A DNA stretch of 30,401 bases from a virus (taxonomy: Duplodnaviria; Caudoviricetes), in IMG/VR virus record IMGVR_UViG_3300025277_000096, positions 1-30,401 of that record; one strand, 5' to 3'. The notes under the pieces were generated by a model that was not told where the DNA came from, made no database searches, and was given only the letters and a program-made list of their open reading frames with translations. The position numbers and the translations under genes are program-made. Of this stretch, positions 1 to 30,401 are shown in pieces (within the stretch, counting starts at the first letter, position 1; every line of letters starts with the position of its first letter).

Positions 1-134
1 ATGTGGATAAGTATTTAAAAGACCACATTGAGGTAATAAAAGATGATAAGTGGTTTTTAAGAAAGTTTGTTGATTTTCAGTATGGTATATTAAACCAAAA
101 TGTAAAAGCACATGCTAGTGTTATGAAAATATTA
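1..134. repeat. Terminal direct repeat, left copy (circular assembly overlap)
   Basis: 1-134 equals 30268-30401 except position 8 (T vs C; GAT/GAC, synonymous Asp). The repeat lies mid-gene and the reading frame continues across the junction. Confidence 0.95.
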
Positions 135-644
135 GATAAATATAACTGTTTAGAAACTGTTTCAAACAGTTTAAATACTGTATCTAGTACAGTTCAAGAT
201 AAGGACAAAGATATAAACATAGATAAGGTTAAGGATAAGGAGAAAGATATGAATCCAGCATTATTAAAAGTAAGTGAAAAACAAAAAAAGACAATAGGTT
301 ATAGAAGAACTATATTTTTAAGAAAGGTAAGTGAGTTTGCAGAAGAATATGATAAAGAGATGAGAATTGATTTTGCTGATTATTGGACAGAATCAGGTGG
401 TAATAAAATGAGATTTGAGAAGGAAAAAGTGTTTGATGTTTCTAAGAGGTTAGCAAGGTGGAGTAAAAATAACTTCAATAAGAAAGATGAAACTGGTAAG
501 TTTAAGTTAGATGCTACAGGAAATTCTTACATAGGATATTGTAGCAAATGTAGAGTATCAGATTTTTTCAATAAATGGGAATTACAAAACCTTGATAGTA
601 GATGTTGTAAAGTAAAGATAATTCCAGTTAGAGAGGATAAATGA
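3..644 (+). CDS. Phage replication initiator/replisome organizer, 3' part (true start at 30093; ~272 aa joined)
   Basis: In frame with 30093-30401 through the terminal repeat. Low-complexity DKDK linker, then F.DYWTE...RF....FD...RL.RW motif typical of phage initiator C-terminal domains, then a Cys-rich tail (CSKC...CC). Confidence 0.7.
   Translation: MDKYLKDHIEVIKDDKWFLRKFVDFQYGILNQNVKAHASVMKILDKYNCLETVSNSLNTVSSTVQDKDKDINIDKVKDKEKDMNPALLKVSEKQKKTIGYRRTIFLRKVSEFAEEYDKEMRIDFADYWTESGGNKMRFEKEKVFDVSKRLARWSKNNFNKKDETGKFKLDATGNSYIGYCSKCRVSDFFNKWELQNLDSRCCKVKIIPVREDK
144..250. other. Candidate replication origin (iteron-like) inside the initiator gene
   Basis: ACWGT at 145, 156, 166, 177, 189. 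Inverted repeats AAACTGTTT-C-AAACAGTTT (154-172) and ACTGTA/TACAGT (177-193), followed by A-rich GATAAG-like repeats. Confidence 0.45.
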
Positions 645-1462
645 AATCAGGCTGGAAAGCAGCACAAGGAAATGAAGATGCAGATCTAAAGATTATATCT
701 CTAGGAATGGGGGTACAATCTACTGCTGTATATTTAATGAGTTCTATGGAATACAAATTGCCCAGAGCAGATTATGCTGTCTTTGCTGATCCACAAGCAG
801 AACACCCTAAAACTTATAAATTATTAGAATGGTTGCTTGATTGGAAAAAGAAAAATAATGGGATAGAGATCATAGTAAATAAAGAGGAGAATTTATATAC
901 AGATATTAAAAGTGCATATAAAAACAATACTAGAGTGGTTTCTATTCCTGCACATACACATAAAAATGGAATAGTAAGAAGGCAATGCACAGAAACTTAT
1001 AAGATAAATCCTGTTATAAAAAGTGTTAGAAAATTACATGGATTAAAGCCTAGAAAAAGAATGAAACCAACAGAACTTTGGCTAGGAATATCTACTGATG
1101 AGATTCAAAGAATGAAAGAATGTTGGAAATATAATATAGATTATTTTTATCCATTGATTTATCACAATATGAGTAGGGCAGATTGTATGAATTTTTTTAG
1201 AGAGAATAATTTTCCAATTCCTGTAAAATCTAGTTGTGTGTTTTGTCCATTCCACTCTGATAAGTTTTGGAGATCTTTAAAAATAGAAAATGGGAGTGCT
1301 TGGAAGATGTCTGTAGAAATAGATAAAATTATAAGACAACACCCTAAAATGAAACAAAGACAATATCTTTCAAGACATTGTAAACCTTTGGATCAGATAG
1401 ATTTTCAAGAGAATCAGACAGATTTGTTTGTAGAAGAATGTGAAGGCTATTGTGGTCTTTAG
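641..1462 (+). CDS. PAPS reductase-like / adenine nucleotide alpha-hydrolase family protein
   Basis: N-terminal SLGMGVQST PP-loop-like motif, FADPQAE, RQCT..YKI.P, LGISTDE, YPLI, KSSCVFCPF and C-terminal ECEGYCGL. Confidence 0.8.
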   Translation: MKSGWKAAQGNEDADLKIISLGMGVQSTAVYLMSSMEYKLPRADYAVFADPQAEHPKTYKLLEWLLDWKKKNNGIEIIVNKEENLYTDIKSAYKNNTRVVSIPAHTHKNGIVRRQCTETYKINPVIKSVRKLHGLKPRKRMKPTELWLGISTDEIQRMKECWKYNIDYFYPLIYHNMSRADCMNFFRENNFPIPVKSSCVFCPFHSDKFWRSLKIENGSAWKMSVEIDKIIRQHPKMKQRQYLSRHCKPLDQIDFQENQTDLFVEECEGYCGL

Positions 1463-1463
1463 A

Positions 1464-1537
1464 AATTGAGGGGAGTGTCCTTAACCTTTCAAATCCCTAC
1501 ACTCTCATAGGGTTTGATCTCCATGCTCCCCTCAGTT
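1464..1537 (+). ncRNA. Candidate structured RNA (nested hairpin) with interior segments complementary to phage gene leaders
   Basis: Outer stem 1464-1478/1523-1537 (core TGAGGGGAG/CTCCCCTCA). Inner stem TCAAA(T)CCCTA/TAGGGTTTGA. Confidence 0.55.
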
Positions 1538-1690
1538 AAATGTAATAAATGTGGAGAAAATAAATCTCAAGATAAGTTCTATAAAGTTTCAGGATATGTA
1601 ATCAGGACCTGTCATAAATGCTATATAGAAATAAGAAAGAAAAGGAGCAAGGAAATTGCTAGAAGAAAAAAGGAAGCTAAATGGTTTTGA
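1523..1690 (+). CDS. Small zinc-finger protein, 55 aa (absent from the ORF track)
   Basis: MLPSVKCNKCGENKSQDKFYKVSGYVIRTCHKCYIEIRKKRSKEIARRKKEAKWF; two CxxC motifs and a basic tail. Its stop overlaps the start of the next gene. Confidence 0.7.
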   Translation: MLPSVKCNKCGENKSQDKFYKVSGYVIRTCHKCYIEIRKKRSKEIARRKKEAKWF

Positions 1691-2625
1691 GTGAAAGATA
1701 CAAAGTAGAATCTATAAAATCTCAAGAAACCTATGACTGGTTATTACATAAACATTATGCTAAAAGAATACCATCTATTTCTTATTCTTTTGGGTTATTC
1801 AAAAATAAAATATTAGAGGGTGTATGTACTTTTGGTATGCCACCAAGTCCAAATTTATGTGAAAGTATAGCAGGGGAAAAATATAAAGATAAAGCTATAG
1901 AATTAAACAGGCTATGTGTTAATGAAGGTTTGCCTAAAAATTGTCTATCTTTTTTTGTTAGCAAAGCACTTAAAATAATAAAAGATTATGACATTGTTAT
2001 TAGTTTTAGTGATATAAATATGGATCACAATGGGTATATATATCAGGCTTGTAATTTTTTATATACAGGAAAAACAAGCAATAGAAAACAATTAATAGAT
2101 AAACATGGTAATGAATTTCATTTTAGAAATGTAGGACACATTCAGAAAAAGTTAAATGGTAACAAAAATACAAAGCATAGAAAAAGAAGATTAAATGAGG
2201 ATAGTTTAGATAGGCAGGTTATTGCTAATTATTTAAGAGATAATAAAGGGGAATATACTGCAAGTCAGTTAGATAAAATTTTTGGGTATAAAGATACTAC
2301 TGCACATTGGTTTAGATTAGATAAGGGCTTTAGTTTTCCAACTGTAGACGATTGGATTAAATTAAAAGAAATATTAAAGTTTGATAATAGCTTAGATGAT
2401 ATTATGATAAACTATGAGTGGTTTCCTGATAGAAAAGACATAATAAAACAACTTGAATTAAAAGAGGTAGATATAAACCCTAAGCACAGATATTTATTTA
2501 TAAAAGGTAAATACAAAAATAGAATATTAGATAGCTTAAATTATGAAATTAAGCCATATCCTAAAGGCAAGAATAAAAGATATGATGCAAGTTATAAGCC
2601 TGTAATACAAGGGAAATTATTTTAA
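1681..2625 (+). CDS. Mom-family (GNAT-like) DNA adenine modification protein with an internal HTH-like insertion
   Basis: Motifs KHYAKR.P, GVCTFG, IELNRL, SFFVS, ISFSD...HNGYIYQACNFLYTG, KHRY and PYPK match Mom-like proteins. The start may be TTG at 1687. Confidence 0.8.
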   Translation: MVLSERYKVESIKSQETYDWLLHKHYAKRIPSISYSFGLFKNKILEGVCTFGMPPSPNLCESIAGEKYKDKAIELNRLCVNEGLPKNCLSFFVSKALKIIKDYDIVISFSDINMDHNGYIYQACNFLYTGKTSNRKQLIDKHGNEFHFRNVGHIQKKLNGNKNTKHRKRRLNEDSLDRQVIANYLRDNKGEYTASQLDKIFGYKDTTAHWFRLDKGFSFPTVDDWIKLKEILKFDNSLDDIMINYEWFPDRKDIIKQLELKEVDINPKHRYLFIKGKYKNRILDSLNYEIKPYPKGKNKRYDASYKPVIQGKLF

Positions 2626-2626
2626 A

Positions 2627-2986
2627 ATGAATAACTTAGAAACTATAACAATAGACCATAAAGTCTTTTCAAGAAATGCTATAGATAAGATGCACTGGGC
2701 AGAGAAAGGAAGATTGAAAGGGCAGTACAGGATCTTAATTAGGAATCAGATGAGGTTGAATAAGATAAAAGCAACTGAAGATAAGTGTGTAATAAAGATA
2801 GAATGTCATGTTAAAAGATTAATGGACACAGATAATATGTGGGGTGGCTTAAAACAATTTATAGATGCTTTATGTACAGAAAACTTTATTTATGATGATA
2901 GCACTACATGGTTAAATATTAAAGAAATTAGACAGATCAAAGCAAAGGAATCCAAAATAGTTGTAGAAAGAATGGTGTGTTCTTGA
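2627..2986 (+). CDS. rusA: RusA-like Holliday junction resolvase
   Basis: RLMDTDNMWGGLKQFIDAL...IYDDS fits the RusA DxDN...K...D...DD pattern; typical size and position before the terminase. Confidence 0.7.
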   Translation: MNNLETITIDHKVFSRNAIDKMHWAEKGRLKGQYRILIRNQMRLNKIKATEDKCVIKIECHVKRLMDTDNMWGGLKQFIDALCTENFIYDDSTTWLNIKEIRQIKAKESKIVVERMVCS

Positions 2987-2993
2987 TTATAAT

Positions 2994-3341
2994 ATGCCTA
3001 TGGCTAATGCTAAAAAAGATACAAAATCTACAGGCAGACCAAAGAAATATGATATAGATACAGAAGAAGTAGAAAAGTTGGCAGGATTTGGTTGTACTAA
3101 CAGAGAAATGGCTAGTTTTTTTGGGTGTTCAGAAGATTTAATTAAAAAGAGTTATTCCAGTTTTCTGACAAAAGGGAGAGATGAGGGAAAAATTAGATTA
3201 AGAAAAATGCAATGGAATGCAGCAGATAGAGGTAGTGTTCCAATGTTAATATGGCTAGGCAAACAAGTATTAGGACAATCAGATAAACAAGAGATAACTG
3301 AAGTAAAACCAATAGATGATATAGTGTTTGATGGGTTGTAG
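2994..3341 (+). CDS. terS: Terminase small subunit
   Basis: GRPKK, HTH-like segment (GCTNREMASFFGCS) and MLIWLGKQVLGQ; immediately upstream of TerL. Confidence 0.8.
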   Translation: MPMANAKKDTKSTGRPKKYDIDTEEVEKLAGFGCTNREMASFFGCSEDLIKKSYSSFLTKGRDEGKIRLRKMQWNAADRGSVPMLIWLGKQVLGQSDKQEITEVKPIDDIVFDGL

Positions 3342-4614
3342 TCTTACACTACATAAAGCAGACTATTTACCACACCAATTTGAATTTATAAAAAGTGGGT
3401 TTGTTGGAGAAAATAAAGACAAGAAAATAGTAGCCATGACAGGGGGTATGGGGAGTGGCAAAACATTTAGCTTCATAGTTAAGACAGCCATCAATCACAT
3501 CACAAGAAAGAACAAAGAAGGTGTTAGCAATGGTTGGATCATATACCCTACTTACTCATTAGCAGAAGAGGTCTTTGTTCCTCCATTCCTAAAGATATTA
3601 GAAGACAAAGGTATTGCCTATGATTATAATGTATCTAAGCATACTATTAAAACAGCTTATGGAAACATAAAGATCTTCCAAATGATTAAGCCTGATAAGA
3701 TTGTGGGTGTGTCTTTAAGTTATTGTGGCTTTGATGAGTTTGATGTATCAAGCTATAGGTATTGTGAAACAGCATTTAATAAAGCTATTGGTAGAATGAG
3801 GGATTGTGACAACCCTGAGATATATATAACTACTACCCCTGAAGGATATAAATATACTTACACTCTCATGGTAGAGAAATCAGATGATAATAAACTTTTA
3901 GTTAGGGGAAAAACAAAAGATAATGTATATTTGCCACAAGGATATTTAAAATTATTAGAAGATAATTATGATAAGAACTTATTAAAGGCATACTCTTTAG
4001 GTGAATTTGTCAACCTCCAACAAGGTCAAACTTTTTATGGATTCAACAGAGATGCCAATGTTCAAGCAGTACCATACAACAGAGCAAAGCCAGTATTGGC
4101 AGGGTGGGACTTTAACTGTGAACCCCAAGTCTGTGTACTTGCAAACCTTTATGAACAACAACCCCAAGTAAGAGTATTTGATTGCATAGCACTTACTCAT
4201 TCAGGTAGTGGAGATCTCCTAACTGAAAGAATGTGTGAAACAATCAAGAATAAATACCCTAATAGTGAATACATAGCATACCCTGATGCAACAGGAGCAT
4301 CTAGATCAACCTCATCAATGTACTCAGATCTAGATATAATTAGAAGGAATGGCTTTAAAATCAAAGCTATGAAAACTAATCCAAGAGTTGTAGACAGGGT
4401 TAATGCTACAAACAAAGCATTAGATGGAAATATAATAATAGATCCTAGATGCAGTACACTAATAGAGGATTTAGAGAAAACTTGTAACAAACAGGGGACA
4501 AGAGAAATAGACAAGAGCAATAAAATGTATAGCCATGCAAGTGATGCTTTCTCATACCTAATTCATTGGGAACTGCCTATTTTGAAACCTACATTGGGGA
4601 GTATTAAGAGATGA
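3328..4614 (+). CDS. terL: Terminase large subunit
   Basis: Walker A GGMGSGKT, Walker B FDE, TTTPEG motif, nuclease domain GWDFN ... YPDATG ... HASDA. Confidence 0.95.
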   Translation: MMGCSLTLHKADYLPHQFEFIKSGFVGENKDKKIVAMTGGMGSGKTFSFIVKTAINHITRKNKEGVSNGWIIYPTYSLAEEVFVPPFLKILEDKGIAYDYNVSKHTIKTAYGNIKIFQMIKPDKIVGVSLSYCGFDEFDVSSYRYCETAFNKAIGRMRDCDNPEIYITTTPEGYKYTYTLMVEKSDDNKLLVRGKTKDNVYLPQGYLKLLEDNYDKNLLKAYSLGEFVNLQQGQTFYGFNRDANVQAVPYNRAKPVLAGWDFNCEPQVCVLANLYEQQPQVRVFDCIALTHSGSGDLLTERMCETIKNKYPNSEYIAYPDATGASRSTSSMYSDLDIIRRNGFKIKAMKTNPRVVDRVNATNKALDGNIIIDPRCSTLIEDLEKTCNKQGTREIDKSNKMYSHASDAFSYLIHWELPILKPTLGSIKR

Positions 4615-5954
4615 TACCAAATTTAAATGAACTATTAGTTTTAAATGCTAAATTTGATGTTAAGCAGAAGTTAAAGAATGCTTGGAAAACAGCAAGACTA
4701 GATGCCTTAGAGTTTTATAAGGGCAGAAGTCTGCCATATACCATGGATTACTTTGATAAGACTTTGTTTGATAAAGTTCCTGCTGCTAATGTTAATGTAA
4801 CCAAAAGAATAGTGGATAGAATTTCTCTTGTATATATGAAGCCACCCAAGAGAACATATACCAAAGAAGACACTCCATTATTATTCCACCATAAAGATTT
4901 TAAATTACAAAGAGCAGAAAGATTCACTAATCTGCTTGATGCTGTGCTTATTAAACCATGTATGAGATTCAATGATAAGAATGAGCAGCAGATTGAATAT
5001 GATTTGATATGGGATTATGAGCCTATCTTTGGAGATGATCCTCTAAAGCCTACAGCAATCACTTATCCTATAGCCACTAAAGATTCTGTAATGGATAATA
5101 CTCCTGAATTGTGGGTATATTGGGATAAAGAAAACACATTCACTTATGATAACAATGGAAAGATTTATACAGATGAAATGAATCCTGAGATGATTAATCC
5201 TTATGGTGTACTTCCTTTTGTTGAGTGCTGGAGAGATGGAAAGCCTGAATCAAGTTATCTAGATACAGATGCTTCAAGTGATTTAATCCAAACCAATAAA
5301 CTAATTAATGTGGCTGAAACTAACAAAAATGCTAACATCATGTTCCAATCCTTTGGGTATATTTACATCAATGGCTCACAATTAGAGAAAGATGATTTGG
5401 ACATTGGTCCTGATAAAATCTCATTTCTAGGTGCAGATGGAACTATGAATCTAGTATCTCCTCCTGATACTGTGGGTACAATAACCAATGCAGTAACTAC
5501 TTCATACAAGATGTTAGCACAAAATTATCACATTGATATTAGCTTTGTAGAAGGCACAGTTGCTCAAAGTGGTGTAGCTATTAAGCTAAGGAATACTGAA
5601 TTAACAGATTCAAGAGTATCAGATGTGATTAGATGGAAAGAAGTTGAGAAACAACTATTTGAACTGGAATCACTAATGATAGCTGTTGATTTAGGTAAAG
5701 ATGCAGGAGAACTTGAGCAGATTGATTTCCAAGAAACTATGGAAGTATTATCAGATGATGAGCAGAGAGCCAAATGGGATTGGGAATTATCTAAGGGATT
5801 AATAGATGAAGCAGATATACTAATACAACAAGATCCTGATAGATTTGAAGATAGGGCAGCAGCACAAGAATATCTAGCAGAAAGAGGAAAGATAACAACA
5901 CCTGAAGAAACACCTGAAGGCTCACTACTGGAACAGCTAATTAAACCTGTTTAA
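4611..5954 (+). CDS. Portal protein (SPP1 gp6-like)
   Basis: 447 aa directly after TerL; NPYGVLPFV and QSGVAIK motifs; acidic C-terminus. Confidence 0.88.
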   Translation: MIPNLNELLVLNAKFDVKQKLKNAWKTARLDALEFYKGRSLPYTMDYFDKTLFDKVPAANVNVTKRIVDRISLVYMKPPKRTYTKEDTPLLFHHKDFKLQRAERFTNLLDAVLIKPCMRFNDKNEQQIEYDLIWDYEPIFGDDPLKPTAITYPIATKDSVMDNTPELWVYWDKENTFTYDNNGKIYTDEMNPEMINPYGVLPFVECWRDGKPESSYLDTDASSDLIQTNKLINVAETNKNANIMFQSFGYIYINGSQLEKDDLDIGPDKISFLGADGTMNLVSPPDTVGTITNAVTTSYKMLAQNYHIDISFVEGTVAQSGVAIKLRNTELTDSRVSDVIRWKEVEKQLFELESLMIAVDLGKDAGELEQIDFQETMEVLSDDEQRAKWDWELSKGLIDEADILIQQDPDRFEDRAAAQEYLAERGKITTPEETPEGSLLEQLIKPV

Positions 5955-6700
5955 TGGGTATAGATGGCTTAATGTCAGATCAATTATTCATAGAACAGAA
6001 CTCACAAACTATTACTGATATATTATTAGAAGTTCAAGAAAAAACTATAGCAGAATTATACCTACTTAAAGGCAATCAAACAGCAGAAGAATTTGTAATG
6101 TTCATTGATAGACTGAATATTGAGCAGATTGTACTTTCTAAATCAGAAAATGCAATCAACATTTATGAACAAGTGCATGGAGGAATGTTACAATCTATTC
6201 AGGGGTTTGCTACACTAGCAGAAGAAACTCTATTAGCATTAAAGAATTATAGCACTCAATCACTATTAAATCAATTAGGCAATATGGCTCAAATCATCAA
6301 GAAAGAAGTGATTAATGGTATTGTAGCAGGATCTCCAATTCAAACAGTAGTCAATGCAGTAAGAGGTCAAGGTGCTTTAAGTAGAAGGCAACTACAAACC
6401 CTTATAGATACATCTATGAATGAGTATTCTAGGAGTGTTACTAAGCTAATGATAGACAAGATGCCTGCAAGTACAAAGTATCAGTACATTGGAGCATTAG
6501 ATGGTAAAACTAGACCTGAGTGCTTAAAGATGATGGCAGCAGGAAATTTAACTAAAGCACAAATAACAGCATCATTTGGAAGTCAGGTGTTTACAAGTGG
6601 TGGTGGATATAATTGTAGGCATAAATGGGAATATGCTTTACAGGATAAGTTTGGACATGATCCTGAAGGTGCTTCTAAAAGATTAGAGGAACTTGATTAA
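5954..6700 (+). CDS. Minor head / head morphogenesis protein (SPP1 gp7 / MuF-like)
   Basis: Follows the portal; C-terminal D.KTRPEC...GGYNCRH motif. The start may be ATG at 5972. Confidence 0.78.
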   Translation: MGIDGLMSDQLFIEQNSQTITDILLEVQEKTIAELYLLKGNQTAEEFVMFIDRLNIEQIVLSKSENAINIYEQVHGGMLQSIQGFATLAEETLLALKNYSTQSLLNQLGNMAQIIKKEVINGIVAGSPIQTVVNAVRGQGALSRRQLQTLIDTSMNEYSRSVTKLMIDKMPASTKYQYIGALDGKTRPECLKMMAAGNLTKAQITASFGSQVFTSGGGYNCRHKWEYALQDKFGHDPEGASKRLEELD

Positions 6701-7251
6701 TGGCTAAATCTAAATTCAAGATGCCTGATCCTATATTAGACACAGCATTCTACAAAGACTGGGGTGCAAAAGCAGTTAATAGATATAGGCATTATATATT
6801 TGATAAAAGCAATCCAAAGATGTCCAATGGTAAAAACTTCCCCTCCTATTCAAAAAGAGGATCTAAGTGGGTTACTATGAATGTAAAAAAGGGATTTAAA
6901 AAAGGAGCTCCTAAAGAAGGTTACTCTTATGAACAAGCTAAACAAGGAAATATGTTAAGAAGGCAAAATTCAGGATATGCAAATTCTACTGCTCCTTATG
7001 TTTCAGGAGATTTAATGAGAGATACCAACTGGGATTATTCTGTGAAAGATGATGCTATATACATTGGTTGGAATGCTCAAGCAAATAAGGTTGATTGGTT
7101 AAGAGATATGAAACCTTCTAGAATATTAACAAGTCATCAGTACCCATATCCAAAAAGTGAATTAACAAAATTAATGCCTGAAATTAATAAACACTTAAAA
7201 AGACTTATGCCTAAAGGAACAAATACTATTAAAGTAGGGAAGAAAAAATAA
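6700..7251 (+). CDS. Basic hypothetical protein, possibly virion morphogenesis family
   Basis: 183 aa ORF coupled to the previous gene (TAATG); SGDLMR motif; located in the head module. Confidence 0.5.
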   Translation: MAKSKFKMPDPILDTAFYKDWGAKAVNRYRHYIFDKSNPKMSNGKNFPSYSKRGSKWVTMNVKKGFKKGAPKEGYSYEQAKQGNMLRRQNSGYANSTAPYVSGDLMRDTNWDYSVKDDAIYIGWNAQANKVDWLRDMKPSRILTSHQYPYPKSELTKLMPEINKHLKRLMPKGTNTIKVGKKK

Positions 7252-7325
7252 TTATTTGTTGATAGTTATTTTAATATATATTAGGACAATGAATTTTAAA
7301 CAATTACTCACAAAAGAGGACACAA

Positions 7326-7907
7326 ATGTCAGAAGAAAATAAAACAACTCAAACTGAAGCCACTCAGGTAAATCCACCTAGCACAGAAGCTAGTAAAAAC
7401 AATGTTTCAGAAGGTAACATTCCACAATCAAGATTCAATGAAGTTAATACTCAGAAGAATGAGTACAAAACTCAGGTATCAGATCTTCAATCTCAATTAG
7501 ATAAGTTCAAAGCAGATCAGGAAACAACTAGAAACAAGGAACTGGAAAAGCAGGGTGAATATAAAAAGCTGTTAGAAGAATCAAATGCTAAACTTGAAAA
7601 GTCCTCAGTTGTTGTAAAAGAATATGAGGAGTACAAAACTAATAAGAGAAATTCCTTAATGGAAACCTTAACAGAAGATACAGATAAATCTATTGCAGAA
7701 AGCCTACCTTTAGATAAATTGGAGTTGTATGTAGGTAAGATTACTAAGAGAAATAATTTACCCACTAACAATTCAAGAGCAGCTAATAATCAACCAGTAG
7801 GAGAGTTTGGTGGATATTCTTCAATGCAAGAATTTGCATCAAAAGATCCAGCTGGTGCAGATAAATATTTAACTGACAATGTAAAAGGATATAAATGGGG
7901 TAAATAA
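7326..7907 (+). CDS. Capsid scaffolding protein
   Basis: RBS AGAGGA; IPQSRFNEVN motif followed by coiled coil (LEKQGEYKKL); directly upstream of the capsid gene. Confidence 0.8.
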   Translation: MSEENKTTQTEATQVNPPSTEASKNNVSEGNIPQSRFNEVNTQKNEYKTQVSDLQSQLDKFKADQETTRNKELEKQGEYKKLLEESNAKLEKSSVVVKEYEEYKTNKRNSLMETLTEDTDKSIAESLPLDKLELYVGKITKRNNLPTNNSRAANNQPVGEFGGYSSMQEFASKDPAGADKYLTDNVKGYKWGK

Positions 7908-8001
7908 TATTTCTCTTTCAATTTAATCCTCACTAGAGGCACTCTACTTGAAGGCTAACAAGCAGTTGATAGATAGGGTGAGAATTAGGAAGAAATATTA
8001 T
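7904..8001 (+). promoter_or_regulatory. Structured capsid-gene leader that sequesters the start codon
   Basis: ATAATATTTCT (7904-7914) is the exact complement of AGAAATATTAT (7991-8001). TAATCCTCAC (7924-7933) pairs 9/10 with GTGAGAATTA (7978-7987). Confidence 0.5.
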
Positions 8002-8923
8002 GGCTCAAGATAGTTTAGTAACAGATGTAGGGGTTGCAGCTGGTGGTCTGGGAACAGCAGTAGCAGCAGCAACAGTTCAATTTAACAAGGCAGCAGTAAT
8101 GCCTAGTCTAATAACAATGGTTCCAGCTCCTCAAGGAACTAGCACAGTTCAATTTCCTGTATATACAAAACATGATCCTACTCATGCTGATCATGGTGTA
8201 GATGAACAGGCTTCAGGTGCTGAAGAAACAATAGCAAATCTAACTAACATTGAAACAACAGCAGTAAGTTGTGAGGTGTTAAGAAGGGCAATCAGGGCAG
8301 AAGTAACTGATTTATCAGCTCATGGTAATGGTGATGCTTTGTTAGTAAATGCAGCAGCTCAACTTGGAAATGATGTAGCAAGAAAGTTTGATGTTGAGGT
8401 ATGTGATTTACTTGATAACTTTAGTAATGGTGTAGGACAAGATGATGCCTTAAACTTTTTGTTATTCATGGACGCTATTGCAACATTAGAAGCAAATGAT
8501 GCTCCAAGACCATATAATGCAGTATTACACCCATTACAGATTTGGGGATCTTATGGTTTAGGTCAAGAGTTTAGCAACCTTGCAACTCCTGCCTTTACAG
8601 GATCAGGTGCATTTGCAGGTCAGGCTTCTGATGGAATTAAAAGTCAATTCATGGATTCTGGTTTAGTAACTAATATTGCAGGTGTTGGTATATATACAAC
8701 AACAGCAGTACTTGATGGTGCAACTGGAAGAAAAGAAGGTGGTATGTTCTCTAAACAAGCTATTGGTTGTGGTTACATTGATTTTGGTGGTGGTAGCTTT
8801 ATCCAAATGGCTTCAGAAAGAGAAGAAGCTTATGCAAAGACAACTCTAGTTTCTAATGCTTATTATGCAGCAGCAGAGTTAGTTGATGTGTGGGGTGTTG
8901 AAATAGATACAGAAGTATCTTAA
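8000..8923 (+). CDS. Major capsid protein (HK97 fold presumed)
   Basis: 307 aa after the scaffold; TVQFP, A.KFD and AVLHPLQ capsid-like motifs; followed by a terminator. Confidence 0.88.
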   Translation: MAQDSLVTDVGVAAGGLGTAVAAATVQFNKAAVMPSLITMVPAPQGTSTVQFPVYTKHDPTHADHGVDEQASGAEETIANLTNIETTAVSCEVLRRAIRAEVTDLSAHGNGDALLVNAAAQLGNDVARKFDVEVCDLLDNFSNGVGQDDALNFLLFMDAIATLEANDAPRPYNAVLHPLQIWGSYGLGQEFSNLATPAFTGSGAFAGQASDGIKSQFMDSGLVTNIAGVGIYTTTAVLDGATGRKEGGMFSKQAIGCGYIDFGGGSFIQMASEREEAYAKTTLVSNAYYAAAELVDVWGVEIDTEVS

Positions 8924-8934
8924 TAAATCAAGGT

Positions 8935-8966
8935 AAAGGGTGGTGTAAAAGCCACCCTTTTACTTA
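8935..8966 (+). terminator. Intrinsic terminator after the capsid gene
   Basis: AAAGGGTGGT-GTAAAA-GCCACCCTTT followed by TACTT. Confidence 0.75.
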
Positions 8967-8968
8967 TC

Positions 8969-9226
8969 ATGTCAGAACATAAAAAAGATATAGGTAATCT
9001 AAATAATAAAGAATTTAAGTGTGAACTAGATCCTACCAACAAACTCAAACTTGTTGAAGATAAAGATAAAGGACAACAAGCATATTATAAAGGGCAGAAG
9101 ATTAAATATATGGATTATATACAAGAGGTTGGTAATAGGGTTAGAAGAAATAAAGAAAATAAAGGTGCTGATAACATTGGTATCTTTGGTGGGTTAAGTT
9201 TTGATAATAATGGTAAGATTATTTAA
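8969..9226 (+). CDS. Hypothetical protein, 85 aa
   Basis: ORF fills the gap after the terminator; codon style matches the genome. Confidence 0.65.
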   Translation: MSEHKKDIGNLNNKEFKCELDPTNKLKLVEDKDKGQQAYYKGQKIKYMDYIQEVGNRVRRNKENKGADNIGIFGGLSFDNNGKII

Positions 9227-9238
9227 GGAGAAATAATA

Positions 9239-9400
9239 ATGGCAGAAGCTAAAAAGAAAGAAGCAAAGAAAGAAGTAAAGTCCACTAGGGTGAAGATAAC
9301 TAAAAGCAATGGCAGAGTTATATATAGAGAAAAAGAGTTAGTGGGTGGTGCAAAGTCTAAAAGAATGAAAGCTAAAGGTTGGAAGGTGGAGGAAGTATAA
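9239..9400 (+). CDS. Small basic protein, 53 aa (absent from the ORF track)
   Basis: RBS TAAGGAG; MAEAKKKEAKKEVKSTRVKITKSNGRVIYREKELVGGAKSKRMKAKGWKVEEV; TAATG coupling to the next gene. Confidence 0.75.
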   Translation: MAEAKKKEAKKEVKSTRVKITKSNGRVIYREKELVGGAKSKRMKAKGWKVEEV

Positions 9401-9909
9401 TGCACAAATATAAACTATTCACAGTAACACCTACAGTTGAAGCAACTCCTGATTATGCAGCAGGTGATGTATTGTTTAGTCCAACTGAGATTTCTGACTT
9501 CTTTCCAAGTAAAAACAGTTCTGCACAGATTGTAAGTTTATGTATAATTGATAAGCAGGTTGTTAGCACTCATGATTTCACATTATACTTTACTCATTCA
9601 GCAGCATCATTTGGAACTGTTAATGCAACAGCAAATGCAGCAATAGGAACTTTAGAAGAAATACAAACAACTATTCCTATTGCTAATGGTGATTGGATAG
9701 CAGGTGGTGGTGCAGGTAGTGTTGATAATGCTAATATTTGCACTTTAACTGATACATCAGTTGATGGTATAGGATCAGTTGTGTCAAGTTATAACTGGGC
9801 AAGAACATCTTTTGGTACAAGCATTCATATAGTTGGTATAGCAGGAGAAACAATGAATGTAGCATCAACATCAGATTTGATCATTAAGATTGGTGTTAAA
9901 TATCTGTAA
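9400..9909 (+). CDS. Putative virion structural/decoration protein (start revised to ATG 9400)
   Basis: GGAGG RBS and TAATG overlap; beta-rich, T/S/G/A-rich 169 aa protein. Confidence 0.6.
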   Translation: MHKYKLFTVTPTVEATPDYAAGDVLFSPTEISDFFPSKNSSAQIVSLCIIDKQVVSTHDFTLYFTHSAASFGTVNATANAAIGTLEEIQTTIPIANGDWIAGGGAGSVDNANICTLTDTSVDGIGSVVSSYNWARTSFGTSIHIVGIAGETMNVASTSDLIIKIGVKYL

Positions 9910-10314
9910 ATGTCTTTAATAGACAACATTAAAGAATCAGAAGGATTTAGATCTAAAGTGTATCAATGCACAGAAGGACATGATACTATTGGATATGGAT
10001 TTGCAATTAAGGATTTGGTACTTACTGAACATATTGCTACAAGGATTCTAAATGCTAAATTAGTTGAACTCAAACTAAGAGTACAACAGAAATTCCCTTT
10101 CATAACTGATTTACCTGAAGAAGTACAAGATGTAGTTATTGAAATGTGCTATCAAATGGGTGTATCAGGATTCTCAAAGTTCAAGAAAGCAATCAAACAT
10201 CTTGAGGGCAAAGATTATCGTTTAGCAGCAAAAGAAATGCTTGACAGTAGGTGGGCAGTACAGACACCTAATAGAGCCAAGAAACTATCAGATATAGTGA
10301 AATATGCTGAATAA
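9910..10314 (+). CDS. Endolysin, T4-lysozyme-like (GH24)
   Basis: ESEGFRSKVYQCTEGHDTIGYG catalytic region; EMLDSRWAVQTPNRA. Confidence 0.92.
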   Translation: MSLIDNIKESEGFRSKVYQCTEGHDTIGYGFAIKDLVLTEHIATRILNAKLVELKLRVQQKFPFITDLPEEVQDVVIEMCYQMGVSGFSKFKKAIKHLEGKDYRLAAKEMLDSRWAVQTPNRAKKLSDIVKYAE

Positions 10315-10676
10315 TGGATATAATGCAGATCATAGAAACCTTTGGGCTTCCAGTTGCTATGGTTATTGCTCTAGGTTTCTACATATCCAAAAAGGATAAA
10401 GAAGCTGCAAAACAGAATGATTGGATACAATCAGATTTGAGTAAAGACTTACATACCAAATTTAATAATATCCATTCTGTGGTAGATACTGATTTAAGAA
10501 TGATTCTTATAAAATTAATTGATCAGCAGAAGCTGATGCAGATTCAACTATCAGGATTAGAAAAAAGTCAAAAGACTATGGAAAGAATCACGATTGATAT
10601 TATAGGCAAGTTGATGGACAAAGATGGTGGGAATGGTTTTAAAAATAAATTAGAAAAGTTTTTAAAAGAAAATTAA
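10314..10676 (+). CDS. Putative holin-like membrane protein
   Basis: Single N-terminal hydrophobic helix (FGLPVAMVIALGFYI) followed by coiled coil; adjacent to the lysozyme. Confidence 0.55.
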   Translation: MDIMQIIETFGLPVAMVIALGFYISKKDKEAAKQNDWIQSDLSKDLHTKFNNIHSVVDTDLRMILIKLIDQQKLMQIQLSGLEKSQKTMERITIDIIGKLMDKDGGNGFKNKLEKFLKEN

Positions 10677-10689
10677 TGAAGGAGAAAGA

Positions 10690-10893
10690 ATGAAGAAGTT
10701 AATAGCATGGATTAAAAGTTATGCACTTACTTATGCAAAAGATTATTTAAAAACAAATAAAGATGAGATTGTAGTTAAGCTGAATAAGAAGGTTAATCTG
10801 CCTGTACTCAACGAGAAGCAGGAAGCAAAACTTCTAGAAGCTATCTATGAGGTTGTCTTGGAAGTATTTGATGATGACTTAGAAGAGAAATAA
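10690..10893 (+). CDS. Hypothetical protein, 67 aa
   Basis: RBS AAGGAG; in the lysis cluster. Confidence 0.7.
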   Translation: MKKLIAWIKSYALTYAKDYLKTNKDEIVVKLNKKVNLPVLNEKQEAKLLEAIYEVVLEVFDDDLEEK

Positions 10894-11129
10894 TGTTTCC
10901 TATTTTAAAAATATTAACACCCACTATATTAAAAACAATCATGAAATATGTTCAAGAGCCAAATGAATTGGATCATAAGGTTGTTGAACTGGAGAAAGAG
11001 ATTAAAAAATTAAAGAAAGAATCACACCCTCCAGTATTCTCAACTGAAGAAAGAGATCTTATATTCGCAAGATTAGATAGTCAATCTAGAAGAATAATAG
11101 CACTTGAAAAGAAAAAGAAGATTAAATGA
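10893..11129 (+). CDS. Hypothetical coiled-coil protein, 78 aa
   Basis: Overlaps both neighbouring genes. Confidence 0.65.
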   Translation: MFPILKILTPTILKTIMKYVQEPNELDHKVVELEKEIKKLKKESHPPVFSTEERDLIFARLDSQSRRIIALEKKKKIK

Positions 11130-12352
11130 AAGCACTTGAAATAAGTAATTTAGACCAACATTTAAAACCTGTCCAAATAGGTGGAGTTAGCACTCCCTTA
11201 GAATTATCTACTACAGATTTAAGAATATCAAGTGGAGAGTTATCAATTAATAATCTTACAGCAGGAACAGCTAAGGTTGATGGAGATTTGACAGTTGATG
11301 GTAATATTCAGATGACTGGTAGTGTGTCAAGAATAAATATGGCAGGTGGAATAAATATTAGTTCTTTTGATACGGCAGGAGATTTATCTGTGAGTGCTAA
11401 AAATTTTGCTCTTTTTGCAAGTACCTATAGTGGAGATGGAGATGCTGATGACAATGATGCTAGTTTAGTAGTTGTAGCATCTGATGGGTATGATCCTTCA
11501 GTAAAGTTGTTTGAAGGCTCTGCATTAACATGGACTATTGGCTCAGATACTGATGATAGTAATAATTTCAAGTTAGATTATAATGCTGTTGTTGGTGCAG
11601 CAACTAAGCTAACATTAACATCAGGAGGAGATTTAACAGTAACAGGAGATGTTATTGCAGGAGATGATGTTGCAGTACCAGCTACAGGAAAATTAAGTTT
11701 AGATGGTATAGGTGGAGATACTTATATACATGAAGTAAGTGCAGATAAGATGGAATTAGTGGCAGGTGGAGATGAGATGATTACTCTTGATGAGGCTAAT
11801 CAAAGAATTACTTTAGAAGCAGATAAATTAGTATATAAACTTGGTAGTGGTGGAGATGAGTGGAGTATTGCAGATTCAGCTTGGGCAGGAACTATTATTG
11901 GATATAGAATGATTGGAGAAGATGCTGCTTCTGATTCTTATGCTTTAACAACATCATTTGTTGTTCCTGATTCTAATATGACAGTAAGGTTTGAATCTCC
12001 TCCAAGTGGTGCAGTTGAGGTTATGGTACAAATATATGCAGATACGTTAACTACAAGAAGAAGAATATATTTTGGGTTGTCAGACAATGCAACATATAAC
12101 ACTATTGGAGTGGGTTATGAGCAGTTTCATCATTCTACATCTTCAGCAGATGATGATGAGACCATTCAACATTATTGGACTATCACAGGATTAACAGCAG
12201 GAGATACTTATAATTATTGGTTTGGAGCAAAAACAAGTGCAACTATACATACATTAAGATGGGGTGGAACATCAACAAATCAATATCCTGATTTTATAAT
12301 GAAAGTAACAGCATTACCAACAGCAGTAGCAAATTATGCAGAATATGATTAA
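11126..12352 (+). CDS. Fibre/spike-like virion protein
   Basis: GDLTVDG/GDLTVTGD beta-repeats, WTIGSD segment and a C-terminal beta-sandwich-like region (ITGLTAGDTYNY). Confidence 0.6.
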   Translation: MKALEISNLDQHLKPVQIGGVSTPLELSTTDLRISSGELSINNLTAGTAKVDGDLTVDGNIQMTGSVSRINMAGGINISSFDTAGDLSVSAKNFALFASTYSGDGDADDNDASLVVVASDGYDPSVKLFEGSALTWTIGSDTDDSNNFKLDYNAVVGAATKLTLTSGGDLTVTGDVIAGDDVAVPATGKLSLDGIGGDTYIHEVSADKMELVAGGDEMITLDEANQRITLEADKLVYKLGSGGDEWSIADSAWAGTIIGYRMIGEDAASDSYALTTSFVVPDSNMTVRFESPPSGAVEVMVQIYADTLTTRRRIYFGLSDNATYNTIGVGYEQFHHSTSSADDDETIQHYWTITGLTAGDTYNYWFGAKTSATIHTLRWGGTSTNQYPDFIMKVTALPTAVANYAEYD

Positions 12353-12361
12353 GGAGAATAA

Positions 12362-13138
12362 ATGGCTTTAACAAATAAAACAATAGCAAGTACCTATGGA
12401 GATATTCTTCAAGCAGATAATAGTGGCTCAGGAAGAACTGCTAATGGCACAACCATTAAAGATGGTTTAGGGCAATCTACAGCTTTAACATTAGGGCAGA
12501 ATAAACTTCATGTAAAGCCTTCTACAGATCAAACTGATGCAGTAGTTATAGAAACATCAGGAGGAACAGATTTATTAGTAGTGGATTCAACCAATAGTGC
12601 AGTAAAAGTAGGAACTACTCAAACTTATGCTAATAGTCAAGTCCAAAGATTTTCAGTCCATGATTTACAACCTGCAGATGGAAAACACCATTCTATGTTT
12701 GTTGATAGTGGTTGGGCAGGTCTAACATCACTAGATTTTGGAACTGGAACAGACCCTGCAACAACATTTACTTTAAGCTCATCAGAAGCAAATGCAAATG
12801 CTTTAGTTGGATCTATATGGTATATACCTGTTGCAATAACCATAGATGAGGTTAGAGTTATAGGTGGTGGAGAAGCAGCAGATACTATTAATTTCCATTT
12901 ATTTTCATATACAATAGCTACAGGAACTGGAGCAGATGCAGGAGATTTATCAGCAGGAACATTATTAGCACACAATGGAAGCACATTAACAACAGGTGCT
13001 GATAGAGTAACAACAACAACATTAACAGTAGATTCAGGAAATGTAGCAGCAGATAAGGTGGTTATAGCCACTATAGAGAATGTGGGAGCAACAACAGATT
13101 TGACAGCACAATTAATTGTAAAATATCATTATCAGTAA
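12362..13138 (+). CDS. Putative virion structural protein
   Basis: RBS AAGGAG; T/A/G/D-rich; N-terminus LTNKTIASTY resembles fibre N-termini. Confidence 0.55.
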   Translation: MALTNKTIASTYGDILQADNSGSGRTANGTTIKDGLGQSTALTLGQNKLHVKPSTDQTDAVVIETSGGTDLLVVDSTNSAVKVGTTQTYANSQVQRFSVHDLQPADGKHHSMFVDSGWAGLTSLDFGTGTDPATTFTLSSSEANANALVGSIWYIPVAITIDEVRVIGGGEAADTINFHLFSYTIATGTGADAGDLSAGTLLAHNGSTLTTGADRVTTTTLTVDSGNVAADKVVIATIENVGATTDLTAQLIVKYHYQ

Positions 13139-13147
13139 GGAGAAAAG

Positions 13148-14707
13148 ATGGCACAATATATAAAAGAAATTAAATTAGGTACAGCAAAGGGAGATTATAT
13201 TAAGAGATTAACAGGCTCTTATAATGTTGTGTTTGATAAAATCATAAAAGTGGATAATTCTAATGCAGGAATAGATTTAGTTAATTATGGAACAAGTATA
13301 GCTAATGATACCATGACTGCACCTAAAGCAATTCTAGTTGAAAATGCTGGGGGTGTTGGGTGTGAATTATTGTTTAGTACAGCAGAATGGACTACAGATG
13401 CAGATGACACAGCAGATTCTATGAGTGATGCAACTCACTATTTAGCTATGTTACTACCAGCAGGTGAATGTGTTTATTTACCTAACAATAGACTTGTTGG
13501 AACATCAGGAGGAGTTGGTGGTGGTATGGGTGTTGCAGTTGACAATCAAGCTCCTAACTCTAATGAATATACAGATAGTGGTGCAGATTTAGATCATGCA
13601 ACAGCTAACACAATGGGTTCAGACACAAGCCACACTACACTTAATTTAGAAGATGGACATAGTAAGTATTTCAAAGTAGGTGATTTAATAAGAATAGAAA
13701 ATGAGATATGTGAAGTAACTGCTGTAGGTACAGGAGCAGATTTAGCTAATAGTACTTGTACAATAATTAGAGGGCTGTATGGCTCAACAGCAGCAACTCA
13801 TGCAGATGATGTTGCAATTAGATTTCCTTTCTTTAATATGCACCATGACTTTGATGATACTTCTTATAATGGTGGTGGTAATGGAAGTGCTACTGTAGCT
13901 AAGACAAATGCTTCAGGAAAGTTTAAAGCAATGAACTTTTTTGGCTATGGGAGGACTGCTGATGCTGTATGTGATGGCTTGGTTGCAGGGAGTGTGGCTT
14001 TAAAATTCTATAATCAAGGATTCCAAGAATTTGGATTAGCAGGTATTACTTCCAGCACAAAAACTGGGTTGGCTGTTAGCACAGAATACACGTTTTCTCT
14101 AAAAATCTCAGGTGGCTCTGCTGATGATGTGGCTTTTACTACTGATAGTTCAGATGTAACCTTTGGAAATGTGATAGCTAAGATTCAATCAGCGATTAAT
14201 GATAAATATACAACAGGTACTAATCTGAAGAACAAGAAAGCTAGAATTGGCATAGTGAATGGAGATATAAGAATTACTGATAGTTCAAGACTTTCTACAG
14301 GTGCAATATTAATGGCTGCACCATCTTCAGGAACAACTCCTTTTGCAGTAGGAATTATACCAGCAGTTGGAGTATTAGAAGCAGCAGTTGCTGCAAAACT
14401 TCCTGATGATACTTTAAGAGATTCAATTACTAATGCTTCAAGAAAGAATACAGCAGCATTTTTACTGGATAATGGTAGAGGACAATTAGTTGGAGCAGGT
14501 GGTGGTGGAAGTATTAACTATGAAACTGGAGAGATAAATATAAACTCATTTTCAAATGCTGAGTTTGTGGTTTCAGCTAATACTAAAGCAGCACATTGTG
14601 GTGGAGCAGAAGATTCAGCAACCACTATCAATGGGGTGGTAACTTTAGAAGCAAGAAGTTGTAATCAGAAAGCAGATACAGAAATTAGAATAATAAGTTT
14701 AGGATAA
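13148..14707 (+). CDS. Putative virion structural protein, 519 aa
   Basis: RBS AAGGAG; GDLIRIENE...VTAV...RG.YGSTAATH and GSINYETG motifs seen in phage structural proteins. Confidence 0.55.
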   Translation: MAQYIKEIKLGTAKGDYIKRLTGSYNVVFDKIIKVDNSNAGIDLVNYGTSIANDTMTAPKAILVENAGGVGCELLFSTAEWTTDADDTADSMSDATHYLAMLLPAGECVYLPNNRLVGTSGGVGGGMGVAVDNQAPNSNEYTDSGADLDHATANTMGSDTSHTTLNLEDGHSKYFKVGDLIRIENEICEVTAVGTGADLANSTCTIIRGLYGSTAATHADDVAIRFPFFNMHHDFDDTSYNGGGNGSATVAKTNASGKFKAMNFFGYGRTADAVCDGLVAGSVALKFYNQGFQEFGLAGITSSTKTGLAVSTEYTFSLKISGGSADDVAFTTDSSDVTFGNVIAKIQSAINDKYTTGTNLKNKKARIGIVNGDIRITDSSRLSTGAILMAAPSSGTTPFAVGIIPAVGVLEAAVAAKLPDDTLRDSITNASRKNTAAFLLDNGRGQLVGAGGGGSINYETGEININSFSNAEFVVSANTKAAHCGGAEDSATTINGVVTLEARSCNQKADTEIRIISLG

Positions 14708-14715
14708 TCGTCGAA

Positions 14716-14778
14716 AGGGTGGAGCAGATTTTTGAAATAATAATATTGGGGTTGTTGTTCAGTTTTTTGCTCTACCCT
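14716..14778 (+). other. Long intergenic stem-loop (RNA processing site or terminator candidate)
   Basis: AGGGTGGAGCAG/TTGCTCTACCCT outer stem; G-U-rich inner stem TGAAATAATAAT/GTTGTTGTTCA; no U-tract follows. Confidence 0.5.
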
Positions 14779-14814
14779 ATCCTAACTACTAAAAATTAAA
14801 AAAAGAGGTAAATA

Positions 14815-15819
14815 ATGGCAGTTACAAGCTTTAAATATGCAGGTATATCAGATCTAACAGCTTACTTTAATCAAGCAGATTCATTTGACAGCAAAAGACA
14901 ACTATTCCCAACTGAAACATCAGGGAGTAATCATTTTTTTAGAGATTCAGGATATGTGGATAGTTTTTTTGTAAATGGCTCTGAACAGGCTTCTCCCCAA
15001 GCAGACTTTGATAATGTAAATGGAGATGGACAATGGTGTTATAGGTCAGATAACAATGATTTAAAATATCAAAATAGTACCTATTCATCTACTACTATCA
15101 ATAATCAGATATTTGAAGCAGGAAAAGATTTTACAGACTTTTTAAATCAACAATTAACAAATGCTAGTATGGAATTAAATAATCTTTTAGATGCTAGATA
15201 CCCAACACCACTTCCTAAGAATACTCAAATATCAGAAAGTGCTGCAAGTGGATTAACATCTGAATATGATGCTGTAATTGTTAAAGCTACTTGTTATATA
15301 TGTGCTAGTAATTTGATTAGGAGTAAAGATCCTACAAGTGAAGAAGCTGATTATTATTATAATTTAGTTACCAATGCAGAACTTACTGGAATTACAGATA
15401 GATTAAATAAAGGAGAATGGAAATTATCTTTTGAGGTAGATGATAAGGATTCTCAAGGATCTATTAGAAAAATTACTCAGGTAGGAACTATGCAACTGGT
15501 TGAAACAGCATCACAATATTATGGGCAACCTTATGATGTCCTTCGCATAACCTGTACAACTGGTGGTGCTTATGGAACTGCTAAATGTTCAGTAGATTAT
15601 TATGGAGATGATAAATTGTTTGGCTCTCAAACTACAAATAATATAGTTACAGGTGGATTAGATAGTTGGGGTGGATTAGGTGGAGTGAGGGTAAGATTTC
15701 AGGGTGCTTCTATGACAGCTGATGACCAATGGGAAATAGAGGTTGCAAGTGAAACTAGAAAAATATCCAATGCTTCTACTGGAACAATTAAATTAAGCAG
15801 GAAAAGCAAGGCATTCTAA
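14815..15819 (+). CDS. Putative head-tail adaptor/neck protein with extra domains
   Basis: Helical core AS.ELNNLLDARYPTPL resembles head-completion adaptors; position before the tail genes. Confidence 0.5.
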   Translation: MAVTSFKYAGISDLTAYFNQADSFDSKRQLFPTETSGSNHFFRDSGYVDSFFVNGSEQASPQADFDNVNGDGQWCYRSDNNDLKYQNSTYSSTTINNQIFEAGKDFTDFLNQQLTNASMELNNLLDARYPTPLPKNTQISESAASGLTSEYDAVIVKATCYICASNLIRSKDPTSEEADYYYNLVTNAELTGITDRLNKGEWKLSFEVDDKDSQGSIRKITQVGTMQLVETASQYYGQPYDVLRITCTTGGAYGTAKCSVDYYGDDKLFGSQTTNNIVTGGLDSWGGLGGVRVRFQGASMTADDQWEIEVASETRKISNASTGTIKLSRKSKAF

Positions 15820-16266
15820 ATGGCAGTTACTTATGAAAATAATTTTAATTTTATTGTAGATAAGCTGATGGAACTTATCAAAACAGAAATGCCTGTTCCT
15901 GTTCAAAAGACTACAACAGGGCAACCATTATTAAAAGCTAATGAATCCATAAGATTAATTCCCAATGGATCAAGTTTAGTAGAATATGCTTCATTTATGG
16001 AGCAGAGGGAATATAGTATAACAATACAATATGTATTTCAGGACAGAAGGGAAAGTCATAATTTCTTAGATCATGTGATGAATAATTCTTCAAGATTAGA
16101 AGCATTAATCCATGATAATATTACTATGACTTTAGGAGATACCAACTCAACAAGAGCATTTGATTTAAGAATGAATGATATGGAATTAGATGCTGATATA
16201 GATGAGGAAGGATTCTTTGTAGTTGAATATGATTTCTCTTGTCAGCATATTGGTAATCAAGCATAA
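15820..16266 (+). CDS. Putative tail terminator/completion protein
   Basis: 148 aa acidic protein before the tail tube gene; call from synteny. Confidence 0.5.
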   Translation: MAVTYENNFNFIVDKLMELIKTEMPVPVQKTTTGQPLLKANESIRLIPNGSSLVEYASFMEQREYSITIQYVFQDRRESHNFLDHVMNNSSRLEALIHDNITMTLGDTNSTRAFDLRMNDMELDADIDEEGFFVVEYDFSCQHIGNQA

Positions 16267-16279
16267 GTAAGGAGAAGTA

Positions 16280-16474
16280 ATGAAGATAAAAGCAAATGAA
16301 AAAATCTCTAGACTAAATGTAAACACAGCACCTGTAAGTCAATCAGAAATTGTAAAACTCAAAAGAGGTGAAGTTGTTGAAGTTGATGATGAGGGTGGAA
16401 AAACACTAATCAGATGGGGTTTAGCAAAAAAAGAAAGTGAAATTAGAAAATCTAAAAGCAAGGAGAATAAATAA
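16280..16474 (+). CDS. Small hypothetical protein, 64 aa
   Basis: RBS AAGGAG; GEVVEVDD...LIRWGLA. Confidence 0.65.
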   Translation: MKIKANEKISRLNVNTAPVSQSEIVKLKRGEVVEVDDEGGKTLIRWGLAKKESEIRKSKSKENK

Positions 16475-17583
16475 TGGCTACAAGTTATGATGTCAGGCAT
16501 TCACAAGATGCACAATTAGGAATAAAACATGAAGCAACTTTTGGAACAGGGTTAGATGTTGCAGATGCTGATACACAAGTATATAGAAGAATACCAATGG
16601 CTGAAGCACCTAAACCTACATTTAATTTTCAAAGAGAAAGCAGAATGCTATCAGGTAGAGGAAGTATTAAAGATGCAGGAGATACTTTATTAATAACAAA
16701 AGGTGGAACAGTTACTTGTCCATTTGATTTTATTGCAACACCTGAATTATTATTACAACATCTAGTAATGGTTGGGCAAGAATTTAATGATCAGACTTCT
16801 AATGTCTATGATGTTGAATTTGATAGTTCATCTAACTTACAATCAATAGGTGGTGCTGTTAGTGGAGGATTGCCTCATACTGTTAATCTAGCATACATGC
16901 CAAATTCTGCAGGTGCAGCAGATGGAATAAAAGTTGTAGGTGCTTTATGCTCAGACCTTTCCATAAAAGGTGACTATGGTACCAATTCAGGGTGCATTAC
17001 TATGAGTGGCAATTATTGGTCAGGCTTCTCAAATATCCAAGAAGGCAATGGTGCTGGAACAAGAAGTGAAGTTGATTTTACAGGAACTTGGGTTGATCCT
17101 GATGAAAATGTATTTTTTCACATGGGTGACCTTAAAACTAAAACACTTCAAGTTGAAGCAGGTAGTGCATTAGAAATGATAGTAAAAGGATTTGAAATAA
17201 ATATTTCCAATAATGTACAAGCAATAGGTGGTGATGGTAGTGGTAATCCTGAAATGTACACAATGCCACAATTTGATATTACAGGTTCTTTAACTCTAAA
17301 ACATGATGCTAACTTTGATTTAGGTACAGGAACTAATGTTCTGAGTTCTTATGTCAATAAAAATACTATGGGATTAGCTTTAAAGTTTGGTGATAATACA
17401 GTATCAACTGTAGGTGAAATGAATATTGCAGCAGAGATTCAATTAACAGGTGATCCTACTGTAGAGAATAGTGATCAGGGTGTTTTTTGGAATCTGCCTT
17501 TTGAATGCCTATATGATTCATCAACTCCATTAGAAGCACTAAAAATTGACATATTTAGTGATACTGCACCAACTGCAATGTAA
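16474..17583 (+). CDS. Major tail tube protein
   Basis: LGIKHEATFGT N-terminal motif, FEINISNN, ITGSLT; precedes the chaperone and tape measure genes. Confidence 0.75.
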   Translation: MATSYDVRHSQDAQLGIKHEATFGTGLDVADADTQVYRRIPMAEAPKPTFNFQRESRMLSGRGSIKDAGDTLLITKGGTVTCPFDFIATPELLLQHLVMVGQEFNDQTSNVYDVEFDSSSNLQSIGGAVSGGLPHTVNLAYMPNSAGAADGIKVVGALCSDLSIKGDYGTNSGCITMSGNYWSGFSNIQEGNGAGTRSEVDFTGTWVDPDENVFFHMGDLKTKTLQVEAGSALEMIVKGFEINISNNVQAIGGDGSGNPEMYTMPQFDITGSLTLKHDANFDLGTGTNVLSSYVNKNTMGLALKFGDNTVSTVGEMNIAAEIQLTGDPTVENSDQGVFWNLPFECLYDSSTPLEALKIDIFSDTAPTAM

Positions 17584-17638
17584 TATTGTTTTATTTGGCT
17601 CAAATTTGGTATATTAAAATACTAAATGGAGATTAAAT

Positions 17639-17908
17639 ATGTCAAAAAACACTAAAGTAGAAGGTGAGAATGTTAAGGAAATATCTTTTGATGTAAAAGA
17701 TTTAAACCTTGATGAAAGAATAGAGTTTATGAGTATTCTTAAAGGAAAATCAATATTGAAAGATTTTGGGTTTGCTAATTATGTTAATATGGTTAGAATA
17801 GCAACAACCCTTACAGATGATGAAATAAATGTTTTTACTGATGAGGAAATTACTTCTATAGCTTGGAAATGTTATAGTGTTATAAATAAAAAAAAACTGA
17901 AGAAATAA
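17639..17908 (+). CDS. Tail assembly chaperone (gpG-like)
   Basis: Between tail tube and tape measure; RBS GGAG; ends in an A9 slippery run. Confidence 0.75.
   Translation: MSKNTKVEGENVKEISFDVKDLNLDERIEFMSILKGKSILKDFGFANYVNMVRIATTLTDDEINVFTDEEITSIAWKCYSVINKKKLKK
17887..17897 (+). promoter_or_regulatory. Programmed -1 frameshift site
   Basis: AAT AAA AAA AAA CTG; the -1 frame is open (KTEEITLIINVWLSVKQ...) into the 17929-18294 ORF. Confidence 0.8.
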
Positions 17909-18294
17909 CATTAATTATCAATGTATGGTTGTCTGTTAAGCAACCTAAAACTCATATACCAAAAGAGTTTCCTTATAAGGGTTTGAATCCAGTTGCTAAT
18001 AAACAAGTAACTATAGAAAACAAAGAAGATATATATGAGGTATTAATGAATTGTTATGATGAAGCAATAGAGAGAGGATTTGATGTAGGTGAAGCACTCT
18101 ATAATCAACTTTTCTTCTTTGCAGATCCTGAACATATCTATGATAATGATTCTCAAAATCTTATAAAGAAATATATCTATTGTGAAGCCTTTAATTGTCC
18201 ACCTTACCCAAGTTTGCAGGAAACCCCTGCTACACTTGTAGATGATTTTTTACTCATAAAAAGAGAAATAGCTAAAGCAACTAAGGAAAAATAA
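17896..18294 (+). CDS. Tail assembly chaperone frameshift extension (gpT part of gpGT)
   Basis: The listed TTG start at 17929 lacks an RBS, and the frame is open back to the slippery site. Confidence 0.72.
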   Translation, partial: TEEITLIINVWLSVKQPKTHIPKEFPYKGLNPVANKQVTIENKEDIYEVLMNCYDEAIERGFDVGEALYNQLFFFADPEHIYDNDSQNLIKKYIYCEAFNCPPYPSLQETPATLVDDFLLIKREIAKATKEK

Positions 18295-18295
18295 T

Positions 18296-20122
18296 ATGGC
18301 TGGAAGTACATTCATACAAAAAATAAAATTACTATTCACAGGTGCTAAAGGAGCAACTAAAGATGCTAAGAAGTTTGAATCATCTTTGAAGAAGATTCAG
18401 AAAACAGCAATAACACTAGGTGCAAGTTTCTTTGCTGCTCAAGGCATTATTCAGGGATTTAAAAAGATGGCAGAACTTGCAACACAACATGGAAAAGTTC
18501 AGTCAGGATTCATGGCATTAGGAAAAGAAATTGGAATTACTACCCTTAGTTTAAATAGCTTTAGAGAAGCTGTTAATGGAACTATGAGTGATACTGATTT
18601 AATGACACTTGCTAATCAAGCTATGATGCTTGGAGTGGCTAGTTCTGAGAAAGAAATGGCTAAGTTATTTGATACTGCTCAAAGGCTAGGTAGAGTAATG
18701 GGTGTAGATACTAAAGGATCTATTGAATCACTTGTTACTGGTATTGGTAGGCAATCAATACAAATGCTAGACAATTTAGGAATTATTGTTAAATCAGAAA
18801 CAGCTTATCAATTATATGCTGAATCTATTGGAAAAACATCAAATCAATTAACAGAGCAAGAAAAGAAGTTAGCATTTAATGCAGAAGCTATGCGACAGGC
18901 AACTAATGCTGTGGCTTTATTGGGAGAAGAAAACCTTAATGCTGCTGATAGATTAGATGCATTAACTGTAAGTGCTGAAAACTTTTGGCAAATGACTGGA
19001 ACAGAATGGAGGCAGAATTTAGAAAGATTCTTGGGTCTGTTTGGAGAACAAGCAGGTGGCTCTATTAGTTTTTGGCAAAACTACAGAGCTGCTCAACAAG
19101 CAGCATTTGATGCAGATTATGTTGGAGCAAGAGATCAGATTATAGGTATAGTTTCATCACTTGAGGAAACAAATCCTGTCATTACTGAACAAGGACAATC
19201 TATGGATAAGTGGACAGAAGTTTTCTCAGGCAATATAATAATTCAAAAGAAAATGCTTCAGGATTATATGGATTTGCAATTTGAGAGAGGTGACGTTGAT
19301 CAAAATGTTCTTGCAGCTACTATAATATGGTTTGAAAGGCTTGAAGAATTACAAGTGGCTGAACTTGAGAGATTAAATGATCCTGCATATTTAGCAAGGG
19401 TAGAAAGTATAAAAGAAGAAAATGAAGCAATAGAAAAAAGAGTTGAATTAAGAAAACAAGAAGCAATAGCAGATGAAGAATATTTTGAAATATTGGCTCA
19501 AAGTAGTGCTGCTTGGGAAAATGCAACATTAGCAACAAAGAATCTTGATATGGCAAGAAATGAGTTCTTTGAAAACAGTGAGGGTATCTCATCAGTTGCA
19601 AATCTTTTTACAGCACATATGAAAAACATGGTAGCATCTTCAGATGGTCTTACTAAATCCCAAATAAATTCAGCTATGGCAGTTGGAGCTGCAAATAAAA
19701 GTGCTGCAAAGGCAGCAGGTCAAGCAGCCTCAATGTATATAATGGCTAAAGCACAAGAAGCAGTTGCTTCATTCCTTGCAGATGCATTTAATAAAGGTGG
19801 TATTTTTGGTGGTATTTTAGGAATAGGTGCAGCAGGGGTTGTTGGGAGTTTGTTTTCAGGTGCAGTAAGACAAATTTCTGAAACTGCTTTTGCAGCAGAA
19901 GGTATGAATGAGATAGTAACTGAGCCAACAATGATTATTGCTGGTGAAGAAGGACCTGAGTATGTTGATATTGAGCCTACTACAAATGAGGGTGCAGGTA
20001 GAGGTGGTGGTGTTAATATTTCTTTTACTGGGAATGTTCTAAGTTCAGATTTTATTGAGAATGAAGCTGTTCCACTTATTAAAGAAGCATTAAGAAAAGG
20101 TGGAGATATAGGCATTTCATGA
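18296..20122 (+). CDS. Tape measure protein
   Basis: Helical and Ala-rich; GIGRQSIQMLDNLGI; Gly-rich hydrophobic segment; C-terminal AEG...VTEPTMIIAGEEGPE. Confidence 0.88.
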   Translation: MAGSTFIQKIKLLFTGAKGATKDAKKFESSLKKIQKTAITLGASFFAAQGIIQGFKKMAELATQHGKVQSGFMALGKEIGITTLSLNSFREAVNGTMSDTDLMTLANQAMMLGVASSEKEMAKLFDTAQRLGRVMGVDTKGSIESLVTGIGRQSIQMLDNLGIIVKSETAYQLYAESIGKTSNQLTEQEKKLAFNAEAMRQATNAVALLGEENLNAADRLDALTVSAENFWQMTGTEWRQNLERFLGLFGEQAGGSISFWQNYRAAQQAAFDADYVGARDQIIGIVSSLEETNPVITEQGQSMDKWTEVFSGNIIIQKKMLQDYMDLQFERGDVDQNVLAATIIWFERLEELQVAELERLNDPAYLARVESIKEENEAIEKRVELRKQEAIADEEYFEILAQSSAAWENATLATKNLDMARNEFFENSEGISSVANLFTAHMKNMVASSDGLTKSQINSAMAVGAANKSAAKAAGQAASMYIMAKAQEAVASFLADAFNKGGIFGGILGIGAAGVVGSLFSGAVRQISETAFAAEGMNEIVTEPTMIIAGEEGPEYVDIEPTTNEGAGRGGGVNISFTGNVLSSDFIENEAVPLIKEALRKGGDIGIS

Positions 20123-21927
20123 TAACCTTATCAGAAAGATTCTCAAATGATATACAGGGAAAAGATACTTATTTAATTCCACTTGTTATTATTGATAATA
20201 GGTTTTATTTATCTACAAACAAATTAACCCTAGAAAATCATTATGATCCACTTGTTAAAAGCATAGGTAACATCAAAGAATCTATAGATACAACTAGCAA
20301 GAAATTTAAAATATCTAGTGTTTCTATCAAGTTCTTTAATTTTGAATATAATGGAGAAAGGATTACAGATAGACTATTTGAACAATCTGTAATGAACTCA
20401 AGGGTAGATATATATTATAAATCTCCATCATGTGAATCTTTGGAAGATTGTATGAAATTATATTCAGGATATATTAGAGATATAAAAGAAAATGCAGATT
20501 TATTAAGTATAGAAATTGAAGATGTAACAGAAACCTCTCTACATAAAAAAGTTCCTTATAGATATACACCATCAGAAGGGTTGCCTGAAAAACATCAGAA
20601 CAAACTTATTCCTATGGTTTATGGTTTTGTAGATAAATCTCCTCTTGTATATTCTCCTTATCCATTGCCTGATGGCTTTGGTGATAACAAATTTATATTA
20701 GATTCAGATGATTTAGATATAAAATCAATAGATGTTCTACAAATATTCACAAATGATGTTTATTTGAATGTAAAAAGAGATGCAGATCTTCTGATCGCAG
20801 AAATTGTAGATACATTATATCAAGGATTGCTAGAAAATCAATGGATAGAAACTAATAATCAGATAATAATTGATAAAACAGTAAGCACAGACTGGAGTTC
20901 AGAAGCAACAGTAGATTATGGTGTTGGAACTCCACTTACACATGGATTTGCAGAAATAGAACAGACTTCTGATGTAAAATATGTGGGAGGGGTACATAAA
21001 ATAAACTATGATAGTAGTGGGGAGATAAAAACAAATATTATGGCTTTTCAAGATTCTGAGGGTACAATAGAATCAGATGGAAACACTGATGGATTGTATT
21101 TAATGATTAAACAATTTGGGAATGAACATGAGTTAGACTTTGGTATTCCATCATGGGTTTGGGGAGATCCTTCAAATATTTACCTTCTTCCTATTGAGGT
21201 TGATGGAGAGGTGGTGTTGGTATATTATGGAGAGAGTTTTATGACTTTTGAAATTAATTCTTCTTTAGCATCAGATTCTGATTTATTAAAAGGGTTGGTT
21301 GAAAATGTAGAGGGTGATATAAAAGAAATAAAGGGGATAATTAAGCTAAATTATGATTTTGAGGCATTTGCAAAAGACAATCCAACTGCCAATGAGCCAA
21401 CATATCCTATTTTGTTTTTTTCACAAGTAGGATTGGGGTTTGGAATGCCATTATTTCCTGAATGGGATTCTCAAGGACTACTTGATTATGAAACAATAAG
21501 CAAATCAGGGGATACATCTTTTCCAGTTAAAGATATTACAAGCAACAAGTTTTCAATAGGAGATAGTGCTGCTCTTCAGGCTGCCATTTCCAATCTTATA
21601 GATATTTTCTTTGATTGGTTTGGAGCACCTCCTAGCGATTTTCAATTTGATTCACAAGCACTTATGGATTGGTTTAAAATAAACCATCTAAATGTAACAA
21701 GAACAGCAATATTAAAAGATTTTAATAAGTATGATTTATATGCTTCTGTAGATGGTAGAGTAGATGATATAAATGGAACATATACTGGACAGGGAACAAC
21801 TGTACTTGGTGGAGAAGTAGGAACTCAACAAAGGCAAGAAATTGCTATAAGCAGACCTCAATCACCAAGACCAGTAAAACAAGTTAAGCAAGTTAAAAAG
21901 AAAACAGATAAAGGGAGTGCATACTAG
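20119..21927 (+). CDS. Tail tip/baseplate protein
   Basis: Directly after the tape measure; YSGYI.DI and KLIPMVYG motifs of tail hub N-termini. Confidence 0.65.
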   Translation: MITLSERFSNDIQGKDTYLIPLVIIDNRFYLSTNKLTLENHYDPLVKSIGNIKESIDTTSKKFKISSVSIKFFNFEYNGERITDRLFEQSVMNSRVDIYYKSPSCESLEDCMKLYSGYIRDIKENADLLSIEIEDVTETSLHKKVPYRYTPSEGLPEKHQNKLIPMVYGFVDKSPLVYSPYPLPDGFGDNKFILDSDDLDIKSIDVLQIFTNDVYLNVKRDADLLIAEIVDTLYQGLLENQWIETNNQIIIDKTVSTDWSSEATVDYGVGTPLTHGFAEIEQTSDVKYVGGVHKINYDSSGEIKTNIMAFQDSEGTIESDGNTDGLYLMIKQFGNEHELDFGIPSWVWGDPSNIYLLPIEVDGEVVLVYYGESFMTFEINSSLASDSDLLKGLVENVEGDIKEIKGIIKLNYDFEAFAKDNPTANEPTYPILFFSQVGLGFGMPLFPEWDSQGLLDYETISKSGDTSFPVKDITSNKFSIGDSAALQAAISNLIDIFFDWFGAPPSDFQFDSQALMDWFKINHLNVTRTAILKDFNKYDLYASVDGRVDDINGTYTGQGTTVLGGEVGTQQRQEIAISRPQSPRPVKQVKQVKKKTDKGSAY

Positions 21928-24434
21928 TGGCTCTTATATATGAATTAGCACACCCTCTATTAATAGATGATACTCAGATTACTTTTAGAATAAAAGATCA
22001 TTTAGATGCTGATTTAACTACAACTGAAGATGGATTAAAACTTGTTAATGCTTTCACTTATATGAACTCAGCAGATTTTACTAATGACACTAACAATGTT
22101 GGAACAATATTAACAATTAGAAACTTTGCATGGACATTAGGACATGGATATGAGGCTGGTGGATTTGATTATAGTGGATATTTTCAAGCATTAGATGGTC
22201 TATCAGGTAATTCCCACACCTATAATCAAGGCACTCTTGGTGTTTCTGAACCATATATATCAACTACATTACCTGCATATAGGTTTCTACATGGGGCTGA
22301 TATTGCTAGCAATGGTGCTAGTGATTCAACATTTTGGGGAGATGTTGCTGGATATTCATATAGTTCTCCTGAATCAATAGTTTGGGAGGCTGGAAATGAA
22401 AATTATAGCGTATTAATAACTTTTAATCTTCCTACAAGTGGATCACATTGGGAATCTGATTATGTAAGGTGCAAACACATGGATACTCTGTGGGATAGCA
22501 ACGCTCTTGTTGCTGGGTTTGATGTAACTATGGGAGATGCTCCTTTTGTTGAGCAAATTCCAACTGAGGCTTGGATTAATTGGGTTAATATTAATAAAGT
22601 TGATTTTTATGGATATGAGGGTTGCATTGGTGCAATTTTTTCTATTCTTGAGATTGATGCAAGTAGTAATCCTACAGAACTAATAAAAATATACCCAACA
22701 TCTGAAGTTCCTGAAATTGCTGATTCTTTCACTTCTCAAGTGACTTCCCTTCAGCCTTATGTGTGGGGAGCAAATCCTCCTAATTATATACCAATAGAAG
22801 AAGCAACTACATATAATTTTGGGTTATCTATAACAGATATAAATATTCCTACTTCAGTTGTTGAGAATGAAACAGTAGAGTGCAGTTTTAAGATTAATTC
22901 TGTAGATTTTAATGGACAAGTTAATACTACAATATTTGGCATTTCTTTTCAGAATAATTTAGGAGAAGAAGTAATAGTTAATTATGGAACTATTCAATGG
23001 GAAGGGGGAGATGATACAACCCAATCTTATGATATAACAGCAGGTGGGCAAATACAAGCAAATTTCACATATACAGCAAATGATGTTGCAACACAACAAA
23101 CAGATAGTTTTTATATATTTTCTCAAATGATTACACTTGATGCGAGTGCTTATGGTGATGATAGTGATGATGCTCAAAGTCAGTTTAATCAACTCGTGGA
23201 AGAAGAGGGAGATATATTTGAAGGGGGACAGCTTGGAACATTTGCTGATACTCCATATATTCAAGTTCTAGATGAAGGACAAGATCCTGATGATGTGGAA
23301 ATACCTAGCGAATTTGCTATTGTTAAACCTTCAGATATTATTTATCACTTAGCAAAGACAGAGCTTGGATATGATAAAGATATAGATCCCAATTCTATCG
23401 ATGAATCTAGAGCCAATCATGATGATGGTTGGGATTTAGGATTCTGTATAAATAAAGAAATAGATAGCAAGAAATTAATACAAGAAATATCTCAATCAAG
23501 CAAATCATTCCCAACCTTTTCAAATGATAGATTAAAATTCATTACTATAAAAAGCACTTATGATGGAACTGAAGATATAAATACTATTAAAAGTGCTGAA
23601 GTTATTAAATATAATTTTTCAAGAACTAAGATAGAAGATGTTAAAACTCAGATTGAAGTTAAGCATAAATATGATTATGGATTAAAGAATCATATAGAAA
23701 CTACTGGTGAAATAAAGATTAATGAACATTATGTAGTGAATAATGCTTATTGGCTCACAGGAACTTATGGTGATTTGTTGGGAGGAAATCTTATATTGAA
23801 TAATTATTATGGAATTAAAAGAACTGATACTGCAATAGATCATATAGATACATTCTTAACAGTTGAAAATGATTATATAAGAGAGTCAGGCTTGGCTGAG
23901 AGGTTTGCTAGATATTTATTATACTGGCACATGAATCAGCACAATATTGTTGAACTCACATTACCTTTAAAGTATTTTGCTCTAGAGATTGGAGATTTAA
24001 TTGAGTTTGATGATATGATATTAGGCAAAAAAGTATATGGGGAAAATTATTCAAGAACTGGAGTTGATTTTGATATGCCTTTTAGATGTGGTCAATATAT
24101 CTTGCCTTTGTTTATGGTTACAGAAACTAGCAAAAGCATAAAAGATATTAAAATTAAAGCCATACAGCTACATAACATGACTACTGGAGAATTAAATTAT
24201 AAAGGGGAGGTATATCCATCAATAGATGAATCAGATGTAAATCCACAAGATTTTCCTACTGATATTCCTGAAGATGAAGAAATAATTGTTTATCCTGAAG
24301 GGGATTTGAATCAAGATGGTATTGTAAATGTGTTAGATGCTATACTCTTAATTCAGATAATATTATATGGTGACCAAGAAGGTGGAAATTCAAATGATTT
24401 AATTGATTCCTTAGATGATATGTTAGATGAATAA
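21927..24434 (+). CDS. Large tail tip/hub protein with C-terminal dockerin-like Ca-binding motif
   Basis: KPSDIIYHL...ELG and LEIGDLIEF hub-like motifs; C-terminal GDLNQDGIVNVLDAILLIQIIL after an acidic Pro-rich linker. Confidence 0.7.
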   Translation: MALIYELAHPLLIDDTQITFRIKDHLDADLTTTEDGLKLVNAFTYMNSADFTNDTNNVGTILTIRNFAWTLGHGYEAGGFDYSGYFQALDGLSGNSHTYNQGTLGVSEPYISTTLPAYRFLHGADIASNGASDSTFWGDVAGYSYSSPESIVWEAGNENYSVLITFNLPTSGSHWESDYVRCKHMDTLWDSNALVAGFDVTMGDAPFVEQIPTEAWINWVNINKVDFYGYEGCIGAIFSILEIDASSNPTELIKIYPTSEVPEIADSFTSQVTSLQPYVWGANPPNYIPIEEATTYNFGLSITDINIPTSVVENETVECSFKINSVDFNGQVNTTIFGISFQNNLGEEVIVNYGTIQWEGGDDTTQSYDITAGGQIQANFTYTANDVATQQTDSFYIFSQMITLDASAYGDDSDDAQSQFNQLVEEEGDIFEGGQLGTFADTPYIQVLDEGQDPDDVEIPSEFAIVKPSDIIYHLAKTELGYDKDIDPNSIDESRANHDDGWDLGFCINKEIDSKKLIQEISQSSKSFPTFSNDRLKFITIKSTYDGTEDINTIKSAEVIKYNFSRTKIEDVKTQIEVKHKYDYGLKNHIETTGEIKINEHYVVNNAYWLTGTYGDLLGGNLILNNYYGIKRTDTAIDHIDTFLTVENDYIRESGLAERFARYLLYWHMNQHNIVELTLPLKYFALEIGDLIEFDDMILGKKVYGENYSRTGVDFDMPFRCGQYILPLFMVTETSKSIKDIKIKAIQLHNMTTGELNYKGEVYPSIDESDVNPQDFPTDIPEDEEIIVYPEGDLNQDGIVNVLDAILLIQIILYGDQEGGNSNDLIDSLDDMLDE

Positions 24435-24864
24435 AACAGATTTAATAAATAGAAAAAATTTACCTGTAGCCAGTACAGGAACTCTCAAATATGGGAGAGG
24501 AGATGTTATCTTTGAAACCAATGGAGAGATAGCAGTCTTTGAAATTGGTTATATTGGAGCAGTAAGAGGGTTTAAAAAATTAGGAAAGGGTTGGATTATA
24601 AAAGCATCTAGTAGTAAGATAATTATATTCAGCACAGCACAAGTAGAATTATCAGAATTATTATTTACCTATATTGGAGAATTAAAGATAACTAGCTGTA
24701 AATGTACTTGCTGGGATAAAACAAAATTTCATGCTAGAGTTCAGAACTTAAATAGAAATGATTGGAATATAAATTATGGTGAGTGGGGATCTGATGCTAG
24801 GAAATATGAAGAAATAGAAACACAAAAGATAATTAGAAGAAAGGTGAGAAAAACATTATTTTAG
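24427..24864 (+). CDS. Hypothetical beta-rich basic protein, possibly cohesin-like
   Basis: Overlaps the upstream gene; alternating hydrophobic strands (ETNGEIAVFEIGY...GWII...KIIIFS...LLFTY.G). Confidence 0.45.
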   Translation: MNKTDLINRKNLPVASTGTLKYGRGDVIFETNGEIAVFEIGYIGAVRGFKKLGKGWIIKASSSKIIIFSTAQVELSELLFTYIGELKITSCKCTCWDKTKFHARVQNLNRNDWNINYGEWGSDARKYEEIETQKIIRRKVRKTLF

Positions 24865-24873
24865 GAGAAAGAA

Positions 24874-26082
24874 ATGGCTAAAAGACAAGTTGGCAAATGT
24901 AGATTTTATGCAGATATTCCAAGTTACTTAAAAATATTGGGAAGCTATGGTGGATCAGAAGGATTTTATACAGAAGAAGAAGGAGCTGATGTGGTTGATG
25001 CTTTTCCTTTAGATAATCCTGAAAATGTTTGGCAAATGAATCCCTCTCAAACTACAACCTATGAAGTTCCTAATATTGGTTTTCCATATTGGAAATTTTG
25101 GATAAATACTCAGCTTGGATTGTCAGATGAGGAACTATTAGCATTGCCTCAAAATAGAGAACTTGCTGAACTTATAACCAACATTCCTTCAAGCACATCT
25201 TCAGGTTTATATGCAGGGATTCTAGGGCATAATATTGGAACTAATGCTGCAAATGCATTGCCACAAATAACTGTTGGAGGATATGAAATAATTGAGGGTT
25301 CAGTAGATTTTGGAGAAGATGGTACTGAGGGAACTGGAGATGATATAATAACTGAAGAATCCACAACACTTCAACTTGCTAATGGTGTAAATAGTTTTAA
25401 TGAAATTGTTAATTTTCCTGCAGAAGACTCTCTCATTGAACATAATGGATATTCTTTAATTGATATAACAGGCTTTGAGTATAATGTTAATCATGTTTTT
25501 AATATTGGATTTAATGTAAATGTTGGAGATGTTGATGAAGTTGATATAGGAGCATTTACTTTTGGGCGTTGGTTCGAACCTGAACATGCCTTTGACATTA
25601 AAGCAACTATAGACCATAGCTATGATGGTGTTAAGCTACAAAATACTATAGGAGGAAGCACTTTATCTAATATTAGCTATCTAGGGCAAAATAATTGGGG
25701 AAACCTTCCTGCATGGACATTAGAAAAACAAGAAGGACATGATTATAATATTGGAGCAAACAGGGCAAGAAGAAGCTGGAAAGTAGGACTTAGCTATTTA
25801 ACTGATGATAATCTTTTTGATAAAGCAGGAAATGAAAATAAATTCTTTACTTGGACAGATCAAGTAGATGGAGAAGATGGAGATCCTGAATATGTATTTG
25901 ATAGCAGTTTATCCTCATTTTTCAAGCTCAGCTTAATGGGCAAACTACCTTTTATCTTCTGCCCTGATTCAAGTGCTGATGATTTAGAATTTGCATTATG
26001 TAGAATTACCAACAAACCTTCCTTCAAGCAGGTAGCGAACAACCTGTTTTCAACCTCCCTCGTAATAACAGAAACTTACTAA
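24874..26082 (+). CDS. Putative tail protein (distal-tail-like C-terminus)
   Basis: RBS AGGAG; RRSWKVGLSYL, PFIFCPD and terminal FSTSLVITETY; last gene of the structural block. Confidence 0.55.
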   Translation: MAKRQVGKCRFYADIPSYLKILGSYGGSEGFYTEEEGADVVDAFPLDNPENVWQMNPSQTTTYEVPNIGFPYWKFWINTQLGLSDEELLALPQNRELAELITNIPSSTSSGLYAGILGHNIGTNAANALPQITVGGYEIIEGSVDFGEDGTEGTGDDIITEESTTLQLANGVNSFNEIVNFPAEDSLIEHNGYSLIDITGFEYNVNHVFNIGFNVNVGDVDEVDIGAFTFGRWFEPEHAFDIKATIDHSYDGVKLQNTIGGSTLSNISYLGQNNWGNLPAWTLEKQEGHDYNIGANRARRSWKVGLSYLTDDNLFDKAGNENKFFTWTDQVDGEDGDPEYVFDSSLSSFFKLSLMGKLPFIFCPDSSADDLEFALCRITNKPSFKQVANNLFSTSLVITETY

Positions 26083-26107
26083 TATAAATAAGATAATAGC
26101 ACACATT

Positions 26108-26135
26108 AAAGGCTCTTAATTGAGCCTTTTGTGTT
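26108..26135 (+). terminator. Intrinsic terminator ending the late operon
   Basis: AAAGGCTC-TTAATT-GAGCCTTT followed by TGTGTT. Confidence 0.8.
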
Positions 26136-26185
26136 ACTAGATATATATTTGTTATATTAATTTCTCCTTATAAATAAAAGAAAAG

Positions 26186-26215
26186 TTGCTTTTAATGTAT
26201 ATTTATAGTTATATT
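26186..26215 (+). promoter_or_regulatory. Sigma70-like early promoter
   Basis: TTGCTT (26186-26191), 18 nt spacer, TATATT (26210-26215), with an A-rich upstream tract. Confidence 0.6.
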
Positions 26216-26256
26216 TAGGGAGGTTAGGGTTAATTAAATAAATGGAGATTAAAAAC

Positions 26257-26892
26257 ATGAATACAAAAGAAAATAAATATACAAAATCAAAAGAAATAAT
26301 AACTAACTCAAAATTCACTTTAAAAGGTGTGAAAACATTTTTAGGTAGAGAAGGTTATGGAGTAAATGCTACTTTATATTATGAAGGTAAAAAGGTTGCA
26401 TTTTTGTTAGATAGTGGTAATGGTGGAGAGTTAAGTGTAGATTGGGAAAGTAAGTATGATAGGAAAAAAGAGGAATTTATAAGAATACCTATAGTTGAAG
26501 AAGCTAAATTATATAGAGATACTCTTATTAATTCTTTACCAAAAACTACTTGGGGAGATTTAAGCGAAGCTAGGGGAGAAAAATCTATAATAGATTCTAA
26601 AGATGACTACACTTGGGATACTGAGGCTATTATGAATACTTTAGTAGATTATGAATTAGATAATAAAGAGTGGAAAAAGAACTTGAGAAATCTTTGCATA
26701 TTTAAAACTAAAGAAAAACAAATAATCAAGTTTAGGACAAAAGTAAAAGATTTTAATAATATTACCAATACAAAGAAATATGGTAGTATTAAAGTAATAG
26801 AGTATTTTGAGAAAGAATATAAAGATTGTGTAATACTTAATCTTCTACCTCAGAATAAGGCTTTTGAGTATTTTGTTAAATATATTAAATAG
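26257..26892 (+). CDS. Early hypothetical protein (start revised to ATG 26257)
   Basis: GGAG at 26244-26247 serves as RBS for ATG 26257; N-terminal KGVKTFLGREGYGVNATLY. Confidence 0.7.
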   Translation: MNTKENKYTKSKEIITNSKFTLKGVKTFLGREGYGVNATLYYEGKKVAFLLDSGNGGELSVDWESKYDRKKEEFIRIPIVEEAKLYRDTLINSLPKTTWGDLSEARGEKSIIDSKDDYTWDTEAIMNTLVDYELDNKEWKKNLRNLCIFKTKEKQIIKFRTKVKDFNNITNTKKYGSIKVIEYFEKEYKDCVILNLLPQNKAFEYFVKYIK

Positions 26893-26915
26893 GTTAATGA
26901 AATAAATAAACTTCT

Positions 26916-26977
26916 TTGGCACATAGAAGGTAGAGGATAGCTTAAGGTGATACCAATCCAATACAAAAATGTGCCAA
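26916..26977 (+). other. Intergenic nested stem-loop
   Basis: TTGGCACAT/ATGTGCCAA perfect 9 bp; inner GTA/TAC, GGAT/ATCC and GGT/ACC pairings. Confidence 0.5.
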
Positions 26978-27019
26978 TAATTTGAAAGGTTAAATAAATA
27001 ATAAAATGGAGATTAAAAA

Positions 27020-27241
27020 ATGAAGAAAGTAAAATTATTAGTAATAGCAAAAGATTATAATGGTCATAAAGATATATTATTTATGATGAATGAAAATGAT
27101 AGCAGAATTACTGAAAATGGTAAATCAAATAATGGCAACTATGAGATTTTAGATTATGGTGATTTTGAAAATAATATATTGACAGTAAGTGATAATGTTA
27201 AATATAAAGTGTTTGAAGATTGGAGTGTAAAGGAAATATAA
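27020..27241 (+). CDS. Hypothetical protein, 73 aa
   Basis: Leader ATGGAGATTAAA containing the RBS. Confidence 0.7.
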   Translation: MKKVKLLVIAKDYNGHKDILFMMNENDSRITENGKSNNGNYEILDYGDFENNILTVSDNVKYKVFEDWSVKEI

Positions 27242-27255
27242 ATAGGGAGAAAACA

Positions 27256-27339
27256 ATGAGAGAAAAAATCACTAGCATAATATTTTATATATGTCAGTTA
27301 TACTTGATTTATCTATTAATTATGGAACTTTTAAAATAA
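27256..27339 (+). CDS. Small hydrophobic peptide, 27 aa (absent from the ORF track)
   Basis: RBS GGGAG; MREKITSIIFYICQLYLIYLLIMELLK; fills the intergenic gap. Confidence 0.5.
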   Translation: MREKITSIIFYICQLYLIYLLIMELLK

Positions 27340-27352
27340 GGAAGGAGAATAC

Positions 27353-27604
27353 ATGAGTGAATATTATTTAAGAGTAGATGAACATACTCCAATGCTTTTA
27401 AAGGCTTTGATTAGATATGGACCTTATAGGCAGAATTATTATGCTAAAGAATTGGGGATTAAGCCTAGCAATTTATCATCTTACTTGAATGGAAAAAAGA
27501 AGATGTCAAAAGAATTATGTGGTAATTTGTTGGGGTTATTAGGATTCAATCCTTCATACCCATATATACACATAGAAAACAATTTAAGATTTACAAATAA
27601 ATAA
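27353..27604 (+). CDS. XRE/Cro-like HTH regulator
   Basis: QNYYAKELGIKPSNLSSYLNGKK HTH pattern. Confidence 0.85.
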   Translation: MSEYYLRVDEHTPMLLKALIRYGPYRQNYYAKELGIKPSNLSSYLNGKKKMSKELCGNLLGLLGFNPSYPYIHIENNLRFTNK

Positions 27605-27619
27605 ACAAAGGAGGGCATT

Positions 27620-28207
27620 ATGCCTGTAAAAATACATGGGAAAGATTACACAACTTGTGCAGAAAGATTAGCAACTTTTCACAAGAGATTTAAAGACCAA
27701 ACTAAATCAATTATCACAGAGATTATTCAATTCAAAGATGGTATTGTTGTAGTGAAGGCAGTAGTCAAGGTTGGTGAGGAAGTTTATGTTGGTCATGCTT
27801 ATGAAGAAATAGGCTCAACACAGATTAATACTACAAGTGCTTTGGAGAATGGAGAAACAAGTGCAATTTCTAGGGCAATGAAATTCTGCTTAGGTGATGT
27901 TGATATATCTAATGAGATAGCTAGTGCAGAAGAAGTGGCTACTGCTATAAATAAGCAACAAAATGCACCCTCTAAGCCTGAAAAAGTTGATTTGAGTGGT
28001 GATGGTTGGAGAGATGAGCCTATTGGCTTTAAAAAGGGAAAAAATGAAGGCAAGAGTTATAGAGAAGTAGATGAGGAAACTCTTGTGTGGATCATAAATG
28101 ATTGTAAGGTTGAAACTTGGAAGCAGAAAGCAGTTGCAGAAATGAAGCTAAGAGAAAATAAACCACAGGAAGCTGCTACAGAAGAAGCAGATGAATTGTT
28201 TGCATAA
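27620..28207 (+). CDS. Putative Sak/Rad52-like single-strand annealing protein
   Basis: KIHGKDY...ERL, GHAYE and SALENGETSAISRA; small C-terminal domain GFKKGKNEGKSYREVD...LVWI. Confidence 0.6.
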   Translation: MPVKIHGKDYTTCAERLATFHKRFKDQTKSIITEIIQFKDGIVVVKAVVKVGEEVYVGHAYEEIGSTQINTTSALENGETSAISRAMKFCLGDVDISNEIASAEEVATAINKQQNAPSKPEKVDLSGDGWRDEPIGFKKGKNEGKSYREVDEETLVWIINDCKVETWKQKAVAEMKLRENKPQEAATEEADELFA

Positions 28208-28329
28208 TGAGTAAGAAAGAAGAACTGCATATCTTGTGGGGATTAGTGACAAGAATCAATAATATGGTCTTTGGATACCAACCAAGAGGAAGGGATTATA
28301 GACCTAGAAAAAGAAGGAGAAAAAGATGA
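28207..28329 (+). CDS. Small Arg-rich protein, 40 aa (absent from the ORF track)
   Basis: TAATG and ATGA overlaps at both ends; MSKKEELHILWGLVTRINNMVFGYQPRGRDYRPRKRRRKR. Confidence 0.6.
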   Translation: MSKKEELHILWGLVTRINNMVFGYQPRGRDYRPRKRRRKR

Positions 28330-28568
28330 GTGAAAAAAACAAACCAAGAGATGAATTTGATTATTCAGGTAAATTCTTTGATAAACTATATTCTAAATAT
28401 TCAGCAGTAGCTATTAAGAAGGTAGAAAACAGGGTAGATATAATTGAAAAAAATTATAGCATACAAAGCATGAATATTGCAGATACTTACAAAGCAGTTA
28501 TGTGGGAAATCTTTGAAATTGATAGAAGACTCAAGGAGATTGAAAAGTGCATGAAAATCAAAGAATAG
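28326..28568 (+). CDS. Hypothetical protein, 80 aa
   Basis: RBS AAGGAG. Confidence 0.7.
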   Translation: MSEKNKPRDEFDYSGKFFDKLYSKYSAVAIKKVENRVDIIEKNYSIQSMNIADTYKAVMWEIFEIDRRLKEIEKCMKIKE

Positions 28569-28622
28569 TAAAAAATAACTGAGAGGGAAAAGTTCTGGGT
28601 TACAATTTAAAAGGAGAAAAAG

Positions 28623-28721
28623 ATGATAGTAATATTAATTGTTTCACTTGTATTAAATGTATTGTTTCTAATTAAACTAAAATGGACACTTGATAAACTT
28701 CATAGAGTGTTAGGGAGATAA
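28623..28721 (+). CDS. Small membrane peptide, 32 aa (absent from the ORF track)
   Basis: RBS AAGGAG; MIVILIVSLVLNVLFLIKLKWTLDKLHRVLGR. Confidence 0.6.
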   Translation: MIVILIVSLVLNVLFLIKLKWTLDKLHRVLGR

Positions 28722-28726
28722 TATGA
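28704..28726 (+). repeat. Gene-junction direct repeat, copy 1
   Basis: AGAGTGTTAGGGAGATAATATGA, 22/23 identical to 29263-29285. Confidence 0.85.
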
Positions 28727-29280
28727 CATTCAATGATAGAGGCTGGGATAGACCTAAATTAATCTCAATTAAAAAACAATTTATTGAAGAAGCATATTTA
28801 TATTCATTTAAATCAAGAGAGTTTACTTCAAACAGGCATGATTTTCATGAAGGTGGAATAAATGCAAAACAAAGAAAAATGTATGAAGGTAAATTAGGAG
28901 AAAAAATATTTAAACAATTCCTGATAGACAATAACATTGATTTTACTGAAGATTCTTCTCATCATACTGAAGCAGATAAATATGACTTTATCATCAATGA
29001 AGATTTATTGGTTGATGTAAAAACAAGAACAAAAGATTTTCATACTAGAACACTTGAGATGGTGGAACAATTCAATAAGAATCCAAAACATATTTATATA
29101 TCTGTGCGATTATATGTTGAAGATAAAAATGGATTTATTATTGGCTGGGTTGGGAGAAGTGATATTAAAAAAATAAATAGAATAGAGAATAATGGGTATT
29201 TAGATAATTATGTTATTTATGATAATGAATTAAGGGATATGAATACTCTAATGGACAACATAAGAGTGTTGGGGAGATAA
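28723..29280 (+). CDS. PD-(D/E)XK restriction-endonuclease-fold protein
   Basis: GKLGE helix, YDFII and VDVKT catalytic pattern; IIGW. Confidence 0.65.
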   Translation: MTFNDRGWDRPKLISIKKQFIEEAYLYSFKSREFTSNRHDFHEGGINAKQRKMYEGKLGEKIFKQFLIDNNIDFTEDSSHHTEADKYDFIINEDLLVDVKTRTKDFHTRTLEMVEQFNKNPKHIYISVRLYVEDKNGFIIGWVGRSDIKKINRIENNGYLDNYVIYDNELRDMNTLMDNIRVLGR

Positions 29281-29285
29281 TATGA
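29250..29285 (+). repeat. Gene-junction direct repeat, copy 2
   Basis: AATGGACAACATAAGAGTGTTGGGGAGATAATATGA; matches copy 1 at its 3' part and copy 3 at its 5' part. Confidence 0.85.
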
Positions 29286-29761
29286 ATCAGGCTCTTGAGA
29301 GAAGAAAGGCTTATGGTAGAATAGGTGAAAAATGTTTTGAAAGATTCTGCTCAGTTAATAATATATTCTTTAAGCAGTTTGGAATAAGTAATGAAGAAGG
29401 CTTTAATATGGGTAAGGAAAATTATTTTAAAATCCCTAAGTTGATACAATCTTCTCCTGACTATATTATGGTAAGTGATAAGTTTCATTTTGTTGAGTGT
29501 AAGGTAGCAGATAAACAAACTGCATCTCATGTGAAAATAAAAGACCATGATTTAAAGTATTACAAACAATGGTCAAGTGTTGGGAGTTTGCTGTTTTACA
29601 TTTATGATGATACCCACAAGGAATCTTTCTTAATTGAGTTGTGTTATATTGAGCAGCTATTTGAACATGGAGAACTTGAGGCTGGGTATTACCCTGAGAA
29701 TAATAAAATGTTTTATATGATACCAATGGATAACATAAGAATGTTTGGGAGGAGAATATGA
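29282..29761 (+). CDS. PD-(D/E)XK nuclease-fold protein
   Basis: GRIGE helix, SPDYI and FVECK catalytic pattern. Confidence 0.7.
   Translation: MNQALERRKAYGRIGEKCFERFCSVNNIFFKQFGISNEEGFNMGKENYFKIPKLIQSSPDYIMVSDKFHFVECKVADKQTASHVKIKDHDLKYYKQWSSVGSLLFYIYDDTHKESFLIELCYIEQLFEHGELEAGYYPENNKMFYMIPMDNIRMFGRRI
29725..29761 (+). repeat. Gene-junction direct repeat, copy 3 (diverged)
   Basis: AATGGATAACATAAGAATGTTTGGGAG matches 29250-29276 at 24/27 positions, then GAGAATATGA. Confidence 0.7.
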
Positions 29762-30045
29762 AGAATAAAACTTTACAATATGTTGAATGGATTAAAACTA
29801 AACAATGTCTTATATGTTATAAAGACAACCCTGATCCTCATCATCTTCAGGCAATTGGTATGGGAGGTAATCGTAAAAAACCTACACCTAGACATTATTC
29901 TTGTATCCCATTGTGTAGGCTACATCATAGTGAATTTCATTCTAAAGGGAAAACAGATTTTGAGGATAAATATATAATTGATTGTTGGAAAGAAGCTTGG
30001 AGATTATTAAGAGAATGGATATGTGTTAAACTTTTTAATTATTAA
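29758..30045 (+). CDS. DUF968/HNH-like Zn-binding nuclease
   Basis: YVEWIK..QCLIC, DPHHL, GMGG and CIPLCRLHHSEFH. Confidence 0.8.
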   Translation: MKNKTLQYVEWIKTKQCLICYKDNPDPHHLQAIGMGGNRKKPTPRHYSCIPLCRLHHSEFHSKGKTDFEDKYIIDCWKEAWRLLREWICVKLFNY

Positions 30046-30092
30046 GGAAATATTTGTTAAGTTTGGGTTAAGGTTAAAAAAGGAGATTAATT

Positions 30093-30401
30093 ATGAGCAA
30101 ACGTTTTATTGATACATCAATATGGGGTAAGAGATGGTTTAGGGAGTTCCCACCAAAAATGAAGTTATTTTATTTCTATTTATTAACTAATTGTGATCAT
30201 GCAGGAATGTATGATGTTGATTTAGAATTAGCTGAGTTTCAAATAGGAATGCCTGTTAAACAAGAAGATGTGGACAAGTATTTAAAAGACCACATTGAGG
30301 TAATAAAAGATGATAAGTGGTTTTTAAGAAAGTTTGTTGATTTTCAGTATGGTATATTAAACCAAAATGTAAAAGCACATGCTAGTGTTATGAAAATATT
30401 A
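30093..30401 (+). CDS. Replication initiator, 5' part (continues at the window start)
   Basis: RBS AAGGAG; MSKRFIDTSIWGKRWFREFPPKMKLFYFYLLTNCDHAGMY, a winged-helix-like initiator N-terminus; no stop before the window end. Confidence 0.75.
   Translation, partial: MSKRFIDTSIWGKRWFREFPPKMKLFYFYLLTNCDHAGMYDVDLELAEFQIGMPVKQEDVDKYLKDHIEVIKDDKWFLRKFVDFQYGILNQNVKAHASVMKIL
30268..30401. repeat. Terminal direct repeat, right copy
   Basis: Matches 1-134 with one mismatch. Confidence 0.95.

Follow-up and report, generated by a model that had tools for sequence, protein, structure and literature searches.

The phage antisense repressors known to be of similar size to the RNA described here, C4, CI and sar, have a role in lysogeny and act on one operon each. 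In C4 of phages P1 and P7, a b' loop occludes the ribosome-binding site (RBS) and an a' loop binds upstream of it for specificity (PMC5320573). Section 16 of the same source describes C4 as maintaining lysogeny, and its operon context is given as immI-type with icd/ant (PMC8198154). CI of satellite phage P4 is described as a processed antisense RNA that pairs with sites in its own operon and silences replication genes (PMC4825925). In the same account, IsrK of Gifsy-1 has two functions: it is a regulator, and it also forms the 5' part of a message and conceals the start there. SviR of the Vibrio PLE (bioRxiv 10.1101/2022.04.08.487710) and sar of P22 (PMC12197685) are described as trans-acting RNAs that lower the translation of phage genes.

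The window analyzed here, a stretch of 30,401 nucleotides, represents a complete phage genome that is circular and ~30.3 kb long; its two ends overlap by 134 nt. Its GC content is about 30-39%, and all of its annotated genes are on the + strand. The early genes start at ~26.2 kb and are followed by a small HTH gene, unnamed genes, the replication initiator gene rep, a PAPS-reductase-like gene and a hairpin element; after the element come a zinc-finger ORF, a Mom-like gene, RusA, terminase, head genes and tail genes. The element is almost certainly a real, conserved structured RNA. It probably functions as a bipartite antisense RNA in the manner of C4 and CI, repressing the translation of the early genes and rep.

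Like C4 (RF01695; c4-2 motif) as its published descriptions present it, the element is about 70-77 nt long, has a long closing stem, would lie within a longer phage transcript and shares its strand with its targets. It also shares with C4 two short single-stranded guides, one for specificity upstream and one to cover the RBS, which are recognized here by complementarity only. Unlike C4, with its three stem-loops P1-P3 (a tetraloop and the a'/b' loops), the element has two helices, one internal loop and a variable apical loop, and its guides are on opposite sides of that single internal loop. The targets of C4 are icd/ant, whereas those of the element are 1-5 kb upstream, number three to five per genome and include rep and an internal rep start. 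C4 is an RNase P product of ~77 nt, but an RNase P-type CCA at the stem end was present in only 5 of 33 loci. The C4 immI-type operon also differs from the neighborhood of the element, which consists of rep, the zinc finger, Mom-like and RusA genes with no integrase or S24 repressor found. In the window, the Rfam model RF01695 had no match with E up to 1, and five further loci had none either. Judged from sequence, the element is not a member of C4, as it has no model match, two stems instead of three and no icd/ant context. It is probably a C4/CI-kind RNA in a new form, with an uncatalogued structure.

The element resembles P4 CI as described in being antisense, by complementarity, to its own replication genes. 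However, CI acts in lysogeny through premature transcription termination at the flanking seqA/seqC, whereas the element would act at RBSs located kilobases upstream. Neither a sequence match nor an Rfam match between the two was found. Like IsrK in that account, the element would combine a regulatory role with that of the 5' part of a message and hide the start of this message, but IsrK activates its downstream ORF and has no multi-leader anti-RBS guide, and no homology to it was found. SviR is described as targeting another genome in addition to its own and sar as targeting one antirepressor mRNA; the parts of these accounts that were examined describe no two-part tag shared by several of the RNA's own early genes. 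The element also differs from cis-encoded antisense RNA, which comes from the strand opposite its target and pairs perfectly over a long stretch, in its + strand fold, its distant targets and its pairing over 5-14 bp. A search of the window against Rfam gave no match at E up to 1, and no description of the element was found in the literature searched, which included PMC2864571 and PMC5737381, whose supplements could contain motifs that Rfam lacks. The fold, which is without an Rfam entry, could become an Rfam family.

The original prediction of a hairpin at 1464-1537 was confirmed. The fold had a predicted free energy of -29.6 kcal/mol (z, -5.1), and none of 200 shuffled sequences was equally stable. 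The designation of the hairpin as intergenic was only partly correct, as the 3' arm holds the ATG at 1523 and the first codons of the 55-aa zinc-finger ORF. Relatives were gathered by pattern scans and rep-anchored scans, and 45 clade loci were chosen to omit most duplicates. A covariance model built from 14 copies matched the element in 39 of these 45 loci, with E values of 1.2e-16 or better. The other six, in which no match was obtained, are on truncated contigs that extend less than 48 nt or at most 48 nt past the rep match.

Among 30 distinct copies, pairing was seen in 96.8% of 590 cells, compared to 31-56% in slid controls, and 13 of 20 base pairs had changes on both sides; these counts are from a model-fitted alignment that leans towards the structure, the model itself having been built from 14 sequences. 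RNAalifold on a plain MAFFT alignment recovered the inner stem only, which is attributed to misalignment of the outer arms by MAFFT. Across copies, G·U pairs numbered 43 and A·C pairs 1, indicating that the + strand is the folding strand. A minus-strand RNA was rejected on the same ratio and on the better fold of the + strand in 27 of 33 loci. An intrinsic terminator was rejected as well, since the sequence after P1 is purine/A rich in most of the 33 loci and contains no conserved U tract; the single match of a terminator scanner consisted of P2 followed by the C' loop. A minus-strand stretch at 18060-18106, within ORF 17929, weakly resembles the portion of the element that spans A' and P2; with an nhmmer E value of 3.2, this was taken as chance.

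Coordinates of the element, its candidate sites and neighboring features in the window
Feature	Position	Strand	Description
Structured RNA element	1464..1537	+	P1, 1464-1478 with 1523-1537; internal loop; P2, 1489-1499 with 1508-1517
5' loop A'	1479..1488	+	CCUUAACCU core; likely specificity guide
Apical loop	1500..1507	+	ACAC-N-CU motif (segment B)
3' loop C'	1513..1522	+	UCUCC free; may be extended by invasion of UUUGA in P2; candidate anti-RBS guide
Candidate target 1, first early gene leader	A 26219-26229; C 26242-26253	+	ATG 26257
Candidate target 2, ORF 27020 leader	A 26985-26993; C 27006-27017	+	A pairing 14 nt with stem invasion
Candidate target 3, rep leader	A 30065-30073; C 30082-30090	+	A helix -11.5 kcal/mol
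Candidate target 4, inside rep	225..251	+	A 225-235; GGAG 239-242; in-frame ATG 249
C-only site before ORF 17639	17626..17637	+	GGAGAT leader in 6/6 complete genomes; A absent
rep, replication initiator	ATG 30093 across the 134-nt terminal overlap to 644	+	phrog_6251 replisome organizer
PAPS-reductase-like gene	641..1462	+	phrog_424, E 4.5e-38; stop just 5' of P1
CxxC-CxxC zinc-finger ORF, 55 aa	1523..1690	+	Start and first codons form the P1 3' arm; no Shine-Dalgarno sequence upstream
Predicted early sigma70-type promoter	26186..26215	+	TTGCTT, 18 nt, TATATT; consensus match only
Predicted late promoter	2988..3002	+	-10 box TATAAT, 6 nt before the ATG of the terminase small-subunit gene (TerS)

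The gene upstream of the element differs among relatives, and the PAPS-reductase-like gene is not a fixed partner. A link to the latter was rejected, as none of 77 loci anchored on that gene had a model match better than E 2. Together, these results indicate that the element travels with the rep clade. In 59 outgroup and other distant rep loci, no model match was better than E 0.11. Two candidate distant members, L153 (E, 0.11) and L105 (E, 2), were rejected because the structure was not formed and no matching leader sites were present, and L168 and L169 had pattern matches only, with no fold. No close cultured relative of the phage was found in the phage collection; a single distant rep match was found in the GTDB genomes, and neither search identified the host. 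In the window at 641-2625, the slots beside the element exchange PAPS-reductase-like, Mom-like and other modification-type genes in the relatives; by its apparent gene content, this region is a variable DNA-modification cassette.

The hairpin is predicted to be open only at 1479-1488 (A'), in the apical loop and at 1518-1522 (C'). The mean unpaired probabilities over 33 loci were 0.98 for A', 0.97 for C' and 0.89 for the apical loop. These loops are nearly invariant, while the stem sequence has been rewritten across copies. The A' loop reads CCTTAACCT in 29 of 30 distinct copies and contains CTTAACC in all 30; C' contains TCTCC in 29 of 30; and the ACAC-N-CU of the apical loop, which varies in length, is kept in 30 of 30. 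No conserved complement of the apical loop was found among the 33 loci searched, and this loop may bind a protein or a host RNA. Segment B, which includes the apical loop, had been proposed as an independent guide to the RBSs of two genes that we take to be nucleases from motifs assigned by eye. Its matches to 28704-28716 and 29263-29275 (1494-1505, with one bulge) are present, but they fall in the coding ends of upstream ORFs, and B followed by GGAG occurs in only 2 of 33 loci, namely the window and a near-identical genome, some of the 33 loci being incomplete. Thus, B is not retained as a guide.

The A' and C' loops, which flank the inner hairpin, mirror a two-part tag. This tag consists of AGGUUAAGG (AGGTTAAGG at the DNA level), a spacer of 0 to about 20 nt and a GGAGAU ribosome site. 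In the leader of the first early gene, the A helix is predicted at -13.0 kcal/mol (11 pairs with G·U) and the C helix at -6.7 kcal/mol, or -13.5 kcal/mol when extended. This gene more likely starts at 26257, as inferred from Shine-Dalgarno spacing; no named family was found for its protein in the Atlas. The predicted guide-target helices are short, with 7-11 bp for A and 5-6 bp for C, and many sites read AGGTTAAA and lose the last two (CC) pairs. The A site was present in 32 of the 33 clade rep leaders, the exception being L197, in which it is lost, and was absent from all 43 outgroup rep leaders; the second and third early genes are also preceded by an A site. Across the clade, the RNA and the tag are present together and absent together. 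In each of the five complete relatives, the bipartite pattern gave three to seven matches per genome, all on the coding strand, compared to zero or one for a control pattern. In the six complete genomes, 17 of 18 A-tagged leaders with GGAG had GGAGAT, versus 32 of 121 untagged leaders (P = 3e-8). The RNA very probably pairs with the leaders that carry both A and C.

The original prediction had three segments (A, B and C) tiling many leaders independently. Instead, A and C appear as one guide, and B has no conserved target. The match of segment A is exact, with 1481-1494 complementary to 26980-26993 and 1479-1486 to 30066-30073, but the 14-mer is not the guide: the conserved guide is CCUUAACCU, and the stem part matches only in this lineage. 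Segment C (1513-1524) pairs as described with ATGGAGATTAAA at 26242, 27006 and 17626. The coincidence of A and C on the same leaders stands, as one two-part guide, whereas C alone is an extended anti-Shine-Dalgarno sequence. The sites originally listed as targets are present, but the list lacked the A-plus-C sites at 26219-26229 and, inside rep, 225-235. The reservation that the segments are partly buried was justified, as the rest of A, B and C is in P2, and 1523-1524 of C is in the outer stem.

Since the site at 17626 has no A, it is a doubtful and at most weak target. ORF 17639 encodes 89 aa and follows the tail tube gene; its leader (window, 17600-17641) has TAAATGGAGATT in each of the six complete genomes, and in most of the six a short inverted repeat precedes it. 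In two relatives (G001:15705 and G003:24663, near L146 +5346 and L138 +5986), small genes with a full A-plus-C leader are inserted in the head-gene region, and on visual comparison the product of the latter is similar to that of the first early gene in G001.

The tag also occurs inside rep. In 31 of 33 genes, A and GGAG are followed, at a distance of exactly 6 or 9 nt from GGAG, by ATG or GTG in frame, while A with GGAG was found in 1 of 43 outgroup rep matches. The exchange of ATG for GTG at a fixed distance from GGAG suggests a real internal start. Initiation at 249 is predicted to yield the C-terminal half alone, and the tag thereby exposes a putative, unannotated internal start in the initiator gene.

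Anti-Shine-Dalgarno-like sequences match RBSs easily, a caution raised with the original prediction. It holds for C alone but not for A, as the best-pairing leader of A' was that of rep or of the first early gene in 6 of 6 complete genomes. In the comparison with shuffled sequences, proposed at the same time, the 14-nt match exceeded chance: a match of 14 nt or longer occurred in 8 of 1,000 shuffled interiors on the + strand and in 3 of 1,000 against leaders only. Seventeen leaders paired with A' at -8 kcal/mol or better; shuffled A' sequences gave a mean of 5.6 and a maximum of 17 (300 shuffles per genome). In single genomes, the counts of strong A' leaders had P values of 0.03-0.25 and were significant in only 1 of 6, and the sums of the top three had P values of 0.003-0.08. 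This weak significance per genome may be attributed to the C/U-rich shuffles, which also match purine-rich leaders.

Covariation of the guides with their own leaders in relatives, also proposed earlier, was found for the rep and early leaders and not for the internal site. Guides paired with their own rep leaders over 10.24 bp and with those of others over 9.32 bp (n = 17, P = 0.001); the respective values for early leaders were 9.71 and 9.03 bp (n = 14, P = 0.014). One locus per guide type was used, the early leaders were chosen by motif search, and the permutation ignores phylogeny; therefore, these P values are generous. At the internal rep site, the own-versus-other energy difference was not significant (P = 0.25), in a test with uneven guide lengths for six loci and without the rep of L146. 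The covariation of the guide flanks with their own sites is thus modest, with an effect under 1 bp. A UU before the guide core meets sites ending in AA on two separate branches of the rep tree (L188 and L131/L182/L185), and 53 of 56 leaders have T or C opposite the guide G, which is compatible with a G·U or G-C pair. The core is otherwise almost invariant, and its single clear change is in L200, where the guide core is UCUUAACCA and the rep and early leaders both read TGGTTAAGAA, a double change. Counter-evidence comes from the same locus, in which the leaders have GGAGAG while C' is unchanged, and the internal site did not follow. Taken together, covariation, co-occurrence and site placement uphold that part of the original prediction in which a structured + strand RNA has loops complementary to its own early and rep leaders.

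In the early promoters, the predicted +1 is close to the A site, which occupies about +1 to +5 and repeats with a 6-nt period; in relatives, TTGACW or TTGGAA boxes occupy the position equivalent to the predicted early promoter. Because of this location, a DNA operator is the main rival explanation for A. Under this alternative, AGGTTAAGG would be a DNA site: an operator or iteron bound by Rep or by the XRE-type HTH protein of 83 aa, or else a promoter element within the initially transcribed region. The hairpin copy would be an inverted operator, and the hairpin itself only a cis translation lock. Replication origins are often located in initiator linkers, and one A copy lies in a low-complexity linker of rep. 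A changing protein specificity would also produce flank covariation among copies. However, A is tied to the RBS both in the leaders (GGAGAT, 17/18) and inside rep (GGAG with an in-frame start, 31/33), it also stands 5' of the second and third early genes, and the spacing between A and C has no helical phase. Moreover, the only inverted copy in each of the six complete genomes, AGGTTAAG, which is found exactly once per genome on the noncoding strand, is the open loop of a + strand fold that contains G·U pairs. The minus strand of the hairpin reads C and then A, the reverse of the leaders, and therefore does not carry the whole tag in inverted form. A DNA site is regarded as improbable.

The position of the hairpin over the next start codon makes a cis role evident in the predicted fold. 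The start codon at 1523 has an unpaired probability of 0.26 and the next 8 nt one of 0.0, in 28 of 33 loci the upstream gene stops between -12 and +4 nt relative to the stem, and C' is 0-5 nt 5' of the AUG in 33 of 33. The zinc-finger ORF is kept in 32 of 33 loci; in L198, a different ORF uses the same AUG. Readthrough of TAG from the upstream gene was rejected, as there is a second in-frame TAG at 1508-1510 and the frame relation varies. The zinc-finger ORF had a weak PHROG HNH match (E, 5e-4) and no named Atlas family among its top matches. The ORF that starts at the AUG of the 3' arm in L198 (from about 8845) is ~200 aa long, with motifs that, read by eye, we take to be methyltransferase-like.

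These features could also be explained by a hairpin that serves translational coupling in cis only, with S1 or another protein as the reason for the conservation of the loops, and with matches to the leaders arising as a by-product of anti-Shine-Dalgarno-like composition. The largely paired start codon, the nearby upstream stop and the retention of the AUG despite replacement of the ORF in L198 all agree with this, as does the matching of some leaders by shuffled loops. It leaves unexplained, however, why a 9-mer complementary to the loop is present at the rep and early starts of the clade and not of the outgroup, and it does not account for the change in L200 or for the preference of guides for their own sites. 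We consider a cis-only role to have little chance of being correct, while cis coupling is compatible with antisense repression as a second role of the same hairpin.

In the proposed antisense mechanism, A' would bind the upstream box and give specificity, and C' would cover the Shine-Dalgarno sequence. Pairing of C' may be extended by invasion of the weak lower P2, at a cost of 4.6 kcal/mol for a helix of up to -13.5 kcal/mol. With P1 looped out, the leader would follow one strand of the internal loop downwards and the opposite strand upwards, a path that would explain both why A precedes C in guide and target alike and the spacing of 0 to about 20 nt. In the guide pocket of H/ACA RNAs, the target likewise pairs with both strands of one internal loop. 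The likeness is one of geometry only and implies no homology: in the element, the outer stem would replace the upper stem as the place of the turn, and there is no modification enzyme or H/ACA box.

Translation would be blocked at the first early genes, at rep and at the predicted internal rep start. As the element is downstream of its main targets on the same strand, it would appear after their transcription, which would amount to delayed negative feedback. Such feedback would likely end early expression and cap the synthesis of the initiator. The RNA may act either in excised form or as part of the long message. In the uncut message, P1 would bury the next AUG, and it is likely that ribosomes completing the gene before it open the stem. 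Leaderless initiation is predicted for the terminase small-subunit gene from the predicted late promoter, whose TATAAT/TATACT-N6-ATG spacing recurs at this gene in several relatives; without a leader, it would escape an anti-Shine-Dalgarno RNA.

The pairing might also work in the opposite direction, with the early leaders acting on the hairpin so that pairing at C' invades P2 and opens the next start, as in the activation of orf45 by IsrK through refolding (described in PMC4825925). The position of C' just before the AUG would suit this, and the -13.5 kcal/mol of extended C pairing outweighs the cost of opening lower P2. On the other hand, P1, which holds the AUG, stays intact when the loops pair. 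This reversal is very improbable, and since the pairing covers the Shine-Dalgarno sequences of the leaders, repression of the leaders would follow in any case.

The gene content bears on whether antisense repression of the early genes and rep would serve lytic timing or immunity. Lytic timing is about an even chance. An unlikely but weightier alternative is that the same pairing maintains immunity or a carrier state in the style of C4 and CI, or excludes superinfection. The nature of the targets, the first early genes and the replication initiator, would fit this role, and parts of the sources on the two RNAs describe P4 CI as blocking replication genes in lysogeny (PMC4825925) and C4 as maintaining it (PMC5320573). 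The gene content points the other way: no tyrosine integrase was found in the window or the five complete relatives (0/6 genomes), and neither a resolvase nor an S24-type repressor was found in the five complete relatives searched (0/5). In addition, the sequence immediately 5' of the element showed no conserved promoter dedicated to it, and the near-invariant core would give few immunity types. If lytic timing is the role, the element would represent an RNA-only shut-off of multiple genes in an apparently lytic phage, with the replication initiator among the targets.

A broader and rather doubtful proposal combines both roles of the hairpin in this apparently lytic clade. A pocket-guide RNA acting on early and rep tags, together with a stem lock unwound by ribosomes, would form a double-negative switch free of a protein repressor, and the hairpins of a sister clade would be interchangeable regulators. 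Here, the two guides across the internal loop would clamp the shared tag, and the same stem would lock the next gene until unwound by ribosomes coming from rep or from coupled neighbors. The sister clade appears to use a different long-stem hairpin, and such RNAs are perhaps general in these phages.

The sister group, whose rep is mostly 34-42% identical, is without the RNA described here. In 19 of 46 of its loci, different hairpins with long stems were observed that conserve GUCAUGUU or UAGUCAUCU, 1.2-3.1 kb upstream of rep (L211, L212, L216, L217, L220, L223, L225, L227, L230, L235-L237, L240, L241, L244, L246, L248, L253 and L256). For L216 and L220, no Rfam family was over threshold. Start codons that lie within AACAUGAC are complementary to the GUCAUGUU loop. 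Leaders with GGAG and then AACATGAC are present in L220, L227 and L241; this leader was not found in most loci and is present in some loci without the hairpin. The hairpin of L220 also contains a stretch similar to the ACAC-N-CU of the apical loop.
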